Shown here: one piece after another, positions 1 to 64,000 of the stretch | How positions within the stretch are numbered: the stretch's first letter is position 1 | Layout of the letters: every line of letters starts with the position of its first letter | Source: a virus | UHGV virus genome: UHGV-1428848 | Strand: one strand, 5' to 3' | DNA length: 64,000 bases | Program-made: the position numbers and the translations under genes | The notes under the pieces: model-generated | What the model was told of the DNA's origin: nothing | Databases searched by the model: none | What the model saw: the letters and a program-made list of their open reading frames with translations, nothing else

Positions 1-364
1 ATCTATAATTACTATATTGGTCAATAAACCCTTGGTCATCATCACAAACTTGTTGAGTAACTAATTGAGGTTTAACTACATCTAAAACTTCTGCCATATC
101 TTTAGAATAATGACGAGCACCTGGAATAATAAGAGTTCGTCCATCTTTTAATTTAAAACGGTTGGCTGCACAGACAATTCGTCGTTGATACTTTTGGTTT
201 TCATCCCAATATGCAGTCTGCCAACAGATTTCAGGAACTTCATCTAAAACATTTTGTTCTGTATATTCACCACCATAAGAAGCTAATTTAGCAGCCAGAC
301 TTTCCGGAGTCTCACGAGATAAAGCTTTATCTAACAGAGCTAAACGTTCTTTAAAAGTTTTCAT
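1..364 (-). CDS. hypothetical protein, 5' portion only (gene runs off the window start)
   Basis: Open minus-strand frame from ATG at 364 to the window edge; begins [21 protein letters not shown]; its ATG overlaps the stop of the upstream ORF (ATGA). Confidence 0.45.
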
Positions 365-690
365 TTAAACCATCCTTTAATACGCTGCCACAAAGTTTTC
401 TGTTGAGCTTTGTTAACACCAATTGAACGAATAACCGGTTGAGATTCCTGGAATTCTTTATAATCGGCAAGGTAAATTTCGTAAGCTGCATCTGTAAAGG
501 AACTTATCGCTGCCATAAAATTATTGCGAATACCTACTGGAGCATCTTTACTTTCACGAATAATCATGTATTTACCAGTCTTAATCTTTACAATAGTTCC
601 AAGATAAGCTCCATGGTACCAAATATCCCAACCCTCTTGAGTAGGTTCTGCACAACGACGAAGTTCATTGACAATTTCTAACTTGTTCAT
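361..690 (-). CDS. hypothetical protein (109 aa)
   Basis: ORF track; immediately downstream of motA; stop overlaps next start. Confidence 0.5.
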
Positions 691-700
691 TATTTATTCC

Positions 701-1336
701 TCACAGTTCAGATGCTACAGTGATTACAGCTTCAATGATTTCTGCCGAGCGTTTAATGTCAAGATACACATTACCGTTTTTAGCGATTTTACATGACATT
801 CCGATATCAGTAAATTTCTGAATATGATGTTCCATCATTTTGTATCCAAAAATTCGCATATTTCCATTGTTGTTAATTTCAAAATTGCGAATTCCATGTG
901 TACGTTTTTCTAAAATGGCAAGATAATTACTACGATAAGTTTCAACCTTTTTAAGAACAAATCCATTTTCATCTAGCAGTTTTAACATGAGATCTTTATC
1001 TTCTTCCATATCGGAAGTAATCTCGCGAGCTTTACGAGTAGCACGTTTTTTCAGAAGTTCTGGAGCATTTTCTTGCGCATATAAAGTTGCTGCGTTTGAA
1101 ATAATATCTTGCGCTTCGCCTGTGATGATTAATCCATCACCTGATTTCTCCACCAGGCCTTTTTTAATCAATACCCCAATATTACTATTAACTACTGCGT
1201 TACCTAAATCTGGATGCACCTCACGAACTTCTGCAGCTGTAATGAAATCTTTCTTAGCAATAGTAATTAAAATCGCAGCAGTTTTTTCATTCAGAACATC
1301 GTTAGAAGCTTTGATGATGTAAGTTACTTTAGACAT
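701..1336 (-). CDS. motA: MotA, middle-mode transcription activator
   Basis: 211 aa, same length as T4 MotA; sits directly downstream of gene 52 as in T4; preceded by an early promoter. Confidence 0.8.
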   Translation of the reverse strand: MSKVTYIIKASNDVLNEKTAAILITIAKKDFITAAEVREVHPDLGNAVVNSNIGVLIKKGLVEKSGDGLIITGEAQDIISNAATLYAQENAPELLKKRATRKAREITSDMEEDKDLMLKLLDENGFVLKKVETYRSNYLAILEKRTHGIRNFEINNNGNMRIFGYKMMEHHIQKFTDIGMSCKIAKNGNVYLDIKRSAEIIEAVITVASEL

Positions 1337-1370
1337 TTTAATCTCCGTTTCAGTTCATTTATTTGATAGT

Positions 1371-1403
1371 TGTATAGTACCACAGTATGCTTTGGTTGTA
1401 AAC
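1371..1403 (-). promoter_or_regulatory. T4-type early promoter
   Basis: On minus strand GTTTACA - 17 bp - TGGTACTATA, ~35 nt upstream of motA ATG. Confidence 0.55.
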
Positions 1404-1422
1404 CGTTTTGTGAAAAAATTTT

Positions 1423-1454
1423 TGAAATAAAAAAGGGAGAGCCGAGGCTCTCCC
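1423..1454 (-). terminator. intrinsic terminator hairpin with U-tract
   Basis: GGGAGAGCC-TCGG-CTCTCCC stem-loop followed by TTTTTTATTTC on minus strand. Confidence 0.5.
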
Positions 1455-1459
1455 TAAAA

Positions 1460-1609
1460 TTACTGCATGACTGTGATAACTATCATGATAACACGTTGAA
1501 TTCCGAACGCAAGAAGACCTCCTGCTACGGCAGGAACAACACCTAAACCCGCCAGTAAAATGCCACCAGATACTAATGCAGCGCTTGTGATACCAATGAA
1601 TGGACTCAT
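1460..1609 (-). CDS. small membrane peptide (49 aa)
   Basis: Hand-translated: MSPFIGITSAALVSGGILLAGLGVVPAVAGGLLAFGIQRVIMIVITVMQ; ATG overlaps gene 52 stop. Confidence 0.4.
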   Translation of the reverse strand: MSPFIGITSAALVSGGILLAGLGVVPAVAGGLLAFGIQRVIMIVITVMQ

Positions 1610-2934
1610 TTGATTTCCTCTAAATCTTTGGTGTATTCTGTAACTACATCAGTAGTTTTCCAATATTCGTTTTCTTCTTTTTTGGCTTTAGCTTCTTCAG
1701 CAAGTTTCTTTGCTTCGTCGGAAGTCATATGAAAAATATTCATTCCGACTAGTTTATCAACATAAGAAGAATACATCTCAATTTTAGAAAGTTCTTCGGT
1801 CAGTTCTTTACGAGTTTTACCCTGCACAACAATTTCACCTGAAATTACTTTCTTAATGAAATGTGCCTTGGCAAAAGCTAAACGAAATGCTGATTCAGTT
1901 TCTTTGATTTTGTTATCAATTCGTTTTTGGACATAAGTTTTACGAACTTCAACGAAGTCTTTGATTAAATCAACTACATTATCGTAAACTTGTAGTTTTC
2001 CTTTCTCATTAATAACCGTAATATTCTGAGAACGACGCTCAATCAACCCGAAGTCTTTCATAATTTTTGCATGGCGTTCTTCTTCGTTATCGCTCAAAGA
2101 GTATTCTTTGCGGAATTTAACTTTGAAGCCAAAGCCATGCTCACCACAAGCATCATCCCATGTAATGAAGCCTTTATCTTCAAGCGGGTCTAAGATTTTA
2201 CTCACATAAGTTTCACGATCATACTTATATGGAATCTCAGTGATATGCATTTGAGTTCGTGAAGTAAACTTATATGTTCCACGAATTTCATATTGCCCAT
2301 CAATTTCAACGACTTCACCACGAAATTCTGGGAATTCTACCTTCGGTTTAGTTACTTTCTTTCCTTGAAGAGCTTGCAGTACAGCTTTCTTGACAGAAGA
2401 AACACTATGAGGAAGAATGTAAGTTGCATAACCAGTTGCAATACCGGAAACGCCATTAAGAAGAACAGTAGGAATAATAGGCAAATAGAAAGCAGGCGGA
2501 ATGTGTTCTTTATCTTGATGTACCGGAGCATATTCAGTATCTTTATATACGTTATAGAAATTTTTACTTACACGAGCAAAAATATAACGACTTGCTGCTG
2601 CCTTTTGGACAGTACGAGAACCAAAGTTTCCTTGACCGTCTAACAGAGGAAAGTTATTATTCCAAGTGTTAGCCATCAAAGCACCTGCGTCTTGCGCAGA
2701 GTTTTCACCATGATGATATCCAAGGTCCGCTACACCGCCTGCGATAGAAGCGAGTTTGTGAAACTTATCTTTATTTCCTCGTGCCAAATCAAGAGCTCGA
2801 GCAATAACAAATCGTTGAACTGGCTTAAATCCGTCAATCATATTTGGAATGGCACGATTTTCAACCGTGTACATAGCATAAGCCAATGCTTCATTATCAA
2901 TGATACTTTTTAAATCACGATTATTCAGTTGCAT
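1606..2934 (-). CDS. 52: DNA topoisomerase II medium subunit (GyrA-like)
   Basis: 442 aa, same as T4 gp52; GyrA N-terminal signature region (PNMIDGFKPVQRF...); position next to motA. Confidence 0.9.
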   Translation of the reverse strand: MQLNNRDLKSIIDNEALAYAMYTVENRAIPNMIDGFKPVQRFVIARALDLARGNKDKFHKLASIAGGVADLGYHHGENSAQDAGALMANTWNNNFPLLDGQGNFGSRTVQKAAASRYIFARVSKNFYNVYKDTEYAPVHQDKEHIPPAFYLPIIPTVLLNGVSGIATGYATYILPHSVSSVKKAVLQALQGKKVTKPKVEFPEFRGEVVEIDGQYEIRGTYKFTSRTQMHITEIPYKYDRETYVSKILDPLEDKGFITWDDACGEHGFGFKVKFRKEYSLSDNEEERHAKIMKDFGLIERRSQNITVINEKGKLQVYDNVVDLIKDFVEVRKTYVQKRIDNKIKETESAFRLAFAKAHFIKKVISGEIVVQGKTRKELTEELSKIEMYSSYVDKLVGMNIFHMTSDEAKKLAEEAKAKKEENEYWKTTDVVTEYTKDLEEIK

Positions 2935-2938
2935 AAAT

Positions 2939-3079
2939 TTACCATACTAGTGAATGTAGTGCCATAATAACATCAGAAATGAAAAGCACGACTTGAATTA
3001 ATCCGAACATTATTCCGTAATATAATGCTATCAATAAAATAACAAGGGCTAATGAATAGCCCAAGATTTTCTTAATCAT
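2939..3079 (-). CDS. small hydrophobic peptide (46 aa)
   Basis: Hand-translated MIKKILGYSLALVILLIALYYGIMFGLIQVVLFISDVIMALHSLVW; overlaps neighbours by a few nt. Confidence 0.35.
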   Translation of the reverse strand: MIKKILGYSLALVILLIALYYGIMFGLIQVVLFISDVIMALHSLVW

Positions 3080-3230
3080 TAGTAGATAACAACACAAATG
3101 TTAAATATGCACACATACCCTGAGCTAAAGCTTGCGAAAACACACTGCTGGCATCAATACAGATAGTTAAAACACATGCTACTATCCAACAAATAAATGA
3201 AATAACTCCTAATAATTTTGCGATATTCAT
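3072..3230 (-). CDS. small membrane peptide (52 aa) at the position of T4 ac
   Basis: Hand-translated MNIAKLLGVISFICWIVACVLTICIDASSVFSQALAQGMCAYLTFVLLSTND; between stp and gene 52. Confidence 0.4.
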   Translation of the reverse strand: MNIAKLLGVISFICWIVACVLTICIDASSVFSQALAQGMCAYLTFVLLSTND

Positions 3231-3237
3231 ATTTTCC

Positions 3238-3318
3238 TCACTGGCGTCCGAAGACGCCTTTAGTTTTAAGATTATTACGATAGAACTGCATCACGTGTTC
3301 GTTGTGGAAATTACTCAT
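3238..3318 (-). CDS. stp: Stp peptide (26 aa), activator of host PrrC anticodon nuclease
   Basis: Hand-translated [26 protein letters not shown], matching my recollection of T4 Stp; ATG overlaps ndd stop (TAATG). Confidence 0.6.
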
Positions 3319-3776
3319 TAATATGCCTGCAAAACGAATTTAAAATTATCAGCCAACATACGGTTCATTTCTTCAAGTGTTTGATACTCAGAATGATGAT
3401 TACGAGTAAACGCTAAAGCTAACTGTCCTTTTCCAAATCCCGTCGTCAGAGGTTTCATCTTAGAAGCAGGCAGATAAAATACTGCGTATGGAACATTGTT
3501 ATTTGCAATAGTACGTGCAAGCTGAGACCGACGTTGACGAATATGACTTAGAACTGCACTGAATCCTTGCTTAGAACGCTGATTACCTACATAAAATCGT
3601 GCAGACACGCATGGATTACTAAATGGACGACCATCTAATTTACTCACTAAAAAGTAAAATCCAGGTTTAGATAAAAAGTCTTTATGCGGAGTTCCCAAAA
3701 ACCATTCACCGTTCTTGATTGTACCAATAACGGTAGCGCCCGCATTATTCAGATCAGTAGCAGTCATATATTTCAT
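3318..3776 (-). CDS. ndd: Ndd, nucleoid disruption protein
   Basis: 152 aa from ATG at 3776 (SD GAGGAAA upstream); T4 Ndd is ~151 aa; same neighbourhood (stp, denB, rIIB). Confidence 0.75.
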
Positions 3777-3836
3777 ATTAATTTCCTCTAAATTATTTTC
3801 TACTCCAAGGCCGCATGAATACACGCGGCCATTAAA

Positions 3837-4052
3837 TTAATCGTCGCAGTCGACGCTCAATTCCCAAAACTCTTCTACGGTATAAGTTTCAGTATCATTT
3901 TCAATACAGAAACGTTCATTACTGTTATTTGCTAAAGTAGCATTAACTGTCGGTTTCTCGCTAGTGCTCTTAAGAGGTGAAATACGAATTAACTGATCAC
4001 CGTTATCTAAACAGAAAATTTCACCAACTTTTACATCTTTAAAGATTTTCAT
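3837..4052 (-). CDS. hypothetical protein (71 aa)
   Basis: ORF track; ndd-proximal small ORF. Confidence 0.45.
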   Translation of the reverse strand: MKIFKDVKVGEIFCLDNGDQLIRISPLKSTSEKPTVNATLANNSNERFCIENDTETYTVEEFWELSVDCDD

Positions 4053-4167
4053 AATTCACCTCAAGGAGTATAAAATCCAAACGCAGTTGTTGACCATCCC
4101 ATCCAATATGGGAAATTTGCGCCAATGTAAAACATAAGAATATAAAACCAACCGCTCAGCAAATTCA

Positions 4168-4386
4168 TCATTTTACACCATTCCAAATTGTTTCAACCAC
4201 GGATTTTAAACCATTTTGATGAATGTCCATTCCAACTACCGCCATCAAATAGATTCCAACTACAACTGAACCTAAGGCAAAAATCAGCATAAAAATGAAT
4301 AAAGCCGGAAAAATATTATCGAAAAACCATTCAATAAATGTAAAAGCACTGCGTTTACGCTTCATATTTTCCTCACATAAATCCAA
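4168..4386 (-). CDS. small membrane protein (72 aa)
   Basis: ORF track; long hydrophobic segment IFPALFIFMLIFALGSVVVGIYLMAVVG. Confidence 0.45.
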   Translation of the reverse strand: MDLCEENMKRKRSAFTFIEWFFDNIFPALFIFMLIFALGSVVVGIYLMAVVGMDIHQNGLKSVVETIWNGVK

Positions 4387-4486
4387 AGTAAGCGTTTAAT
4401 ACATCAATCATTAAAACGATTGGGAATATACTCAAAACTATTAGTATTATAACTACATTCCATATAGCTTTAACAATCTTTTTCAT
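4373..4486 (-). CDS. small membrane peptide (37 aa)
   Basis: Internal ATG of ORF 4373..4621 lying just downstream of an early promoter and GGAGGA SD; MKKIVKAIWNVVIILIVLSIFPIVLMIDVLNAYFGFM. Confidence 0.35.
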   Translation of the reverse strand: MKKIVKAIWNVVIILIVLSIFPIVLMIDVLNAYFGFM

Positions 4487-4511
4487 TTTCTGTTCCTCCG
4501 TAGTTGATAGG

Positions 4512-4544
4512 GTAATAGTACCACGGAAGAACAGTCTTGTAAAC
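4512..4544 (-). promoter_or_regulatory. T4-type early promoter
   Basis: Minus strand GTTTACAAGACTGTTCTTCCGTGGTACTATTACCC then SD GGAGGA. Confidence 0.55.
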
Positions 4545-4729
4545 AACTTTTTTAAAAATATTCGTAATAAATGTGAATACCAATCACTACTGCCGAAACT
4601 TGTGCAACCCACCACGCACAAGCAATAAGTACAGAATTAAAAATTTTCATAATAACCTCATCACAAAAGTAAATGTTAAACAAATTACTGGAATACTAAT
4701 TAACCAAACAAAACACCACCATAGTGAAC

Positions 4730-4993
4730 TCATAACTCAATCTCAGCGATTTTCATTTCATTACTATTAATAGCCGCTTTAAGACTATCTGAAAGAATTA
4801 CATTCCAGTGGTCATTCATATGACCATTAACTAAGCGTGTAATTTCTTCGGGAGTTGAAAAATAAGGCGTATCAGACTCCCAATGCGATAATCCTAAGCG
4901 AGTATAAATCATACCTTCATCATCGCTAGAATATTCAACTGACACAAACTCATCAGTTATTTTATGTTTAGCGTAATAAAATTTAAATTTCAT
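4730..4993 (-). CDS. hypothetical protein (87 aa)
   Basis: Internal ATG of ORF 4730..5053 placed after promoter/SD; the N-terminal extension in the track is the translated promoter sequence. Confidence 0.45.
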   Translation of the reverse strand: MKFKFYYAKHKITDEFVSVEYSSDDEGMIYTRLGLSHWESDTPYFSTPEEITRLVNGHMNDHWNVILSDSLKAAINSNEMKIAEIEL

Positions 4994-5018
4994 TTTCCGC
5001 TCCTCCGCAGTTGATAGG

Positions 5019-5051
5019 GTAATAGTACCACGGTCCTTGTGGTATGTAAAC
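5019..5051 (-). promoter_or_regulatory. T4-type early promoter
   Basis: Minus strand GTTTACATACCACAAGGACCGTGGTACTATTACCC then GGAGGAG SD. Confidence 0.55.
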
Positions 5052-5066
5052 AACTTTGTGAAATTT

Positions 5067-5624
5067 TTAAATGGAAAGATACCATCCGTTGTAGTTGCTT
5101 TTTCTTACAACCTTACGAAGGTCTTCTCTATCACCGATGAACTTCGGAGTGTACTGGATGACACCTGGGTGAATTTCTTTAGTGTTGAATATAATTATAC
5201 AGTCAGCGACCTGATGATTCAGAATGGGCCCTAGATTTATTCCAGAACCGTATGGATACTCTCCGCTGCATCCTGTTGTTACAGAAATCCAACGCGAGTC
5301 AGTTTGATGTGTCTTAACTTCTACACGAAGCCCGCAGTATCTTGGATGCGCCAATACATCCCATGCGTATGTATACGGGTCATTAACATCCTCTTGGCCT
5401 TTGTTAACATACCCGTTTAGCCAATCTGCTACAAAAAACTCTGCGTACACCGCGATACGACATCTTTCAATAACTTCTGCTTTATCCTGGTTCGGGTTTT
5501 GTTTTAAAGAGTATCTTGCTGTATCAGCAATTTTGACCTTCATTTCACTAGTCAAGTCACTGTTCGATAGGGTAAATGTCGGAATCTGAAATAGTCTCTG
5601 TAACCCCGGATTCGTTTTCTGCAT
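5067..5624 (-). CDS. denB: DenB, endonuclease IV
   Basis: 185 aa, same as T4 DenB; position between ndd cluster and rIIB. Confidence 0.75.
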   Translation of the reverse strand: MQKTNPGLQRLFQIPTFTLSNSDLTSEMKVKIADTARYSLKQNPNQDKAEVIERCRIAVYAEFFVADWLNGYVNKGQEDVNDPYTYAWDVLAHPRYCGLRVEVKTHQTDSRWISVTTGCSGEYPYGSGINLGPILNHQVADCIIIFNTKEIHPGVIQYTPKFIGDREDLRKVVRKSNYNGWYLSI

Positions 5625-5886
5625 TTAAACTTTCCTTTTTACCACTAAGATAAGCGTTATACACTTTAAGAGTACCATAGTAAATTCGATCATTTTCATC
5701 TAAAGAATTACGATCAAGTTCATCGAGATTCTTTTTGTCCATGACTATAACATCATTGCAGTAAAGAACTCCAAGTTTTTCATGCCCAAACTCGAATTTA
5801 TTGCAGTACACAATATTAGCGTAATGATTACCATGTAGAGAAATTTCTTTTATGTCGGTGTCACCGATATTCATACAATAAATCAT
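5557..5886 (-). CDS. hypothetical protein (109 aa)
   Basis: ORF track; 3' end overlaps denB start by 68 nt in another frame, so extent is uncertain. Confidence 0.35.
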   Translation of the reverse strand: MIYCMNIGDTDIKEISLHGNHYANIVYCNKFEFGHEKLGVLYCNDVIVMDKKNLDELDRNSLDENDRIYYGTLKVYNAYLSGKKESLNAENESGVTETISDSDIYPIEQ

Positions 5887-5904
5887 AATTTACCTTAAAA
5901 CAAA

Positions 5905-5918
5905 AGGGCCGAAGCCCT
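5905..5918 (-). terminator. GC-rich hairpin with U-rich tail
   Basis: AGGGC-CGAA-GCCCT stem-loop, T-rich 3' on minus strand, directly after the 64-aa ORF. Confidence 0.45.
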
Positions 5919-5921
5919 TAT

Positions 5922-6116
5922 TTATTTGAATTGTTCAATTCTTTTCTCTAAACAGTCAGCATAAGATTTCATTGAGATAAACTGCGAAAGTAACAGTTCT
6001 TGCTCAACTGCACTAACTGTTAGAAACTTTGCGCTTTCTAAAAATTTGCTCAGTGCATTAATTTTGAGCATTAATTGATCGTATTCTTCTTTTACTCGTG
6101 CTTGATAACCTAACAT
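5922..6116 (-). CDS. hypothetical protein (64 aa)
   Basis: ORF track; C-terminus ...EQFK duplicated from rIIB C-terminus. Confidence 0.4.
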   Translation of the reverse strand: MLGYQARVKEEYDQLMLKINALSKFLESAKFLTVSAVEQELLLSQFISMKSYADCLEKRIEQFK

Positions 6117-6144
6117 AATTTTCCTTAGTTAAGGGCCGAAGCCC

Positions 6145-7083
6145 TTATTTAAATTGTTCAGTAACGTCTTCAACTACTTCGTATTGACAGGTACGCATTT
6201 TAGCATCGTTGTAATCAATCGGAATTGATACTACATCACGCGGATGTACTTTAACTTTTACAACTCGGCTGGTTGAACTGCCAAAGTGACGAATATAAGA
6301 TTTAGAACACACATGCAGACCACGAGAACAAGTTTGTGTATCATCGTCATTCACACGAGTACGTGGCATTTTAACTACTTTACCAGGACTGTTATCAAAA
6401 GTATTTGAATGACAGTCAAAGTAATTGCTGCGAACTACTTTCCAAGCATAGAAGTAACCATCTTCTGTAATTTCAATATCATTTGCTACCAAGAAATCAA
6501 AAAGTCGAGATACCGCTTTCTGGCTTGGGTTTTCCAGCAGATTTTCCAAGAACGGAAAATAAAATTCAAAGTTTTCGCCTTTTTCCATCGAGTCAAGAAT
6601 ACGATCAACCAAACCAGATCGCAATTCAATATTTTGATAGAATAAGCTTCCACCTTCAATTCGAACATCGCCGGAAATATATTTTTCAACAGCGCGACGA
6701 ACATTAATTTTTTGTGCCGCTTCTTCTAACTTATCTGCTACGAGCAGATTAAGAATTTCCTGGAAGTTTGAATGAGTATTAGGAGTTGCGTTATAAGTTA
6801 CACCGTCAACAGTAATTGAAATGAATTTTTTAGATGCATTCCAAATAATGTCAGATTTAGCAACTGGAGCAATAACTTCATCGCTATTAACTTTAACTGT
6901 AATATCACCGCTAATAGTAACTTTAGGGCGTTTAGCTTCTTCAGCATTTTTCAAAACACGACGGATTGTGTCAACCGATACATCCTTCCAATAAGCTAAT
7001 TCCTGCTGAGTGTAATTACCGCTTGAATACAGTTTAACAATTTCAGCTTGTTCGTTTTTGGTCAGGCATTTAATATTGTACAT
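6145..7083 (-). CDS. rIIB: rIIB protein
   Basis: 312 aa, same as T4 rIIB; directly downstream of rIIA. Confidence 0.85.
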   Translation of the reverse strand: MYNIKCLTKNEQAEIVKLYSSGNYTQQELAYWKDVSVDTIRRVLKNAEEAKRPKVTISGDITVKVNSDEVIAPVAKSDIIWNASKKFISITVDGVTYNATPNTHSNFQEILNLLVADKLEEAAQKINVRRAVEKYISGDVRIEGGSLFYQNIELRSGLVDRILDSMEKGENFEFYFPFLENLLENPSQKAVSRLFDFLVANDIEITEDGYFYAWKVVRSNYFDCHSNTFDNSPGKVVKMPRTRVNDDDTQTCSRGLHVCSKSYIRHFGSSTSRVVKVKVHPRDVVSIPIDYNDAKMRTCQYEVVEDVTEQFK

Positions 7084-7094
7084 AATTTTCCTTA

Positions 7095-9272
7095 TTAGGC
7101 CGCAAGGGCCTTCATAGTTTTAGCGATTTGGGAAACTTCATCATCACTCAAAGAGTTGCGATAACCGATGAAGTCGGAAACAATACGGAATTTCTTGGTA
7201 AACTCAGCAACCATTTTATCACTGTTTTTTGAAGCATTATTTGATAATACATCAAAAAGATTAGTTACCGTCCAGATGTCATGACCGATGGTATCTTTTC
7301 CACCATTAAAATATACACCGCGCAATGAACTAACTATATTAGCGAGTCGTGTATATTCTTCAGAAACTTCATCTGTACTGAAGTACTTCATCATAAAATC
7401 TAGTTCAGGATACTTGATAATTTTATCAATATATCGTTGAGCTGAACTTGAATAACCTACATACTTATCATAATCTACATCATCAAAAGCATCTACATAT
7501 AAATCACGCAAAGCTTCAAAAATACATTGGCACTGACCAAGCTCTTTTACCTTTTTCTGCAAAAGCGGACGAATAACATAAAATTCATTAATGCCAATAA
7601 GATTAGCCATACGAATCAAAATATTCATAGATGGATGACAAAGCGATGTAGTACCATCCATAGAGAAAATATCAGAACGATGCATATACGCTACATAACC
7701 AGTAATTTCATCTGCTTCTGACGTAAGTGTAAATAATTCCTCTTTTTCCCAACGCCCATCTTTAATTTCAAACTTAAATGCTGTAGCAGCTTTAGGACGA
7801 GGAGCTTTACTTTTAACTACCTTTGGAATATAGCTTTTAACTAAAGCTTCAATTTCTGACAAATAATGAATGTTAACTTCATCACTTTCAAACATCGCCA
7901 TAATATCAGGAAGTAAATCAATCTGCGATTCTACTTCTGGATTAATAAACAAAAGGCGTTCGTTATGATGAATATTCAAAGTGTTATTAAATTCACTATC
8001 ATCTAACGCATGTGCTAATCCACGGACAATATTAACACGATTTTTAATATTATCAATAACGATATTAATTTTTGCTGTATTAATACCAAACAGACGATAA
8101 CTTGATGCAACGGCTGAAGTTTCATGGCTTTGCTTAATGCGTTTCAGTCGAGGGTCAAGATTTACTTCATACACAACTCCTGCATTGCATAACTTACTGT
8201 CAGGTTCAAACATGCTCTGCATTTTCTTATATGACAGATTTTTAGTCGTGAATTTGACTGAATTACTAATCATATAATCTCGAGCAGAATACCCCATCTT
8301 CATCAATTCACGATATGTATGACGGGGAGATGTAGATTCTTTAAATCGTTTTACATCTTCATTAAATGCTTGCTCACTGAGTTCTTTAACTCGCTCAATA
8401 ATATTTTTACGAGTACGATCATCAAGTGAAAGAGCCTCGCGAGATGGAGCAATATCAAGTGAACCCATTGGAAACTTAATGTAATTCACTTCATTGCGAA
8501 TGCTTAACCAGTTACGGTCTCTAATAACACCATCGATAGGATAAACAATACCGCCATAGATAGCATATAATCCACCACGATCAGGCCAGTATCTTTCTGG
8601 ATTTACACCATAATAATCATCAAAATCAGGAAAATAATCAATTTCGCGGTCAAGACCATTAATGATAGCCAAATCTTTGAACGGTCGCATGATATAAGAA
8701 ACTTCATAAGCAAAGTTTCTAAAGTCTTTTTCTTCAACTGGAACTACGATTTCAATACCAGTTTTATCATCTGGACCCATTTCTTTTACGAATGTAGGTT
8801 TAATTTGTGGACCATCGCCATCCATGTAAGCTACATAACCACGAATTTCACCTTTATGATACGAAGTAATACTAAATGTATCAGTATAACTAAACGGAGA
8901 TTTAGAACCTAAACCAAATCCGCCAATGAAATCGTTAGATTCAGCCTTAGATGAACTGAAGTATGAATTATACAAACCAGGAGAATTATCATCACCCTGA
9001 ATATCAAAATCACTCATACCCGGACCAAAATCTCGGCAAACAAATCGTGGATCTAAACGTCCAGGAACTTGAATGATAAATTTTTCAGGATTTCCATTGA
9101 GAGCATGGGCATCAATCATGTTGGTAATCAATTCACGAACAACTGCGCGAATTTTGTTTGTATACAAATCAGATGACAGAATTTTAAATACTTTAGGAGA
9201 TGCTGTGATGCTAAATGCTTTTGATTTAGAACCATTGCCAAGAATAGTTTCTTTTTCAGTGGTGATAATCAT
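7095..9272 (-). CDS. rIIA: rIIA protein (GHKL-type ATPase fold)
   Basis: 725 aa, same as T4 rIIA; ATP-binding Bergerat-fold motifs ([18 protein letters not shown]). Confidence 0.85.
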
Positions 9273-9282
9273 AATTTCCTCA

Positions 9283-9486
9283 TTAATTCATATTACGCTT
9301 AATAACTTCAGCAACTTCTAGTAGTTCATCTTTAGTTGCGGTGTCGGATTGAATTTTATCTCTAATATCTTTAAAGCGGTTTTTAAATTCTTCGGCTTCT
9401 CCCATATCGAAAAAGCGTTGAATGATTCTATATTCTCGATGAACTGCTTTATCAAAAAGTTCTAAATTTACTTTATATGATTTCAT
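9283..9486 (-). CDS. hypothetical protein (67 aa), rIIA.1 position
   Basis: ORF track; between gene 39 and rIIA; preceded by an early promoter. Confidence 0.5.
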
Positions 9487-9509
9487 TTCAATATCCTCAT
9501 TTGCCCAAT

Positions 9510-9541
9510 TAATTATACCACATCCTTGTGGTAAAGTAAAC
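9510..9541 (-). promoter_or_regulatory. T4-type early promoter
   Basis: Minus strand GTTTACTTTACCACAAGGATGTGGTATAATTAATTGG; overlaps the stop of gene 39. Confidence 0.55.
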
Positions 9542-11361
9542 TACTGGCTCATCCATTCTTTACGAAGGTCAGCATTATCTCCCATGAGCATTTCAAAAAG
9601 CTCTTTCCAGTTCTCAGGAAGTTTAACAACATCATATACTGGGTTTTGAATCATCTCACGATATTCAGATTTTTCCAAAGAGCCAAGTCCTTTAATATAA
9701 CGGATGCTATGTTTAGGTAGAGCATCTTTGGCACTCTCATATTCAGCGACTGTATAAAACCATTCTTGTTTTTTACCGACCTGAGCGATGATTACAGGAG
9801 TTTTGACAAAGCGAATTCGTCCTTGCTCAAACAATTCTGGCCAATTACTAAAAAACCCGAGCAGAGAAGGATAAATGCTTCCTAGACCATCATGGTCAGC
9901 ATCAGTCATAATAGCAATATTATGATAATTCAAGTTTTCAGCTTTTTCACCGAGAACTAATCCAGTGATTGCGCAAATATCAAACAGTTCTTTGTTTTTA
10001 AGCATATCAGCATATGACATACCCCAACTGTTGAGAACTTTACCACGCAATGGATAACCACCATGAAGTTCTTTATCACGAACATCAATAAGATATCCGA
10101 TAGCAGAATCACCCTCAGTCAAGAACAATGTAGTATCAGCATCTTTACCACAAAGATTCGCTTTGATATGTTTATGAACTTTAGCTTTAGAAGCCTTTTT
10201 AGCTGCTTTAGTTTCAGCTGCTTTTTCTGCCGCCAATTTACGAGCCAAAGCAGCTTCAATAATTGGCATCAGAATTGCTTCATTATTTAAAATAGCACGT
10301 GAAATCTTTTTAGCGTCAAGTTGAATATGACTACGAATTTCGCCAAATGGAGAAGTCAAACGCTCTTTAGTTTGAGAATCAAATCGCATGTTTTTCATAT
10401 CACGAACAAACATAACGATAGTCAAACATTCTTTGACACGTGCTTTAGTTACATCAATTTTGAACTTACGTTTGATTTGTGGAATAAGGTCTTCACAAAT
10501 ATCATCCATAACACAGTCAATGTGATGGCCACCATTCTTAGTGTGAATGTTATTCACGTAAGTTAATTGACGAAATCCATCCGGCGAACGACCAACCGCA
10601 ATAGAACAATTTTCTTGTTCTTGAACAATAGCATGTTCATCATACTGTCGTGCATATTTCTTAAAATTGCCCTGAACCTTTTTACCATTAAAGGTAAATT
10701 GAATATCAGGATAAACAACAGCAAGTGTCTGGAGACGATCTAGTGTAATATCAAGATAAACTTGGGACAGCTCATTAGTTTCAAATGACATAAAATCAGG
10801 AATGAAAGTAACACGAGTTCCTTTCCATTTTCCAGGAATAGTTTCCCAGGATTTATTTTCCATGCCGTTTGAACAACGAACTACAATATTATTTTGACCA
10901 TCGCCAGTTTCACCGACAAACATCACAGAAAAAATGTTTGTCAAACTAGAACCAACACCATTCATACCACCGGTGACACGTTCTTTATCATCACCAAAGT
11001 TACCACCTGCTTTTGGAATAGTCCACGCAGCAACAGGACCAGGAATTTCTTCACCGGTAGGTGTTTTAACCATCGCTTGTGGAATACCGCGACCATTATC
11101 TTCAACTGTTACTTGATTGTTTTTAATAGTAACATTAATTTTATTTGCGAATTTAAACTTAGTACGAATACCTTCATCTACTGAGTTATCGATAATTTCA
11201 TCAATAAGCTTAACAAGACCAGGTACATACTGAACACTTTCCCATTTACCAAACAGAAAGCGCTCATGCATTTCATTAGCAGAAGAGCCAATATACATGC
11301 CGCTACGCTTTTTGATATGTTCAATATCGCTCAGAATTTTAATTTCATTCTTAATCATCAC
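9541..11361 (-). CDS. 39: DNA topoisomerase II large subunit (GyrB-like ATPase), uninterrupted
   Basis: 606 aa single ORF with GHKL ATPase N-terminus and Toprim region; no gene 60 split or bypass element. Confidence 0.9.
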   Translation of the reverse strand: MMIKNEIKILSDIEHIKKRSGMYIGSSANEMHERFLFGKWESVQYVPGLVKLIDEIIDNSVDEGIRTKFKFANKINVTIKNNQVTVEDNGRGIPQAMVKTPTGEEIPGPVAAWTIPKAGGNFGDDKERVTGGMNGVGSSLTNIFSVMFVGETGDGQNNIVVRCSNGMENKSWETIPGKWKGTRVTFIPDFMSFETNELSQVYLDITLDRLQTLAVVYPDIQFTFNGKKVQGNFKKYARQYDEHAIVQEQENCSIAVGRSPDGFRQLTYVNNIHTKNGGHHIDCVMDDICEDLIPQIKRKFKIDVTKARVKECLTIVMFVRDMKNMRFDSQTKERLTSPFGEIRSHIQLDAKKISRAILNNEAILMPIIEAALARKLAAEKAAETKAAKKASKAKVHKHIKANLCGKDADTTLFLTEGDSAIGYLIDVRDKELHGGYPLRGKVLNSWGMSYADMLKNKELFDICAITGLVLGEKAENLNYHNIAIMTDADHDGLGSIYPSLLGFFSNWPELFEQGRIRFVKTPVIIAQVGKKQEWFYTVAEYESAKDALPKHSIRYIKGLGSLEKSEYREMIQNPVYDVVKLPENWKELFEMLMGDNADLRKEWMSQ

Positions 11362-11374
11362 TTATCCTCGTTTG

Positions 11375-11426
11375 GTTTCGGGAATATTATACTCCGGTAA
11401 TCATAAAGCTAAAGGCCCGAAGGCCT
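11375..11426 (-). promoter_or_regulatory. hairpin plus candidate MotA-dependent middle promoter for gene 39
   Basis: AGGCC-TTCG-GGCCT hairpin followed on minus strand by TTTAGCTTTA (MotA-box-like) - 12 nt - TATAAT. Confidence 0.35.
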
Positions 11427-11427
11427 T

Positions 11428-11700
11428 TTATTTAAAACGGATAGTCGAATCTTTGAAGAATAGACCAGAACATACTGTTCCTTCTACTTTCTGCCCGGTA
11501 GGTCCAACAGCACGAAATCCAGTATGTTGGAAATCATTTTCAGAACAACCGAACCAATTATATCCAGTGATTTCAATATTAGTAAAACCGCTTGATGACA
11601 AAATTTTGGTTGCATTATCAGTATCAGTACATCCTGCTAAAGACACTGCTAATACTAATGCTGCGATAGAACGATTAATATATTTCATAATTTCACTCAA
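11428..11700 (-). CDS. putative lipoprotein (90 aa)
   Basis: Signal peptide with lipobox: ...ALVLAVSLAGC. Confidence 0.5.
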   Translation of the reverse strand: MSEIMKYINRSIAALVLAVSLAGCTDTDNATKILSSSGFTNIEITGYNWFGCSENDFQHTGFRAVGPTGQKVEGTVCSGLFFKDSTIRFK

Positions 11701-12070
11701 ATTTAATGGCTTGAAGGAGACTAATAACTCTCAAACGACTTCTTTCATCTTTAACTGTAAAAGAAAGAGGGTCACCAGATTTCATAGTAATAGTACATTC
11801 AAAATCAAAATCTTCGGAAACTTCTTTGAAGAAGTCAAATTCTTCATCATAAATTAGAACATTACTCTGACAACTATGAAGAATTTTTCCATCATTTCCA
11901 GATGCTGTACTAATCATTGTAACATTATGACCTTTCATATCTTCAACGATAAATTCACTAGTCAATATTACAGCATTAATAGAACCATTCCTATAAATAG
12001 CAGACATTAGATATTTCTTTTCTTCGCCTTCGCGAATACGATATTTCTTACCGATTTTAAACATAATCAC
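11693..12070 (-). CDS. hypothetical protein (125 aa)
   Basis: ORF track. Confidence 0.5.
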   Translation of the reverse strand: MIMFKIGKKYRIREGEEKKYLMSAIYRNGSINAVILTSEFIVEDMKGHNVTMISTASGNDGKILHSCQSNVLIYDEEFDFFKEVSEDFDFECTITMKSGDPLSFTVKDERSRLRVISLLQAIKFE

Positions 12071-12098
12071 CCTTTAAGTAAGTCGTAAAATCCGCCAT

Positions 12099-12242
12099 TC
12101 ACATGCTTAGGAGCAGAAGCCCGACGAGTAGACAGACGATGACATTTAGGGCAAACATCATTTTCTCGTTCAGAAATCTTTTTAATTTTTTCATATTCAT
12201 GCCCGCAATCTTCGGATTGGCATTTATAATCATACATTGGCA
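12099..12242 (-). CDS. small protein (47 aa) with Cys pair and C-terminal TM helix
   Basis: Hand-translated MPMYDYKCQSEDCGHEYEKLKRFLNEKMMFALNVIVCLLVGLLLLSM. Confidence 0.3.
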   Translation of the reverse strand, partial: CQCMIINANPKIAGMNMKKLKRFLNEKMMFALNVIVCLLVGLLLLSM

Positions 12243-12245
12243 TAA

Positions 12246-12671
12246 TTATTCCTTAAAATGAGCTTTCAGCATCTGATACAAGGACCATGCCTGTTCATTA
12301 TTTTCAATAGTAACTTTCATGACAGGAAATTCTGTGAAATCTTCTATTTGTTCTTGCTCTTGCTCTTCCTGCTCTTGCTCTTCAGCTGCCTGATATGGAT
12401 TTTCCACTTCATCAAAGAACTCAGCTTCGTTAGTAGAGAGCCAGATAAAGTTTTCGTCAAGGATATCACCATGTGTTGCATATCCAATTGTGCCAGTAAA
12501 TGACATAATTTTAGTAGGACGACCAAGATGGTCAACATCTAAAATTTTAAAAGGATGCATACCTAAACGTCGTGCATAAATTCCGTTATCAGTATGGTCT
12601 TTAATAAAAGCTTCTTGAGCTTGTTTATTTTTAAATTGATACCATTTATTAACTTCAAATTTAATAGCCAT
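12246..12671 (-). CDS. acidic protein (141 aa), GoF (comC-alpha) position and size
   Basis: 141 aa; [12 protein letters not shown] acidic tract; location between 39 and dexA. Confidence 0.45.
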
Positions 12672-12886
12672 TAATAAATTTCCTTCCAGTAAGTTGTGCC
12701 ATCTTCAGTAATTTCACGAAATACACCGTAAATTGGTTGTTTATCACCAACCTTTTCATACACATAAACCGAAGTCAAGTGAGTAAACTTAACGGTATGT
12801 TCCTTTTGAACTACTACCAAATCTGGATCGAATAATACATCTTCAAATTCGTCATTAGTGCAGTTCTGAACAATTTTACGTTTCAT
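12671..12886 (-). CDS. hypothetical protein (71 aa), Cef position and size
   Basis: 71 aa; ATGA overlap with downstream gene. Confidence 0.4.
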
Positions 12887-13058
12887 TACAATTTCCTCAT
12901 TAATTGAACATTGGAGCGATGCGTTTCAGAAGAGTAGCAGCACCTTTGGCAAATTTTCCATTTTATTCTCCAAATTATTTTCTATATCAGTAGTTGATAT
13001 TGATATAGTACCATAATCAACTACTGATGTATATAGTTTTATGAAAAAATTTTAAACT

Positions 13059-13550
13059 TTATGCATAGCGAGCTTTGCTATAGTGTTTAATCCAACTTTC
13101 AGGAATGACTTTGTATGTTCCTAAAAATACCGCGTTGTATAACTTAACGCCATCTTCTACCCATTGATCAGTAATGTATGCACACATAGCGCGAGTACGC
13201 CGAGGAAGTGGTTGTCCACCTTCGGTAAATTCAAACTCATAAGGAGCAATGAACTTGATAGCTTGACCAAGTTTCCACTTAAAGTCTACACCTACATGCG
13301 AAGTATCAATCGTTTCAATTCCTTTAGCAGGAACAGCTTTCAAAAACGCAGGCTCAAGAAATTTCGCACGAACATAGCCAAACTGGGGTTTAGACTTTCC
13401 ATCTTTAGGAATGATACGCACTTTTACTTCAGAATCTTCATCTTTAACACCGTGTTTAAGCTGAATGCTTACAACTTCAACCAATTTTCCTGCTGCTTTA
13501 GAACGGGATTTATCAGATACACGAGCAATTTCACCGATATTAATAATCAT
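13059..13550 (-). CDS. hypothetical protein (163 aa), paralog of 13627..14169; MotB position and size
   Basis: Shares C-terminal motif TDQWVEDGVKLYNAVF with the upstream 180-aa ORF. Confidence 0.5.
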   Translation of the reverse strand: MIINIGEIARVSDKSRSKAAGKLVEVVSIQLKHGVKDEDSEVKVRIIPKDGKSKPQFGYVRAKFLEPAFLKAVPAKGIETIDTSHVGVDFKWKLGQAIKFIAPYEFEFTEGGQPLPRRTRAMCAYITDQWVEDGVKLYNAVFLGTYKVIPESWIKHYSKARYA

Positions 13551-13594
13551 AGTTATCTCTCACTTGTTAAAAAGATTTTATACTCCACGGGACC

Positions 13595-13624
13595 ATTATA
13601 CTCTGGTCCCAAGAGTTTGTAAAC
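13595..13624 (-). promoter_or_regulatory. T4-type early promoter
   Basis: Minus strand GTTTACAAACTCTTGGGACCAGAGTATAAT. Confidence 0.55.
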
Positions 13625-13626
13625 TA

Positions 13627-14169
13627 TTAATTCAAAATAGCTACCACTGCACTACGAGGTACTACGCTAAAATCACCTGCATGAACAACGTTCAGAAGTT
13701 CAACACCATCTTCAATCCACTGGTCTGTTACCCAACCACAGACCGAAATAAATGGGGTCTTGATAGCTACTGCACGAGTCAAAAGGTCAGTAGGATCAAC
13801 TTCTTGGAAGAGGATAATCTCTGCTTCAAAGACTATAGTTTTAATTACTTCATCATTATCTAAGCGATGTGCTCGAATCACGTAAGCTTTATTCTTATCA
13901 TGCCAATTACTTTTTGAAAAACTTTTAACCACAAACTCACCTTCACCAAAAACACTGGTCAATGCTTTATAACCCAAATTTAGTTCAGTAGTTTTAATTT
14001 CAGTTTCAACCAGTTTGTAGGTTTTGCCAGTTTCGATGGTCCGAGCAGTCATAAATGTTTCCTTAATTTCTAATGGTTTAACAAGAGTGCCGTACATGCT
14101 TGCTATATCCATATCAAACGGTTTATCTACAGGATTCGGTGTGTATTCAGGATTATAATTAAATTTCAT
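13627..14169 (-). CDS. hypothetical protein (180 aa), paralog of 13059..13550
   Basis: C-terminal motif TDQWIEDGVELLNVVH. Confidence 0.5.
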   Translation of the reverse strand: MKFNYNPEYTPNPVDKPFDMDIASMYGTLVKPLEIKETFMTARTIETGKTYKLVETEIKTTELNLGYKALTSVFGEGEFVVKSFSKSNWHDKNKAYVIRAHRLDNDEVIKTIVFEAEIILFQEVDPTDLLTRAVAIKTPFISVCGWVTDQWIEDGVELLNVVHAGDFSVVPRSAVVAILN

Positions 14170-14171
14170 AA

Positions 14172-14723
14172 TTATCTCATTTCAATAAAATCTACAAGTT
14201 CAGCATGGGATTTACGGAACATTACTTGATGCCCACCAATGATAACTTGGTCATCTGGCACTTCATAAATCGCAATGTACATTCCACGATCTTTTAAGTC
14301 TTCACGCTCTTCTCGGGTGAACCATCTCATCATATCATATTCAGTAGCGAAAGCAAAATGATATAATGCAATAAACCACAATGGAATATAATTTTCAATT
14401 CGTGAATAATCTTTATTCCATTTAGTTTTAATAGCATCATTAGCATTTTCAACTAATAACTTATCATCGTGCGGAATAGGAATACTTTCATGACTTTCAT
14501 AATTATCGCTATGATGATGAAATGACGATGAATTAATACCGCAAAATTTTAGCCAAGTTCGAGTTTTCATAGAATCAAATCCACGATAAGGAGTTGATTG
14601 AACGCATAACTCTTGCCTAATTTTCATTATACCACTATCATCATTTAATGCGCTAAACGATGATTCAACACGATAAATTTTCATTTTATTATCCTCAGTA
14701 GCTATGGTGTTATAATACCACAA
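14172..14723 (-). CDS. hypothetical protein (183 aa)
   Basis: ORF track; preceded by early promoter. Confidence 0.5.
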   Translation of the reverse strand: MWYYNTIATEDNKMKIYRVESSFSALNDDSGIMKIRQELCVQSTPYRGFDSMKTRTWLKFCGINSSSFHHHSDNYESHESIPIPHDDKLLVENANDAIKTKWNKDYSRIENYIPLWFIALYHFAFATEYDMMRWFTREEREDLKDRGMYIAIYEVPDDQVIIGGHQVMFRKSHAELVDFIEMR

Positions 14724-14741
14724 CTAACCGAGGAAGTAAAC
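14708..14741 (-). promoter_or_regulatory. T4-type early promoter
   Basis: Minus strand GTTTAC...TGGTATTATAAC. Confidence 0.5.
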
Positions 14742-14747
14742 AACTTT

Positions 14748-15431
14748 TTATCGTTTTGTTGGAAGAGACAGAGGATCGCACTCTTCCTCTGACGGAGCAT
14801 CTTCAAGACCCATAGCGTATCGCAAAGCATACTTCATCATCAGGATGTCTTTCGCACAGTCATGAATGGAATCATGCGCAACGAATCCATCTAAAGTTCC
14901 TTTTGGAAGAGGACACGTAGTCATATCACGAACAAGGAGAAGTGCTTCAATTCTAGTACGAATGTCGCGTTGATTCCAGAATTTACACGGTTCTAACTTA
15001 AATGTATCAAGCTCATTCTCGGAAACGCCGTTAAGACGTTGAATATCGCGAATGAGATCGACTAAAATTGGAAAATCAAATGACATTCCACGACACCAGC
15101 CTTGAGATTTCCAAGGATCGATATTATGTGCATTAATGTAATCATTAAATTTTGCAATACCATCGATAGTGATTACATCTTCATCGGATGGTGCAATATT
15201 TTTTCTAGCTTCAGGAGATTGATTCTTCCACCATTCGATAGTGCTTTTAGTAAAAAGACGATGTCCTTTTTGGCTTTTTAAATCAAATTTGATTTTAATG
15301 CCACGTGAAACTAATTCATCAAATGTTTCAACTACTTCTGGGTTAGGGTCAAAAGCAATTACAGCCAAATCAATAACCGCTGCTTTTTCACCGCTTCCCA
15401 TTGTTTCAAAATCTATAATAAAATCAAACAT
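14748..15431 (-). CDS. dexA: DexA, 3'-5' exonuclease A (DEDD family)
   Basis: 227 aa as in T4; N-terminal FDFETMG exonuclease motif. Confidence 0.8.
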   Translation of the reverse strand: MFDFIIDFETMGSGEKAAVIDLAVIAFDPNPEVVETFDELVSRGIKIKFDLKSQKGHRLFTKSTIEWWKNQSPEARKNIAPSDEDVITIDGIAKFNDYINAHNIDPWKSQGWCRGMSFDFPILVDLIRDIQRLNGVSENELDTFKLEPCKFWNQRDIRTRIEALLLVRDMTTCPLPKGTLDGFVAHDSIHDCAKDILMMKYALRYAMGLEDAPSEEECDPLSLPTKR

Positions 15432-15673
15432 TAAATTTTCCTCGCTAAATCACGAATTTGACCTACAGTATAGTCTTGAATATAAACTTTATTGATAGGC
15501 TCATCAATAAATTTTGCCATAGATTCAATATCTTTTTGTATTTCTTCAAGACTGTATACTATCTTTAAAGCTTTTTCGCGAATAGTAATATTTTCAGGAC
15601 CCGGATTTTCTTCAATGACAGCTTTAACATTTGTCATAAGAGATTTAAATTGGTACCAACTTAATTCAATCAT
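15431..15673 (-). CDS. hypothetical protein (80 aa)
   Basis: ORF track; ATGA coupling. Confidence 0.45.
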   Translation of the reverse strand: MIELSWYQFKSLMTNVKAVIEENPGPENITIREKALKIVYSLEEIQKDIESMAKFIDEPINKVYIQDYTVGQIRDLARKI

Positions 15674-15926
15674 TAATAATCGCCTTATAAAGATAGCTAA
15701 TTTCGCCTAAAACGTAATCACTGATTGTGACAGTTTTCACTTCACCACAAAAGAATTCTAACGCAATTAAATCTCGTTCAATTTCTTCTAATTGAAGCAT
15801 CAACTTACTAGATTCAATTTTTACAGTTTCACGATTTTTACCATGAGCAATTTCATAAATTTCGCTAACTTTATCCTGAAGAAGATAAAACTGATCTTTA
15901 GTTATTTCCACGAATAGCTTCCTCAA
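15666..15926 (-). CDS. hypothetical protein (86 aa)
   Basis: ORF track. Confidence 0.45.
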   Translation of the reverse strand: MRKLFVEITKDQFYLLQDKVSEIYEIAHGKNRETVKIESSKLMLQLEEIERDLIALEFFCGEVKTVTISDYVLGEISYLYKAIIND

Positions 15927-16158
15927 ATTTAATTAGTAATTTACAGACACTTTCATCTAGTGTAATTACCGTATCTGTATTACTGTGATATGATTGTTTT
16001 TCAATTCGTTTAATTGCTAATATAGTATCACTTATAAGATAAAGCTTGTGAAGGAGCTCAGCTCCTGTTACCATAACATCGAGATTATCTTGCTTATTAG
16101 TATGCTTCCTTATACCATCTATTAGACGATTTAAATATTTTGAATTGATGTTAATCAT
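15898..16158 (-). CDS. hypothetical protein (86 aa)
   Basis: ORF track. Confidence 0.45.
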   Translation of the reverse strand: MININSKYLNRLIDGIRKHTNKQDNLDVMVTGAELLHKLYLISDTILAIKRIEKQSYHSNTDTVITLDESVCKLLIKFEEAIRGNN

Positions 16159-16164
16159 ATAGCC

Positions 16165-17487
16165 TCACACATAAAACACATCATAACGACCACGGGTAAC
16201 ACCAACATAAAGAAGTTGTTGGGCCAATTCAGCATCTGCATAATGAATACAAGGCGTATAAATGAAAGCACGGTCTACAGACATACCCTGAGCTTTATGG
16301 AATGTTGATGCAGGAAGTGCTTTCACTTTACTAAACTGTGATTTAGCATCCCAAAAATCACTCCACGGAGCTTTTCCGCCTTTGTTCCAATTTTTATAAG
16401 TTTCTGCTGTTTTACCTAAAAACAGGTTAAACTTATATAGCTCTTCATCAGATGAAATTATTTTAATCTTTTCACGATAATATTCATCATCGCCGTAAGT
16501 TTCTACTGTTAAATCCCAATGACGAATTAAGTATTCTCCAGGAACACCACGGGCTTTAACAAACGTTGATGTATACTCTGCTTCTATAATACGAACTAAT
16601 TGTCCGTTATTAAAAATAATTTCTGACACAGGCTTTCTATCAATTTTATATGTTTTAATTAATGGTTCCTGCATTACAATAATTTCACCGACAATAAAAT
16701 CTTTATCAGTTTCAAAAATCTTTTTACGAATAATGCTATTTAACTTATCAACAGATTTATTCGTAAATGCCATCACACGATTTTCAAACAAATCATCTAA
16801 TGATTTAACAATTGAAAAATAATTTACCATAAAATCGCGTAAAGCGGTATCACCAGTAAATCCACGTACTCCATGCCCGTCAACAACTTTATCATAAATC
16901 CACTTACCGTTACGAACGTCAGTAGCTACATCAATAATAGGAGCATTACTGCGTTTAACTTCAGTGAGTTCACACTGATAAAAATCTTTATGTGTAAAGA
17001 ATGGACTGATATAAGCAGTATTTTCTCCTGGGGGGTCAACAGGTCTAATTTGCTTATTATCCCCTATTCCAATTATAGTACACCACGGCGGGATAGTTGA
17101 AAGCAGAATTTTAAATAGCTTTCTATCATACATTGACACTTCATCGCAGATTAATACCCTGCATTTAGCTAAATCTGGTACTTCTTTTTGTTCAAAAAGA
17201 ACGTTTTCTTCATATGTTACCGGGTTAATTTTAAGAATACTGTGAATAGTACTCGCTTCTTTCCCCGACAGTTTTGAAAGAATCTTTTTAGCTGCATGAG
17301 TAGGAGCTGCTAAAATAATACCAGTTTCACCCGTAGATATTAAAGCTTCAATGATGAACTTAGTAAGAGTAGTCTTACCAGTACCAGCAGGTCCATTAAT
17401 AGTTACATGATGTTTCTTTTCTTTAATAGCCCTCATAACGATGTTAAAGGCATTTTTCTGGCCTTCTGTCAAATCATCAAATGTCAT
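16165..17487 (-). CDS. dda: Dda, SF1B DNA helicase
   Basis: 440 aa (T4 Dda 439); Walker A GPAGTGKT; RecD-like motifs. Confidence 0.9.
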   Translation of the reverse strand: MTFDDLTEGQKNAFNIVMRAIKEKKHHVTINGPAGTGKTTLTKFIIEALISTGETGIILAAPTHAAKKILSKLSGKEASTIHSILKINPVTYEENVLFEQKEVPDLAKCRVLICDEVSMYDRKLFKILLSTIPPWCTIIGIGDNKQIRPVDPPGENTAYISPFFTHKDFYQCELTEVKRSNAPIIDVATDVRNGKWIYDKVVDGHGVRGFTGDTALRDFMVNYFSIVKSLDDLFENRVMAFTNKSVDKLNSIIRKKIFETDKDFIVGEIIVMQEPLIKTYKIDRKPVSEIIFNNGQLVRIIEAEYTSTFVKARGVPGEYLIRHWDLTVETYGDDEYYREKIKIISSDEELYKFNLFLGKTAETYKNWNKGGKAPWSDFWDAKSQFSKVKALPASTFHKAQGMSVDRAFIYTPCIHYADAELAQQLLYVGVTRGRYDVFYV

Positions 17488-17795
17488 CGGAAAGTCCCTG
17501 CAATTGGAATACTAACAATACGCCCAGTATCTAGAATTCGTTGATATAATCTTTGTGTATCTACATCAGGCTTAACATGTTTAACTTCTATTTTATTAAA
17601 CCAAAACTTGCGTGGAGTCTCAACTAGTCTTGGAATTCCCATACCTAAAGCTAGTTTATATTGGTCTTTGAGAGTAGTAAAAACTCTATCAGCAATCTCT
17701 CTTTCAAAAAACACAGCAGGACGATGTTCATCAAGTGGAACTGGCGCCGTAAATCCGTCTTTGTCTCGGTAAACTATCGCATATACATAAACCAT
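17484..17795 (-). CDS. hypothetical protein (103 aa), dda.1 position
   Basis: ORF track; ATGA coupling to dda. Confidence 0.5.
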   Translation of the reverse strand: MVYVYAIVYRDKDGFTAPVPLDEHRPAVFFEREIADRVFTTLKDQYKLALGMGIPRLVETPRKFWFNKIEVKHVKPDVDTQRLYQRILDTGRIVSIPIAGTFR

Positions 17796-17796
17796 A

Positions 17797-18543
17797 TTAT
17801 CCTCGGATAAGTTTAAAAATTGAACAATTTAGCGGGTATCCTCTTTTCAGTTTAAGTTTATCAATAAAAGACAAGTTTTGATACCGCTCTACACCTTGAA
17901 TAATTTTATCACACATGTCATATTGCATTTCTGCTTCTGACAACTTTTTCACAGTTTTCCAATCCGAGCCTTTAAGAAGAACGTTCAATTTAACAACTTC
18001 AGCGCCTTCTGCTATGCGAGAACCATCAATACGAGCTTTAAGTGCTATAATCGTTAGCTTAACGTCAGAAGTTTGTTTTGATTTAGAAAGCTGAGAAATG
18101 TGTTCAATTCGATTTTCACGTTTTTTCTGTATAGCTTTAATTTGATTATAAGTCTTTTTGATTTTAGCCCATTTCTTTTCATCTAAATTTAGTTTATGAA
18201 CTTTTTTCGCAGATGAACGACCAATTCGCAAAGCAAATAAATCACGCTTTTCAATCAACTCTTCTAAAGTATAATCAGAACGAAATGTATTATACTTTTT
18301 CTTTACTGCAATAACATTCCCTTTAATGTATCCAACGTTATTATCAAAACGTTCTAATGATAATTTCTCTCCTTCAATACGATTATCAAAAGGTTCTCCT
18401 GAGTAAGCGCAAACTTTCTGATCTAAAATGTTCTTAATGTAATTGAAGTCTAAGTTAAAATCTTTAGAACGTCTTTTAGCAGATGCCTGAGTGTGCTCTA
18501 GACGACGTGTAATTTTACGAATTTGATTTTTAGACAGTTTCAT
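17797..18543 (-). CDS. basic protein (248 aa), Srd position
   Basis: Position between dda and modA; similar size to T4 Srd; assignment by synteny only. Confidence 0.4.
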   Translation of the reverse strand: MKLSKNQIRKITRRLEHTQASAKRRSKDFNLDFNYIKNILDQKVCAYSGEPFDNRIEGEKLSLERFDNNVGYIKGNVIAVKKKYNTFRSDYTLEELIEKRDLFALRIGRSSAKKVHKLNLDEKKWAKIKKTYNQIKAIQKKRENRIEHISQLSKSKQTSDVKLTIIALKARIDGSRIAEGAEVVKLNVLLKGSDWKTVKKLSEAEMQYDMCDKIIQGVERYQNLSFIDKLKLKRGYPLNCSIFKLIRG

Positions 18544-18570
18544 ATTTTTCTCACGGACGGGTTAACTACT

Positions 18571-18603
18571 TATACTATAACATTTTTACCTTGGCTTGTA
18601 AAC
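18571..18603 (-). promoter_or_regulatory. T4-type early promoter
   Basis: Minus strand GTTTACAAGCCAAGGTAAAAATGTTATAGTATA. Confidence 0.5.
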
Positions 18604-18659
18604 AATTTTATGAAAAATGCTTTAAAAATTTCATGGTATAATGAATCTAAGTCCTTCCA

Positions 18660-19262
18660 TTATAGATTAAATCCTTCAAAATCAAGAGTATAGATAGTGT
18701 ATGTTGAATACTTTTTGTACTCATATCTATCTGCAATTCTAAATACACTTCCAGCTGGTATCATTACTTCTTGTTCATCTGAAACTAATTCCATATTACG
18801 ATAACGATGGCTATCCGGAAACTTAAAGTTTGGATTGTATTCTTTACAGCGTAGAGCTTTTATAGCATACTCCTGGAAATTGAATACCATAGGAGCTTTG
18901 AATTCAAAAATAACCTGTGTGTTATACTCTAAACCGGAAGCAAAATGTAGAGCTATATTTTTATCATATGAAGCTGATACGACTTTATCAAATGTAATAA
19001 TATCAATTCCTTGATTTAACACCTGCTTAGTCTCGACTGGAACACCTCTCCAAAGAGGTTTATCGTTTGGAACCAAACGAGATTTGATTATTTCATTTAA
19101 CCACGTATGGTCATCTGGTTTATTAGTAATACAATGAATTAAAAGTTCAATTTCAGATAAATTAAACCCTTCAGAAAGCAATTCTTCACGAATAGAAGCA
19201 CGCACCGATGCATCCATTGATTTTATTTTAAAATCTTTTAGTTGCATTACTGAGTATTTCAT
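18660..19262 (-). CDS. modA: ModA, mono-ADP-ribosyltransferase
   Basis: 200 aa as in T4 ModA; paralog of the adjacent 207-aa ORF; R...S-T...E arrangement. Confidence 0.6.
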   Translation of the reverse strand: MKYSVMQLKDFKIKSMDASVRASIREELLSEGFNLSEIELLIHCITNKPDDHTWLNEIIKSRLVPNDKPLWRGVPVETKQVLNQGIDIITFDKVVSASYDKNIALHFASGLEYNTQVIFEFKAPMVFNFQEYAIKALRCKEYNPNFKFPDSHRYRNMELVSDEQEVMIPAGSVFRIADRYEYKKYSTYTIYTLDFEGFNL

Positions 19263-19882
19263 TCAACTACCTCAATATCATAAACTTTAAATGTTCCAAA
19301 TGAATCGTGTAATTTTTCTTTTGAAATAGAAGTTATTTTATACTTTCCAATTGGAATCATCCATTCTTGTTCATGCACAATCATCATTAAGTTATCAGTT
19401 CTTTCTGAATCTAACCCATCAGTATCTTCATACGTGTACTTAAACTCAGTATTAGGAGAAGAAAGTATAATATCGCTGATATGGTCAGAATAATTAAAAG
19501 CTTTATCAGTTTTTAAACGAAGTATTGTTTCAGTGAAATATTCAGCATAAGAAAAAGAACATGCTGTATGCAAACTAGTAGTAAATGAATCTACCCTGTT
19601 CGTTGAAAACACTTCTCCAACCTGTAAATCTTTAATAAGTTCTTTTGTCGATTTTGATATACCACGATATAATTGATAAGGCGATTTAGTTAAATGCTTT
19701 TTAATGATTTTATTCAACTGTCTGTGAAGAGCTTCATTCTTTTTGGCTTCCATACATTGCCAAAGAACAGACTGCTCAAAGTCAGTAAATTTTTCACAGA
19801 CTTTTTTATACATATCATATTGAAAATCAACGCTTTCAGCTTTTATAGATAACTGTTCAACATCTGCAGGATTAATAATCAT
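19259..19882 (-). CDS. modB: ModB, mono-ADP-ribosyltransferase
   Basis: 207 aa as in T4 ModB; ATGA-coupled to modA; shares YRG.S.STKEL / EQEWMIP-type motifs with modA. Confidence 0.6.
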   Translation of the reverse strand: MIINPADVEQLSIKAESVDFQYDMYKKVCEKFTDFEQSVLWQCMEAKKNEALHRQLNKIIKKHLTKSPYQLYRGISKSTKELIKDLQVGEVFSTNRVDSFTTSLHTACSFSYAEYFTETILRLKTDKAFNYSDHISDIILSSPNTEFKYTYEDTDGLDSERTDNLMMIVHEQEWMIPIGKYKITSISKEKLHDSFGTFKVYDIEVVE

Positions 19883-19904
19883 GATAGCCTCCGTATACTT
19901 CAGA

Positions 19905-19938
19905 AGCTATCATATCATCGTTAGAAAGGAAAGTAAAC
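19905..19938 (-). promoter_or_regulatory. T4-type early promoter
   Basis: Minus strand GTTTAC - 17 - GATATGATA. Confidence 0.45.
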
Positions 19939-19949
19939 AACTTTTTGAA

Positions 19950-20132
19950 TTATTTTGCCCAGGGAGCCCAAGGCGGAGGGTCAAGATGGTATGAAGCTAG
20001 TTCTTCTAGAAGAGCATCTGGGGCTTCAATTCCATAATTCTGTAATACTATACGGTATTCTTTCTTATAATCACTAGAATCATTCTGGATATTCGTAGAA
20101 TGATTATCTTCTAACATCTCAAATAAATCCAT
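19950..20132 (-). CDS. hypothetical protein (60 aa)
   Basis: ORF track. Confidence 0.4.
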   Translation of the reverse strand: MDLFEMLEDNHSTNIQNDSSDYKKEYRIVLQNYGIEAPDALLEELASYHLDPPPWAPWAK

Positions 20133-20140
20133 ACTAATTC

Positions 20141-20611
20141 CTAGCGATAAAAACCAAATTGACGATTAGCTTCAATAATCTTTCTTTCTTCTTCGGACAT
20201 TCTCCAGCGTAGTCCAACATCAAAATGAGCCCAGACCATCTTAACAAATGCATTTATATCTTTAATATCTTCAATAATGAATGTTTTACTTTTAGAAGGT
20301 TGACTCGCTAATTTAACTTTATCGTCTTCAAACATGTCAAAAAGACCATATTCATGAGCTCTTTTATAGCCTTTAATAGTTAAAGCTTCGGAAGAAGAAA
20401 ACGGCGAATCAGTATTCTGCAAAATATCTTCAGTATGCTTTATAATTAGAATAACATTTTCTGGATATTTTCTTTCTTTTATATCTTTAATTAAAAAATC
20501 CGGATTTTCTGCTAAAGGAATAATTAACGAGCATTTTTTATCAAGTGTATTTACTGATTTACCTTCTTTAGACATAAATTCTATTGAATATAATTTTGCT
20601 ACTTCAATCAT
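20141..20611 (-). CDS. hypothetical protein (156 aa)
   Basis: ORF track. Confidence 0.5.
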
Positions 20612-20768
20612 GTGATTTCCTTTTGCCTACTAATGGACCGTCAGGAATTTTGTTTTCCTGAATGTATTTCTCATTTTCTTCCATCATTTTACTACCGATT
20701 TTAAGAAGCAAATCCATTGCTTCATTTGCTTTAGCCTTTGCCTCTTCTAACGTCATATCTTTGGTCAT
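20607..20768 (-). CDS. hypothetical protein (53 aa)
   Basis: Hand-translated [54 protein letters not shown]; ATGA overlaps on both sides. Confidence 0.35.
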
Positions 20769-20968
20769 GATTTATCACCATAGATGTCTCTCATCAATTT
20801 AAGCGCTGAGCGTTCTAATTTCTTTTCTTTCTCAGCACTAATCATTGATTTCATCCATTCTTCTGACTCGTTCTGCATTTCTTTATTTGCTTGTTCAACC
20901 CAACCATCATCAATATACATTGAGTTTGGTCTATTGAACCATTCAAGCATTTTCTTCAGAACTTTCAT
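20765..20968 (-). CDS. hypothetical protein (67 aa)
   Basis: ORF track. Confidence 0.45.
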
Positions 20969-21440
20969 TTGTTTTACCTAAAACGATAGTATGGACACCG
21001 TCAAATTCATGAATTTTTAGCAAATTTGGATTTAAATTATTCCATAAAGAGGTAATAAAATATGATAGCGCACTTTCGTCCGTAATTATAAATTTATTTC
21101 CTTTATCTATTTTCCAATCATATATTGAATCGTATGAATAGAAGGATAACGGTTTATTATTATAGTATGCTTCAGCAACATCAATATAGTTAGATTTAGT
21201 AAATGCTTGAATTGCCATAAATGGAGAATTTTGTACAGTTTCAATAATTCCGATCTTTTTAAGTTTTATTTCAACATCTTCTGGAACTGGCATTGAAATA
21301 AAATCTTCTACTAGATACATGTCATTGTCATATCTTTTATCAATCATTACTGCTACTGTAATTGGAACATCCTTGACAAACGCCATACTAATACTATTGA
21401 TAGACATTTCAAACAAAATCGCTTCCATAATTTTCCTCAA
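20943..21440 (-). CDS. hypothetical protein (165 aa; 161 aa from second Met)
   Basis: ORF track; falls in the mrh/modA.x region of T4. Confidence 0.45.
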
Positions 21441-21778
21441 TCACAAGATGTAGATGAACAACTAGAATCACAAGAACTTCCACATGAATCGCCCGTCCAT
21501 ACATGAACAGGAACATTAGTATCATATGAATCAGAACTAGACTGTGTATTCTGTGCATTAGATGATGTAGTAGGTACTGACCAGCGCCAAGGATTTTTAT
21601 AATATTCTTGGGCTTCTTCATAAGTCATAGTAACTGCTTCTACTGTTCCATCTCCCATATAAACATACTCAACTACAGTTAAAGGAAGATAGTCATTTGA
21701 AATAGGAACTACACCTTCCCCCGGAGTTGTAGAGAAAAAATCTGTAAAGAAATTTTTAAACCAATTAAAGATAAACAT
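21437..21778 (-). CDS. hypothetical protein (113 aa) with Cys/Ser-rich C-terminal tail
   Basis: C-terminus [18 protein letters not shown]. Confidence 0.45.
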
Positions 21779-21984
21779 TACAAAAAGCCTCTTTTGAATT
21801 CGACTTGCTTCTCACCATAATCATACCTAATCTCTGCATTAAATTCAACAGAACCATCTGCGTACATCATAAATGAATGCACAACAACTTCTGTAGACCA
21901 TGGCTGTAGTTCATATTTCTTCATTACATGTCGTGAAATGATAATATCTAAATCTTCATTTGGTTTAATCCAACGATTTAACAT
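21778..21984 (-). CDS. hypothetical protein (68 aa)
   Basis: ORF track. Confidence 0.45.
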   Translation of the reverse strand: MLNRWIKPNEDLDIIISRHVMKKYELQPWSTEVVVHSFMMYADGSVEFNAEIRYDYGEKQVEFKRGFL

Positions 21985-22010
21985 AGTGCTCTCCTCTATA
22001 AGATAATTCT

Positions 22011-22040
22011 ATTATACCATACTCATTTTGATATGTAAAC
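22011..22040 (-). promoter_or_regulatory. T4-type early promoter
   Basis: Minus strand GTTTACATATCAAAATGAGTATGGTATAAT. Confidence 0.5.
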
Positions 22041-22081
22041 CGGTAAAATGAAAAAAGGAACCCCGAAGGATTCCTTAAATT

Positions 22082-22339
22082 TTAACCACCAATACCTGGA
22101 GTTGGCGTAACAGTCCAAAGACCTTCATTAGCAGTGATCCATTCAGTACGCTGATTTTCTTCATATACTGTAGAATATGCTGCTTTTTCAGAAGGGAATG
22201 TCTGATAATGAGCACCAGAAATTTTGTGAACATCAGAATAAAGAGGGAAAGCTACAGAAATTTCTTTACCCTGAATTGTACCACCATCAACTGCTTGGTC
22301 AAATGTTTTGATATTAACATAACCGCGAGTACTAGCCAT
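22082..22339 (-). CDS. soc: Soc, small outer capsid protein
   Basis: 85 aa; MASTRGYVNIKTF... and EISVAFPLYSDVHKISGAHYQTFPSEKAAYSTVYEENQRTEW match recalled T4 Soc. Confidence 0.8.
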   Translation of the reverse strand: MASTRGYVNIKTFDQAVDGGTIQGKEISVAFPLYSDVHKISGAHYQTFPSEKAAYSTVYEENQRTEWITANEGLWTVTPTPGIGG

Positions 22340-22355
22340 GTAATTCTCCTTTTAT

Positions 22356-22565
22356 TTAAATTACATGATTATTTATAATAAATTCTCGCGGAACGTTAAA
22401 ATATCCGATTTTAGTTAATATAACAACATCACCGTTAATAATTACCGGAGAATAATCTTCTGGAGCATTAAACTTCCAATGGGCTCTAATATTATATCCA
22501 TCAGAACCAAATGCTCGACTAGCCGGTCTCCCGGCTTTTTGCCATGCATAAAAATCAAATTTCAT
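22356..22565 (-). CDS. hypothetical protein (69 aa)
   Basis: ORF track. Confidence 0.45.
   Translation of the reverse strand: MKFDFYAWQKAGRPASRAFGSDGYNIRAHWKFNAPEDYSPVIINGDVVILTKIGYFNVPREFIINNHVI
22372..22379 (-). promoter_or_regulatory. T4 late promoter (TATAAATA) upstream of soc
   Basis: Minus-strand TATAAATA ~35 nt upstream of soc ATG; soc is a late gene. Confidence 0.5.
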
Positions 22566-22762
22566 TTTGAATGCTCTATAATTAATTTTAAGGCTTCTTC
22601 GCTGACAAAAATTTCGTCAGGACCTTCTTCTATAACCCAATCAACCATACGAAGTTGATTAGTTAAGAGCTCACATACGAGCTCCTTGTTATAATCTTTA
22701 AATAGCTGGTCAATACGTTTCTTATGGGCTTTCTTAAGCTGACGCTTATTTAAACGAGCCAT
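22562..22762 (-). CDS. hypothetical protein (66 aa)
   Basis: ORF track; ATGA coupling. Confidence 0.45.
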   Translation of the reverse strand: MARLNKRQLKKAHKKRIDQLFKDYNKELVCELLTNQLRMVDWVIEEGPDEIFVSEEALKLIIEHSK

Positions 22763-23280
22763 TAATAACCTCGGTCTTGACGAGCGAAGTTTTCAGCATT
22801 TTTCAGGTAATAAAGTTTAAAGATTTCTTCAGCTGACATTCCAAGAGCAATAAATTTATTCATGAAAAAGTGAAATTGGTCAATCAGTTCAAATTTAATT
22901 TCAAGCTGATCTTCAGGAGATAAATCTTGAATTTTCTTGGATTGCATTTCAGAATAACGTTTCTTCCAAGGTTTCCATACAGCAGAAGCTTCTTTTTCAC
23001 CATTACTCATACCACCAAGAGAAGTATATAGTTCGCGAGTTTCATCTGCGATATAATCGTCTTGGTTTCGCAACCAAGCAAGAACTTCTCCTGCGGTTTC
23101 AAGTGAATCAGGATGACGATTTGTTTCTGGTTTATCATTAGCCAAACGAATCTGTAAATGCCGCTGCATATCAAGCATAACCTGCAGTGGGTCAATATTG
23201 TGCATAATATTCTCAGCATATGCACGATTTGCTTTATCAACACCTTCGATCAAATGAGCACATTCATTAAAGTAAGCCAT
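22762..23280 (-). CDS. 56: dCTP pyrophosphatase (MazG-like dCTPase)
   Basis: 172 aa from ATG at 23280 (MAYFNE...), matching T4 gp56 length; the longer track ORF uses a non-ATG start. Confidence 0.8.
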   Translation of the reverse strand: MAYFNECAHLIEGVDKANRAYAENIMHNIDPLQVMLDMQRHLQIRLANDKPETNRHPDSLETAGEVLAWLRNQDDYIADETRELYTSLGGMSNGEKEASAVWKPWKKRYSEMQSKKIQDLSPEDQLEIKFELIDQFHFFMNKFIALGMSAEEIFKLYYLKNAENFARQDRGY

Positions 23281-23351
23281 TATTTTTCCTTTCAATTCAT
23301 GGGTTAGTAGATTAATTATACAATAAATATATAAAGCAATAAGGAGGACAT

Positions 23352-23406
23352 ATGGTACAAAAATTAATGGCACTTGTTAATGCCATAAAAGGTAATAAAA
23401 ACGTAT
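23352..23406 (+). CDS. micro-ORF (18 aa) with perfect SD, plus strand
   Basis: AAGGAGGA - 6 nt - ATG; MVQKLMALVNAIKGNKNV; only SD-led plus-strand ORF in an otherwise gene-free gap. Confidence 0.25.
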
Positions 23407-23425
23407 AGCTTTTACTATTTCTGCT

Positions 23426-23550
23426 ATGGTAGGAATTTTACTCTGGAACTTTATTTTATCACCAATTGCAATTGCGCATGGTGTTAATATTCCAGTAGTT
23501 ACTCTTGATACATTCGTAGATCTAGCATTTGCTTTAGTTGGGTTAATTTA
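23426..23550 (+). CDS. hydrophobic peptide ORF (41 aa), plus strand
   Basis: MVGILLWNFILSPIAIAHGVNIPVVTLDTFVDLAFALVGLI; no clear SD; frame overlaps the upstream micro-ORF. Confidence 0.2.
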
Positions 23551-24582
23551 AATCTTAGCATATTTAGATAGCCGCATTTTAGCCATCAACCCCTGGGCAA
23601 TATTATTTTTCATATATTCCATAATTTGTTCAGGGGTTGCACCTTCCTTTCTAATCATATCATTGACATCTTTTGATTTCCAGGGAGATTTATCCCAAAA
23701 CATAACCCTTTCTCCTGCATCAACTAATTTAGTCATTCGCTTAATAGTGTCAGGATGACGAGGTTCATTATCTAAAACCCACACACGTCTATCTTTAAAT
23801 GGAACAACTTCTAGGTCTAATTGACCACCTGTAATAGCTATACCATTTTCAATAAAAAGTGAATCTATAGGTCCTTCTAGAACATATACATCACCATCTT
23901 TAACTCGTTCAACACCGTAAATTTTTGTTGCCTCAGGATAAGCTTTAATGGTGATATATTTTTGAGGAGCATCTTTCTTTAATGCACGTCCTTGAAAAGA
24001 CTCAGCTTTTCCATTAGCATTATAAATTGGAATAACAAGACGAGGCTCAGAAATTTCCTTTTTGTATGTTCCCGGTGCTATGCTATTAACTAATTTAGGC
24101 CATTCAGTTGTAAACCAAAGATATTTCCATTTATCCTTTGGAATACAACGAGCTTTTACATATTTTATAATTGGATGGTCTTCCGCCAGTTTATCTAATC
24201 TAACACATGACGGAAGAGATTTAATTATTTTCTTCTCAGGTTGTTTAGGAAGTTCTTTAGGTTTTTCTACTGGACGACTTTTACCTTTTTCTTTTTCTTT
24301 TCTTATTTCAAAGATATACTCACGATATAAATCAGGTTCAAACTCCTTTAAATATATTCCGATTGGTGCATGATAGTTACAGTTATAACAATGAATATTT
24401 CCTTCATTATTATCGCCATAATACCATCCACGGGCTTTATTTTGATCGGTTTTTGAATCTCCACAAACGGGACATCTAAACCGTAATTTAAAAGTTGAAC
24501 TATTATTTACTTGTGCGAATTTAGGTAAATGAGCCAATGCACGGTATGCAAACTCATTATCAATCCAAGGTATTGATGACAT
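23548..24582 (-). CDS. 61: DNA primase
   Basis: 344 aa (T4 gp61 342); zinc-ribbon CPVCGDS...CYNC plus Toprim region. Confidence 0.9.
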   Translation of the reverse strand: MSSIPWIDNEFAYRALAHLPKFAQVNNSSTFKLRFRCPVCGDSKTDQNKARGWYYGDNNEGNIHCYNCNYHAPIGIYLKEFEPDLYREYIFEIRKEKEKGKSRPVEKPKELPKQPEKKIIKSLPSCVRLDKLAEDHPIIKYVKARCIPKDKWKYLWFTTEWPKLVNSIAPGTYKKEISEPRLVIPIYNANGKAESFQGRALKKDAPQKYITIKAYPEATKIYGVERVKDGDVYVLEGPIDSLFIENGIAITGGQLDLEVVPFKDRRVWVLDNEPRHPDTIKRMTKLVDAGERVMFWDKSPWKSKDVNDMIRKEGATPEQIMEYMKNNIAQGLMAKMRLSKYAKI

Positions 24583-24584
24583 TT

Positions 24585-24749
24585 TTACTCTTCTTTTTCT
24601 TTAGATTCCTCTTTTTTCTTTTTAGGAATCTGTTCAGGACCTTTATTTACTACAGCACCTGACGTTGTTCCAGTGGAGATATTTTCAGGATTACCACCTG
24701 AATCTCCAGCTACCATATCTTCTTTAATAAATTCTTTATATGTTTTCAT
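24585..24749 (-). CDS. hypothetical protein (54 aa)
   Basis: Hand-translated MKTYKEFIKEDMVAGDSGGNPENISTGTTSGAVVNKGPEQIPKKKKEESKEKEE. Confidence 0.4.
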   Translation of the reverse strand: MKTYKEFIKEDMVAGDSGGNPENISTGTTSGAVVNKGPEQIPKKKKEESKEKEE

Positions 24750-24750
24750 A

Positions 24751-25377
24751 TTAACCTCTATTCATAAAAGCATTAAAAATTTGGTCATCAATAGAAACAT
24801 CTACTTTAGACTGTTTTTCTGATGGTAATTCATATCCACATATTACAATTTTGTGATCAATATCAAAATACACAGAAGCAATATGATTAATGATGTTTTC
24901 AGTAAAGTCTAAATCAACATCAATATCTTTTTGACCACAGCCCAAAGGATAAATAATGCGAGTAATTCGATTATCTTTAACAAAGATTCCACCGACATAC
25001 TCTGTGCTGCGTTTAAAGTCTACACGCCAACGAAATGAAAAATATTCAGGCTCTTTATGAGCTCTGCTCATAGGACACAACGAGTAACTAGAATAAGAGA
25101 TGTCAAATCCTACGCCTTCAATATGAGCCAAAGTATCATGATTAAACCAATTATAATCGTACGCCAAATCCATTAGATTATAATATGTAAAAGGCACCGG
25201 ATTAACGTCATTAATCACAAGCATGTAATTAGCAACTGCTATAATTTCATTGTTTTTAACGAATACAAACCGTGATTGATGCGAATGACCTGGACCCGCG
25301 TTTTCACGATTAATGATATAACACTGGGCACCTTTATATTTGTATGTATCTTTGCACTTGTGCATTTGATAGAGCAT
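24751..25377 (-). CDS. hypothetical protein (208 aa), gene 61.2 position (candidate AdfA-like anti-DarT factor)
   Basis: Size and position between primase and spackle; functional label is by recalled synteny only. Confidence 0.4.
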   Translation of the reverse strand: MLYQMHKCKDTYKYKGAQCYIINRENAGPGHSHQSRFVFVKNNEIIAVANYMLVINDVNPVPFTYYNLMDLAYDYNWFNHDTLAHIEGVGFDISYSSYSLCPMSRAHKEPEYFSFRWRVDFKRSTEYVGGIFVKDNRITRIIYPLGCGQKDIDVDLDFTENIINHIASVYFDIDHKIVICGYELPSEKQSKVDVSIDDQIFNAFMNRG

Positions 25378-25670
25378 TATTCACCTACCACTTCAGCGAT
25401 GATATTTTTATTATTAAAGTTTTTATCGCAATACAGAACATAATTATACTGCATTACACCACCAGACTTAAGTTGTTTTTGCACTTCAGCTTTCATTTCA
25501 GGACGATCACGCTCAACGATATTCATAATATCCGCTTCAATTTGAGTTTCAACTTCAGTCTGATCCGCAGTCATAGACCATTCGCACAAATCTTTATCAT
25601 AACCTGCCATAACAGGCTGAGCAGCGCAAGAAGCTAAAGCAAAAATTGTAGCAAAGATAAATTTTTTCAT
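25377..25670 (-). CDS. sp: Spackle, periplasmic lysozyme inhibitor / superinfection exclusion
   Basis: 97 aa with cleavable signal peptide MKKFIFATIFALASCAAQPVMA; T4 Sp is 97 aa at this position. Confidence 0.65.
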   Translation of the reverse strand: MKKFIFATIFALASCAAQPVMAGYDKDLCEWSMTADQTEVETQIEADIMNIVERDRPEMKAEVQKQLKSGGVMQYNYVLYCDKNFNNKNIIAEVVGE

Positions 25671-25730
25671 GATAATCTCCTCAGTAGTTTATGTTTATAT
25701 AGTATCTCAATTTCCAACAAAAGTAAACAG

Positions 25731-25988
25731 TTATTTTAAAATTTCTGCGTAATCACATGTTACAAACTGTTTCTCTAGCTTGACGATTTTACGAAAGTAT
25801 CTTTTGCATTGGCGAATCTGCCTCTTCGTAGGGCGAACAGCAAACTTAATAAATTCCACTCGACCAAATGGAGGACTTTCTTCTGCTGGAATATCTAACA
25901 CCAATTCCCACGTATCTGCAATAAGTGCTTTGAATTGCGTATTTTTCCTGACGTTATACGGAGTAGGTTTAAATAAAACAATATGCAT
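25731..25988 (-). CDS. hypothetical protein (85 aa), gene 61.4 position (candidate TifA-like)
   Basis: ATG at 25988 with GAGGA SD, directly after dmd stop; basic protein. Confidence 0.4.
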   Translation of the reverse strand: MHIVLFKPTPYNVRKNTQFKALIADTWELVLDIPAEESPPFGRVEFIKFAVRPTKRQIRQCKRYFRKIVKLEKQFVTCDYAEILK

Positions 25989-25989
25989 A

Positions 25990-26172
25990 TTATCCTCGGC
26001 AATCCACTTCACATACTTTCTTGTCATCAATGAAAGCTTTAACTAATGCTTTATTAACTTCAGCATATTGAGTAGTAGCCCATTGAACGTCATCTTTCAT
26101 CATTGTGATTTCTTTAGTAAACATACTTTCGTTCTTAAACCACCCCATAAAAACTACTTTTACCAATTCCAT
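25990..26172 (-). CDS. dmd: Dmd, inhibitor of host RnlA/LsoA toxins
   Basis: 60 aa as in T4 Dmd; first gene after gene 41. Confidence 0.7.
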   Translation of the reverse strand: MELVKVVFMGWFKNESMFTKEITMMKDDVQWATTQYAEVNKALVKAFIDDKKVCEVDCRG

Positions 26173-26197
26173 AACAATCTCCTCATTTAACCAACAA

Positions 26198-26223
26198 GAC
26201 TACTATACCATAGTCTTGTCAGC
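26198..26223 (-). promoter_or_regulatory. T4-type early promoter
   Basis: Minus strand GTTTACAAGCTGACAAGACTATGGTATAGTAG. Confidence 0.5.
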
Positions 26224-26230
26224 TTGTAAA

Positions 26231-27658
26231 CTAAAATTTTAATTCATTTGCCAAAGCATCTAACTGAGCTCGAGTGGATTCATTTCTTTGATAGCGATTC
26301 TGCTCAGCTTGTATCTGTTGTGAACCTGCTACCTCACTCACTTCAGTTGGAGTAGAATCTTGTTCAATTTCTACCCATTTCTGATTTCCTTTTTGAACAC
26401 CCATCAAAAACTTATTCCATTTGTTCTTATCGCCATATCGTGATTTGATTTGCTTAATGAGTTGTTGTTCAGCAGCTGCTAGCTCCTCGGTTTCAATGAC
26501 CGCAAGCATAAAATCGGCTGTTGCTGGAAGACCGGCAGATTCTGCAATATCGCTCATGTTAACATCAGAAGAATCCCAAGCTTGTTTACCAACCTGTGCT
26601 GCAGTCCAAAGAACAGTTTCGGTTTCAACAGCAAGAGCACGCAATTCCTCTGCAATAGCTTTAACAGTTGTGTAACTATTTTCTGAATAAACTCTAATGC
26701 GGCAAGATTTACAAATACCTAGATAGTCGACAATAATGATTGTTGGAACAAAATTCTTCTTGAGCTTTAATTCATTTAAAAGTGATCGAAATGTATTAGC
26801 GTCTGCTCCACCAGTAGGATATTGCTTAACGATTAAACGACCGAGAGTAGATTTCTCACGCCATTTTTCCATTTTTCCTTTATACTCGGCGTAAGAAATA
26901 TGTCCATCATCAATATCGTCAAGAGAAACATCGAGCATATTAGCATCAATACGTTTAGCGCAGACTTCTTCTGCCATTTCCATGGAGATATAAAGAACGT
27001 TATGACCAAGCTGCAAATAATCTGCTGCTAATGAACAAAGTCCTAATGATTTACCAACGTTAACGCCAGCCATTAAAACGTTCAGTGTTCCAGTCTCAGC
27101 TCCGCCTTTAGTAATTTTGTTCAGAATTCTGAGTTTAAATGGAACCTTACGAGCTTTATTCATATAAGATAGCCAACGTGCTTCGTAGTCATCCATCCAA
27201 TCATGACCAACGTAACTATCAAATGAAATTGATAATGCTTGACGCATGATGTCAGGAATAGCACCAACATCCGGCATTTTCTTATTTCGTTTTTCCGGAG
27301 GAAGCTCAGCATTAGTTTGAATTTCGATTATTTTAGACGTAGCATTAAACATCGCCCTTTGCTGAACATATTTTTCTGTTTCTTTTACTAACCAGCTGTG
27401 GTCTTCCGGAGAATCAGCTAGTTTTGAAATAAGTGTTTTTACACCAGAATATTCCGTTTCAGTAAATGAACTATTTTCTAATGCAACATTTAACGCATTA
27501 ATAGATGGAACGCTATGATACTCATTAACATGAGATTTAATTAATTTGAACGTATTTTTAGCTGGACCACTTTCAAAATATTCTGAATCCATATATGGCC
27601 AAACTTTTGAAAAATAAGCTTGATCAAATATAAGATGAGAAAGAATAATTTCTACCAC
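26231..27658 (-). CDS. 41: replicative DNA helicase (DnaB-like)
   Basis: 475 aa as in T4 gp41; Walker A GVNVGKS and RecA-fold motifs. Confidence 0.9.
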   Translation of the reverse strand: MVEIILSHLIFDQAYFSKVWPYMDSEYFESGPAKNTFKLIKSHVNEYHSVPSINALNVALENSSFTETEYSGVKTLISKLADSPEDHSWLVKETEKYVQQRAMFNATSKIIEIQTNAELPPEKRNKKMPDVGAIPDIMRQALSISFDSYVGHDWMDDYEARWLSYMNKARKVPFKLRILNKITKGGAETGTLNVLMAGVNVGKSLGLCSLAADYLQLGHNVLYISMEMAEEVCAKRIDANMLDVSLDDIDDGHISYAEYKGKMEKWREKSTLGRLIVKQYPTGGADANTFRSLLNELKLKKNFVPTIIIVDYLGICKSCRIRVYSENSYTTVKAIAEELRALAVETETVLWTAAQVGKQAWDSSDVNMSDIAESAGLPATADFMLAVIETEELAAAEQQLIKQIKSRYGDKNKWNKFLMGVQKGNQKWVEIEQDSTPTEVSEVAGSQQIQAEQNRYQRNESTRAQLDALANELKF

Positions 27659-27667
27659 ACTTACTCC

Positions 27668-28030
27668 TTAAAAGAATTTAAACTTTTTCTTTGACCTTTT
27701 ATTAAATGCATCTTGTAGTTGCATTGTAATACATTTTTCTACATGAGGAGCTAACTCAGCTTTTCTTTCTTGGTCAAGAACAGCAAAGTCCATTACAACC
27801 TTTCCATCAACCCAATTTAATTTTGTCACATACACAATGTGTGTAGAACCATCTTCTAGTTTAATGACAATCTCCTGGATAACATTTTCCATGGCAGATT
27901 TAATTATCTTAAGAGATTCATTAAAAAGACGTTCTTTTCTTTCTTCTTCCCCCTCCGAAGAGGGGGATTCATCGATAATTTCTAGATCTAAATCTAAATC
28001 ATCTTTATTCATTAAATTCTTCCATATCAC
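27668..28030 (-). CDS. acidic protein (120 aa), gene 40 position
   Basis: Between uvsX and 41; assignment by synteny only. Confidence 0.4.
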   Translation of the reverse strand: MIWKNLMNKDDLDLDLEIIDESPSSEGEEERKERLFNESLKIIKSAMENVIQEIVIKLEDGSTHIVYVTKLNWVDGKVVMDFAVLDQERKAELAPHVEKCITMQLQDAFNKRSKKKFKFF

Positions 28031-29186
28031 TTAACTGCTCGAGGTCAGTTTCTAAATCAGCTGCTGATTTACTTTTACTTTCTGAGGATTTAAATTTTTC
28101 AACCTTTGAGTTAATTAATTCATCAACTTCCGCTTCAACAATTTCATTACTATCAATAGCACCTAACTGATAAGCACGCTTAATAGCATCTCGGAATGGT
28201 TGATGCTTAAATAAAGGACCCCAGAATGTAGTGCAGTTGGTATCTTTTGCACGCCAAGATTTTTCTTCGCGAATCATCTCGCCGGTTTCTTCATCAAGAA
28301 ATTCACGAGCATACCAACCATTCTTAGGTTTTACTACAAATCCTAATTCAAGAGCCATATCTAGCAATCCAGAATAAGGATCGATACCACCGTCAAATTT
28401 AACATCAATAAAGAATTTACTTTTTTCTTTAACGGTACGAGATTTTTCTACATTTAGAACAAATTGATACCCTTGAAGATCAGAACCATCTTTAATCTGA
28501 CGTTTACCGATAATGAATACGGTATCAGCCGAATACATTACGCCTGTACCACCTGTCATCACGGTTTTACTAAACATTTCAATTGTTTCAATTGTATGGT
28601 TAACCGCAACACATGGAATATTTTTAATGCTAAAGTAAGGAGTAACAATACGGAATAATGACTTCAGTGATTTAGCACGAGTCATATCTGCCACAGATTT
28701 TTCATTCAAGGCATCTTCCGTTTCTTTCTTAGAAGCCATATTACCAATTGAGTCGATGAATACAATAACTTTTTCACCACGCTCAATAGCTTCAAGCTGG
28801 TTCACCATATCAATTTTCAGCTGTTCAACTGACTGGATTGGCGTATGAATTACTCGTTCCGGGTCAACTCCCATGGATCGCAAATAAGCTGGAGTAATAC
28901 CAAATTCGCTATCATAGAATAGACAAACCGCGTCAGGATATTTGTTCAAATACGCCGCAACCATAGTCAAAGACATATTTGATTTAAAGTGTTTAGAAGG
29001 CCCTGCGAAAATAGTTAAACCAGACTGCATACCACCATCAATCGCACCAGAAATAGCAATATTAAGCATTGGAATTTTTGTACGAATTACATCCTTTTCA
29101 TTAAAGAATTTAGATGTAGTCAGTTCAGCAGTCATTTTAGAAGTGGAAGCTTTAATCAAACGGGATTTTAAATCTGCAATAGACAT
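28005..29186 (-). CDS. uvsX: UvsX recombinase (RecA family)
   Basis: 393 aa; RecA-like core with Walker A GPSKHFKS. Confidence 0.9.
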   Translation of the reverse strand: MSIADLKSRLIKASTSKMTAELTTSKFFNEKDVIRTKIPMLNIAISGAIDGGMQSGLTIFAGPSKHFKSNMSLTMVAAYLNKYPDAVCLFYDSEFGITPAYLRSMGVDPERVIHTPIQSVEQLKIDMVNQLEAIERGEKVIVFIDSIGNMASKKETEDALNEKSVADMTRAKSLKSLFRIVTPYFSIKNIPCVAVNHTIETIEMFSKTVMTGGTGVMYSADTVFIIGKRQIKDGSDLQGYQFVLNVEKSRTVKEKSKFFIDVKFDGGIDPYSGLLDMALELGFVVKPKNGWYAREFLDEETGEMIREEKSWRAKDTNCTTFWGPLFKHQPFRDAIKRAYQLGAIDSNEIVEAEVDELINSKVEKFKSSESKSKSAADLETDLEQLSDMEEFNE

Positions 29187-29263
29187 TCATTTTTTCCATA
29201 GGCATCATTATATTTTCCTCACTGGTTAAAGATAGAGTAATTATAACACAATAAATTTAGGCA

Positions 29264-30112
29264 TTAATCAACTGCTATTGGATGAATAGCATTAAACTTA
29301 TGAAATGCTTCTGATTTTTCTTTACGAGAAACACACATGCGAAGAACCTTTAATGGCTCGTCTTCTTCACCCAACGATTTTCGTTTTTCAATATTAGAAG
29401 TTTTCCAACGAGCTTGCTCTGGAAACTCTCTATTGATTTGCTCAAGCGCTCTATTATGTTTAGAATTACTACGAATTGAACTGCACCCGCCAGGAGCTTG
29501 TGCTTTTCCAGATACAACCAGATATTTGAACAAGGCCAAATGCGGATAACCTTGATTAATTAAATTGAGAAATGCATACATATCTTCGCACAAATCAATT
29601 TTTCCATACCCAATTTGTTCTGTCGTAAGTTTTCCAAGGTCATACCATGTATTCGTGAATCCATATGAATTTTCACGATAATTACCCCAAGATGAAGTAA
29701 TTTTAAAAATTGGTAGGCGAACATGACCGTGATAATACCCGCAATCCATGGCATCTTCGACGTATTGAATCAATTCATAGAACTGTTCATGAGTCAATTG
29801 ATTGACTTTATCTACACATCGGCGATCATCTCTTTTTCGCATTGAACTCATACGAATAGTAGTATCATCGTCAATCATCCAGATTCGTTGACCTGCATAC
29901 ATATCAGTAATTGCTTTACGAGTACCGGCAATTCCGTTTACATCATCAGGAATAGTTATAATTTTAGCTCTAGACCCATAAGCATCATAATAAGCTTTTT
30001 CTTCGTGTTCACGCACTACAATATGGGGTTCATAATCAGTCGGAAACATATCAAGGGCAGAAACTGCCCCAACACGCTGATAGCTTGGAATTACGAATTG
30101 AATCATTTCCAC
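29264..30112 (-). CDS. GT-A fold glycosyltransferase (282 aa), candidate DNA glucosyltransferase
   Basis: DxD-type motif IWMIDDDTTI; occupies the slot between uvsX and gene 42 where T4 has the 351-aa beta-gt. Confidence 0.5.
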   Translation of the reverse strand: MEMIQFVIPSYQRVGAVSALDMFPTDYEPHIVVREHEEKAYYDAYGSRAKIITIPDDVNGIAGTRKAITDMYAGQRIWMIDDDTTIRMSSMRKRDDRRCVDKVNQLTHEQFYELIQYVEDAMDCGYYHGHVRLPIFKITSSWGNYRENSYGFTNTWYDLGKLTTEQIGYGKIDLCEDMYAFLNLINQGYPHLALFKYLVVSGKAQAPGGCSSIRSNSKHNRALEQINREFPEQARWKTSNIEKRKSLGEEDEPLKVLRMCVSRKEKSEAFHKFNAIHPIAVD

Positions 30113-30843
30113 TCACCGTTATAGTCTTTTTTCACAATATGAGTTTCGCCAGTATTCCACCAATGATCAACCAAGTAAAAATGACGAGAATATACATGAA
30201 GACTTCCAACATTCCATATAATAGAACCTGCTTTATACTGACGAGTTGAATCGCCTGCATTCAAATCAGATACTAATTTATCTAGTACGTATTTTTGCCA
30301 TGCGTAATCATTACGGAATCCGAAGACCACGTCATTTGAGCGCATGCTTACTACTGCATTGACTTTCTTATCACGAATCAGGTACTGTACTGTATTAGTA
30401 CACATGAAATCTGACATACCGTCTTTATTGTAATCAAATTGCATGGATGGACGAGTATAAATCATGATACCACGTCGAGAATCAGGATTTTGACCAAGTT
30501 CAGCTAAACACATATCATACTGGGCATAGTTATCTTCTGACCAAATAGCCCAACCATAATTCGAGTTAATTTCGCCTTTAGAAGATGCTACCTGCTGCCA
30601 AATCTTTGGTGTTTCACCTGGAATATCTTTAACAAACAGACTTTGAGACTTGTACCATTCAAGTTCACGCTGAATGTATTCATCATTAAGAGCGCCAAAA
30701 ATAAACGGTTCATCTGCTACAAATGATGCGCCAATAATTTCAATAGTTTTAACACCAGTTTTATCAACTACGAAATCTTTTTCTTTTAATGCAAGCCCCA
30801 AATGAAGACGGATTTCTTCAACTGTCATAGAGTCACTAATCAT
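30103..30843 (-). CDS. 42: dCMP hydroxymethylase (thymidylate synthase family)
   Basis: 246 aa as in T4 gp42; ThyA-like fold. Confidence 0.85.
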   Translation of the reverse strand: MISDSMTVEEIRLHLGLALKEKDFVVDKTGVKTIEIIGASFVADEPFIFGALNDEYIQRELEWYKSQSLFVKDIPGETPKIWQQVASSKGEINSNYGWAIWSEDNYAQYDMCLAELGQNPDSRRGIMIYTRPSMQFDYNKDGMSDFMCTNTVQYLIRDKKVNAVVSMRSNDVVFGFRNDYAWQKYVLDKLVSDLNAGDSTRQYKAGSIIWNVGSLHVYSRHFYLVDHWWNTGETHIVKKDYNGEWK

Positions 30844-30847
30844 TTAA

Positions 30848-31000
30848 ACCTCAATTGATACATTCATATTTAACTTGTAACAGTAATAAACCCCAACCTA
30901 AAATAATAGTTGGAATCATAAGAGGAACCGTTACACTATAGTATATACTTATTATAACCATCAAGATTAAAAGCAACACTGTTATAATTTTGCTTTTCAT
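30848..31000 (-). CDS. small membrane peptide (50 aa)
   Basis: Hand-translated MKSKIITVLLLILMVIISIYYSVTVPLMIPTIILGWGLLLLQVKYECIN; ATGA overlap with imm. Confidence 0.35.
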
Positions 31001-31248
31001 TCCTTCTCTCTGATGATAATTACCTGATTTGGTTGTGCAGACTTTTTAGTTTCACCCGCAATTGACCAAATAAATGTAATAAACCAACCAATAATTGACC
31101 AGTTAAACAGTAAAGATGTGAAAAAGATTCCTACTGTCGATTTTGACCCACGCATCAAGGCGATAAACCATGGAAGCATGTATATAATAATAGCCAACAC
31201 ACCTGAAACTAAAACCATAAAAATTGAACCTGCTACTAAAGTTTCCAT
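30997..31248 (-). CDS. imm: Imm, superinfection immunity membrane protein
   Basis: 83 aa as in T4 Imm; two TM helices; position between 42 and 43. Confidence 0.65.
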   Translation of the reverse strand: METLVAGSIFMVLVSGVLAIIIYMLPWFIALMRGSKSTVGIFFTSLLFNWSIIGWFITFIWSIAGETKKSAQPNQVIIIREKE

Positions 31249-31255
31249 ATTTTCC

Positions 31256-31648
31256 TCACTTAGTCAAATTTTTTACGCATGAATTATAAGAATTCACTAC
31301 ATACTCCATCGGAGCATTTTTACCAGTACGCCATTGGTAATTATTGGCCCAATTAGCCCAAAGCTCGGCGCAGTAGTTTTCAATTTTTTCTTCGCGTGTA
31401 ATTACATCCGAATTACGATATGCTTGAGCAGATTCATCTGGACGAATAGCTTCGTCAAAATTCGCCTGCATTTGTTCGACTGTTTGCTTTGGAGCTTCTT
31501 TATAACACTTAACATTAGGATTATAAAATTTGCTTGAACAGTTTACAATTTTTCCTGCATCAGACTGATTTACTACCGGTCCTTGAGCTACACAACCAGT
31601 AAGACCTAATGCAATAACTAAAATAGCGATTTTCATTTCATTCTCCAA
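31256..31648 (-). CDS. putative lipoprotein (130 aa)
   Basis: Signal peptide with lipobox LTGC. Confidence 0.5.
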   Translation of the reverse strand: MENEMKIAILVIALGLTGCVAQGPVVNQSDAGKIVNCSSKFYNPNVKCYKEAPKQTVEQMQANFDEAIRPDESAQAYRNSDVITREEKIENYCAELWANWANNYQWRTGKNAPMEYVVNSYNSCVKNLTK

Positions 31649-31670
31649 ATCCGTATCGGTAGTTGATATT

Positions 31671-31703
31671 GATATAGTACCATGGAAGAACAGGGATGTA
31701 AAC
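31671..31703 (-). promoter_or_regulatory. T4-type early promoter
   Basis: Minus strand GTTTACATCCCTGTTCTTCCATGGTACTATATC. Confidence 0.55.
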
Positions 31704-31791
31704 AGTTTTGTGAAAAAATTTTTAATGAATTCAAAGGGTCCAGAATCATCTGTTTTTCATAAGTATAGATTTATATTACTTGTATGAAAAA

Positions 31792-31807
31792 GGGACCCGG
31801 AGGTCCC
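31792..31807 (-). terminator. intrinsic terminator after gene 43
   Basis: GGGACC-TCCG-GGTCCC hairpin then TTTTTCAT on minus strand. Confidence 0.5.
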
Positions 31808-31820
31808 TAGATTTATTCTA

Positions 31821-34517
31821 TCAGCCAAACAGGAAGTCTAACGAAGCTTTTTCTTCATAGTCCATACCAGCCGATTCACACATGCCTGCAAGCGGTTTAA
31901 CAAACGATTTTTGGAACAAAGTCGAGTAGTCAATCCAAGACAATACGTCAGAACGAATTTCTTTTGGAAGTTCTGTACCCGACGGCCAAGCAATGCATTT
32001 GTCACCAAATGGATTTCCCTCACGTAATGGAAGAACCATTACCTTATTTCCATCCAAAATTGGAGCTACACCTAGACCACTAACAGCTCGACGATAAGTT
32101 AGCACACCACGAATATGGAACGGGCATTTAAATCCTGGCCAACCTTTATCATCATATTTCGCTATATCGTTCGCAGTTTTTACTTCAGCAATAACTTTAT
32201 AGTCAAGTTGACGATATTCTTTCTCAAAGTTCTTATAATATTCTTGAACAGACTCTTCGCCTTCTTGAAGAATACGACGGATACTTTCTTCAAGAGCTTC
32301 TTGGACCGCTTTAGGCGTTGAACTCTGCTGAGTTTCCATACCCATGATTTTTAGATGCGGTTCAGCAAATCGCTTATCTTCCATATCATATACGTTCAGA
32401 GCATAGCGCTTTTTCGCTTTCCAAAATCCACCAACGCCCTTTGAACCAAGTGGAGGGCAAGAAATAGCTTCACGGTCCATATGCATCAGATGCTCGCGGT
32501 TATTCATATAATCACATAACTCACGATATGCAACATCAATCATAGGTTCCATCTTTTTCTTACCGAACTGATTCATGAATTCAACTAAATCGTTCTGCTC
32601 TTTGAATCGGTCAAGACCAACTTTTTCAATAACTTTATCTACACAAACATATACCGAATCAGTATCACCTGCTGCAATGAAATCTTCATCATTAGTTCCG
32701 CATACTTTATTCAGATATTCATTAATTTTACGAGCAATCCACTGAATACCAACTTGGCCGAAAATTGTGATAGCAGTAGCATTTCGCAAATCATAGTAAC
32801 GGAAATGAATATTACCAAGAGCACCATAAAGACTGTTAATAAGAATTTTACGGTTCAGCTGATTTGTGTTAGCAAGTGTAGCTGCTTTTTCACACTCTTC
32901 GATCAAATTATTAAGAACAGATTCGGTGTAATTCGATAATTCATTTAAGAAATCATCACTGAACTTAACATATCGTTCAACTTCAGGTTTAGTTGAACAG
33001 GACCCTGCGCCTTTCATAATAATCTTTTTAATAGCTTCGGCATTCATTTCTTCAGCGAACATTTTCTTTTTCCAATCTTTACGCTGGAAAAATACTTTAG
33101 CGATTTCCTTTGGAATGATACCTTCTTGATGCTTATCATACATCCATCCATTCGGAGAACAAGAATATTCATCACTTGGTTTAGGAGCTGTTCCTGCGAT
33201 ATATTCATGAATTGGATGAACTTTAAACTGACCACGAATAGTCTCAGGACTAATGTTAACCTGACGAATAATGCTCGGATACAGAGACGTCAAGTCAAAA
33301 CTCATAATATATCGACGAGCAATTGGTTTAGGTTCAAATACAAATGCACCCGGAAAACTTTGTTTAACGTGCGAACCTTGTTGAGGAATAACCTTATGTT
33401 CACCTTTCAATGAGTTAAAAATAATAGCATCCCAAGTTTTAATAGGACTCATTACACCAGAAAAAGGCATTTTAGCATAATAAGACATACTTAAAACTAG
33501 ATCGATAAACCCGCGAATTTTATCAATTGCTTGAACTGATTCTACGTCAATGATGTTATAACTAATGTATCGTTGATGATTAGTCTCACGAAGTTTATTA
33601 ATAGGACCGTCGTATGGTAATTTACCTTTTTTGGTTTCATGCTGAGCAACTGATTCCAAAGAGAATGACGGCAAATTAGTAAAAGCGAATTTCTTGTACA
33701 AATCTAAATAATCAAGAATAGATACGCCATCAATAGAATAAATTTCTTTGCTACCGTACATATTTTGGATAAGTTTAGATTTTACTCGACCGATTGGAGA
33801 GAAACGTTTCATACTGCGTTCACCGAGAACCATTTTAACGCGATTCATGATATACGGAACGTCAAATCCCTCAATATTCCAACCAGTAAAAATAGCAGGT
33901 CGTTTCTGTTCCCAAAGATTGATATATTCCATGAGCATATCGCGCTCATTATCGAATGGCATATAAATTACTCGGTCAAGAATTTCTTGAGGAACTTCAT
34001 CACCACCTTCACAGTCAAGCTTAGCAGCTAACTTTGCATCCCATTTTGATACTGAACCGTACATTGAATTCAAAAGGTCGAAAACATAAAAACGATCATC
34101 AATTGAATCGTAATGAGTGATAGCATCAATTTCATATTCAGCTTTCATTGGGTCAGGAAATTTATCACCAGTAACCTCAATGTCACAGTTAGCTACACGA
34201 ACAAATTTTCGGTCATAAACAATTTCTGAACCATATGTATCACTGATATAAGCGAGTTTAAAATCGTTCATACCGAGAGCTTCGAGACCGATGTCTTCCA
34301 TTCGTTTCATCCAATCTCGAGCATCTTTCATTGATGGAAATTTTTGAGGAGCGCAGTTTTTACCATAGATGTCTTTGTACTTTGACTCTTCCTTACAATG
34401 CCTAAACATAGTTGGAAGATATTCTACTTCACGAGTACGTTCCTTTCCGTTTTCATCAATATAACGTTCAACAATGTTATTTCCGACTGTTTCAATAGAG
34501 ATATAAAATTCTTTCAT
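31821..34517 (-). CDS. 43: DNA polymerase (family B) with 3'-5' exonuclease
   Basis: 898 aa as in T4 gp43; Exo motifs (FDIE), polymerase motifs (DTDS). Confidence 0.95.
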   Translation of the reverse strand: MKEFYISIETVGNNIVERYIDENGKERTREVEYLPTMFRHCKEESKYKDIYGKNCAPQKFPSMKDARDWMKRMEDIGLEALGMNDFKLAYISDTYGSEIVYDRKFVRVANCDIEVTGDKFPDPMKAEYEIDAITHYDSIDDRFYVFDLLNSMYGSVSKWDAKLAAKLDCEGGDEVPQEILDRVIYMPFDNERDMLMEYINLWEQKRPAIFTGWNIEGFDVPYIMNRVKMVLGERSMKRFSPIGRVKSKLIQNMYGSKEIYSIDGVSILDYLDLYKKFAFTNLPSFSLESVAQHETKKGKLPYDGPINKLRETNHQRYISYNIIDVESVQAIDKIRGFIDLVLSMSYYAKMPFSGVMSPIKTWDAIIFNSLKGEHKVIPQQGSHVKQSFPGAFVFEPKPIARRYIMSFDLTSLYPSIIRQVNISPETIRGQFKVHPIHEYIAGTAPKPSDEYSCSPNGWMYDKHQEGIIPKEIAKVFFQRKDWKKKMFAEEMNAEAIKKIIMKGAGSCSTKPEVERYVKFSDDFLNELSNYTESVLNNLIEECEKAATLANTNQLNRKILINSLYGALGNIHFRYYDLRNATAITIFGQVGIQWIARKINEYLNKVCGTNDEDFIAAGDTDSVYVCVDKVIEKVGLDRFKEQNDLVEFMNQFGKKKMEPMIDVAYRELCDYMNNREHLMHMDREAISCPPLGSKGVGGFWKAKKRYALNVYDMEDKRFAEPHLKIMGMETQQSSTPKAVQEALEESIRRILQEGEESVQEYYKNFEKEYRQLDYKVIAEVKTANDIAKYDDKGWPGFKCPFHIRGVLTYRRAVSGLGVAPILDGNKVMVLPLREGNPFGDKCIAWPSGTELPKEIRSDVLSWIDYSTLFQKSFVKPLAGMCESAGMDYEEKASLDFLFG

Positions 34518-34518
34518 A

Positions 34519-34560
34519 GATATTCCTTAGTTTATAGCCCGAGTTATTAGGCTCTTGATA
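34519..34560 (-). promoter_or_regulatory. gene 43 translational operator hairpin overlapping RBS
   Basis: Minus strand GAGCCUAAUAACUCGGGCUAUAAACUAAGGAAUAUCUAUG, which I recall as the gp43 autoregulatory operator. Confidence 0.6.
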
Positions 34561-34575
34561 TATTATACTCCAAAT

Positions 34576-34595
34576 AAGGGGGCCGAAGCCCCTTT
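34576..34595 (-). terminator. GC hairpin with U-tract
   Basis: GGGGC-TTCG-GCCCC then CTTATTT on minus strand. Confidence 0.45.
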
Positions 34596-34598
34596 GCT

Positions 34599-34835
34599 TT
34601 AAATTTCTATTGTACGACGCGATATAACGGACTTGCCATCTGTATTTGTGGTTTTGATAATCGCATGAAATGCGCGTTGGCGTGGGTAAACTAATCGTTG
34701 GAATTCTTTTTGGAATTCTATTTGTTTATCTTCCGGGAGGTCAAAAACCAGTTGGGTAGAAGACAGACCATATGTTTGTTTTAGATTTTCGAATATTAGA
34801 AAAGCTTCGGTAAACTGAATCTCTGATTGTGTCAT
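34599..34835 (-). CDS. hypothetical protein (78 aa) between regA and gene 43
   Basis: ATG at 34835 (AAGGTAAA SD) just after regA stop; the 95-aa track ORF would overlap regA by 41 nt. Confidence 0.4.
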   Translation of the reverse strand: MTQSEIQFTEAFLIFENLKQTYGLSSTQLVFDLPEDKQIEFQKEFQRLVYPRQRAFHAIIKTTNTDGKSVISRRTIEI

Positions 34836-34845
34836 ATAATTTACC

Positions 34846-35214
34846 TTAATTACCAATCGTATATTTAGGAACGAGTTTCCATTCATGTTTTTGTTTAAAA
34901 GAAATAACTCGGAAGTTATTAGTTAAATCTTTCATAAAAGTTCTTTGACCAGGAACGATTTCAATCAATCCCCAATCTTCTAACAACCATGCAATCGAAT
35001 CACGACGAACTTCATCTTCTTCTGTCATTTCAACTTGACGACCATCCATACGAAGCATTTCTTTAAAATGAACGATATAGTATAGTCCTTTTTTCTGAAG
35101 AATATGACAGGACTGATACAGAACTTTATCTTTATTATTAGCAATTCCCATACGAGTCAAAGTTTCTTTTACTTTCAGAAAATCTTCAGGTTTTTTAAGA
35201 GTAATTTCAATCAT
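34846..35214 (-). CDS. regA: RegA translational repressor
   Basis: 122 aa as in T4 RegA; downstream of gene 62. Confidence 0.8.
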   Translation of the reverse strand: MIEITLKKPEDFLKVKETLTRMGIANNKDKVLYQSCHILQKKGLYYIVHFKEMLRMDGRQVEMTEEDEVRRDSIAWLLEDWGLIEIVPGQRTFMKDLTNNFRVISFKQKHEWKLVPKYTIGN

Positions 35215-35215
35215 T

Positions 35216-35779
35216 TTACCATTCCAATGCTAGTTTTTTGAGTTGTTTCTGTTCTTTTACGTTCTTAGTCACTTCTTTCAAAAAATCATCCGTGACTAAA
35301 CCTTTTAGTTCTTTTAATACTAAAGGAAGTTTTCCATTTTTAGTAAGAATTGATTTATAGTTAATTGCATCATTTGTATTAACTTGATACCGCTTAGCAA
35401 TTAACTTAATAATCAATACTTCGGTGGAATCTTCAACTAGTTTTGCCCATTTACCATATCTTTTACCACGAGGAACTGCAGCCATTAGATAATTAAAATG
35501 AGCTTCATCACTTAAGCCTGATCCAATTAAATTCATAGCATATACAGCTGGCATGCACTCTGGAAATTGTGATAATGCATTTTCAACCATGAATTTTGAA
35601 TAATCTTTTTGAGCAATAGAGCATTTAGTTTTATTATTAATAGCTCCAATTATTTCAAAAAACTCATTTTCAGCTTTTTCTTTAAAAGAATCAGCAGCGG
35701 ATTGGACAGCTGTCCAATCTTTTGAATACCAAGCAACTTGATGCTCGTTTAATTGAATATCATCTTCAAATAAGCTCAT
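35216..35779 (-). CDS. 62: clamp loader small subunit
   Basis: 187 aa from MSLFEDD..., as in T4 gp62. Confidence 0.8.
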
Positions 35780-35780
35780 A

Positions 35781-36740
35781 TCACTTCCACTGCATTTCAC
35801 ATGCTAACTGAATGAAAAGATAAGCTAAATGCAATTCAGTATTAGCTGCAATACCATGATACTGATTATTTTCGCCGACAATTTCGTACATACGAATAAT
35901 ACTCTGTGGAGTTACACGTGAATAGATTTCTTCGGCAAGTTTACCCACGAACCACGAATAATCAGCTGCATATTTTGGTGCTAAAGCTCTGAGTTGTTTA
36001 ACATCTTTATTTTTGAGAGACTCAAGAACATCATCAATAGCACCACGATCGTTAGTAACCAGTGATAAAATACCAGCATCCAAAACACCTTTAGATGAAT
36101 AACTATCGAGCTCGCCAATAGTTTTACGAAAATCAGGAAAATTCTTTTTAACCAAAGCTGCTACAACTTTCATATCAGCTATAGCAATTCCTTCATGCTT
36201 GCAGATTTCAGTCAATCGACGAATCATCTGCTTCATCATTTCAATTTTATCTTCATCGGTCGGTTGACCGAACGTAATAACTCGGCAGCGTGACTGAAGC
36301 GGTTTAATAATACCATCAATATTGTTAGCAGTAATAATAATACTACAGTTTGAACTATAAGCTTCCATAAAGGAACGAAGATGTCGCTGAGACTCTGCTA
36401 ATCCTGAGCGATCAAATTCATCAATAACGATTACTTTTTGACGACCATCAAATGAAGCGGCGCTGGCAAAATTAGTCAAAGGACCACGAACGAAATCAAT
36501 TTTACAATCTGATCCATTCACAAACATCATATCAGCATTTACATCATGACACAATGCTTTTGCTACAGTTGTTTTACCTGTTCCTGGAGAAGGAGAATGA
36601 AGAATAATATGTGGAATCTTACCTTTACTTGTAATAGATTTAAAGGTTTCTTTATCAAAGGCGGGAAGAATACATTCATCGATAGTAGATGGACGATATT
36701 TCTGTTCAAGAATGTGTTCTTTTTCATTTATGGTAATCAT
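35781..36740 (-). CDS. 44: clamp loader ATPase subunit (RFC-like AAA+)
   Basis: 319 aa from MITINEKE...; Walker [11 protein letters not shown], Walker B VIVIDEFD. Confidence 0.9.
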
Positions 36741-36774
36741 AATTTCCTCATTCAAGTTTTAGTGTAAATTATAA

Positions 36775-36788
36775 AGGGCCGAAGCCCT
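36775..36788 (-). terminator. GC tetraloop hairpin after gene 45
   Basis: AGGGC-TTCG-GCCCT immediately after gene 45 stop. Confidence 0.4.
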
Positions 36789-36791
36789 CTA

Positions 36792-37478
36792 TTAAAAATC
36801 GTGGGTAGAATCAGCTTCAAGAGCTACTACATAATTTGCGTGTTCACCTTCAAATTTAGCAGCACCTTGTTTACCTTTTGCCCAGAGTAGAAGTTTATAA
36901 TTTCCTGGTTGCATTTTCATATTTGCCATATTGATAATGAAATTAAATGTATTTTCACCATCATAATCACCAAGAGTCAAAGAATATTTAACACGGGTCA
37001 GAGCAGAATCTTCTACTTTATTAAAACCGTTAATTACGATTTTACCTTCTTTTACCGTGATAGCAATTGTATCAATTTGCAGACCACGAGATACACGCAA
37101 CAGCTGTTGAAGGTCTTCAGCTTTAATTTCAGTAACAACAGATGCTACCGGGAATGGAATTGGTTTATTAGGAGCAACTACTGTACTCGGATCGGCTGCT
37201 GGCCAAAAAATTGTTGAACGAGCATCAGCAATTTTAATATTTCCATCTTCTGACTGGGAAATTTCTGCATCATCATTAACTAAAGACAGAATACCGAGAA
37301 AACCGTTCAAATCGTAAATTGCTACATCAAAATCAATAACGTCAGAAATATTTGCTTCCGCATAAGTTGTACCATTAACTGCGCGAGTCATAATAAATTG
37401 ACCGGATTTAAGCATAATACCAGAGTTAATAGTAGCGAAATTTTTAAGCAGAGCAGTAGTATCTTTAGACAGTTTCAT
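36792..37478 (-). CDS. 45: sliding clamp
   Basis: 228 aa as in T4 gp45; position upstream of 44/62. Confidence 0.85.
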   Translation of the reverse strand: MKLSKDTTALLKNFATINSGIMLKSGQFIMTRAVNGTTYAEANISDVIDFDVAIYDLNGFLGILSLVNDDAEISQSEDGNIKIADARSTIFWPAADPSTVVAPNKPIPFPVASVVTEIKAEDLQQLLRVSRGLQIDTIAITVKEGKIVINGFNKVEDSALTRVKYSLTLGDYDGENTFNFIINMANMKMQPGNYKLLLWAKGKQGAAKFEGEHANYVVALEADSTHDF

Positions 37479-37533
37479 GTAATTTCCTTCAATTCAAATG
37501 AGATTTAATTTTATAACTAATTTAATAAAGCAA

Positions 37534-37923
37534 TTAACGATTAAAATCAGCAGCAATTGTTTCCGCAACAATTTGAGCAGCAACAATTAGACGTTCATCT
37601 GCATTACCGCAATAATCATCTTCAAGACGTTCACCGCATGAAGTCATAATAAATTTAGCACCAGCATTTAGAGATTCTGTAGTATGTTTGCGCATTAGTT
37701 CAATCCATTTATTACTTACTTCACGATCGATAGCTTCATAATACGCATGACGAGCAGGTGCAGATTTAATTTTGTTCTGAATAACTTCCATTGCGTTATC
37801 AGAAAGAGACAAAACCCATGCTCGACGAATTTTATTTTGGTTTTGTGGATTTGATTCAGAACGCACGTGTTTTGGCTGAATATCTTTTACATCAACAGTA
37901 TAATTCACAGTAATTTTAGTCAT
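37534..37923 (-). CDS. rpbA: RpbA, RNA polymerase-binding protein
   Basis: 129 aa as in T4 RpbA; between 45 and 46. Confidence 0.6.
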
Positions 37924-37932
37924 AATACACCT

Positions 37933-38121
37933 TTAGTCATAATAATCAGTAACAGTCCAAGCTTCATTTCTATTGGACATTATTTTTGTATATTCTGCTT
38001 TAAATGCATTCCTAAGCATAGATTCAGTAACTATATGCTCTTCATTAGAAAAATTATTTCTCAGAATATATCGTTTTATTTCAGGAATAGTTAATAGATG
38101 CTGTCCAGTTGAATATTCCAT
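37933..38121 (-). CDS. hypothetical protein (62 aa)
   Basis: ORF track; 45.2 position. Confidence 0.45.
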   Translation of the reverse strand: MEYSTGQHLLTIPEIKRYILRNNFSNEEHIVTESMLRNAFKAEYTKIMSNRNEAWTVTDYYD

Positions 38122-38176
38122 GTTTTTCCTCCATAGAGATTATACTCTAATAAATTAAAGCATAATCTCTTATAAA

Positions 38177-39859
38177 TTAAACCATTACAGTAAATCGACC
38201 AACTTTCTTCATTTGAAGATGCTGACCGTATGCTTGCGGGTCATGGTCTCTATGTGAAATAACAAAAACATTAGTATTTTTTAAACTATCTAAAATAGTT
38301 GAAATAGCTTTTACACCTTCAACGTCGGTCGCTGAATCAAAAACTTCATCAAGAATTAGTGTGTTTATTTTAACACCTGAAACTTTTTCAGCAATATCAC
38401 GCCAAGTAAATAAAAGAGCAATATCAATTCGTGCTTTTTCACCTTGACTGAATGAAGCATAACTAAAATCTTCACGACCACGGGATTTAATTGTCTCATT
38501 AAATTCTTCATCTAATGTAAACACATAATCCGCTTCCATTATTTTAAGATAATGGTTAATCTGCTTATTAAATAATGGAATGTACTTTTTAATAATAGCA
38601 CCTTTAATACCAGAATCTTTGAGCATATCAGTCAAAATTCCTCGGTGGTATTTTTCCATTACTAAATTAGTTTTTGTCTTAACAATTTTATCAAGTTCTT
38701 CTTGAAGCAGTGCTATTTCATCGGCATGGTCAATAAACTCAGAAGATGCTTTTTCTATAGCTGCTTTAACTTTTTTAGCTTTATCTACTGTCGTGATTAG
38801 AGATTGCTTTTTATTGCGAATATCATTTGCCAACGTCTGCTGGGTTTTAATATTATCTCGGTATTCATCAACAAGAACTTTTAAATTATCACGATGTGTT
38901 GAAAGCTGTTCAAACGAATGCGTACATTCAGAAACTTTATCTTTAATTTTAGAAACAACTTTATCACCTGAACTTAATTGTGACAAGCAGGTTGGACATA
39001 ATCCGCCTTCGTGATACATATTAATGACTTTATTATACGAGTCAATTTTTGATTTAATTAAAACTGCTTCTTGACCGATTTTATTAAATGCATCAGTCGG
39101 GTCTTCATCTAAAACAATATTAACTAATCTTTCATTAGCTTCTTCTATTTCCGATTTTAGCGTTCTAGCTTCTTTTGCCAAATCATCATACATATTTTGT
39201 AGACGAGTAAGGTTGTCACCCGTTAATTTTTTCTGGCGTTCAACGTTATCATTATATATTTTAATTTGTTGGATAATACTATCTTTTTTAACATCAAGCA
39301 CTTGGTTTTGTGAATTTAATTCACGTATTAGCGCTTTATTAAGCTTATCCATTTCAGCTAATGTTCCTACCTCAAGCAGGTCTTCCACAAGCTTTCTTCG
39401 TGCAGGGGTCGACAAACCCATGAAAGGGGTATACCCTGCTGTACCAAGGACAACAATCTGCTTGAAACTGGCATATGACATTCCGATAAGCTGTTCAAAT
39501 TCTGCTTGGAAATCTTTACTGCTGGCAGATTCATTAAGACGTGTACCGTTAACGGTGATTTCGAAAACGTTTGGTTTTTGTCCTCTTTTGATATAGTACT
39601 TTTTCTCATCATATTCCATCCACAGTTCAACTAAAAGTTCTTTCTTATTTGTGCTGTTTATTAATTGACCTTTCTTTACATCACGAAATGGCTTGCCAAA
39701 AAGCCCAAACGTGATGGCTTCTAACATAGTAGACTTACCACCGCCATTTCGTCCAGTAATAAGAGTTTTTTGAACCTTATCTAATTGAATGTCAATAGGA
39801 TTTCCACCTACTGACATTATATTTTGATACCTAACTCGGTTTAGTTTAAAATTCTTCAC
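38177..39859 (-). CDS. 46: recombination nuclease subunit (SbcC/Rad50-like ATPase)
   Basis: 560 aa as in T4 gp46; Walker A GRNGGGKST, coiled-coil with CPTC zinc hook, signature and Walker B at C-terminus. Confidence 0.9.
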   Translation of the reverse strand: MKNFKLNRVRYQNIMSVGGNPIDIQLDKVQKTLITGRNGGGKSTMLEAITFGLFGKPFRDVKKGQLINSTNKKELLVELWMEYDEKKYYIKRGQKPNVFEITVNGTRLNESASSKDFQAEFEQLIGMSYASFKQIVVLGTAGYTPFMGLSTPARRKLVEDLLEVGTLAEMDKLNKALIRELNSQNQVLDVKKDSIIQQIKIYNDNVERQKKLTGDNLTRLQNMYDDLAKEARTLKSEIEEANERLVNIVLDEDPTDAFNKIGQEAVLIKSKIDSYNKVINMYHEGGLCPTCLSQLSSGDKVVSKIKDKVSECTHSFEQLSTHRDNLKVLVDEYRDNIKTQQTLANDIRNKKQSLITTVDKAKKVKAAIEKASSEFIDHADEIALLQEELDKIVKTKTNLVMEKYHRGILTDMLKDSGIKGAIIKKYIPLFNKQINHYLKIMEADYVFTLDEEFNETIKSRGREDFSYASFSQGEKARIDIALLFTWRDIAEKVSGVKINTLILDEVFDSATDVEGVKAISTILDSLKNTNVFVISHRDHDPQAYGQHLQMKKVGRFTVMV

Positions 39860-40071
39860 AAAAGATTCCTTTTAATGTATCTTTTAGACCATTCTATCAT
39901 ATCATCATAATCTAAAAAGTATTCATCAAATTCAGCCACGCAAACAACACCTTGTGCTGTTTTTGATGTAATATAAATTATTCCAACATATCTAGAATCT
40001 TCTTCGGTATAATCAATATTTGCTATGAATTCATCATTAATGTCAAATGTCGAAAACTTCACAGTATGCAT
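39856..40071 (-). CDS. hypothetical protein (71 aa)
   Basis: Internal ATG with AAGG SD; the longer track ORF overlaps the upstream ORF. Confidence 0.4.
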   Translation of the reverse strand: MHTVKFSTFDINDEFIANIDYTEEDSRYVGIIYITSKTAQGVVCVAEFDEYFLDYDDMIEWSKRYIKRNLL

Positions 40072-40306
40072 CCTTAATACAAGATACAGCCATATCTTGT
40101 AATGATTTAGGTGTGTCATTATCTAAAATGTTGAAGTTAAAAGATACAGCCCAGTCAGTGCAGACCGTAACCTTTTTAATACAATTATCTTCAACCTCTA
40201 GCGGTTCAAACCAATATTCAATAATTTCTTTATGACCAATATCATCTTTTACTTCGCATTCAAAATGCTGACTCATCATAACATTTTTAAATTCATCAAA
40301 AGTCAT
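40043..40306 (-). CDS. hypothetical protein (87 aa)
   Basis: ORF track; 46.2 position. Confidence 0.45.
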   Translation of the reverse strand: MTFDEFKNVMMSQHFECEVKDDIGHKEIIEYWFEPLEVEDNCIKKVTVCTDWAVSFNFNILDNDTPKSLQDMAVSCIKDAYCEVFDI

Positions 40307-41322
40307 TGTGTTGCCTCTACATATAACTGATTTGCATATTGAATAAGTGCTTCACGATCAGAATCAGTGATGTCTGGAATTGCATTAATGTATTCTTCCA
40401 TCAACGTCTGAAGAGATTGAACTTCAACTTCTTCACTGTCATCTGACTCGACAGAGTTATCAATCTTTGACACAACTCGTAATGAATGCACAACTTTTTC
40501 TAGTTCAGATTCGAACTTCGTCAGATTTTTGTCTACTTCAGTTACTATAACACGTACTGATAGATTTGTAAAATCTTTATAGTCAATTTTTCCTTTAAAT
40601 GGATAATGAATTCTACGGTGCCAGGTAGTATTGTTTGGAATAAATTCCATTCGTTCTGTTTCTGTATCAAACATCCAGAACCCACGAGAGTCATTCTCGT
40701 CACCTGCAGTTAGTGTCCATGGTGTCCCAATATATCTGACGTTTGCAGCCTCAGAAATAGTATGGAAGTGACCAGACCACACTTCTTTATAAGTCTTAAG
40801 GAAATCGGGTTCAAGACCGTGAGATTTCATTCCTTTATAAAAATAAAATCCATTCAGTTCCCAGTGACCAACACAAAAAGAAGCAGAAGAAGTTTTTATG
40901 TGCTCGAGAATTTCACCAGTATTTTCTTCACACATCCAAGGAATCAAATCAATTAAACATCCGTCAAAATCTACTGTAGTAGGCTTATCATATACTTTAA
41001 CATTAGGATATTTAGCCAAAAGCTCAGTAGAGGCATTTGGATGCATTACATTTTTGTAGTGGAGATCGTGATTTCCTACAATAGTATGTAATGTGATTCC
41101 AGCATCATCAAGCATTTGAACTATTTCACGAGCAAACTCCATAGTTTTATGCGTGATTGCTTTTCGCACATCAAAAATATCACCGTATTGAATCCAGGTA
41201 GTAATTCCATTTTTCTTAGAATATTCTATCGCTTGTTTAATTCCATCAATTTGAATACCGCGAATCCACTCATCATCAGCTTTAACGCCTAAATGCCAAT
41301 CACCCAAGTTTAGTATTTTCAT
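40303..41322 (-). CDS. 47: recombination nuclease subunit (SbcD/Mre11-like phosphoesterase)
   Basis: 339 aa as in T4 gp47; calcineurin-like motifs (DWHLG, GNHD). Confidence 0.9.
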   Translation of the reverse strand: MKILNLGDWHLGVKADDEWIRGIQIDGIKQAIEYSKKNGITTWIQYGDIFDVRKAITHKTMEFAREIVQMLDDAGITLHTIVGNHDLHYKNVMHPNASTELLAKYPNVKVYDKPTTVDFDGCLIDLIPWMCEENTGEILEHIKTSSASFCVGHWELNGFYFYKGMKSHGLEPDFLKTYKEVWSGHFHTISEAANVRYIGTPWTLTAGDENDSRGFWMFDTETERMEFIPNNTTWHRRIHYPFKGKIDYKDFTNLSVRVIVTEVDKNLTKFESELEKVVHSLRVVSKIDNSVESDDSEEVEVQSLQTLMEEYINAIPDITDSDREALIQYANQLYVEATQ

Positions 41323-41923
41323 GGTGTCTTTTCCATCCTAATTTAGCTGCTTTTGAAACCAGTTCTTTAATTTTTCCTTTTGTCCATTCAGGACCAGGAG
41401 GTTCATGACATAACATTTGCTTAACTCCGTTATTATACCATTTTTTACCTTTATTATGTGATGAAGCTTTAAATTTATTTGACCTTCCTTTTACATAACC
41501 TTCTGGAATATAAGGTAAAAATGCAGATTTTCCTGTTAATGGATCATGTGAATGTATATTTCCTTTACAATTATGAGAACCATATAATGGATGATTTTTT
41601 CCTTTAATATCTCTTCCAAATGAACCTTTTGGAGCAGCATATGACATATTAAAGAATAATGGATTTTTAACTGCATCATGCAATCGTTGATAATATAACT
41701 CGCATTTAATAGCTTCTTCACGCGTATCAAATTCAGCTAAAATGCATGAATCAAATAAGTGAGGATTATCTGAAAGCTCTTTATTATAAATTTTCTTATA
41801 CTTTTTAGATAAAACTGAACCATGATATCCAGCTAAATGCCTATCTAAAGACGTAGATCCAATATAAAAAGGAGGAAGTTTATCTCCACTATATATTGTT
41901 AAATAAGTTATATATTTTTTCAT
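41300..41923 (-). CDS. GIY-YIG family homing endonuclease-like protein (207 aa)
   Basis: N-terminal YITYLTIYSGDKLPPFYIGSTS (GIY...YIG), downstream Arg/Glu, basic C-terminal repeats (GKNHPLYGSHN, HNKGKKWYNNG); 3' end overlaps gene 47 start by 23 nt. Confidence 0.55.
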   Translation of the reverse strand: MKKYITYLTIYSGDKLPPFYIGSTSLDRHLAGYHGSVLSKKYKKIYNKELSDNPHLFDSCILAEFDTREEAIKCELYYQRLHDAVKNPLFFNMSYAAPKGSFGRDIKGKNHPLYGSHNCKGNIHSHDPLTGKSAFLPYIPEGYVKGRSNKFKASSHNKGKKWYNNGVKQMLCHEPPGPEWTKGKIKELVSKAAKLGWKRHHENTKLG

Positions 41924-42060
41924 ATATCAAGAACCGTCATTGAAATGCAAAATAAAATTATTGAAATAAACCCATCTGGTGTGCTAAAGAACCCAATCCA
42001 ACATGCTCTAGTGAATAGATAAAATGCAAGAAAAAGTATCACATATCCAAGAAATATCAT
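41920..42060 (-). CDS. small membrane peptide (46 aa)
   Basis: Hand-translated MIFLGYVILFLAFYLFTRACWIGFFSTPDGFISIILFCISMTVLDI; ATG overlaps a TATAAT, so translation is uncertain. Confidence 0.3.
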   Translation of the reverse strand: MIFLGYVILFLAFYLFTRACWIGFFSTPDGFISIILFCISMTVLDI

Positions 42061-42061
42061 T

Positions 42062-42099
42062 ATATCAAACTCCGTATAAAGCTAAAGGGCCGAAGCCCT
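42062..42099 (-). promoter_or_regulatory. hairpin plus candidate MotA-dependent middle promoter
   Basis: AGGGC-TTCG-GCCCT after a-gt stop, then TTTAGCTTTA - 12 nt - TATAAT on minus strand; same module as upstream of gene 39. Confidence 0.35.
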
Positions 42100-43302
42100 T
42101 TATTTTGTAATAATGTCAAACTGTTCTTTAAAGCAGAAGCTTGAATCTTGGTGCTGATACAAAAATTCATATGCTTTTTCTCGCTCACGGTCATAAAGAG
42201 CTCGGTCAGATGACAGTTCTTTAATACGTTCAAATGTTGATTCCATATCATTTTCATCAAACCAAATGATACCGCTATCATGCGAGGTCAAAGGAGTATT
42301 ATCAACACGGAATTTTAAATTTTCGCCAGTAGATTTCCAAAATACCGGAATTGTTCCACATGCACCAAGCTCGAGATGAGTATATTCTAAAGAGCGCTGT
42401 AGATATTTTTTATCCAACTTACTCAACTGATAACCAAAACCGGATTTACTCATACGTTCAAGCATTTCGCTATTTACATAACGGTCAAGAATTTGCGTTG
42501 GCAAATTAGGAGCAATTTTAATTTGGTCTACTTGATGAAGACGATAATACTCGTATGGAATTCCTTTTTCTTTAATAGGAATGAACGCTGGAGAACGTTC
42601 CAGACCTTCCATAATAGTACTTAGTCCTGCAGGTTTAAGATGTTTTTCATGAAAATCAAACATCTGATAAAAACCTTTCCATGTAGTCGTACGACCAATC
42701 CAACGGTTGATATTCATGTTAATTTCAGAAACATCTTTCCAGTAGGTTGATCGAACCTTCGCAATATCCATAGGAGGCTGAAAGTTATATACGGTCGGTG
42801 CTTCTTCAATATCATCAAACAGAGAAACAGTTTCTGGATACCACTCTTTCATCAGAACTTTATTAAAATCACCATTATCAGAATGGCTAAAAATAACATC
42901 AGCTCGACGAACAGTTTCTTCTAATCCCAAATTTCGACGCAAAGAAAGAGAAGAATGGTCATGCTGATAAACTACAACACGAACAGAAGGTTTAATGTTA
43001 TCAATAATTTTTTTATAGTTATTAATAGTGTCTTCTTCAACCGAAGTAGCAGGAACTGAATTGATAATTAGAATATCACAATCATTTACCAGCTTAAGTG
43101 TTTTATCGTATTCTTTTGCCAATAAAACCGGAATTGAAAATGATTTATAATCATGCGCGCAATTACGAGTAAATGATTTATCTTTAGCATAAACCAAAGT
43201 TACTTCATGACCATTTTTAATAAACCAATCACGTTGCTCGAGTGAGAATTTTGTTACACCACAACCTTCAAGACCTCGAGCCATAAAAATACATACTTTC
43301 AT
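42100..43302 (-). CDS. a-gt: DNA alpha-glucosyltransferase
   Basis: 400 aa as in T4 alpha-gt; position between 47 and 55. Confidence 0.7.
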   Translation of the reverse strand: MKVCIFMARGLEGCGVTKFSLEQRDWFIKNGHEVTLVYAKDKSFTRNCAHDYKSFSIPVLLAKEYDKTLKLVNDCDILIINSVPATSVEEDTINNYKKIIDNIKPSVRVVVYQHDHSSLSLRRNLGLEETVRRADVIFSHSDNGDFNKVLMKEWYPETVSLFDDIEEAPTVYNFQPPMDIAKVRSTYWKDVSEINMNINRWIGRTTTWKGFYQMFDFHEKHLKPAGLSTIMEGLERSPAFIPIKEKGIPYEYYRLHQVDQIKIAPNLPTQILDRYVNSEMLERMSKSGFGYQLSKLDKKYLQRSLEYTHLELGACGTIPVFWKSTGENLKFRVDNTPLTSHDSGIIWFDENDMESTFERIKELSSDRALYDREREKAYEFLYQHQDSSFCFKEQFDIITK

Positions 43303-43545
43303 TTAATATCCTCATTGTTTTGGTTTATTTTACCAAAAATTTATAAAGCAATATAGGAGCCGAAGCTCCTATCCGCATAATACACCGTATAGAGGCTCAT
43401 TAGAGCTTCTAAATTTTATACGCTTATATGTTATAGTTCCTTCTGCTTTAGCTTTATCATGAGACTCTTTAAAGCGTCTCATCATTTCCTCTTTAGAGGA
43501 ACGAATTTTATTATAATCTATTTCAGAAGTCTGGGTGTTCATCTT

Positions 43546-43752
43546 TCATAGTTGCCACCATTTTTTGACTTGATAGGAATCAACCCACACTTTCATATTA
43601 GGGTCTGCTCTTACAATAGGAGGATTAACTTCTTTAATTGAACTATCATGGTATTCTTTTTCAGAAATTTTCACACAAAGATGACCATTCAAAGATTCAG
43701 TAAATCCTGCATTAATTTTAAGACGCTTGAATTTTACGTGTGTAAGCATCAA
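43546..43752 (-). CDS. hypothetical protein (68 aa)
   Basis: ORF track. Confidence 0.4.
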   Translation of the reverse strand: MMLTHVKFKRLKINAGFTESLNGHLCVKISEKEYHDSSIKEVNPPIVRADPNMKVWVDSYQVKKWWQL

Positions 43753-44035
43753 TCATATCCTCAATCTGCGATCTAGTAGTCTTCCAAAGAATACTGATAA
43801 GTTCATCGTTATATGGCTGTTTTAGAATATCCCGACTTTTCTTGATAGCATATTCGTATTGAGCAAAATTATTATTTTCAGCCGCAATCTGAGCATGCTT
43901 ATAAAGACGATTCAGTTCGCGTTTGTTTTTAGACAATAACTTATTTGCTTTTCTTTCTGCTTCAAGACGGTTCTTTTCTTCAATAGAAGAAATAAGCTTT
44001 TCCACTTCATCATTAATTTCGGGTTTATCAGTCAT
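43718..44035 (-). CDS. hypothetical protein (105 aa)
   Basis: ORF track. Confidence 0.45.
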   Translation of the reverse strand: MTDKPEINDEVEKLISSIEEKNRLEAERKANKLLSKNKRELNRLYKHAQIAAENNNFAQYEYAIKKSRDILKQPYNDELISILWKTTRSQIEDMIDAYTRKIQAS

Positions 44036-44036
44036 A

Positions 44037-44255
44037 TTATTTCTCTAATATAAAATAAAAATCATCATCTGTTAAATGATACCGATAGTTTAATTCTACA
44101 CCATTAGATTTAAAAGCGGTATCATACGGATTTTCTGGATCAATATCAATGTCAAGAGCTAAAACTTCCCTGAGATACATTTTAAGTAAATAGGGAATAG
44201 CTTCAACTTCAGGTATTTCTTCCAAGAATCCGGAGAGGTTAATCGTTAGCCTCAT
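44037..44255 (-). CDS. hypothetical protein (72 aa)
   Basis: ORF track. Confidence 0.45.
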
Positions 44256-44796
44256 ATAAAAAATCCAAACTAGGAGAATCGTCTACAACACTTTTCTTTT
44301 CAGCCCCTGGTGTTCTATAGGTTGATTCTTCGTAATGCGTCATTTTATCATAGATGTCTTGAATAAAAGTTTCATCTACTAACGCAACCATATCGTCGTC
44401 ACGGCTGTCATAGACATTGTGAACGAAGTAACTATATTTCTTTGCAACTTCCTTACGTTCTTTTTTAATACGTTGGACGAATGCATTAAAACAAGCTTGA
44501 GTTATATATGCATGTGGGTTTTTATATTTCGTTTCATCAAAATTATGAAGCCCCTTAATAGAAGCTTCTATACCATCTGCAATCATTTCTTGTTTCCAAG
44601 ACTGGGTGTATCCTGAAAAGTTGAAACGCTTAGATAAGCCTTCTGCAATAAGCATAATGGCTAATCCGATAGTATCATTCTGACGAACTACTTTATTTGG
44701 GTCTTTATTATTTGCTAATTCTGTTTTCCAATCAATAATAGCTTGTAAAAGCTCTTTATTGTTTACGTAATTATATTTAGGCTTAGTTTCTGACAT
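44239..44796 (-). CDS. 55: late-transcription sigma factor
   Basis: 185 aa from MSETKPKY..., as in T4 gp55; position upstream of a-gt. Confidence 0.75.
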
Positions 44797-44874
44797 TTTC
44801 ACCTCTTAGCTCAATTCATAGATCTATTATATCATAATATTTGAAGATCTATCTTAAAGCATAGAGGATATCAG

Positions 44875-45144
44875 TTATCTAAGTAAACAGTATGCTTGGA
44901 ATACTTTCTCCATCATCTTTTTAAATTCATGAATATCTATATAATGACTAGTTAGATCAGCATGATATAAAAAGTCTAAAAACTTTTCATGTGTACTAAC
45001 ATATTCACTTTCATTTAATTCAGAAACATGGCTTTCCCAATATCCAACACCAGTCTTATTTGGGAAAAATGAAATTTTCATGTATTGGTCAACATAGAAA
45101 ATGCCATAATTTTCAATAGTAATAGAAATATTAATAAATTTCAT
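44875..45144 (-). CDS. hypothetical protein (89 aa)
   Basis: ORF track. Confidence 0.45.
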   Translation of the reverse strand: MKFINISITIENYGIFYVDQYMKISFFPNKTGVGYWESHVSELNESEYVSTHEKFLDFLYHADLTSHYIDIHEFKKMMEKVFQAYCLLR

Positions 45145-45356
45145 ACATTCATCAACTTAGCCGCTTCAAGAGCTGCATCTAGTGAATCAAATTGATCAAC
45201 ATATTCAATCAATTCGCCGTAATTAGCGTATAACCACCATTGGCTAAATTCATACTCAAGGATGAATCCATTTCCTTCAATTTGAGTTAAACCAATGCCA
45301 TTTGTATTTACTTCATACCCAGCAAGACGTAAATCGTTAATAAGAGCTTCGTTCAT
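45141..45356 (-). CDS. hypothetical protein (71 aa)
   Basis: ORF track; ATGA coupling. Confidence 0.45.
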   Translation of the reverse strand: MNEALINDLRLAGYEVNTNGIGLTQIEGNGFILEYEFSQWWLYANYGELIEYVDQFDSLDAALEAAKLMNV

Positions 45357-45358
45357 AA

Positions 45359-45685
45359 TTATACCTTAGTAATTTTCAGGTCTGCAAATTTTTTCTTGCG
45401 TTGATTTTTCATGCGACGAATAGTTTTATCGGAAATTTCATGCTTTTGATAAGCTTTAGATTCTACGCCAAAAGCTTTAACATCAAATTCTGACAAGATA
45501 TATTGAACCAACAATTCACGGACAGTATTGCGTCCAATCTTCTGATCATTCTGTTTCATCGTTTGATGAAGCTCTTTTTCCCATTTATCCAAAATTTGAG
45601 GAGTTACAATATCGCCTTTTTCTAGCAAAGAAACTACTTTATCATATGCGTAAGAATTGATGGCGTTTTTAATTTGAATAGTCAT
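45359..45685 (-). CDS. hypothetical protein (108 aa)
   Basis: ORF track. Confidence 0.45.
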   Translation of the reverse strand: MTIQIKNAINSYAYDKVVSLLEKGDIVTPQILDKWEKELHQTMKQNDQKIGRNTVRELLVQYILSEFDVKAFGVESKAYQKHEISDKTIRRMKNQRKKKFADLKITKV

Positions 45686-45736
45686 ACATTATCCTCAATT
45701 GCATTAAAATTTTATTATCCAAAAGGGCCGAAGCCC

Positions 45737-45937
45737 TTAGCTAAACTTTTTGGCACCCTTCCAGCCTTCGTACATCATTGCGGCTGATATTAATATTGCT
45801 CCTGAGCAACTTGAATATTTGTGATTCCAAAACCAGTTTAGAAAAACTTCATCATCAATACCTTGGGCTATCATATTTTCAAAGAACTGACGACGAGATT
45901 CGGCAATTCGTTGTGATAATTTAGATTCAGGATTCAT
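45737..45937 (-). CDS. hypothetical protein (66 aa)
   Basis: ORF track; GC hairpin (45722..45737) upstream. Confidence 0.4.
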   Translation of the reverse strand: MNPESKLSQRIAESRRQFFENMIAQGIDDEVFLNWFWNHKYSSCSGAILISAAMMYEGWKGAKKFS

Positions 45938-46069
45938 TTAAATTTTCCAGTTACCATTTTCATCAATAAATTTAATCCAGTCATTTACTGACCACTTAGT
46001 TGTATCGCCTTTTGGAGTAACATTTAAAGTATATAGCCCTTGCTTAAAAAGCATTCGTTTGATATTCAT
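45938..46069 (-). CDS. hypothetical protein (43 aa)
   Basis: Internal ATG with GAGGAAAA SD; MNIKRMLFKQG...; the longer track ORF overlaps its neighbour. Confidence 0.35.
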   Translation of the reverse strand: MNIKRMLFKQGLYTLNVTPKGDTTKWSVNDWIKFIDENGNWKI

Positions 46070-46076
46070 ATTTTCC

Positions 46077-46370
46077 TCAGCTGTAACGATAACACTCGTT
46101 TGATTTACGTTTAGCAACTCGTTGAGAAGTATTATAATCAAAATCATCGTCAATGTAAACTGATTTTTTCAACTTTCTTACTTCACCACGTAATTGGCGA
46201 TTTAGCTCATCTTTAACTTCTGAATCAATACCTTTCATTCTACGCCATTTATCTGAGCGAAAAATGTTTTCAACCATATCTTTATGACTTACCCCATCAG
46301 GAGCTTTACGCTTTCCGAAATAGTCATAATCACGAACTTTCAAGTCTTTACGACGATACGTTTTACCCAT
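46077..46370 (-). CDS. basic protein (97 aa)
   Basis: ATG at 46370 with AAGGAAA SD; Lys/Arg-rich. Confidence 0.4.
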   Translation of the reverse strand: MGKTYRRKDLKVRDYDYFGKRKAPDGVSHKDMVENIFRSDKWRRMKGIDSEVKDELNRQLRGEVRKLKKSVYIDDDFDYNTSQRVAKRKSNECYRYS

Positions 46371-46545
46371 GGAGTTTAATTTCCTTAGCAACTGAACTAA
46401 ATACAGCACGATCACAAATCATGTGTTTATGTAACTTGAGTATAATATAGCAAACTTCAAAACTATTTACATGAGTAACACGAACAGCATTACCATTAAT
46501 GAGATAATACTGTCCCTTTTTAATTTCTTTATCAACCACAACCAT
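46363..46545 (-). CDS. hypothetical protein (60 aa)
   Basis: ORF track; directly after early promoter. Confidence 0.4.
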   Translation of the reverse strand: MVVVDKEIKKGQYYLINGNAVRVTHVNSFEVCYIILKLHKHMICDRAVFSSVAKEIKLHG

Positions 46546-46574
46546 ATCAATTCCTCAAAGGTAATTCATGTGTT

Positions 46575-46605
46575 AATAATACCACAGTTTGAGCTCGTTG
46601 TAAAC
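46575..46605 (-). promoter_or_regulatory. T4-type early promoter
   Basis: Minus strand GTTTACAACGAGCTCAAACTGTGGTATTATTAACAC. Confidence 0.5.
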
Positions 46606-46685
46606 AACTTTGTGAAAATTATTTTAGGGAATGATAAGAAGGGAACGATAGCTTAGAATGGTAATATACAGAATGTAAGAAAGAA

Positions 46686-46703
46686 AGGCCCAGAGGGCCC
46701 GTC
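46686..46703 (-). terminator. GC hairpin after nrdH
   Basis: GGCCC-AGAG-GGCC(C) stem-loop immediately after nrdH stop. Confidence 0.4.
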
Positions 46704-47012
46704 TCAGTCTTCTATGATATCTCTATCATATCCAAGTGAAATGAGAGTTTCTTTGAAGTGTTTAATGTTCTTTTGTCTAGAATCATTAATGAAAATGACT
46801 GGATAACGAATGTTAAGAGATGTGAATCCAGCGCGTTTAGCAAGAGATACAATCAGCGGACGATCATACTCAATCTTACCATTATTTGTAAGAACTTTAT
46901 AGAAAGTAAAAGGAGCATTGAGCTCCTTTAGAAGTTTTGTAACTGATTGACATCCAGGACAACGACCTACTTCATCTGGAATTCCATAGACTTCAATCTT
47001 ATTTTGTTTCAC
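46704..47012 (-). CDS. nrdH: NrdH-like glutaredoxin
   Basis: 102 aa; CPGC redox motif; adjacent to nrdG/nrdD. Confidence 0.65.
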   Translation of the reverse strand: MKQNKIEVYGIPDEVGRCPGCQSVTKLLKELNAPFTFYKVLTNNGKIEYDRPLIVSLAKRAGFTSLNIRYPVIFINDSRQKNIKHFKETLISLGYDRDIIED

Positions 47013-47014
47013 AA

Positions 47015-47227
47015 CTATTCCTTACTAAGAGCAGCATTCAACTTGTTAGTAATTTTATCCAGACGCTTATTGAACTCGCTAGAAGATAAGCCCTTTTCTG
47101 GAGAAATTAAACTAATAACGAAAAATACAACAATAAAAGGAATAAGGAAAATAGCTCCAACTGCCATAAACAGAAAGAATGTTACAGTTGTAAGAAAATC
47201 AGCTAAACCTTTACGAAATTTATACAT
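47015..47227 (-). CDS. small membrane protein (70 aa)
   Basis: ORF track; TM segment FLFMAVGAIFLIPFIVVFFVISLI. Confidence 0.45.
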   Translation of the reverse strand: MYKFRKGLADFLTTVTFFLFMAVGAIFLIPFIVVFFVISLISPEKGLSSSEFNKRLDKITNKLNAALSKE

Positions 47228-47342
47228 ATTTTACCCTTAATTGATTAACCAAGCATTGATAAGCACTAAACTATATTGCGAATAAAATTCTGGACCAAAA
47301 TGAAAAATCATATCATTTATAGTATCCATAATGTAATTCAAT

Positions 47343-47813
47343 TTAATCATGTGTCCACACCCCATCGGTATTTGACCAAAGTCGCTGATTATCTGATCCT
47401 CGCCACAGCTTTTTGGTCGGAAGATTTTTCTCATACTTCCCATCAATAATAACATCAACATATTTAAGCATTTCTAGTTGTTTAATATCTTCAAACTTAT
47501 ATCCTGTCCACAACCAAATGCTTTTACTGGGATAAAGATTTTTTACTGTTTGAACAATGCAATGAATCACGTCTCTGTTATCAGGATAAAGAGGGTCACC
47601 TCCGGTTATAGTTAATCCTTCTATATAATCATTATTCAAACATTCAATTAATTGCTCTAGTGTCTCTCCAGTGAATGGAATACCATTTCTAGCATTCCAT
47701 GTTGATTTATTATAACACCCTTCGCATTTATGCAAACAACCTGTAACGAAAAGAACGACCCTGCATCCAGGGCCATTCACAAAATCACAGGGATAAAATC
47801 TATCGTAATTCAT
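47343..47813 (-). CDS. nrdG: anaerobic ribonucleotide reductase activating protein (radical SAM)
   Basis: 156 aa as in T4 NrdG; Cys cluster CRVVLFVTGCLHKCEGC. Confidence 0.85.
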   Translation of the reverse strand: MNYDRFYPCDFVNGPGCRVVLFVTGCLHKCEGCYNKSTWNARNGIPFTGETLEQLIECLNNDYIEGLTITGGDPLYPDNRDVIHCIVQTVKNLYPSKSIWLWTGYKFEDIKQLEMLKYVDVIIDGKYEKNLPTKKLWRGSDNQRLWSNTDGVWTHD

Positions 47814-49089
47814 TGGTGTTTAACCCTATGCATGATTTCTTTATTTTTACCGAGATTAAATCCGCGCTCGTTCGGATTTCCCAAATAACCACATGTTCTT
47901 CTTATGGTATTCATCTTTTTAGGATCAGTTTCTCCACAAATAGAACAAACAAATCCGTTTTCAGTAGGAGTCATTTCATGGGTGCTTCCGCATGTAAAAC
48001 ATTTATCTACTGGCATATTAACACCAAAATAATCTAAATGCTGTGCAGCATAATCCCATACAGACTCAAGACCTTTTAGGTTATTTTTCATATCAGGAAG
48101 TTCAACATAAGAAATGTGACCGCCTGTCGCAATGAAATGATATGGCGCTTCACGAGAAATCTTTTCAAACGGAGTAATATTTTCTTCTACTGAAACATGG
48201 AAACTATTAGTGTACCAGCCTTTATCAGTAACATCTTTTACACTTCCATATTTTTCAGTATCAAGTTTACAGAAGCGATAACAAAGGTTTTCAGCGGGAG
48301 TAGAATACAAGCTAAAAGCAAAACCGGTTCTTTCAGTCCACTGTTTAAGACGAGCATTCATTTTAGTTAAAATTTCCTGTCCAATATCACGACCGACAAG
48401 AATATTCAATTCGTGAATACCAATGTATCCTAGGGACACTGAACTTCTACCGTTTTTAAATAACTCAATTATGTCGTCATCAGGTTTAAGACGAACCCCG
48501 AATGCACCTTCTTGGTAAAGAATAGGAGCAACAGTCGCTTTAACTCCTTTTAAGGAACTAATTCTACACATCAAAGCTTCAAAACATAAATCCATTCGCT
48601 CATTGAACAATTCGATAAATTTCTGTTCATTGAACTGTGTTCCAATATAAGAATCTAATGCGATACGAGGAAGATTCAGTGTTACAACACCAAGATTATT
48701 ACGTCCATCAAGAATTTCATTACCAGTCGAATCTTTCCATACGCTCAAGAAACTACGGCAACCCATTGGAGAAACAGGAATAGATGAGCCAGTGATAGCT
48801 TTATTGTTCTTAGCCGAAATGATGTCAGGATACATTCTTTTGCTTGCGCACTCTAGAGCAAGCTGTTTAATATCATAGTTCGGATCGTCTTTGTAAAGAT
48901 TAACACCTTCTTCAACGAACATAACAAGCTTAGGGAAAATAGGAGTTATCCCATCACGACCAAGACCTTTAATACGATTTTTCAGAATTGCTTTCTGAAT
49001 CATTCGTTCAGTCCAGTCAGTTCCTGTACCAAATGTTATAGTAACAAAAGGCGTTTGCCCGTTTGAACTGAAAAGTGTATTTACTTCAT
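47810..49089 (-). CDS. nrdD: anaerobic ribonucleotide reductase (class III), exon 2
   Basis: Glycyl-radical RNR C-terminal region; exon 2 begins AT-GAA-GTA (..Y)EVNTLFSSNGQ after intron 3'-terminal G at 49090; joined product is 605 aa. Confidence 0.7.
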
Positions 49090-50134
49090 CATTATATTCA
49101 GCATGAGTCGCAAATTCATGCCCGTTTATATGAAACAACAAAATTTGGATAGTCCATAGATATGCAACGTTCTTTTATAGTGCTAGGATGAAAATTTAGC
49201 GCTTTAGCTGCTTCTATATAAGACGTATACTTAATACCGTCAACAACCACATATTCAGGAACTTTATGAATAGTAGTCTTAATACTCAAAACAAGAGGAT
49301 GAGTTTCGACTTCACTTTCAGTGCAATTTAAATATTCCGCTGCTTTTTTAAAACTTCTAAAAGTTTTATTTTTAAGCTTTATCGATACTTGTTTTTTACT
49401 TTTTCGACTATTGATATTATTTTGCACATGTTCCTTAGATCTTCTGTTTTTAGCATAATATTCAGCCACAGAAGATTTTATATTGTTTTTATGAGATTCG
49501 GATAACACTTTACCCTTATGAGCATCTCTTAATTTTTGAATATGTTCTTCAGTATCCGGATGCTTATAAAACTTTTTACCGCCTATGGATTTATTTAAAC
49601 ATTTTTTGCTATAAAAATATTTACGTATGACCTCTTCTTCATGTTTTAATGCATCTTTATAACTATCAAATGTTTTTAAAATTATCCATTTAGTAGGTGT
49701 ATCAGTTTTTAAGCGTTCATTTATATACTTAGATGACGTTGTGTAAGTTTTCCAGTTTGTGGGCTTGTTTTTAATTGTTCTAAATTTTTTATAACCGATA
49801 TAAATGTCGCCATTAGAAAACTTAACTAAGTATGTAAATGTGTCTTTATCTTTTATTTTAGTACAACGTCTTTTTATCCATTTCATTGTTTCACCTCGTA
49901 TTCATAAGATAATCTTATTTATACAAGATGACTGCTGCATGTCGCCATGCAGATTAGACTATATCTTCATCTTTCGATGCCGGCCGTTTCGAATAGCATT
50001 AGCTTCTATTCTACACCGCTACATTCATCACGGTTAGTCGTTAGGCATTTAGTTCAAAAGAACATTTAGCACGGGATTGTCTACTAGAGAGGTTCCCCGT
50101 TTAGACCGGTTTTACATGAGCCTGAATTAAATTA
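49090..50134 (-). mobile_element. group I self-splicing intron in nrdD (sunY-type), 1045 nt
   Basis: Starts UAAUUUAAUUCAGG after exon U; contains conserved core AACGGGGAACCUCUCUAGUAGACAAUCCCGUGCUAAAU (as in the T4 td intron); ends ...AAUG; endonuclease ORF occupies its 3' part. Confidence 0.75.
49116..49886 (-). CDS. intron-encoded GIY-YIG homing endonuclease (I-TevII-like)
   Basis: 256 aa entirely inside the intron; N-terminal GIY-YIG-like FTYLVKFSNGDIYIGY; C-terminal helix-turn-helix DNA-binding motif GIKYTSYIEAAKALNFHPSTIKERC. Confidence 0.75.
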   Translation of the reverse strand: MKWIKRRCTKIKDKDTFTYLVKFSNGDIYIGYKKFRTIKNKPTNWKTYTTSSKYINERLKTDTPTKWIILKTFDSYKDALKHEEEVIRKYFYSKKCLNKSIGGKKFYKHPDTEEHIQKLRDAHKGKVLSESHKNNIKSSVAEYYAKNRRSKEHVQNNINSRKSKKQVSIKLKNKTFRSFKKAAEYLNCTESEVETHPLVLSIKTTIHKVPEYVVVDGIKYTSYIEAAKALNFHPSTIKERCISMDYPNFVVSYKRA

Positions 50135-50672
50135 ACTCATAAGCTTGGAATGCATCGTATACATCTTTTTCTGTTTTAGATTGAGCATAATTTAACGCAT
50201 CAGCGATTTGCCATTTTTCTGCGTCCTCAATATGTTTTGCATAGGTGCGTTTAACATAAGGAGAAAGTACTTTATCTACATTAGCAAAAGTCGTTCCGCC
50301 GTATTGATGGGAAGCAACCTGTGCAGTAATTTGTGCCATAATTGCAGTAGCAACTCCAATTGATTTAGGAGTTTCAATCTGTGCATTACCAAGCTTAAAT
50401 CCGTTCTCAAGCATTCCTTTTAAATCTACTAAACAGCAATTAGTAAATGGAAGAGCAGGGGAATAATCAATATCATGGAAATGGATAATTCCGCTTTCAT
50501 GCGCTTTCATAATAAAAGACGGGACCATATTTTTGGCAATGTGTTTAGACACAATACCAGCCATAAGGTCCCGTTGAGTTGGAAAAACACGAGAATCTTT
50601 ATTAGCATTCTCGTTTAAAAGGTCTTTATTAGTTTTATGAATCAATCCTTCAATTTCTTTTTCAATTGTCAT
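50135..50672 (-). CDS. nrdD: anaerobic ribonucleotide reductase (class III), exon 1
   Basis: Exon ends ...GCT TAT GAG T (..QAYE + first nt of Tyr codon); the track ORF continues 2 codons into the intron before a stop. Confidence 0.7.
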
Positions 50673-51142
50673 TTTAAACTCTTTCTAAGCTGCTTCTTAA
50701 ATGAAGCTATTAATTGTGTTTTAGTGTCAGATTCATTATATTCAAATCCTCTTTGAAGCATCTCAGCCATCATTTCCTCTTTTCCTAAACGAGAAAATTC
50801 CTTTGATTTATCTCCAACAAAGTTAGGGTGAATATTATTTTGGGTGTAATCGGATTTTAAATAAGTAAGTAAATTTTCTAACCATTCAAGATAATCAACA
50901 CCTTGCCCCTTTAAGCCAGAACGATTAAATTTATGTTTCATTTGACCTTCTGCGGCATTGCAGAGATTACAAAGCAATCCACGTACCTTTCCTGCTTTTG
51001 GTCCATTTAATTCATGGTCATGGTCGAGGTGATTAGCTTGAACATCAGGATTTAGTTCTCGTTGGCAAATTAAGCATTTACCGTTTTGTGCATCATAAAA
51101 TTTCTGTTTTTCTTCTTTGTATAATTTGCCAGTCAATAGCAT
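50669..51142 (-). CDS. 49: endonuclease VII (Holliday junction resolvase)
   Basis: 157 aa as in T4 gp49; zinc-binding CLICQ...; HLDHDH nuclease motif. Confidence 0.8.
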   Translation of the reverse strand: MLLTGKLYKEEKQKFYDAQNGKCLICQRELNPDVQANHLDHDHELNGPKAGKVRGLLCNLCNAAEGQMKHKFNRSGLKGQGVDYLEWLENLLTYLKSDYTQNNIHPNFVGDKSKEFSRLGKEEMMAEMLQRGFEYNESDTKTQLIASFKKQLRKSLK

Positions 51143-51183
51143 AATAAACCCTTACCTTAAATAGATAAGGGTATTTATTATTT

Positions 51184-51669
51184 TCAAGTATTGTAAAACA
51201 TTTGATTCAATCGCTTATATTGCCGAATCTTTTGGTCAGAAAAAGAAATTTGGGTTTCAAGCCATTCAATATATTCTGCCGCAGCTTGCATCAAATTTCC
51301 TTCATAGCCATCGTTATTTTCTTGTGCAGCTAATTTAGCTAATGCGTATGAAATACGTTCACCTTGAAAATCAGCTTTAGGCTTCTGAACAACTTGATTA
51401 GTTCTATCTACAACTTCTTCAATTTCGCCATTTTCTACTGATTCAGTATTCCACAAGCACCAATACGTAATTGGCTTATCGTAGATGTTAATAATCTTTC
51501 CATCAGAAAGTTCAATTTCAATAATTCCAGTATCAGGCTCTATATCATCTTCACATTCTATTGCAAGTTCACGAACTTTAAAGACAGTACCTGCACTAAG
51601 TTCCGGCCAGTAATTACACAGCCCTGTATCAGCACGATTAATTCTAAACCACTTATCTACTGTAATCAT
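51184..51669 (-). CDS. pin: Pin, inhibitor of host Lon protease
   Basis: 161 aa from MITVDKWF..., same as T4 PinA; position after gene 49. Confidence 0.55.
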   Translation of the reverse strand: MITVDKWFRINRADTGLCNYWPELSAGTVFKVRELAIECEDDIEPDTGIIEIELSDGKIINIYDKPITYWCLWNTESVENGEIEEVVDRTNQVVQKPKADFQGERISYALAKLAAQENNDGYEGNLMQAAAEYIEWLETQISFSDQKIRQYKRLNQMFYNT

Positions 51670-51964
51670 GTCCCATCTCCATATCAATTAAGTCATTTAT
51701 CGTTGGTTCATTATATATTGTTTCTTCATCAGTGTAAACCGGTTCTTCCGGATCTGGCTCTACAGTTTCCCATCTAGCCGCCCACCAAGGTTTAACCCCG
51801 AAGCTTATTAAGTTCTTCATAATCAATCCAGGATTCTAATCCTGATGGCAAATCAGATTCAATTTCCCAAAGAAGCTCTTCAATTTTCTGAAGACGATCT
51901 AGTTCTTCGGCTGGAATAGTAACCATTGACGGAGCTCGTGATACATTAATATCGTAAATCATAT

Positions 51965-52180
51965 TTACCCCAATTTAACCATACAATCGCCGTATTTCCA
52001 CTTAGAAATAGACTTTTCACCATTAGAATAATAAACTTCGAGTTTAGCACGATTATTTTTAATTTGAATAACCTTGGCTGTCATCAAAGTTCCATACCCA
52101 TAATAAACTGCAACTTCATCACCTACATATACCGCGCTTCCGCGGTAATCATGAATATAGTCAGTTCCTTCGAGCATCAT
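51965..52180 (-). CDS. hypothetical protein (71 aa)
   Basis: ORF track. Confidence 0.45.
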   Translation of the reverse strand: MMLEGTDYIHDYRGSAVYVGDEVAVYYGYGTLMTAKVIQIKNNRAKLEVYYSNGEKSISKWKYGDCMVKLG

Positions 52181-52440
52181 TTAAAATATTCTCGCAGTTG
52201 GTCAAATCCACCAATATGACTTCCATCAGGAGCAAATACCTGAGGCATTGTCAAGCCGATTTGAGTATCACGACCTAGTTTAGTCAGAAGCTCAGCGATT
52301 TTCTCATCATCAAAAACACCTTTTTCCGGCATAATGTTGATAAATTCAAACGGCTGTTTCTTCACGGTCAAAAGACGTTTTGCATTATCGCAATACACGC
52401 ATTTATGGATGTTGCTATCATAACCATATACTTTAAACAT
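52177..52440 (-). CDS. nrdC: NrdC thioredoxin/glutaredoxin
   Basis: 87 aa as in T4 NrdC; CVYC active site. Confidence 0.8.
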   Translation of the reverse strand: MFKVYGYDSNIHKCVYCDNAKRLLTVKKQPFEFINIMPEKGVFDDEKIAELLTKLGRDTQIGLTMPQVFAPDGSHIGGFDQLREYFK

Positions 52441-52441
52441 A

Positions 52442-52684
52442 TTATTCCTTAATTCCTAGTACTTGTTTAAAAGTCTCGTCGTAATCAAGACTTTGGCCCG
52501 TTTGTTCTTTATGTTTGTATATAATATCACTTACTTCTGATAGCATATTTTTATATGAACGAGTTAAAGCAGATTTAAGCACGCTGTATCTATCAGGAAA
52601 TTTACCATGTTCATTATAATAAGCTATTGCTAATTCACGGACTGCCCTTTCAGCAGTCTCCATATATTCTTTACGCTTTGTCAT
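52442..52684 (-). CDS. hypothetical protein (80 aa)
   Basis: Internal ATG of ORF 52442..52825; the long form would overlap the zinc-ribbon ORF by 155 nt. Confidence 0.35.
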
Positions 52685-52985
52685 TTTCTTCTCGGTTAAA
52701 TCGGTGTTTACAACGACGACATTTATAACGAAGATTATTAGTCTGCCAATGGACCAATTGCACCTGTTCAGTTCCACATTCAGGGCAATTAGGAACGTTT
52801 TTAGAAGCACGTTCGCGGCGTTCAACCATGACCATTACAGAATCCCAATTAATAGGGCTGCTATAATCATCACAACCATGAATCTTTCCACGCATTTCCA
52901 AATCGTCTTCTTCACCGGCCATAATAATTTTAATTAAACTGGAATTACTTGAAGCTGCAATGTCTTCTAATAGACGCTTTTTCAT
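52671..52985 (-). CDS. zinc-ribbon protein (104 aa)
   Basis: CPECG...CRRCKH four-Cys ribbon. Confidence 0.5.
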
Positions 52986-53911
52986 TTCAATACCTCAATA
53001 GCATTACGTAAACCATTTGCTTTTGCATTAAGAGCTTTTAACAATTTGGTGTGTTCTGCAATTTGGGCTTCAACTTCAATCAAACGAGCATTGAGATATT
53101 CGCGTTCTTCACTCAGATTATCAGCCTTTTCTGCTTTAGGTTCTTTTACAACTTGCTTATATGTATTAGGGTTCTTCAGTTTAATTAGAATGCGTGAACT
53201 GTACAGCATTGAACCATTATCTTCGGTTTCGTCATACATTTCCACTACGTCCATCATCTCCACCATCGTGCAGAGTTTATAAGACAACGAACGAATAATT
53301 TTGTTGTGCTTATTAATTTCTCTAGCTGTCATGGTGCCGAGATTACGTGAGTAATAATAAGGAACCTGGATATTAATTAATACTGATGAACCACCTGGCT
53401 TGTGTGTTACTTCATCAGCAATAACCCAATCCTTAACATGAACTGTATTTGTACGGTCATCGCCCGCGGTAAATAGTTTACGAGCATGCTTAAAAAGCAT
53501 ATTCACTTGGTCATTGAATTGACAAGCGAATTTATCAGCAAATTTAGTTTCGGGAATGGTAGATAACCAATCAGCCAAATGAGTCTTTTTAACATCGTTA
53601 ACAATAGTAAATTCAACCAAATCGGTTATAGATGTCTCAGATTTAATGAAGCTCGGCTTCATAAAGTTTTTAATGTTATCGCGAGCTACAGTAGAAGATA
53701 ACATACGAGAACGTTTAAACCATTCAAGCAAATTGCCTAACGAATGAGAATAAGCGTTTTGAGTATCTTTACAGATATGATTTTCCTGGCCAACATATTG
53801 AAGGAAATCACGAAGAATATTATTGATTACTGCTCTGTGTCCTATCTGATAATTACGATGTTTAGTAATAAGACTGTCAAAATAATCAATATAATGTTTA
53901 CGAGTTTTCAT
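52982..53911 (-). CDS. coiled-coil paralog family member 1 (309 aa)
   Basis: N-terminus MKTRKHY..., central LFKHARKLFTAGDD motif, C-terminal heptad coiled coil. Confidence 0.55.
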   Translation of the reverse strand: MKTRKHYIDYFDSLITKHRNYQIGHRAVINNILRDFLQYVGQENHICKDTQNAYSHSLGNLLEWFKRSRMLSSTVARDNIKNFMKPSFIKSETSITDLVEFTIVNDVKKTHLADWLSTIPETKFADKFACQFNDQVNMLFKHARKLFTAGDDRTNTVHVKDWVIADEVTHKPGGSSVLINIQVPYYYSRNLGTMTAREINKHNKIIRSLSYKLCTMVEMMDVVEMYDETEDNGSMLYSSRILIKLKNPNTYKQVVKEPKAEKADNLSEEREYLNARLIEVEAQIAEHTKLLKALNAKANGLRNAIEVLK

Positions 53912-53963
53912 GTTCTTCTCACTTGGTTAATGATTTATACTCCGAGCCATCCTTGGCTTTAAA

Positions 53964-54965
53964 TTACTTAATTAACTGTAAAGCTTGTTCAAGACGATCC
54001 AGGCGATTAACAGATTCTTCCCAAATCCTTTTAGCCTGCTCATATTCTTTCTGCGCTTTATTAGAAATTTCTAGAACTTCTTTATAAGCTTTTTCTAGTG
54101 CAATAACTTCTGGACGAATTTCTACCGGTTCAGGTGAATCATCAAGACATTCCATTAGTTCCTCAAGGGTAGTTTCTTCTTTAGGAGTATTCACAATTTC
54201 ATCACATTTTTGTTGGTAAATTTCTTTACTAGTAGGTGAATAAGTACATTTCACTTCACGAAGACTAACTACAATTTTATATCCTTCCCAACCGCATATA
54301 TTCTTAAAAGGATATGTATGAATATTTTCTACTGTTTCCATACAAAGTAATGCGGTCTCTAATTGACGAGTTATAGTGCTAGCAATTGAGAAAAATTTAT
54401 TAATGTTCTTTTGGTTAGTTTCTGGTGTAAAAAATCCATAATTCACAAAAATAGCTACTTTATTTTTATCAAGTTCATATTCTTTTATGATAATCATATC
54501 AGAAGCCAAAGGATGAATTTGACGATAATCGCCATAACATAATTTAGAAGCTGATTTTAGAATTTGCTTCTTGAAAAGTCTGAAATTACTAATCCAACGA
54601 CGAGTAAAAATATTCTCAGGGTCTTCTTTATTATTGAGATGATAAGAATTAACATCACCGAACCAATTATATCCTACTACATCTTTAGTTCGTTTAATTT
54701 CTTTCCCAAAATTACCAAGAATATCCCGATTAACCAAATATGAAAGAAGACGAGACTCTTTAAAGGTTTTCTTGATAACATCTTTATCTACACGGCTAGA
54801 AATTTTACGAATTTCATGAATAAATTTAGTAGAAGAAACAATACTTGCATCAACACTATTGAGCCATTGATTGATAATAGAAAGAACGATATTTTGACCA
54901 AACATCGGTATAGCTTTATCATCAATAACGCTATTGAATGATTTGATATATTCGTTACGAGTCAT
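53964..54965 (-). CDS. coiled-coil paralog family member 2 (333 aa)
   Basis: ATG at 54965 after GAGGAG SD; MTRNEY..., central FRLFKKQILKSASKLCYGD, C-terminal coiled coil. Confidence 0.55.
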   Translation of the reverse strand: MTRNEYIKSFNSVIDDKAIPMFGQNIVLSIINQWLNSVDASIVSSTKFIHEIRKISSRVDKDVIKKTFKESRLLSYLVNRDILGNFGKEIKRTKDVVGYNWFGDVNSYHLNNKEDPENIFTRRWISNFRLFKKQILKSASKLCYGDYRQIHPLASDMIIIKEYELDKNKVAIFVNYGFFTPETNQKNINKFFSIASTITRQLETALLCMETVENIHTYPFKNICGWEGYKIVVSLREVKCTYSPTSKEIYQQKCDEIVNTPKEETTLEELMECLDDSPEPVEIRPEVIALEKAYKEVLEISNKAQKEYEQAKRIWEESVNRLDRLEQALQLIK

Positions 54966-54994
54966 AATAATCTCCTCAGTAGAAAGTAAGAACA

Positions 54995-55023
54995 TTATAC
55001 CACATCCTTGTGGTAAAGTAAAC
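54995..55023 (-). promoter_or_regulatory. T4-type early promoter
   Basis: Minus strand GTTTACTTTACCACAAGGATGTGGTATAATG (near-identical to promoter at 9510..9541). Confidence 0.55.
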
Positions 55024-56042
55024 TAGTTCAGTGCATTTAATGCATTGTTCAGTTTAGAACGTTGCTTTGTCAGATTTTTGACTTTTTCTTGAGCTTTTTC
55101 CAACATCTTTTCAGCTTCTAGCACTTCATTGGTCGCTTTAACGAGTTCATCATCTACTGCCTTAAGGGACTTCTCAATCGCATCCGCGTGCCATTTTTCA
55201 ACAGGTTTAAGACTCGGATTTTCAATAGGAAGAAAATTCACTTTATTGAATTTCCATGCATCTTTATTACCTGAACTATACATCCAAAATTTAGGATCAT
55301 TTGACGAGTAATTAGATAAATTTAAGGTATCTTGTACTTCCTGCTTTTTCTCTTGTGTAACTTCGTCCTTTCTCAAAAAATCGTATTTAAATGAAACGAT
55401 CATATCAAGTTCATATGTTGTTGTGTCTAATTTAAATCGTTCGAAATGCTGTGAAATCTTAGACTGAACTGCAGCAACAACATCCATATACTTAAATGCT
55501 TCTGTCAGCTGTGATTTAAGGCATTCACAAATTGAAAGAGAATTTTTTGTATTAGGTTTAAAGCTAATTCGTGCAGTTCTATTATTTTCTTTTAATGGTC
55601 TTACTTCCATCTGAAGAGTATAACCATCAAATTTCAGATTCTTTAAGTTAATATCAGAGCCTTTTAATCGACTAGCCGTCGACAAAATTTGCTTTAATTG
55701 TTTACGGAATAGAGCAATAAATCTCCACTCAAGACGATAATGATTTGGATTAAAAAATCCAGATGATAAATCGACCTTACTCTGACCAACACCTTGAACA
55801 AACAGAGGATTTTTATAATCAATAGTTTTACAGAAATCGGTGAGCTGCTCACGAGCAGTCATTTGTGTAATATACCCCGCTTTACTAAAATGACGTAACC
55901 ATTCACTGCTATTCATATATTTAAAGTGAATATCACGATTAACTTTATCAGGGTCTAAATTATTTTGGCACAAAAATGTCATAACATCACGAGTATAGCT
56001 GGCATTACGAACCATATCTTCAATTTGAGAACGAGTTTTCAT
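55023..56042 (-). CDS. coiled-coil paralog family member 3 (339 aa)
   Basis: MKTRSQI..., central FRKQLKQILSTASRLKGSD, C-terminal coiled coil. Confidence 0.55.
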   Translation of the reverse strand: MKTRSQIEDMVRNASYTRDVMTFLCQNNLDPDKVNRDIHFKYMNSSEWLRHFSKAGYITQMTAREQLTDFCKTIDYKNPLFVQGVGQSKVDLSSGFFNPNHYRLEWRFIALFRKQLKQILSTASRLKGSDINLKNLKFDGYTLQMEVRPLKENNRTARISFKPNTKNSLSICECLKSQLTEAFKYMDVVAAVQSKISQHFERFKLDTTTYELDMIVSFKYDFLRKDEVTQEKKQEVQDTLNLSNYSSNDPKFWMYSSGNKDAWKFNKVNFLPIENPSLKPVEKWHADAIEKSLKAVDDELVKATNEVLEAEKMLEKAQEKVKNLTKQRSKLNNALNALN

Positions 56043-56050
56043 GGTGTTCC

Positions 56051-56959
56051 TTAAGATTTAAGTAAATCAACAATTTTAATTAACTTTTCACGCTCAGATT
56101 TAGCTTTACTACTCAATCCAGATAGTCTGAAAATTTCATCATCATATTGTTGAATAGAAATATTCAGCTCTTCAATTTGCTCATTAAAATAATCAATTTG
56201 CTCAGAATGTTTTTCGTTACTACGAACTGGTACAGGTTTTGTAGGTAATTTAGATGAACTGGATTCATCCGGGCGATAAATTAAAATACAACTTGAACCA
56301 ATTGGACATTTTGCACCAGATGAATATTCTAACGTTCCAGCTTCTTTTAAAACTTCAAAAGCTAAACAGAGATGATGCCCCATATTAACATAATCTGTAG
56401 AGCGAGCTCTGATATAATAATCATCGCCGCGAATACTAAATTTAAAGCATTTAAGGTCTTCTGTATTATTGGTCTTAAAAATCATTTGTTTATCTAGACC
56501 TTTAGCTAATCGAGCGCCTAATGCTAATAATCGTCGTTGATTTTCCCACAAATCTGCGATCATTTGGTCAAATGATAATTTCGGCATTAATCGACCATAA
56601 AGGTCATATCCTTTATTATAATTGCGAAGGATTTCACTCGCATTAATACGAGACAACGCTCCAATTTTATTAAGGGCTTTCATGATGCGATTAGATAAAC
56701 CCATTCCAGACCCGTTTGTTCGTTGTAAATGTTTATCTAATCCAAACCCAATATCAACTTTAAATTTATCTAAAATTTCAGCATGAACATCTCTGTCAAT
56801 AACATTCAAATCCAAAGTTGGGTTAAATCTATGAAAAAATTTATCTGGCTCTCCACGACGAAGTACAGTCCATTCATTCAATTTTTTATTAACTAAAGAT
56901 TTAATTACTGCATTGACATTATTAATTACTACTGACATATTTTCCTCACTCAATTTCAA
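56051..56959 (-). CDS. coiled-coil paralog family member 4 (302 aa)
   Basis: Central LWENQRRLLALGARLAKGLD, C-terminal coiled coil. Confidence 0.55.
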   Translation of the reverse strand: MKLSEENMSVVINNVNAVIKSLVNKKLNEWTVLRRGEPDKFFHRFNPTLDLNVIDRDVHAEILDKFKVDIGFGLDKHLQRTNGSGMGLSNRIMKALNKIGALSRINASEILRNYNKGYDLYGRLMPKLSFDQMIADLWENQRRLLALGARLAKGLDKQMIFKTNNTEDLKCFKFSIRGDDYYIRARSTDYVNMGHHLCLAFEVLKEAGTLEYSSGAKCPIGSSCILIYRPDESSSSKLPTKPVPVRSNEKHSEQIDYFNEQIEELNISIQQYDDEIFRLSGLSSKAKSEREKLIKIVDLLKS

Positions 56960-57353
56960 TTTTACTAAATATACAGAATAAGATGGAACAGACTATATAA
57001 GCACCACACACAGATTGAACTAATACCATTCCAAAGAACCAAACAATATTATCAAACAATGTCTGTTTTACGTCGAAAGGACGTAAACTTACAGTAATAT
57101 TATCGCCTTTTTCTATTGATGAATACATCTCTGGTGAAATATATTCGCTAAATCTATAACCGTCTTTGAGTTCATATACAGCAATAAACGATAAACTAGA
57201 CCCCTTTCCTTGAGTTCCTGTAAAGGTATTAACTACAGTAACATCATAATCTTTATAATGCATATAATCATTAATTGCGTAATAACCATATGCAATTACT
57301 ATACATAAACAACATATCAATAAATTCAATCTTTTAATTATCAACTGTTTCAT
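56946..57353 (-). CDS. membrane protein (135 aa), N- and C-terminal TM helices
   Basis: ORF track; hydrophobic termini. Confidence 0.5.
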   Translation of the reverse strand: MKQLIIKRLNLLICCLCIVIAYGYYAINDYMHYKDYDVTVVNTFTGTQGKGSSLSFIAVYELKDGYRFSEYISPEMYSSIEKGDNITVSLRPFDVKQTLFDNIVWFFGMVLVQSVCGAYIVCSILFCIFSKIEIE

Positions 57354-57380
57354 AATAATCTCAATTAAAAGGGCTTAGAA

Positions 57381-57410
57381 CCATTATACCATCCTTGGTA
57401 TAAAGCGGTT
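57381..57410 (-). promoter_or_regulatory. early promoter (variant -35)
   Basis: Minus strand CGCTTTATACCAAGGATGGTATAATGG. Confidence 0.4.
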
Positions 57411-57936
57411 ATGCGAGTACCGTCTTTAACCGTTCTTCAAACTTCCGAAGAGTATTCTGGCGTTCAGCTCTTTGCTTTTTGTAAGTTTCAATACGCTCTG
57501 AAATGAGAGTGTATCGTTCATTTACTGATTCTTTCATAAAATCAGGAATTTCACGAGAAGCTTTAATCTCGTCAAATTTATCAATAACAGCTTGCTCTTC
57601 AGCAATTAAGTTATCATACATCAAAATATCTTTCTTGATGAACTCAATATCTTCTTGAGTTACACGAGATAATTTAGATGCTTTATCCTTTTTGTACTGT
57701 TCGTTAGTATCACGAGACCAGTGTAATGTACGATTTTTATTCGTATTCTTGTAAATTTCTACAATACCAATCTCATCGATAATAACGATCCAATTCCAAC
57801 GAGATTTGTAAATTTGTCCTCCGTCAACCGTGATTTCACCTCCAATTGAGATGTCATTAAAGAACTTACTTTGTGCTTCAGATTTAAATTTACCATCGTT
57901 GTAATTTACCAGGTTGAAAATATCTTTAGCGTTCAT
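57409..57936 (-). CDS. hypothetical coiled-coil protein (175 aa)
   Basis: ORF track; C-terminal coiled coil. Confidence 0.5.
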   Translation of the reverse strand: MNAKDIFNLVNYNDGKFKSEAQSKFFNDISIGGEITVDGGQIYKSRWNWIVIIDEIGIVEIYKNTNKNRTLHWSRDTNEQYKKDKASKLSRVTQEDIEFIKKDILMYDNLIAEEQAVIDKFDEIKASREIPDFMKESVNERYTLISERIETYKKQRAERQNTLRKFEERLKTVLA

Positions 57937-57962
57937 TTTGTGTTCCTCCGTAGTTGATAGTT

Positions 57963-57994
57963 GTATAGTACCACAGAGGAACAGTCTTGTAAAC
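57963..57994 (-). promoter_or_regulatory. T4-type early promoter
   Basis: Minus strand GTTTACAAGACTGTTCCTCTGTGGTACTATACAAC then GGAGGA SD. Confidence 0.55.
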
Positions 57995-57996
57995 CA

Positions 57997-58311
57997 CTAA
58001 AAGAAACTTCTTTCACAATTTTTTCCACTGAACCATGCGCTTACCGCTTTCTTAGTCTCAGGAGCAGTGTTATCCATAAACCATTCAAAAGCAGCCTTTT
58101 TATGATTCTGGAGGGCTTCTCGGGCTTTAATCTGCTCACGGTCTATTAACACTAATATATGAGCCTTTCTTGTCACCAAGGGCTTCTTATGATTCTTGGA
58201 GTATTCCCAGTCATTTGTCCAACGCATTGTCGTTGCGAACTGATGAACCGCGTCTTTAATTTTAGTTTCGTAAATTTCACGAGCTTTTGAGTATAACATC
58301 TTTACCTCCAT
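57997..58311 (-). CDS. hypothetical protein (104 aa)
   Basis: ORF track. Confidence 0.45.
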   Translation of the reverse strand: MEVKMLYSKAREIYETKIKDAVHQFATTMRWTNDWEYSKNHKKPLVTRKAHILVLIDREQIKAREALQNHKKAAFEWFMDNTAPETKKAVSAWFSGKNCERSFF

Positions 58312-58380
58312 TTACCAGTTTAATTCTAGTCATCTTTTTAATGGCAGTCCATATAATCTATTTCTGAACTGCCTTTTGTC

Positions 58381-59100
58381 TTAGGATTCTTCTAAATGTC
58401 TTTTCTGAAAAGTTGATACCATACTACGATACGGTTCATTTGGATACCCGTGTTTTATAGCTTCCTTTGTAAATTTTCTCCATCCATATTTAGTTTCTTT
58501 CCAAAGCTCGAATAATTCATCTTCATATTGCCATATAGTTAAATGAGAACGCTTTGCAGCTTTAATTCCATTAATATGCTTTTCTTTTACTACAGGATTG
58601 CTTAGTTTCTTTTTAATAATATTACTAACTTTTCTAACAAAAACTGGGTCCTTATATCGTTGCGAAGTTTTTATTGAAGTGTTTAATTTAGCTTCCGGCG
58701 TGGATGTGACCTCTTTCATCTTTTTCTTCATATGCTGTATATGATTAGGATTTTTCCATAAATTTATAGAATGCTTTTTGCATTTTATCCTAGTTTCATC
58801 TGCAACCTTTCCTCCTTCACCCCCGTATGACAGGTTAACACAGTTTTTTCCATATTTCAATTTACCTGCCATGATATATAATATTTCAGCTTGTACCATT
58901 TTATCATAATTATCAAAAACTTCTAAAACCGTTTTTGATAATATGTGGTCATTTGACACTTTTACACGTTCTATATAATTTCCACTACCAACATACGAAT
59001 CATTGATGTTATTAGTTATATGTCGACCATAATAGTATTTCTTAATACCTGTCTTTAAATTTAATATTTCAGTTTTATAGATAGTAAAATATTTTTTCAT
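58381..59100 (-). CDS. GIY-YIG family homing endonuclease-like protein (239 aa)
   Basis: N-terminal YFTIYKTEILNLKTGIKKYYYGRH...YVGSG; Lys-rich C-terminal half typical of HEG DNA-binding domains; ATG overlaps AAA+ gene stop. Confidence 0.55.
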   Translation of the reverse strand: MKKYFTIYKTEILNLKTGIKKYYYGRHITNNINDSYVGSGNYIERVKVSNDHILSKTVLEVFDNYDKMVQAEILYIMAGKLKYGKNCVNLSYGGEGGKVADETRIKCKKHSINLWKNPNHIQHMKKKMKEVTSTPEAKLNTSIKTSQRYKDPVFVRKVSNIIKKKLSNPVVKEKHINGIKAAKRSHLTIWQYEDELFELWKETKYGWRKFTKEAIKHGYPNEPYRSMVSTFQKRHLEES

Positions 59101-60077
59101 TTTAATAATACCGTTTCAGCGATTTCTTCCCAACCGTTTTTGTCGGTCATAATAAAGTCAGCAAGATAAAGAGCAGTACGCAGTGAAACATTGCGTAAAC
59201 GATTAACATTGACTTTCATCCATGATAATGCTTTATAAGTTTCTTCATCAGAAAGACCGCGCTTTTGCATCATGTCAGTTGAAAGAATAACATCTTCAAC
59301 CCTGACCATAATTTCTTCATTAGTGTGAACACCCAAATCCAAATAAACTGAGCGGGACACTAATGCTTGTAAATGTGGAGCAAGTTTAGTACCACGGTCT
59401 AATTCGCGGTCAATGTCAACGTTTGTGATAAAAACAATAGTTCCTTTAAATTCAAACTCACGCTCAATGCCTTTTTCTTCTAAGTAAGAAGATGCGGTGC
59501 TCCAGCAGACTTTACGGGTCTCTCCAGTGTCCAGAGCAGCTTTCAGAAGATTAAGAATGTCCATATCAGAGAAAACATCCACATCATCAATCAAAAGGAC
59601 AGAATTCTCTTCACGATTATTCCAAAGCTGTTCATAAAGACCGATACCGGAGATTTTACCGTTAATGCTTTTATATTCAATGTATCCAATATCATTTGCT
59701 TTATTTAAAGCTTTATCTAAAGAATACGTTTTACCAATACCCGCCGCACCAGAGATAATTAATGAACGAATATTTCCATTAATAATACCATTCGTCATCA
59801 TTCCCATAACATTAAATCTTTTATTAATGCGGGTTTTCATATCTTCATACGATTCTTTAACTTCTTCAACTTTTACACCATCATATGAAATGTCTGATTT
59901 GTAAACCCAAACACCGCGACGTTTACCGTCAATTTCAACAAAAACTTTACCATCTCCTTGTGCATCTACCGGAGCATTATCAGGGAACCACTCACCTAAG
60001 AGTTCAAAAGTTCCAGAGATTTCTTTACCGAAGTAGATACCCTTATTAATAGTTACAGTTTTCATTTTATTCTCCAA
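59097..60077 (-). CDS. AAA+ ATPase (326 aa)
   Basis: Walker A GAAGIGKT, Walker B LLIDDVD, sensor FITN; N-terminal ~100-aa extra domain. Confidence 0.6.
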   Translation of the reverse strand: MENKMKTVTINKGIYFGKEISGTFELLGEWFPDNAPVDAQGDGKVFVEIDGKRRGVWVYKSDISYDGVKVEEVKESYEDMKTRINKRFNVMGMMTNGIINGNIRSLIISGAAGIGKTYSLDKALNKANDIGYIEYKSINGKISGIGLYEQLWNNREENSVLLIDDVDVFSDMDILNLLKAALDTGETRKVCWSTASSYLEEKGIEREFEFKGTIVFITNVDIDRELDRGTKLAPHLQALVSRSVYLDLGVHTNEEIMVRVEDVILSTDMMQKRGLSDEETYKALSWMKVNVNRLRNVSLRTALYLADFIMTDKNGWEEIAETVLLK

Positions 60078-60098
60078 ATCCGTATCAGTTAATAGTTG

Positions 60099-60129
60099 TA
60101 TAGTACCATAAAGCTTTATGCTTGTAAAC
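60099..60129 (-). promoter_or_regulatory. T4-type early promoter
   Basis: Minus strand GTTTACAAGCATAAAGCTTTATGGTACTATACAAC. Confidence 0.55.
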
Positions 60130-60158
60130 CGTTTTGTGAAAAATTTTTGAAATAAAAA

Positions 60159-60178
60159 AGGGAGCCCGAAGGCTCCCT
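60159..60178 (-). terminator. intrinsic terminator after nucleotidyltransferase gene
   Basis: GGGAGCC-TTCG-GGCTCCC then TTTTTTATTTC on minus strand. Confidence 0.5.
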
Positions 60179-60179
60179 A

Positions 60180-61193
60180 TCATTTATAATAACTTCGGTG
60201 GTTTTCAAGATAGACCTTCTCAAGGAAGTCATCCCAGAAACTCATGTCTACTTTTTGCTGCATACCGTTCTTAGAAGCTTCAGTAGATGCTGCTTCTACT
60301 TGATCGACCACATCTTCCAAAAACTCTTGAACTGTTTTAAATGGATGCTTACCCAACTTCACGTCGAGAATAAATGGAGCATCTTGGAGTGGATAAATCA
60401 AGTCGCCAGTTTTGTAAATTTCCAATAGTTGGAGTCCACCACGACAAGCATGGCTCAGAGCTTTCCAGTCAATACCTTCATTAGCTTCGGCTTTACGAGC
60501 ACGTTCACCATATTCAGCATCTAATTTGTTCAGTGACTGCTTAAGCTCAATAAGAGAAAGCGTTGTCTGATATTTACGACCCAATACAGTGTAGAACGTT
60601 TGTGGACCTGTTTTCTCATGATTATGGAACACCCATTCACAGAATTCGTTTTCTGGAAGACGATGCTTAATATCTTCAACTTTAGTGCGACGCTGCTTAA
60701 TAGAACCATCTTCTTGGTAATCAACCCATTGCTCAGGGATTTGATTAACTACTTTCAATACATCGCGTAATGCAGCCAAACGAGAACCCTTGACACCATA
60801 TTTAGAAGCTTGCTTGCGAACATATCCTAAATAGGATTTCATGTTAGTCGTATAAAAACGAGAACGGTTGTCTTGAATAAACTTCCACACGTCAGGCAAA
60901 TCAGATTTAACCACTAGTTCAGGTGGAGTGTGAAGCATATCCAATGCTACAGTTTCACCATCTGCTGCTAATTTAAAGAAATACTTAAGACTATACAATT
61001 CGTGGTCAATATCATCTTTAGTGTTTTTAGATGATGTGTTGTTGGTATTTTTACTCATATGCTCTTTAACATTTCCGATAAGAATATCACGAGCAGGAGG
61101 AACAAAGATTTCTTTAAAATCTACATCAGATTCTGGAGTAGAAGTTCCATAAAGATGGCTACCAAAATAGCTTTTCATTACTGTTTTCATCAT
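60180..61193 (-). CDS. Pol-beta superfamily nucleotidyltransferase (337 aa) with helical C-terminal domain
   Basis: N-terminal GSHLYGTSTPESDVDF (GS-x9-DhD minimal NTase motif) plus downstream DDIDHE acidic site. Confidence 0.55.
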   Translation of the reverse strand: MMKTVMKSYFGSHLYGTSTPESDVDFKEIFVPPARDILIGNVKEHMSKNTNNTSSKNTKDDIDHELYSLKYFFKLAADGETVALDMLHTPPELVVKSDLPDVWKFIQDNRSRFYTTNMKSYLGYVRKQASKYGVKGSRLAALRDVLKVVNQIPEQWVDYQEDGSIKQRRTKVEDIKHRLPENEFCEWVFHNHEKTGPQTFYTVLGRKYQTTLSLIELKQSLNKLDAEYGERARKAEANEGIDWKALSHACRGGLQLLEIYKTGDLIYPLQDAPFILDVKLGKHPFKTVQEFLEDVVDQVEAASTEASKNGMQQKVDMSFWDDFLEKVYLENHRSYYK

Positions 61194-61651
61194 TCAGCCT
61201 TATATTCAATAACAGGACATACTTTAGCTTTACGCGCTTTTAAAAATTCAACGATAACCGATTTCTTGGGTTGAATAGGAGGTAAACCTTTATACGCCCT
61301 ATCAATATTTTCTACGTGTAAAGCATAATCCTTTTTCCATTTATAATCTTTATATTTTTCATGCAAATGTGCAGGAATAACAAATGAACCGATAATAAGT
61401 AAAACAACCAAAAGCGCAAGTATAAATGCTGATGGAAGAAGAGTCCATAAACTACCGAAAATAAGCCAACGTTGTAGGCTTTCTGCACAAATAATTGTTA
61501 GCCCTACGAGTATAGCACATCCAAAAATAGAAACGAAAAATGTAGGAATGGCAATAGACCAAAAATATGCGCATAGTGTCTTAGGTCGTTGCCATTCATC
61601 GTTAAACAATTTGAATAATTTATAGTGCCAAGAGTTTTCATTAATAATCAT
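61190..61651 (-). CDS. membrane protein (153 aa), 3-4 TM helices
   Basis: Stop overlaps nucleotidyltransferase ATG (ATGA). Confidence 0.5.
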   Translation of the reverse strand: MIINENSWHYKLFKLFNDEWQRPKTLCAYFWSIAIPTFFVSIFGCAILVGLTIICAESLQRWLIFGSLWTLLPSAFILALLVVLLIIGSFVIPAHLHEKYKDYKWKKDYALHVENIDRAYKGLPPIQPKKSVIVEFLKARKAKVCPVIEYKAE

Positions 61652-61653
61652 AA

Positions 61654-62175
61654 TTATCCTTTCATTGAAGGCGTAACAGTTGTTAAATACTTAATCATAG
61701 CTTCAGCTTCTGATTTTGATAATGAAATTTCTCCATTGTTTTGACGAATAGAAATAAAATCCGGATGACGGTCACCACCAGCTTTTAAAACACACATATA
61801 AGTATCAACTTCATCTTCAATATTTGAAATGATTGAAGCAGTTCCACATGAATGCGGTTTTTGATAAATCAATGCAGCTTTTCTTCCGCCATTTGACTGT
61901 TCATAAACTTTTAATACATCAAACAAATCACTTCTTTTATCAATAGCTAAAATGTTATTTTCATCTTCAATGTTAAATCCTTCGGATACTTCATAAAGTG
62001 TCACCCATAAATCGCCAATATCAATAACAGCGTTCACTTTTCCATGACTTTCAAGAGCATGACAAATTTTCTTGATTTCGTCATAACTCATTTTAATAAT
62101 ATCATCTCCTTGAATAAGGAAAATATCATTTTTAAATTCAACACGAATTAAACCACTTCCACTTGAAATAAACAT
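61654..62175 (-). CDS. hypothetical protein (173 aa), paralog of 62182..62736
   Basis: C-terminus SEAEAMIKYLTTVTPSM. Confidence 0.5.
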   Translation of the reverse strand: MFISSGSGLIRVEFKNDIFLIQGDDIIKMSYDEIKKICHALESHGKVNAVIDIGDLWVTLYEVSEGFNIEDENNILAIDKRSDLFDVLKVYEQSNGGRKAALIYQKPHSCGTASIISNIEDEVDTYMCVLKAGGDRHPDFISIRQNNGEISLSKSEAEAMIKYLTTVTPSMKG

Positions 62176-62181
62176 ATTTCC

Positions 62182-62736
62182 TCACTTTGAAATCATAGTT
62201 GGAATGACAGAATCAAGATAAGTCTTTAGCGCAATAGCTTCGTCTTTGGTAAATGTGACAATATGTGCTCGAGAATCATCATTTTGGCGAACAAGTACGA
62301 CATCGCCATCTTCATAAGAAGTCTTGACATCCAAAGTCGTAGTATAATTTGCAGCTACTGGATTAATAATGTTAGCACCGCGATCTTTAGCCCATTGAAG
62401 TTTAGCCTTTTCGGGTGTTTCGACTGTTTCAGATTCTAAGAATTCTTTCACCTTGGCAACGAATGTTGCCCAATTGTTGATAGAAAGACACATAAATTCA
62501 GTTTCAATATTACCGCCGTAAAGGCCACGATAAAAACGAACTTGGAGGTCGTCTGTAATATTAGTTACACCGGTAACTCCTGAGGGAGCATAAGATAAAA
62601 TCGCAGCCAGTTCCATAGGAAGAATAGTAATACTATCGTCTTCCTGCGTCAGAACGTATACATTACCGCGTTTTTCGATAACTAGGTCACCGAACAAATC
62701 AGTTGTTTCAATTACAGCTTTCATATTATTTACCAA
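62182..62736 (-). CDS. hypothetical protein (184 aa), paralog of 61654..62175
   Basis: C-terminus DEAIALKTYLDSVIPTM. Confidence 0.5.
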   Translation of the reverse strand: MVNNMKAVIETTDLFGDLVIEKRGNVYVLTQEDDSITILPMELAAILSYAPSGVTGVTNITDDLQVRFYRGLYGGNIETEFMCLSINNWATFVAKVKEFLESETVETPEKAKLQWAKDRGANIINPVAANYTTTLDVKTSYEDGDVVLVRQNDDSRAHIVTFTKDEAIALKTYLDSVIPTMISK

Positions 62737-62911
62737 TTAAAGTTTCAATATAAGAATCAAGATTTACTTTAGCTTCTTCCATAAGAGTTTTGTATTTAAT
62801 CTTGTTGGCATGTCCGGAGAAAGCTGATTCATCAATAATTGTTGATGTATGAACAGCTTTACTATACGTCTCAATTAATTCTCTTAATTTAAAAGCCTGC
62901 TCACTTGTCAT
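62726..62911 (-). CDS. small helical protein (61 aa), tandem family member
   Basis: MTSEQAFKLRELIETYSKAV... Confidence 0.45.
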   Translation of the reverse strand: MTSEQAFKLRELIETYSKAVHTSTIIDESAFSGHANKIKYKTLMEEAKVNLDSYIETLIGK

Positions 62912-63040
62912 TACATACTCCTCTGAATCATATCAATAATATTGTTCACCAGATTATAAGTAAACATTGGGTAATTATATTGAATCATCACATACACAAC
63001 AAACAAAACTTTCATTCTCTTCTCCTTGGAAGTTGACAAG

Positions 63041-63072
63041 ATTACTATACCATAACCTTGCCAACTTGTAAA
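63041..63072 (-). promoter_or_regulatory. T4-type early promoter
   Basis: Minus strand GTTTACAAGTTGGCAAGGTTATGGTATAGTAA. Confidence 0.5.
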
Positions 63073-63249
63073 CCATTAAATGACGTTTTCAATAAAATTT
63101 TGAAGCTTTGTGTGAGCATCAACCATGATTTTCATTTCTTCTTTGGCGAAAGCTGTACCTCTTTCCCGAGAAGAACATTCATAGTCAGAAACTGCATTAG
63201 CATATTCTTCAATTAGTTTCATTAAAAACATCTGCTTTTCAGTTTTCAT
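63073..63249 (-). CDS. small helical protein (58 aa), tandem family member
   Basis: Hand-translated MKTEKQMFLMKLIEEYANAV...; not in ORF track (<60 aa). Confidence 0.35.
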
Positions 63250-63433
63250 TATTCCACCTAATCATTTCAAGATATTGAACTAACTTAACTTTAGATTTAT
63301 CCAAATCCTTTTTAGCTGCTTCTATACCGTCGTATGAATATCCTTCACAATGCTCAACTGCTAATTGATATGAATCTATTTCAATATCACGTGCTAATTT
63401 AATGATTTTTTCAAACTGTTCGCGTGTTAGCAT
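63239..63433 (-). CDS. small helical protein (64 aa), tandem family member
   Basis: MLTREQFEKIIKLARDIEID... Confidence 0.45.
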   Translation of the reverse strand: MLTREQFEKIIKLARDIEIDSYQLAVEHCEGYSYDGIEAAKKDLDKSKVKLVQYLEMIRWNNEN

Positions 63434-63435
63434 AC

Positions 63436-63675
63436 TTAAACTCTCGTATTATGATCGATAATTTCATCAAGAAACATATCTAACGCTTCTAAAGCATTAT
63501 CAACTTTAGCTTCAAGTTCATCAATACCTTTATTTGCAATGCCTGACGAAAACCAAGCAAAGTCACTAAGTTCCTCATCTGCTTTGCAAATTAAAGCTAC
63601 CAATTCTTTAATTTTATCTGCTTGTTCAATTCTAGTCATTATTCCACCACATATGAAAGAGAGAATATTGCACAC
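63436..63675 (-). CDS. small helical protein (79 aa; 67 aa from MTRIEQ...), tandem family member
   Basis: [21 protein letters not shown]... Confidence 0.45.
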
Positions 63676-63827
63676 GCCATATGAGTTGCAGCTTCATCAC
63701 ACATATCATAACGTTTCTTAAGAAGTTCTACAAGTTCTTCACTAGTAACTTCATCCATGTCGACGAAAAAATCACCATTAATGATGACGTAGATATTTCC
63801 TTCTTGATTGAGTGCTTCAATTTTCAT
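63639..63827 (-). CDS. hypothetical protein (62 aa)
   Basis: ATG at 63827 after GAGGAG SD and early promoter; the longer track ORF reads through the promoter. Confidence 0.4.
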
Positions 63828-63851
63828 GATGTTCTCCTCTTTATCCGATGG

Positions 63852-63885
63852 TTGTATAGTATCACAGCTCAAATTGAAAGTAAAC
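63852..63885 (-). promoter_or_regulatory. T4-type early promoter
   Basis: Minus strand GTTTACTTTCAATTTGAGCTGTGATACTATACAAC. Confidence 0.5.
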
Positions 63886-64000
63886 TGGTAAAATGAAAAA
63901 GTCTCCCAAAGGAGACTAATGTTATTCGAGGGAAAGAAGATATTTGCTCTGGTAAAACATCCCAGTAATATCATCTATCGTGCTTTGAATGGCTGGAGGC

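Follow-up and report, generated by a model that had tools for sequence, protein, structure and literature searches.

Two adjacent genes of a T4-like phage encode proteins of about 180 aa that end in similar sequences. Did they arise from one gene by duplication, and do their products work with the membrane protein and the nucleotidyltransferase encoded directly downstream? An earlier note, made without database searches, had proposed both. The window analysed here is the whole stretch of 64,000 nucleotides from UHGV virus genome UHGV-1428848, and the two genes are located near its end.

Gene Organization of the Locus

Over its final 4 kb, the window shares 97.9% identity with Enterobacteria phage RB18, and this segment also matches more than 700 records of T4-like phages. 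The window is derived from a T4-like phage, Tequatrovirus. In RB18, the two genes are named MobD.1 and RB32ORF097c, and the next genes in order are RB32ORF096c and NrdC.11 (hereafter, 097c and 096c for the two RB32ORF names). According to the ORF list, all genes of the locus are on the minus strand. From a promoter-like site onward, the unit consists of MobD.2, a 61-aa DUF7438 gene, MobD.1, 097c, 096c, NrdC.11 and a terminator hairpin. The junctions between genes are either 1-nt overlaps or gaps of 1–6 nt.

The promoter candidate (positions 63044–63072, minus strand) is of the sigma-70 type and T4-early-like, with TTTACA, a spacing of 17 nt, and TG-TATAGT. It is a candidate by consensus match only, with 10 of 12 consensus positions and an extended -10 element, and is the top match in the region. 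No T4 late-promoter box (TATAAATA) is present near the genes, and no convincing MotA-type middle-promoter pattern is seen directly upstream of the MobD.1/097c pair.

The first gene past the promoter-like site is MobD.2 (62911–63015, minus strand; 34 aa, RB18 annotation), whose stop codon overlaps the start of the next gene (TAATG). This next gene, directly upstream of MobD.1, encodes the 61-aa protein (62726–62911, minus strand) and matches Pfam PF24219, DUF7438, with an E value of 1.4e-15. It is absent at the corresponding position of T4, and window positions 62317–62899 show no DNA homology to T4. MobD.1 (62182–62724, minus strand) belongs to the T4 y05I family, and 097c (61654–62175, minus strand; 173 aa) follows it. 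Both ORFs are where the earlier note had placed them, on the minus strand, and both C-terminal strings quoted there are found in the translations. The length of 184 aa given for the first one needs correction. An ORF of this length is present, but its TTG start at 62736 overlaps the upstream gene. The RB18 annotation begins at the ATG at 62724, one base after the stop codon of the upstream gene, for a gene of 543 nt and a protein of 180 aa.

The unit of a membrane protein and a nucleotidyltransferase described downstream of the pair does exist. 096c (61190–61651, minus strand) starts 2 nt past the stop codon of 097c, and its own stop codon overlaps the start of NrdC.11. It encodes a basic membrane protein of 153 aa (pI 9.3) with two long hydrophobic segments, corresponding to phrog_944, membrane protein. 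NrdC.11 (60180–61193, minus strand) is a Pol-beta nucleotidyltransferase of the RlaP family. It scores 44.7 bits against Pfam PF10127 (cut-off 23), and the Pol-beta motif G[SG]-x(9-13)-D-x-[DE] is intact as G-S-x11-D-x-D (GSHLYGTSTPESDVD, residues 11–25). It is followed by an intrinsic-terminator-like hairpin (60159–60178, minus strand), with an 8-bp stem including 6 GC pairs and then TTTTTTATTT. The pair thus sits in operon-like packing with the membrane-protein gene and NrdC.11.

MobD.1 and 097c Are Tandem Paralogs

The likeness of the two ORFs could have been due to chance or to a short common motif in otherwise unrelated genes, and their pairwise identity is just 28%. However, BLASTP aligns the two proteins over their whole length (residues 8–171 / 16–181), far beyond the motif, with 28% identity, 46% positives and an E value of 1e-7 for this single comparison. 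Two Pfam domains and one PHROG are common to both, with E values below 1e-17. PF24449 (T4_y05I_N; curated cut-off 24.9 bits) matches 097c with 118.5 bits (E 2.2e-34) and MobD.1 with 112.7 bits (E 1.4e-32). PF24448 (T4_y05I_C; curated cut-off 27 bits) matches them with 81.2 bits (E 7.3e-23) and 63.5 bits (E 2.4e-17), respectively. phrog_1502 matches both proteins end to end (E 3e-67 and 2e-67), covering profile positions 1–178 of 178 in 097c and 2–178 in MobD.1. The predicted secondary structures of the two are equal, and their top structural match is the same. One family member, P0029, is a natural chimera in which the N-terminal part of MobD.1 is joined in register to the C-terminal part of 097c. 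The alignment, the common domains, the structure and the chimera refute the idea of unrelated genes, to which we assign practically no probability.

T4 MobD.1 is the strongest match to both y05I models (E 3.5e-43 and 1.6e-20), and therefore "y05I" in the Pfam names means MobD.1. Both genes belong to the T4 MobD.1 (Pfam "y05I") family and are tandem paralogs that diverged long ago, which agrees with the adjacent paralog pair that had been recognized from the sequence.

Repeats and the C-Terminal Motif

In MobD.1, the N-terminal domain (62425–62715, minus strand; T4_y05I_N) contains repeats I and II, predicted to form an intramolecular PUR-like domain. The C-terminal domain (62194–62403, minus strand; T4_y05I_C, Pfam residues 112–181) is repeat III, and the shared motif TKDEAIALKTYLDSVIPTM is within it. 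Likewise, 097c is composed of an N-terminal domain with repeats I and II (61891–62172, minus strand; PF24449, residues 2–95) and a C-terminal domain with repeat III (61663–61872, minus strand; PF24448, residues 102–171), which includes the motif SKSEAEAMIKYLTTVTPSM. The common C-terminal motif noticed earlier corresponds to the repeat-III helix and its tail and falls in the most conserved part of both proteins.

The two domains differ in their conservation. Among MobD.1 alleles, the N-domain shows 36–41% identity versus 78–87% for the last repeat. The window MobD.1 is 48% identical to T4 MobD.1 overall and about 39% in the N-domain. The flanking DNA is about 95% identical between phages with diverged N-domain alleles of MobD.1. 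A variant of 097c, P0049, shows 40% identity in the N-domain and 86% in the last repeat.

In profile comparisons, repeat I resembles both repeat III (Prob 93%, E 3.3e-7) and the small single-repeat family DUF7189 (Prob 88%, E 2.9e-6). DUF7189 in turn resembles repeat III (Prob 71%), and repeat I of 097c has a weak Pfam match to DUF7189 (E 4e-4). The signature that links DUF7189 and repeats I and III is I-x-Q-x-D-D-x-I-x-L-x(3)-E-A-x(2)-L-x(2)-Y-L. For repeat II, no sequence similarity to either of the other two repeats was seen, and the sequence support for the kinship of repeats is thus limited to I, III and DUF7189. Repeat III is also encoded as stand-alone proteins of 67–87 aa.

Age of the Duplication and Distribution

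The local duplication stands as the origin of the pair, but not as a recent event. The identity of 28% and the tree position of 097c rule out a recent duplication; in a neighbor-joining tree, the 097c clade is placed outside all MobD.1 orthologues, those from other genera included. By sequence divergence and tree position, either the duplication is old or 097c has evolved faster.

T4 carries a trace of the second copy. The DNA homology between the window and T4 continues to the start of NrdC.11, breaks, resumes for 160 nt, and is absent again until MobD.2. In the 160-nt block, MobD.1 is represented by its final 135 nt and 097c by its initial 19 nt. Right after the stop codon of MobD.1, T4 contains ATGTTTATTTCAAGTGGAA, followed by unrelated DNA and mobD. 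The relic of 097c followed by mobD indicates that the homing endonuclease gene mobD displaced 097c and 096c together. T4 has kept MobD.1 and NrdC.11 but lacks both 097c and the membrane-protein gene, and this arrangement is a derived state. The two-copy state predates it, because T4 retains the 19-nt relic. Compared with T4 MobD.1, the pair in the window is composed of full-length two-domain members at the same site between MobD.2 and NrdC.11. The differences are that the window MobD.1 is another allele and that the window also has 097c and the membrane protein, lost in T4.

The family consists of 54 clusters in an index of 5.8 billion proteins, and an exhaustive search of representatives gave 31 hits. 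All hits whose source was named or looked up are from T4-like phages, aside from P0061, a 1572-aa repeat protein that was set aside since it resembles a compositional or repeat artefact. A MobD.1-type gene is seen in about 720 records of cultured phages. 097c is present at >90% identity in 434 records and 096c at >80% identity in about 427, near-equal numbers of Tequatrovirus records, and distant homologues of 096c are found in Klebsiella, Erwinia and Aeromonas phages. True mobD is in just about 47 records. Single-copy loci are also observed. LF82-2 has one MobD.1, then an annotated membrane protein, then NrdC.11, and VR7 (Gaprivervirus) has one MobD.1, then a 150-aa ORF, then NrdC.11. P0053 is a fusion of MobD.1 and NrdC.11, and in some phages the pair genes are present as fragments. 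The T4 segment from nrdC.11 to mobD.3 can be deleted in the laboratory (PMC9825161). The pair are non-essential accessory genes of T4-like phages, in an ordinary dispensable region.

Predicted Fold and Charge

AlphaFold2 monomer models were generated from a shallow alignment of 18 sequences. The mean pLDDT is 81 for MobD.1 and 79 for 097c, with 85–94 in the N-domains (86–94 in 097c) and 53–85 in the C-domains (62–85 in MobD.1). Both models share a topology of three ββββ-α units, of which the third has five predicted strands before the helix (residues 164–181 in MobD.1 and 154–167 in 097c). The structure prediction suggested for the pair thus gave the same three-unit topology and the same top structural match for both proteins.

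This best match is Pur-alpha (PDB 3k44, 5fgo, 8chw; identity 5–12%), and the next are MRP1/2, PBF-2 p24 and StWhy2. 097c also matches repeat III of Pur-alpha (5fgo, 8chw), Borrelia Pur-alpha, MoSub1 and PC4. Overall, the structural matches show 5–15% sequence identity. 3cm1, of the SsgB type, is within the top five for both proteins. The N-domain of KhtT (7agw) and type VII secretion chaperones (9dct, 9dcr) are also among the matches, scoring below Pur-alpha. A search of a viral structure library gave matches from the same family alone. At the sequence level, neither protein has a Pfam match to the PUR, Whirly or PC4 families (E up to 1), and searches against PDB with single sequences and the family profile gave no meaningful match (E up to 10).

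Based on these models, each protein is predicted to adopt a PUR / PC4-like (Whirly-class) fold made of three ββββ-α repeats, the first two packed as one N-terminal domain as in Pur-alpha and the third left single. The PC4-like fold is built of ββββ-α repeats, and an isolated repeat is unlikely to fold alone; as of 2020, Pur-alpha was the sole known protein with both intramolecular (I–II) and intermolecular (III) PC4-like domains (PMC7549692). The predicted models of MobD.1 and 097c share this layout, with I and II intramolecular and a lone third repeat. They differ from Pur-alpha in the low identity, the lack of a sequence-profile match, the acidity of the phage proteins, and the five-strand repeat III. 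Pur-alpha dimerises via repeat III and binds purine-rich single strands.

The other comparators of the fold class are PBF-2 p24, StWhy2, MRP1/MRP2, PC4, MoSub1, YdbC, Borrelia Pur-alpha and the PC4-like protein of T5. The Whirly / PC4-like binders have the opposite net charge to MobD.1 and 097c, with no detectable sequence relationship. 3cm1, the N-domain of KhtT and the type VII secretion chaperones have a similar fold and presumably act on proteins or membrane proteins, in line with the PDB titles of 3cm1, 7agw, 9dct and 9dcr. 3cm1 is SsgB, a cell-division protein and a member of the fold that is not known to bind nucleic acids.

Nucleic-acid binding in this fold relies on basic and aromatic residues of the sheet. 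The MobD.1/097c pair is strongly acidic (pI 4.56 and 4.89; net charge −9 to −10). By bulk charge, the N-domains have a net charge of −8.5 in MobD.1 and −9.3 in 097c, with pI 4.25 and 4.44. The pI in the family ranges from 4.1 to 5.8, and the stand-alone repeat-III proteins are mostly acidic. The conserved basic or aromatic residues are few: K97, K110, R150, K164, Y69 and Y173. This acidity argues against the nucleic-acid binding typical of the fold. It is also a caveat to the Pfam label "putative transcription factor", a wording which indicates that the Pfam curators saw a similar resemblance in fold.

Neighborhood of Repeat III and RlaP Genes

The stand-alone repeat-III genes allow the neighborhood to be compared outside the two-copy phages. 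In the Klebsiella phage JD18 and in metagenomic or uncultured T4-like phages (L011–L015, L020 and L021), a stand-alone repeat-III gene is located directly upstream of an ORF of 159–163 aa. The pattern recurs wherever the flanking sequence was long enough to show it. Of these ORFs, the two that were compared are homologues of 096c (29% identity; E 2e-19 and 7e-20), and RlaP is encoded 0–3 genes beyond the ORF. More generally, several metagenomic T4-like phages as well as Jiaodavirus and Gaprivervirus carry a gene with the y05I_C domain directly upstream of one for a homologue, or putative homologue, of the membrane protein, with RlaP 0–3 genes away. In L012–L015, the place of the single repeat-III gene is taken by two such genes in tandem, a second instance of paired copies.

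Two other candidates were rejected. In metagenomic phages, the 180-aa ORF that separates the membrane-protein gene from RlaP falls outside the family (hhalign probability 1%). In Aeromonas phage AS-sw, neither a y05I_C match nor the motif is present in the 74-aa gene that precedes the membrane-protein gene.

These phages share ancestry and general gene order, and thus the cases of adjacency are not independent. Conserved adjacency among such related phages is weak evidence of shared function. The functional link to the downstream unit, which had been raised as a possibility, has circumstantial support: the packed genes, the one promoter-like site, the one terminator and the conserved neighborhood speak for it, while the absence of 097c and 096c from T4 speaks against an obligatory link. 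As T4 retains MobD.1 without the membrane protein, the coupling of these two is not obligatory.

The nature of the downstream enzyme bears on this link. RlaP enzymes add 1–2 nucleotides to damaged RNA 3' ends, and T4 NrdC.11 has been named as a member of the RlaP family (PMC12776372). RlaP has been proposed to rescue tRNAs missing a nucleotide after the action of ribotoxins such as RloC (PMC12776372; PMC7824862). An RNA-handling accessory role for the pair is attractive, because RlaP acts on damaged RNA 3' ends.

Possible Functions of the Pair

No paper was found in a literature search on mobD.1, y05I and RB32ORF097c, which gave just a table entry with the mobD insertion site. In our proposal, MobD.1 and 097c would be dimeric accessory or adaptor proteins coupled to the downstream module of the membrane protein and NrdC.11. 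As a whole package, we consider this proposal about as probable as its negation. A single repeat of the fold would probably be unstable by itself, and repeat III might therefore pair with a second repeat III. Such pairing could yield homodimers of MobD.1 and of 097c, and possibly a MobD.1–097c heterodimer, as in Pur-alpha. The heterodimer could not be obligatory, because T4, LF82-2 and VR7 have one copy. The conserved repeat-III module may work with the adjacent 096c and have a looser tie to NrdC.11, and the variable acidic N-terminal domain may provide specificity for a ligand, either RNA or a host protein. The most likely job would be that of an adaptor or accessory subunit of a phage module for RNA-damage response or host takeover, rather than a classical transcription factor.

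The stand-alone repeat-III proteins, and the lower pLDDT of repeat III than of the N-domain in the monomer models, were counted for dimerisation through repeat III. The joint loss of 097c and 096c in T4 and their near-equal record counts were counted for linkage to the module.

Two other explanations share part of this evidence. Both proteins might be true single-stranded nucleic-acid binders of the Pur-alpha/Whirly type, which use the β-sheets of the N-domain either to regulate transcription or translation, or as RNA chaperones that bring damaged tRNA ends to NrdC.11. This is also the sense of the Pfam label. The top structural matches all bind nucleic acids and belong to this fold class, the three-repeat layout equals that of Pur-alpha, and an RNA 3'-end nucleotidyltransferase is encoded in the same transcription unit. 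Against these points, the net charge is −9 to −10, the pI is 4.3–4.4 in the N-domains and no higher than 5.8 across the family, and conserved basic or aromatic residues are few. Besides, conservation is lowest in the domain that would do the binding, the Pfam searches revealed no match to the families of such binders, and some members of the fold do not bind nucleic acids; SsgB, for one, is not known to do so. Overall, this function appears unlikely.

The same acidity and variability could rather fit acidic, protein-binding factors for host takeover or counter-defence, possibly nucleic-acid mimics. The variable N-domain would then be the surface directed to targets in an arms race, and each of the two paralogs would have targets of its own. 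Consistent with this, both proteins are strongly acidic, the N-domain alleles of MobD.1 are diverged amid nearly identical flanking DNA, and the N-domain of 097c in P0049 is far less conserved than its last repeat. The genes also belong to an early-type unit of small accessory genes that are dispensable in the laboratory and fragmented in some phages. However, recombination alone could yield the allelic mosaic, and the identity of >90% for 097c across its 434 records is unlike an arms race. None of the five proteins scanned from the unit matched a PADLOC model (E up to 0.1), although these models represent defence, not anti-defence, proteins; NCBIfam gave no significant match either. Such a role for both proteins seems rather unlikely, if conceivable. 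The dimeric adaptor is ranked first because of the acidity, the few conserved basic residues, the variable N-domain, and the fold matches that act on proteins.

A more specific version of the adaptor, a phage counterpart of the Pur-alpha architecture, can be speculated. Homo- and heterodimers of MobD.1 and 097c formed through repeat III might serve with 096c and NrdC.11 as an acidic decoy or as an adaptor for tRNA fragments, and counter anticodon nucleases of the RloC type. We consider this a long shot. If true, the pair would be the second type of protein to join intramolecular and intermolecular PC4-like domains, and the unit would be a phage module not recognised before, aimed at those anticodon nucleases of the host that cut out a nucleotide.

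Implications

The family is already catalogued in Pfam and PHROGs. New here are the explicit identification of the two genes as paralogs, the age of their duplication, and the remnant of 097c left in T4. In addition, a three-repeat Pur-alpha-like architecture is predicted, with a sequence tie among repeats I, III and DUF7189, and stand-alone repeat-III genes are found constantly paired with one membrane protein near RlaP. Overall, the result modestly refines what is known of an ordinary accessory locus, whose proteins are predicted to be members of a known fold class. Even if these are ordinary dispensable genes, a duplicated family is now cleanly annotated, together with the way in which mobD reshaped the T4 locus.

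T4 is the founding model of phage RNA repair. The fold model would bring a viral, acidic example into the PC4-like class. Together with the pairing of repeat III and the membrane protein, it leads to concrete hypotheses for a widespread family, seen in about 720 records, with about 434 having two copies.

MobD.1 and Its Paralog 097c

The comparison with T4 shows that the mobD insertion in T4 displaced two genes at once: 097c (RB32ORF097c, the adjacent paralog of MobD.1), from codon 7 onward, and the membrane-protein gene 096c (RB32ORF096c). Directly 3' of the T4 mobD.1 stop are the initial 19 nt of 097c, ATGTTTATTTCAAGTGGAA (window positions compared, 62157–62316 and 61194). This relic is followed by unrelated DNA and then by the mobD homing-endonuclease gene, and it follows from this order that 097c and 096c were replaced. 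The relic region corresponds to 5209–5284 of the T4 locus L002 (genome 57208–57283). A 23-codon ORF begins in the relic, and its stop overlaps the mobD start.

MobD.1 itself is an allelic mosaic. Over codons 1 to ~135 (62317–62724), DNA similarity to T4 is undetectable and protein identity is ~39%; the final 45 codons (62182–62316) show 88% DNA identity to T4. At least three allele groups of the MobD.1 N-domain are seen among phages otherwise ~95% identical, a pattern that may stem from selection or from recombination alone.

Two proteins, P0029 and P0053, are natural fusions. P0029, present on six contigs, joins a T4-type MobD.1 N-part to a 097c C-part in register, and is the product of a deletion between the tandem paralogs. 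P0053 consists of MobD.1 residues 1 to ~50 and the C-terminal part of NrdC.11, the RlaP-type nucleotidyltransferase. In the phage T2 record NC_054931 (L003, 2193–3160), mobD.1 and 097c are split into ORFs of 97, 57, and 63 aa, which reflects either gene decay in a laboratory strain or sequencing frameshifts.

Neighboring Genes and Distant Homologs

Repeat III, the C-terminal domain of MobD.1 and 097c, also occurs as stand-alone genes in more distant T4-like phages (L011–L015, L018–L022, L016). The gene upstream is usually 'Phage_tudor' (PF24144), and DUF7189 and a DksA-like zinc-finger gene often also precede it. The entire small cassette of Y05J, Phage_tudor, and y05I_C is present in two copies in L012.

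The 096c family (61190–61651, minus strand, and homologs) is represented in 914 phage records, with Klebsiella and Aeromonas phages among them, and is far more widespread than the MobD.1 family. Both cytosolic ends are conserved, with the patterns NSWHYK...PKTLCxYFW (N-terminal) and EFLKARKxKxCPxIEY (C-terminal).

All four tandem small paralogs near MobD.1 (57–67 aa; 62726–62911, 63076–63249, 63239–63433, and 63436–63639, minus strand) match Pfam DUF7438. They are MobD.2a, MobD.3, MobD.4, and a 61-aa gene, which some records name 'helicase loader' after PHROG 4859; this name seems to be without support.

A 239-aa ORF lies between nrdC.9 and nrdC.10 (58381–59100, minus strand). Its product hits PHROG 314 (E = 1.8e-30), a family labeled 'homing endonuclease', and gives no Pfam hit. 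RB18, a close relative, and T4 have only ~100 nt in this interval, and the ORF thus looks like a free-standing endonuclease insertion restricted to the lineage of the window phage.

Follow-up and report, generated by a model that had tools for sequence, protein, structure and literature searches.

The closest described relatives of the locus analyzed here are genes of bacteriophage T4. In T4, the mobD.2a, mobD.3, mobD.4, tk.1, and tk.2 genes encode proteins of one family, which is also represented by PHROGs 653, 2758, and 4859 and has been catalogued in Pfam as DUF7438 (PF24219), a family of two-helix proteins of about 60 residues from T4-like phages. The mobD.3 and mobD.4 genes have been classed as early in both RNA and protein (early-RNA_early-Protein) and mobD.2a as early in RNA (PMC9697503), and the promoter of the mobD.5 gene has been mapped by primer extension (PMC1702504). 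Transposon sequencing of T4 has found mobD.2a, mobD.3, mobD.4, and tk.1 to be non-essential: the first three are depleted neither between two independently built K-12 libraries, T4_REF and T4_DeltarnlA, nor on UPEC CFE299, and tk.1 is unchanged between these two libraries. Family members are made within minutes of T4 infection, and each is dispensable on its own. The nrdC.1 gene, in the same plastic region, encodes a proven anti-Septu factor and drops 28-fold on CFE299. The searched literature assigns no function to mobD.2a, mobD.3, mobD.4, tk.1, or DUF7438, and no binding partner, toxicity, or defense phenotype is reported there for any DUF7438 member.

The stretch of DNA analyzed here (the window, 64,000 nucleotides) is part of a Tequatrovirus (T4-like) genome, and the feature under study is its minus-strand early mobD.5–mobD.1 gene cluster, which is 97-98% identical to the same region of other Tequatrovirus genomes and corresponds to T4 mobD.1-mobD.5 (Table 1). 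The operon opens with a terminator, which closes the upstream rI.-1 transcription unit directly ahead of the mobD.5 promoter, and proceeds through mobD.5, mobD.4, mobD.3, and mobD.2a to a second early promoter, followed by mobD.2, p61, and mobD.1. Three of these genes have named T4 orthologues (mobD.2a, mobD.3, and mobD.4; 72-95% identical and in the same gene order). In comparison with T4, the window phage carries an extra, T6-type gene, p61, between mobD.2 and mobD.1, as well as an intact mobD.2a, which is frameshifted in the T4 reference sequence but intact in T4D. The initial annotation of this DNA had singled out, between positions 62726 and 63827, four adjacent small ORFs with related N-termini as a tandem family of early-expressed, acidic helical proteins. 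All four ORFs are present on the minus strand with the quoted N-termini and encode proteins of 57-67 aa, and the interval also includes two genes from outside the family, mobD.5 and mobD.2. The mobD.1-like gene is downstream context and likewise lies outside DUF7438.

Table 1. Features of the mobD.5–mobD.1 cluster in order of transcription, with positions in the 64-kb window.
Feature	Position	Strand	Basis and remarks
rI.-1 unit intrinsic terminator hairpin	63900..63917	-	AGTCTCCTTTGGGAGACT then T-run; terminator scan; conserved in 8 related genomes
mobD.5 early-type promoter	63856..63885	-	GTTTAC, 18-nt spacer, TG-n-TACTAT; sequence reading
mobD.5, 62 aa, the operon's first gene	63639..63827	-	phrog_3024 at 4.3e-44
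mobD.4 orthologue, 67 aa, DUF7438	63436..63639	-	Pfam 52.7 bits; N-terminus as in the initial annotation
mobD.3 orthologue, 64 aa, DUF7438	63239..63433	-	Pfam 62.9 bits; N-terminus MLTREQFEKIIKLARDIEID
mobD.2a orthologue, 57 aa, DUF7438	63076..63249	-	Pfam 56.5 bits; N-terminus MKTEKQMFLMKLIEEYANAV
Internal early-type promoter	63044..63072	-	TTTACA, 17 nt, TG-g-TATAGT; conserved in 7 genomes
mobD.2, 34-aa hydrophobic peptide	62911..63015	-	dN/dS 0.16; no DUF7438-family match
p61, 61 aa, DUF7438	62726..62911	-	Pfam 57.8 bits; N-terminus MTSEQAFKLRELIETYSKAV
mobD.1-like gene	62182..62724	-	T4_y05I_N and T4_y05I_C domains (Pfam 112.7 and 63.5 bits); MLF4 annotation

The cluster is served by two conserved early-type promoters, located upstream of mobD.5 and of mobD.2. 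The mobD.5 promoter is near-invariant across eight genomes and falls under the threshold of a generic sigma-70 scan. The internal promoter begins 3 nt past the mobD.2a stop codon, upstream of mobD.2, p61, and mobD.1, all of which it is predicted to drive. It is the top promoter-scan match of the region (10/12, with an extended -10), but scan matches in the region do not rise above those in shuffled sequence, and support for this promoter therefore rests on its conservation and position. The genes themselves are closely packed. The mobD.5 and mobD.4 genes overlap by 1 nt, with the mobD.5 stop codon sharing a base with the mobD.4 start (TAATG), and the same 1-nt overlap (TAATG) joins the mobD.2 stop to the p61 start; the mobD.4 stop lies 2 nt from mobD.3, the end of mobD.3 overlaps mobD.2a by 11 nt, and p61 is separated by a single nucleotide from the mobD.1-like gene, to which it is considered translationally coupled. 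The suggestion that each family gene has its own early promoter or tight coupling is thus upheld with respect to coupling, through overlaps of 1-11 nt or short gaps, but not with respect to a promoter per gene, as only two promoters serve the cluster. In the case of early expression, the promoter-like elements are present and conserved here, and the claim holds for the T4 orthologues covered by expression evidence, with mobD.3 and mobD.4 early in RNA and protein (PMC9697503); p61 is a gene without a T4 orthologue.

The four ORFs are almost certainly paralogous members of DUF7438. Judged by the curated gathering score of 25 bits and by end-to-end coverage of the 57-position model, all four proteins score at least twice the gathering value (Table 1) and align to model positions 1-57 (p61), 1-56 (mobD.2a), 1-57 (mobD.3), and 3-57 (mobD.4). 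Leave-one-subfamily-out HMMs, which provide a homology check free of models possibly seeded with these same proteins, ranked the omitted paralogue as the top non-member among 1182 window ORFs in all four instances (E = 3e-4, 6e-3, 0.2, and 0.26). Full-length comparison of orthologue-only alignments with hhalign paired mobD.4 with mobD.3 (P = 1.9e-5) and p61 with mobD.2a (P = 1.1e-4), and a bridging sequence, the RB69 "tk.1-like" protein, matches mobD.4 (1.6e-7), p61 (1.6e-6), and T4 Tk.1 (2.5e-8). The neighboring mobD.5, used as a control, matched none of the four hairpin subfamilies with hhalign and had no DUF7438 match in Pfam, and mobD.2 was likewise without a match in searches against the hairpin family. 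Identity between paralogues is in the range of about 20-35%, the four-subfamily alignment is devoid of any conserved stretch of 7-10 columns, and pairwise BLAST among the four hairpins is weak, with p61-mobD.4 as the only scoring pair (E = 2e-4); this near silence of BLAST makes profile methods necessary. Pfam, the leave-one-out searches, the hhalign profile alignments, and the bridging sequences therefore bear out the proposal of a paralogous family, and the profile comparison that had been suggested as its check returned significant similarity. An HMM scan found no further copies inside the 64-kb window. The tk.1 and tk.2 genes, just past its end, also belong to the family, and this phage lineage carries at least five paralogous hairpin genes, four of them inside the window. 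As a family already catalogued in Pfam and among the named T4 genes, DUF7438 is ordinary, and its members at this locus show no difference in kind.

Each paralogue constitutes an old, separately conserved lineage under strong purifying selection, with dN/dS values of 0.12 for p61, 0.06 for mobD.2a, 0.08 for mobD.3, and 0.35 for mobD.4. The loop of mobD.4 reaches a dN/dS of 0.51 and carries indels, and the mobD.3 loop motif, CEGYSY-GIE, is unchanged across genera. The number of isolate genomes per paralogue ranges from 193 to 586: mobD.3 is found in 586 phage records, mobD.2a in 492, and p61, which T4 lacks, in 193 (T6 and some 190 others). The family does not extend beyond T4-like phages that infect enterobacteria. 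In a set of 1.84 billion representative proteins, the family profile obtained 19 matches, all of them small T4-like phage proteins with the exception of three repeat-protein artifacts, and a search of IMG/VR with the mobD.4 sub-alignment recovered five near-identical loci. The description of these proteins as acidic is accurate insofar as all four are net negative (-1, -2, -3, and -9 for p61, mobD.2a, mobD.3, and mobD.4), but it covers anything from slight to marked acidity (pI 6.06, 5.27, 5.04, and 4.27, respectively), with mobD.4 as the most acidic copy.

The helical nature of these proteins is supported by AF2, the check originally proposed, which predicts two-helix hairpins with helices at residues 3-31 and 38-66 in mobD.4 (pLDDT 79.6) and at residues 3-25 and 31-60 in p61 (pLDDT 86.8). 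Hydrophobic residues occupy three positions in every seven (e.g., p61 residues 6, 7, 9, 12, 13, 16, 19, and 20), and the resulting hydrophobic face appears to exceed the needs of a lone hairpin, which suggests that these proteins oligomerize or bind a partner. Fold searches of the mobD.4 model against PDB and BFVD, and of the p61 model against PDB, returned no match at E <= 0.001; the weaker matches comprised generic hairpins (CnrX, Mediator Med11/22, ROP, HR1b) or uncharacterized T4-like phage proteins. The best geometric matches, none of them statistically significant, were ROP (TM 0.84, rmsd 1.5 A over 57 columns for the p61 model) and HR1 antiparallel coiled-coil fingers. ROP/Rom, a 63-aa hairpin of ColE1 plasmids that forms a dimeric four-helix bundle, resembles the DUF7438 proteins in size and predicted antiparallel hairpin geometry. 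The family profile also picks up proteins with Sel1 repeats (nine repeats together give E = 1.5e-9), with which it shares a helix-turn-helix hairpin pattern, but Sel1/TPR units span 36-44 aa, as opposed to about 57 aa in DUF7438, and the matches are sums of weak repeats; the four proteins match no Sel1 or TPR model in Pfam, and the relationship was rejected. The sole PDB sequence match of the family profile, a designed armadillo repeat (E = 1.4e-4), was judged spurious.

Small early modulators of host proteins are exemplified by Aqs1 of Pseudomonas phage DMS3, a helical-hairpin dimer of about 65 aa, and by T4 Dmd and Arn. The hairpins share with them a common format, being shorter than 100 aa, early in their T4 representatives, dispensable in permissive hosts, and encoded in plastic genome regions, and their initial reading as putative inhibitors of host enzymes is plausible. 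Searches of Pfam, PHROG, NCBIfam, PADLOC, PDB sequences, BFVD, and folds yielded no link to a characterized protein, and those of Pfam, PHROGs, NCBIfam, PADLOC, PDB, and BFVD no homology to a characterized anti-defense or host-takeover inhibitor. Aqs1 does occur in the fold list, at a probability of 0.12-0.18, with no homology to the hairpins. In the NCBIfam/PADLOC scan, matches to SASP Tlp (19 bits, with a cut-off of 72.9) and MTase_II (13 bits) were dismissed.

The model that we tentatively put forward, and that we regard as open to substantial doubt, is that the hairpins are stoichiometric protein-binding modules, each modulating a different host protein or defense component in early takeover. 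Pairing would probably give a ROP-like four-helix bundle, each hairpin would bind and modulate a distinct host protein or defense component, and the paralogues would have diverged onto separate targets. This model would explain why each copy is strongly conserved, why identity between copies is limited, and why laboratory strains reveal no phenotype when a single gene is lost. The anti-Septu activity of the neighboring nrdC.1, the narrow T4-like distribution of the family, the early expression of its T4 members, and their dispensability are all in agreement with this model. Against it, transposon insertions in mobD.2a, mobD.3, or mobD.4 do not significantly alter fitness on K-12 or UPEC CFE299, but these negatives do not refute a host-inhibitor role, because transposon sequencing covered few hosts and few defense systems and because redundancy among paralogues could mask single-gene effects. 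Strong purifying selection with little diversification within the genus is, moreover, not the classic signature of an arms race, the mobD.4 loop being the only variable part, and the mild acidity of three of the four proteins makes a general DNA-mimic mechanism unlikely. Redundancy may hide a phenotype, which speaks for removing tk.1, tk.2, mobD.2a, mobD.3, mobD.4, and the T6-type p61 together. Should binding to host factors be borne out, a conserved multi-copy family would join the takeover and counter-defense proteins of T-even phages, in a genome region near nrdC.1, recently shown to block the Septu defense system.

It is less likely that the targets are phage rather than host proteins, with the hairpins serving as small adaptors, chaperones, or regulatory subunits for the neighboring y05I-like (MobD.1/NrdC.8-type) proteins or for other proteins made early by the phage. 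The translational coupling of p61 to mobD.1 across a 1-nt gap points in this direction, as does the RB69 family member that ends 1 nt ahead of mobD.1 in the same slot (4001-4180, then 4182-4712); y05I-like genes also occur in duplicate here, and the purifying selection, unaccompanied by diversification, is compatible with internal partners that co-evolve. However, mobD.4, mobD.3, mobD.2a, tk.1, and tk.2 do not adjoin y05I-like genes, and copy numbers are uncoupled, T4 having five hairpin genes (one of them frameshifted in the reference) and two y05I-like genes, mobD.1 and nrdC.8, the latter putatively assigned from the annotation of RB69 and the name of the Pfam family. Improbable, in our estimation, is a scenario in which the five to seven DUF7438 orthogroups work as a combinatorial set, with like or unlike hairpins dimerizing into four-helix bundles and the resulting mixed surfaces neutralizing several Enterobacteriaceae-specific defense or stress factors, even if combinatorial pairing would account for strong purifying selection on every copy, the varying copy content (p61, tk.1, and mobD.2a gained or lost), and silent single knockouts.

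We consider it more improbable still that the hairpins are ROP-like nucleic-acid-binding four-helix bundles engaged in early RNA or DNA transactions, possibly at the nearby oriC. ROP is the nearest geometric analogue of the p61 model, and rI.-1, directly upstream of the cluster, marks T4 oriC (PMC3016281). Nonetheless, the fold match to ROP is insignificant (Foldseek E = 0.9) and compares monomer models of generic hairpins whose dimerization is presumed, the sequences are unrelated, and neither a Rop match in Pfam at E <= 1 nor any ROP chain from the search of PDB sequences was obtained. ROP is furthermore an RNA-binding regulator of plasmid copy number with a basic binding face, whereas all four DUF7438 proteins are net negative and have no basic patch.

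The likelihood that the four ORFs are unrelated sequences sharing a generic amphipathic helix and an N-terminal capping box, or decaying filler devoid of function, is very low. The near silence of pairwise BLAST, the capture of Sel1/TPR repeat proteins and a designed armadillo repeat by the family profile, and the two leave-one-out E-values of 0.2-0.26 would fit such a view, but the two-fold margin over the Pfam threshold, the first rank of the omitted paralogue in every leave-one-out test, the full-length profile–profile matches and intermediate chains joining the subfamilies, and the failure of the adjacent, helical mobD.5 in these tests all contradict it, while dN/dS values of 0.06-0.35, conservation in about 200-590 genomes, and detection of the MobD.3 and MobD.4 proteins in T4 exclude decay. 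The "helicase loader" label that phrog_4859 carries and RefSeq records repeat for p61 is effectively refuted, given that p61 is a 61-residue two-helix hairpin in the AF2 model, contains no helicase-loader domain in Pfam or NCBIfam at E <= 1, has no loader among its PDB fold matches, finds its closest relatives in MobD.4, MobD.2a, and Tk.1, and is encoded by a gene missing from T4 and most of its relatives, T4 and relatives loading their helicase with the 217-aa gp59. The labels [quoted passage not shown] and "starvation-inducible transcriptional regulator", attached to hairpin genes and their neighbors, are also annotation artifacts, and the assignments made here correct misleading labels that are spreading in phage genome records.

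Over the roughly 2 kb around the hairpin genes, the window shares 97-98% identity with numerous Tequatrovirus (T4-like) genomes and matches T4 mobD.1-mobD.5 gene for gene, between nrdC.11 and rI.-1, with all relevant genes and elements on the minus strand. The four N-termini quoted in the initial annotation, which had placed related small ORFs in 62726-63827, are exactly those of p61 (working name of a 61-aa gene), MobD.2a, MobD.3 and MobD.4; that interval does hold the four related ORFs, but also the unrelated mobD.5 and mobD.2. The proposal that each gene has its own early promoter or tight coupling stands in its second half: there are two promoters, not four, and the other junctions are tight (1-nt overlaps, TAATG; one 2-nt gap; one 11-nt overlap). 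The two promoter elements, like the terminator, are almost unchanged across 7-8 related genomes. The window ends within rI.-1, a marker of origin oriC in a review of T4 replication (PMC3016281), and the hairpin operon therefore starts beside a replication origin.

Coordinates of the hairpin operon and adjoining features
Feature	Coordinates	Strand	Remark
Terminator hairpin	63917..63900	-	first element in transcription order
Early-type promoter, GTTTAC-18-TGnTACTAT	63885..63856	-	ahead of mobD.5
mobD.5	63827..63639	-	not related to hairpin family
mobD.4	63639..63436	-	hairpin gene
mobD.3	63433..63239	-	hairpin gene
mobD.2a	63249..63076	-	hairpin gene; intact, 174 nt
Second early-type promoter, TTTACA-17-TGgTATAGT	63072..63044	-	between mobD.2a and mobD.2
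mobD.2	63015..62911	-	34-aa hydrophobic peptide; not related to hairpin family
p61	62911..62726	-	hairpin gene after mobD.2; 61 aa
y05I-like gene, first	62182-62736	-	after p61; mobD.1 counterpart
y05I-like gene, second	61654-62175	-	after p61
153-aa ORF	61190-61651	-	adjoins nrdC.11
rI.-1	63900-64000		interval is the last part of the window, which ends inside rI.-1

All four proteins give end-to-end matches to Pfam DUF7438 (52.7-62.9 bits; cut-off 25 bits) and match one another's PHROGs (4859, 2758, 653). The seed of the DUF7438 model may include these same proteins, so homology was also tested independently. HMMs built from three subfamilies were run over the full set of 1182 stop-to-stop ORFs in the window, and in every case the best-scoring non-member was the paralogue left out (E = 3e-4 for p61, 6e-3 for MobD.2a, 0.2 for MobD.4 and 0.26 for MobD.3). 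Profile-profile comparison with hhalign, using alignments of orthologues only, found full-length similarity (MobD.4-MobD.3, P = 1.9e-5; p61-MobD.2a, P = 1.1e-4), while the adjacent helical MobD.5, used as a control, matched none of the hairpin subfamilies. A bridging sequence is the RB69 occupant of the p61 slot, which matches MobD.4 (1.6e-7), p61 (1.6e-6) and T4 Tk.1 (2.5e-8), and Tk.1 itself reaches MobD.2a-type and MobD.3-type sequences; direct pairwise BLAST among the four links only p61 and MobD.4 (E = 2e-4). Leave-one-out HMMs, hhalign and bridging sequences agree, and the proposed paralogy is real. The genes are named T4 genes of a family already in Pfam and PHROGs, and the finding within the window is correct but ordinary; what is added is a fuller family census (tk.1, tk.2 and p61), the operon architecture, evidence of purifying selection and a warning about annotations that mislead.

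Given family alignments, AlphaFold2 predicts an antiparallel two-helix hairpin for MobD.4 (helices 3-31 and 38-66; pLDDT 79.6) and p61 (helices 3-25 and 31-60; pLDDT 86.8), in keeping with the helical character first claimed; the claimed acidity is uneven, all four proteins lying below neutral with pI values from 6.06 to 4.27. Foldseek returned no significant match in the PDB, where the structures closest in geometry are hairpins of a generic kind (ROP, TM 0.84; PKN1 HR1b; CnrX; Mediator Med11/22), and the best BFVD matches are uncharacterised proteins from other T4-like phages. PDB sequence search, NCBIfam and PADLOC yielded nothing further on the hairpin proteins. Their common N-terminal T-x-E-Q motif can be read as a helix-capping box with an amphipathic repeat after it. 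About three in seven positions are hydrophobic, a pattern that would favor pairing, either within a larger bundle or with a partner.

Nei-Gojobori dN/dS over up to 8 genomes is 0.12 for p61, 0.06 for mobD.2a, 0.08 for mobD.3 and 0.35 for mobD.4. The variable part of MobD.4 is the inter-helix loop (dN/dS 0.51, indels of 2-7 residues), and the best-conserved part of MobD.3, in other genera too, is the loop motif CEGYSY-GIE. The T4 mobD.5 promoter has been detected by primer extension, its transcript being RegB-insensitive (PMC1702504); mobD.3 and mobD.4 are classed as 'early-RNA_early-Protein', and mobD.2, mobD.2a and mobD.5 as early RNA without a protein call (PMC9697503 supplement). HIDEN-SEQ transposon sequencing found T4 mobD.2a, mobD.3, mobD.4 and tk.1 non-essential, and on the uropathogenic strain CFE299 the three mobD copies showed no significant change (log2FC +0.28, +0.19 and +0.93; q >= 0.76) in the same experiment in which the anti-Septu factor nrdC.1 dropped (log2FC -4.8; bioRxiv 10.1101/2025.11.20.689424).

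The hairpin family is securely described as old, multi-copy, confined to a phage lineage, kept by selection and, in T4, made early and singly dispensable. Tentatively, we favor a model in which each hairpin would act as a stoichiometric binding module, probably a dimeric bundle, engaging a different host or host-defence protein. Inhibition of host enzymes, suggested in the initial annotation, is a plausible but putative role. That the hairpins instead serve phage partners, such as the translationally coupled y05I-like proteins, appears unlikely, and ROP-like nucleic-acid binding is improbable given the negative net charges of the hairpin proteins. Chance similarity or decaying filler is all but excluded by the homology and selection tests, and a helicase-loader role for p61 has practically no standing, domain and fold searches giving it no support.

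T4 tk.1 and tk.2, directly downstream of tk and about 2.6 kb past the window end, are also DUF7438 members (Pfam and a broadened HMM). T4 carries tk.2, tk.1, mobD.4, mobD.3 and mobD.2a; the window lineage, as seen in phage MLF4 (97.6% identical), a tk.2-type copy, mobD.4, mobD.3, mobD.2a and p61; and RB69 three copies. An HMM scan found no further hairpin copies within the 64-kb window. The gene after tk varies among close relatives, MLF4 having the tk.2-type copy only and T4 tk.1 then tk.2 (6460-6645 in locus L002 versus 647-835 and 832-1017 in L004), and the two alternative occupants share a mere 28% identity. By tblastn against 50,697 phage genomes, p61 occurs in 193 records, including T6, mobD.2a in 492, and mobD.3 in 586; a mobD.4-type query found 505 records and the Mosigvirus form 155. 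Outside isolates the family is tiny: IMG/VR gives five loci only, and a set of 1.84 billion representative proteins yields 19 matches, of which three are artefacts from Sel1, TPR or other repeats. Sel1-repeat and TPR proteins (E as low as 1.5e-9, summed over 9 repeats) score with the family profile, as does a designed armadillo-repeat protein; since searching Pfam in the opposite direction was negative, these scores probably reflect generic helix-hairpin likeness. A p61 identical (100%) to the window's occurs in PV654520.1, 'Pseudomonas phage vB_PSGBLB0006', with P. aeruginosa given as host, pointing to a T4-like coliphage genome whose host label is doubtful.

In the T4 reference records (NC_000866, AF158101), one frameshift splits mobD.2a (58049-58165), leaving a 38-aa ORF for the N-terminal part and, in a different frame, a C-terminal fragment of 33 aa; the gene is intact in the window, most relatives and the re-sequenced T4D used for HIDEN-SEQ. 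Two chimeric proteins (P0082 and P0087), from one T4 strain record and one contig labelled Shigella, carry the first half of MobD.3 fused to the NrdC.11 C-terminus (…STEASKNGMQQKVDMSFWDDFLERVYLENHRSYYK) and mark a recurrent mobD.3/nrdC.11 deletion, in agreement with the deletable 'nrdC.11-mobD.3' segment reported in genome-reduced T4 (PMC9825161).

Directly downstream of the hairpin genes, the tandem y05I-like paralogues carry T4_y05I_N and T4_y05I_C, described in Pfam as 'y05I-like putative transcription factor'; identity to T4 MobD.1 is just ~47% for the 184-aa copy, and no close counterpart of the 173-aa copy was found in the T4 stretch examined. The 153-aa ORF, with long hydrophobic stretches and probably a membrane protein, occupies the slot of the T4 MobD homing endonuclease, the window phage having no mobD there. 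Directly after the internal early promoter, mobD.2 (94-100% identity, dN/dS 0.16) encodes a very hydrophobic product with hardly any charged residues, which may be a small membrane peptide. RefSeq/GenBank records are propagating product names that mislead: 'Helicase loader' on p61, 'Starvation-inducible transcriptional regulator' on rI.-1, 'major tail protein' in one record, and, on mobD.4 or mobD.5, 'Molybdopterin-guanine dinucleotide biosynthesis protein MobD', a label apparently derived from the homing-endonuclease gene name.
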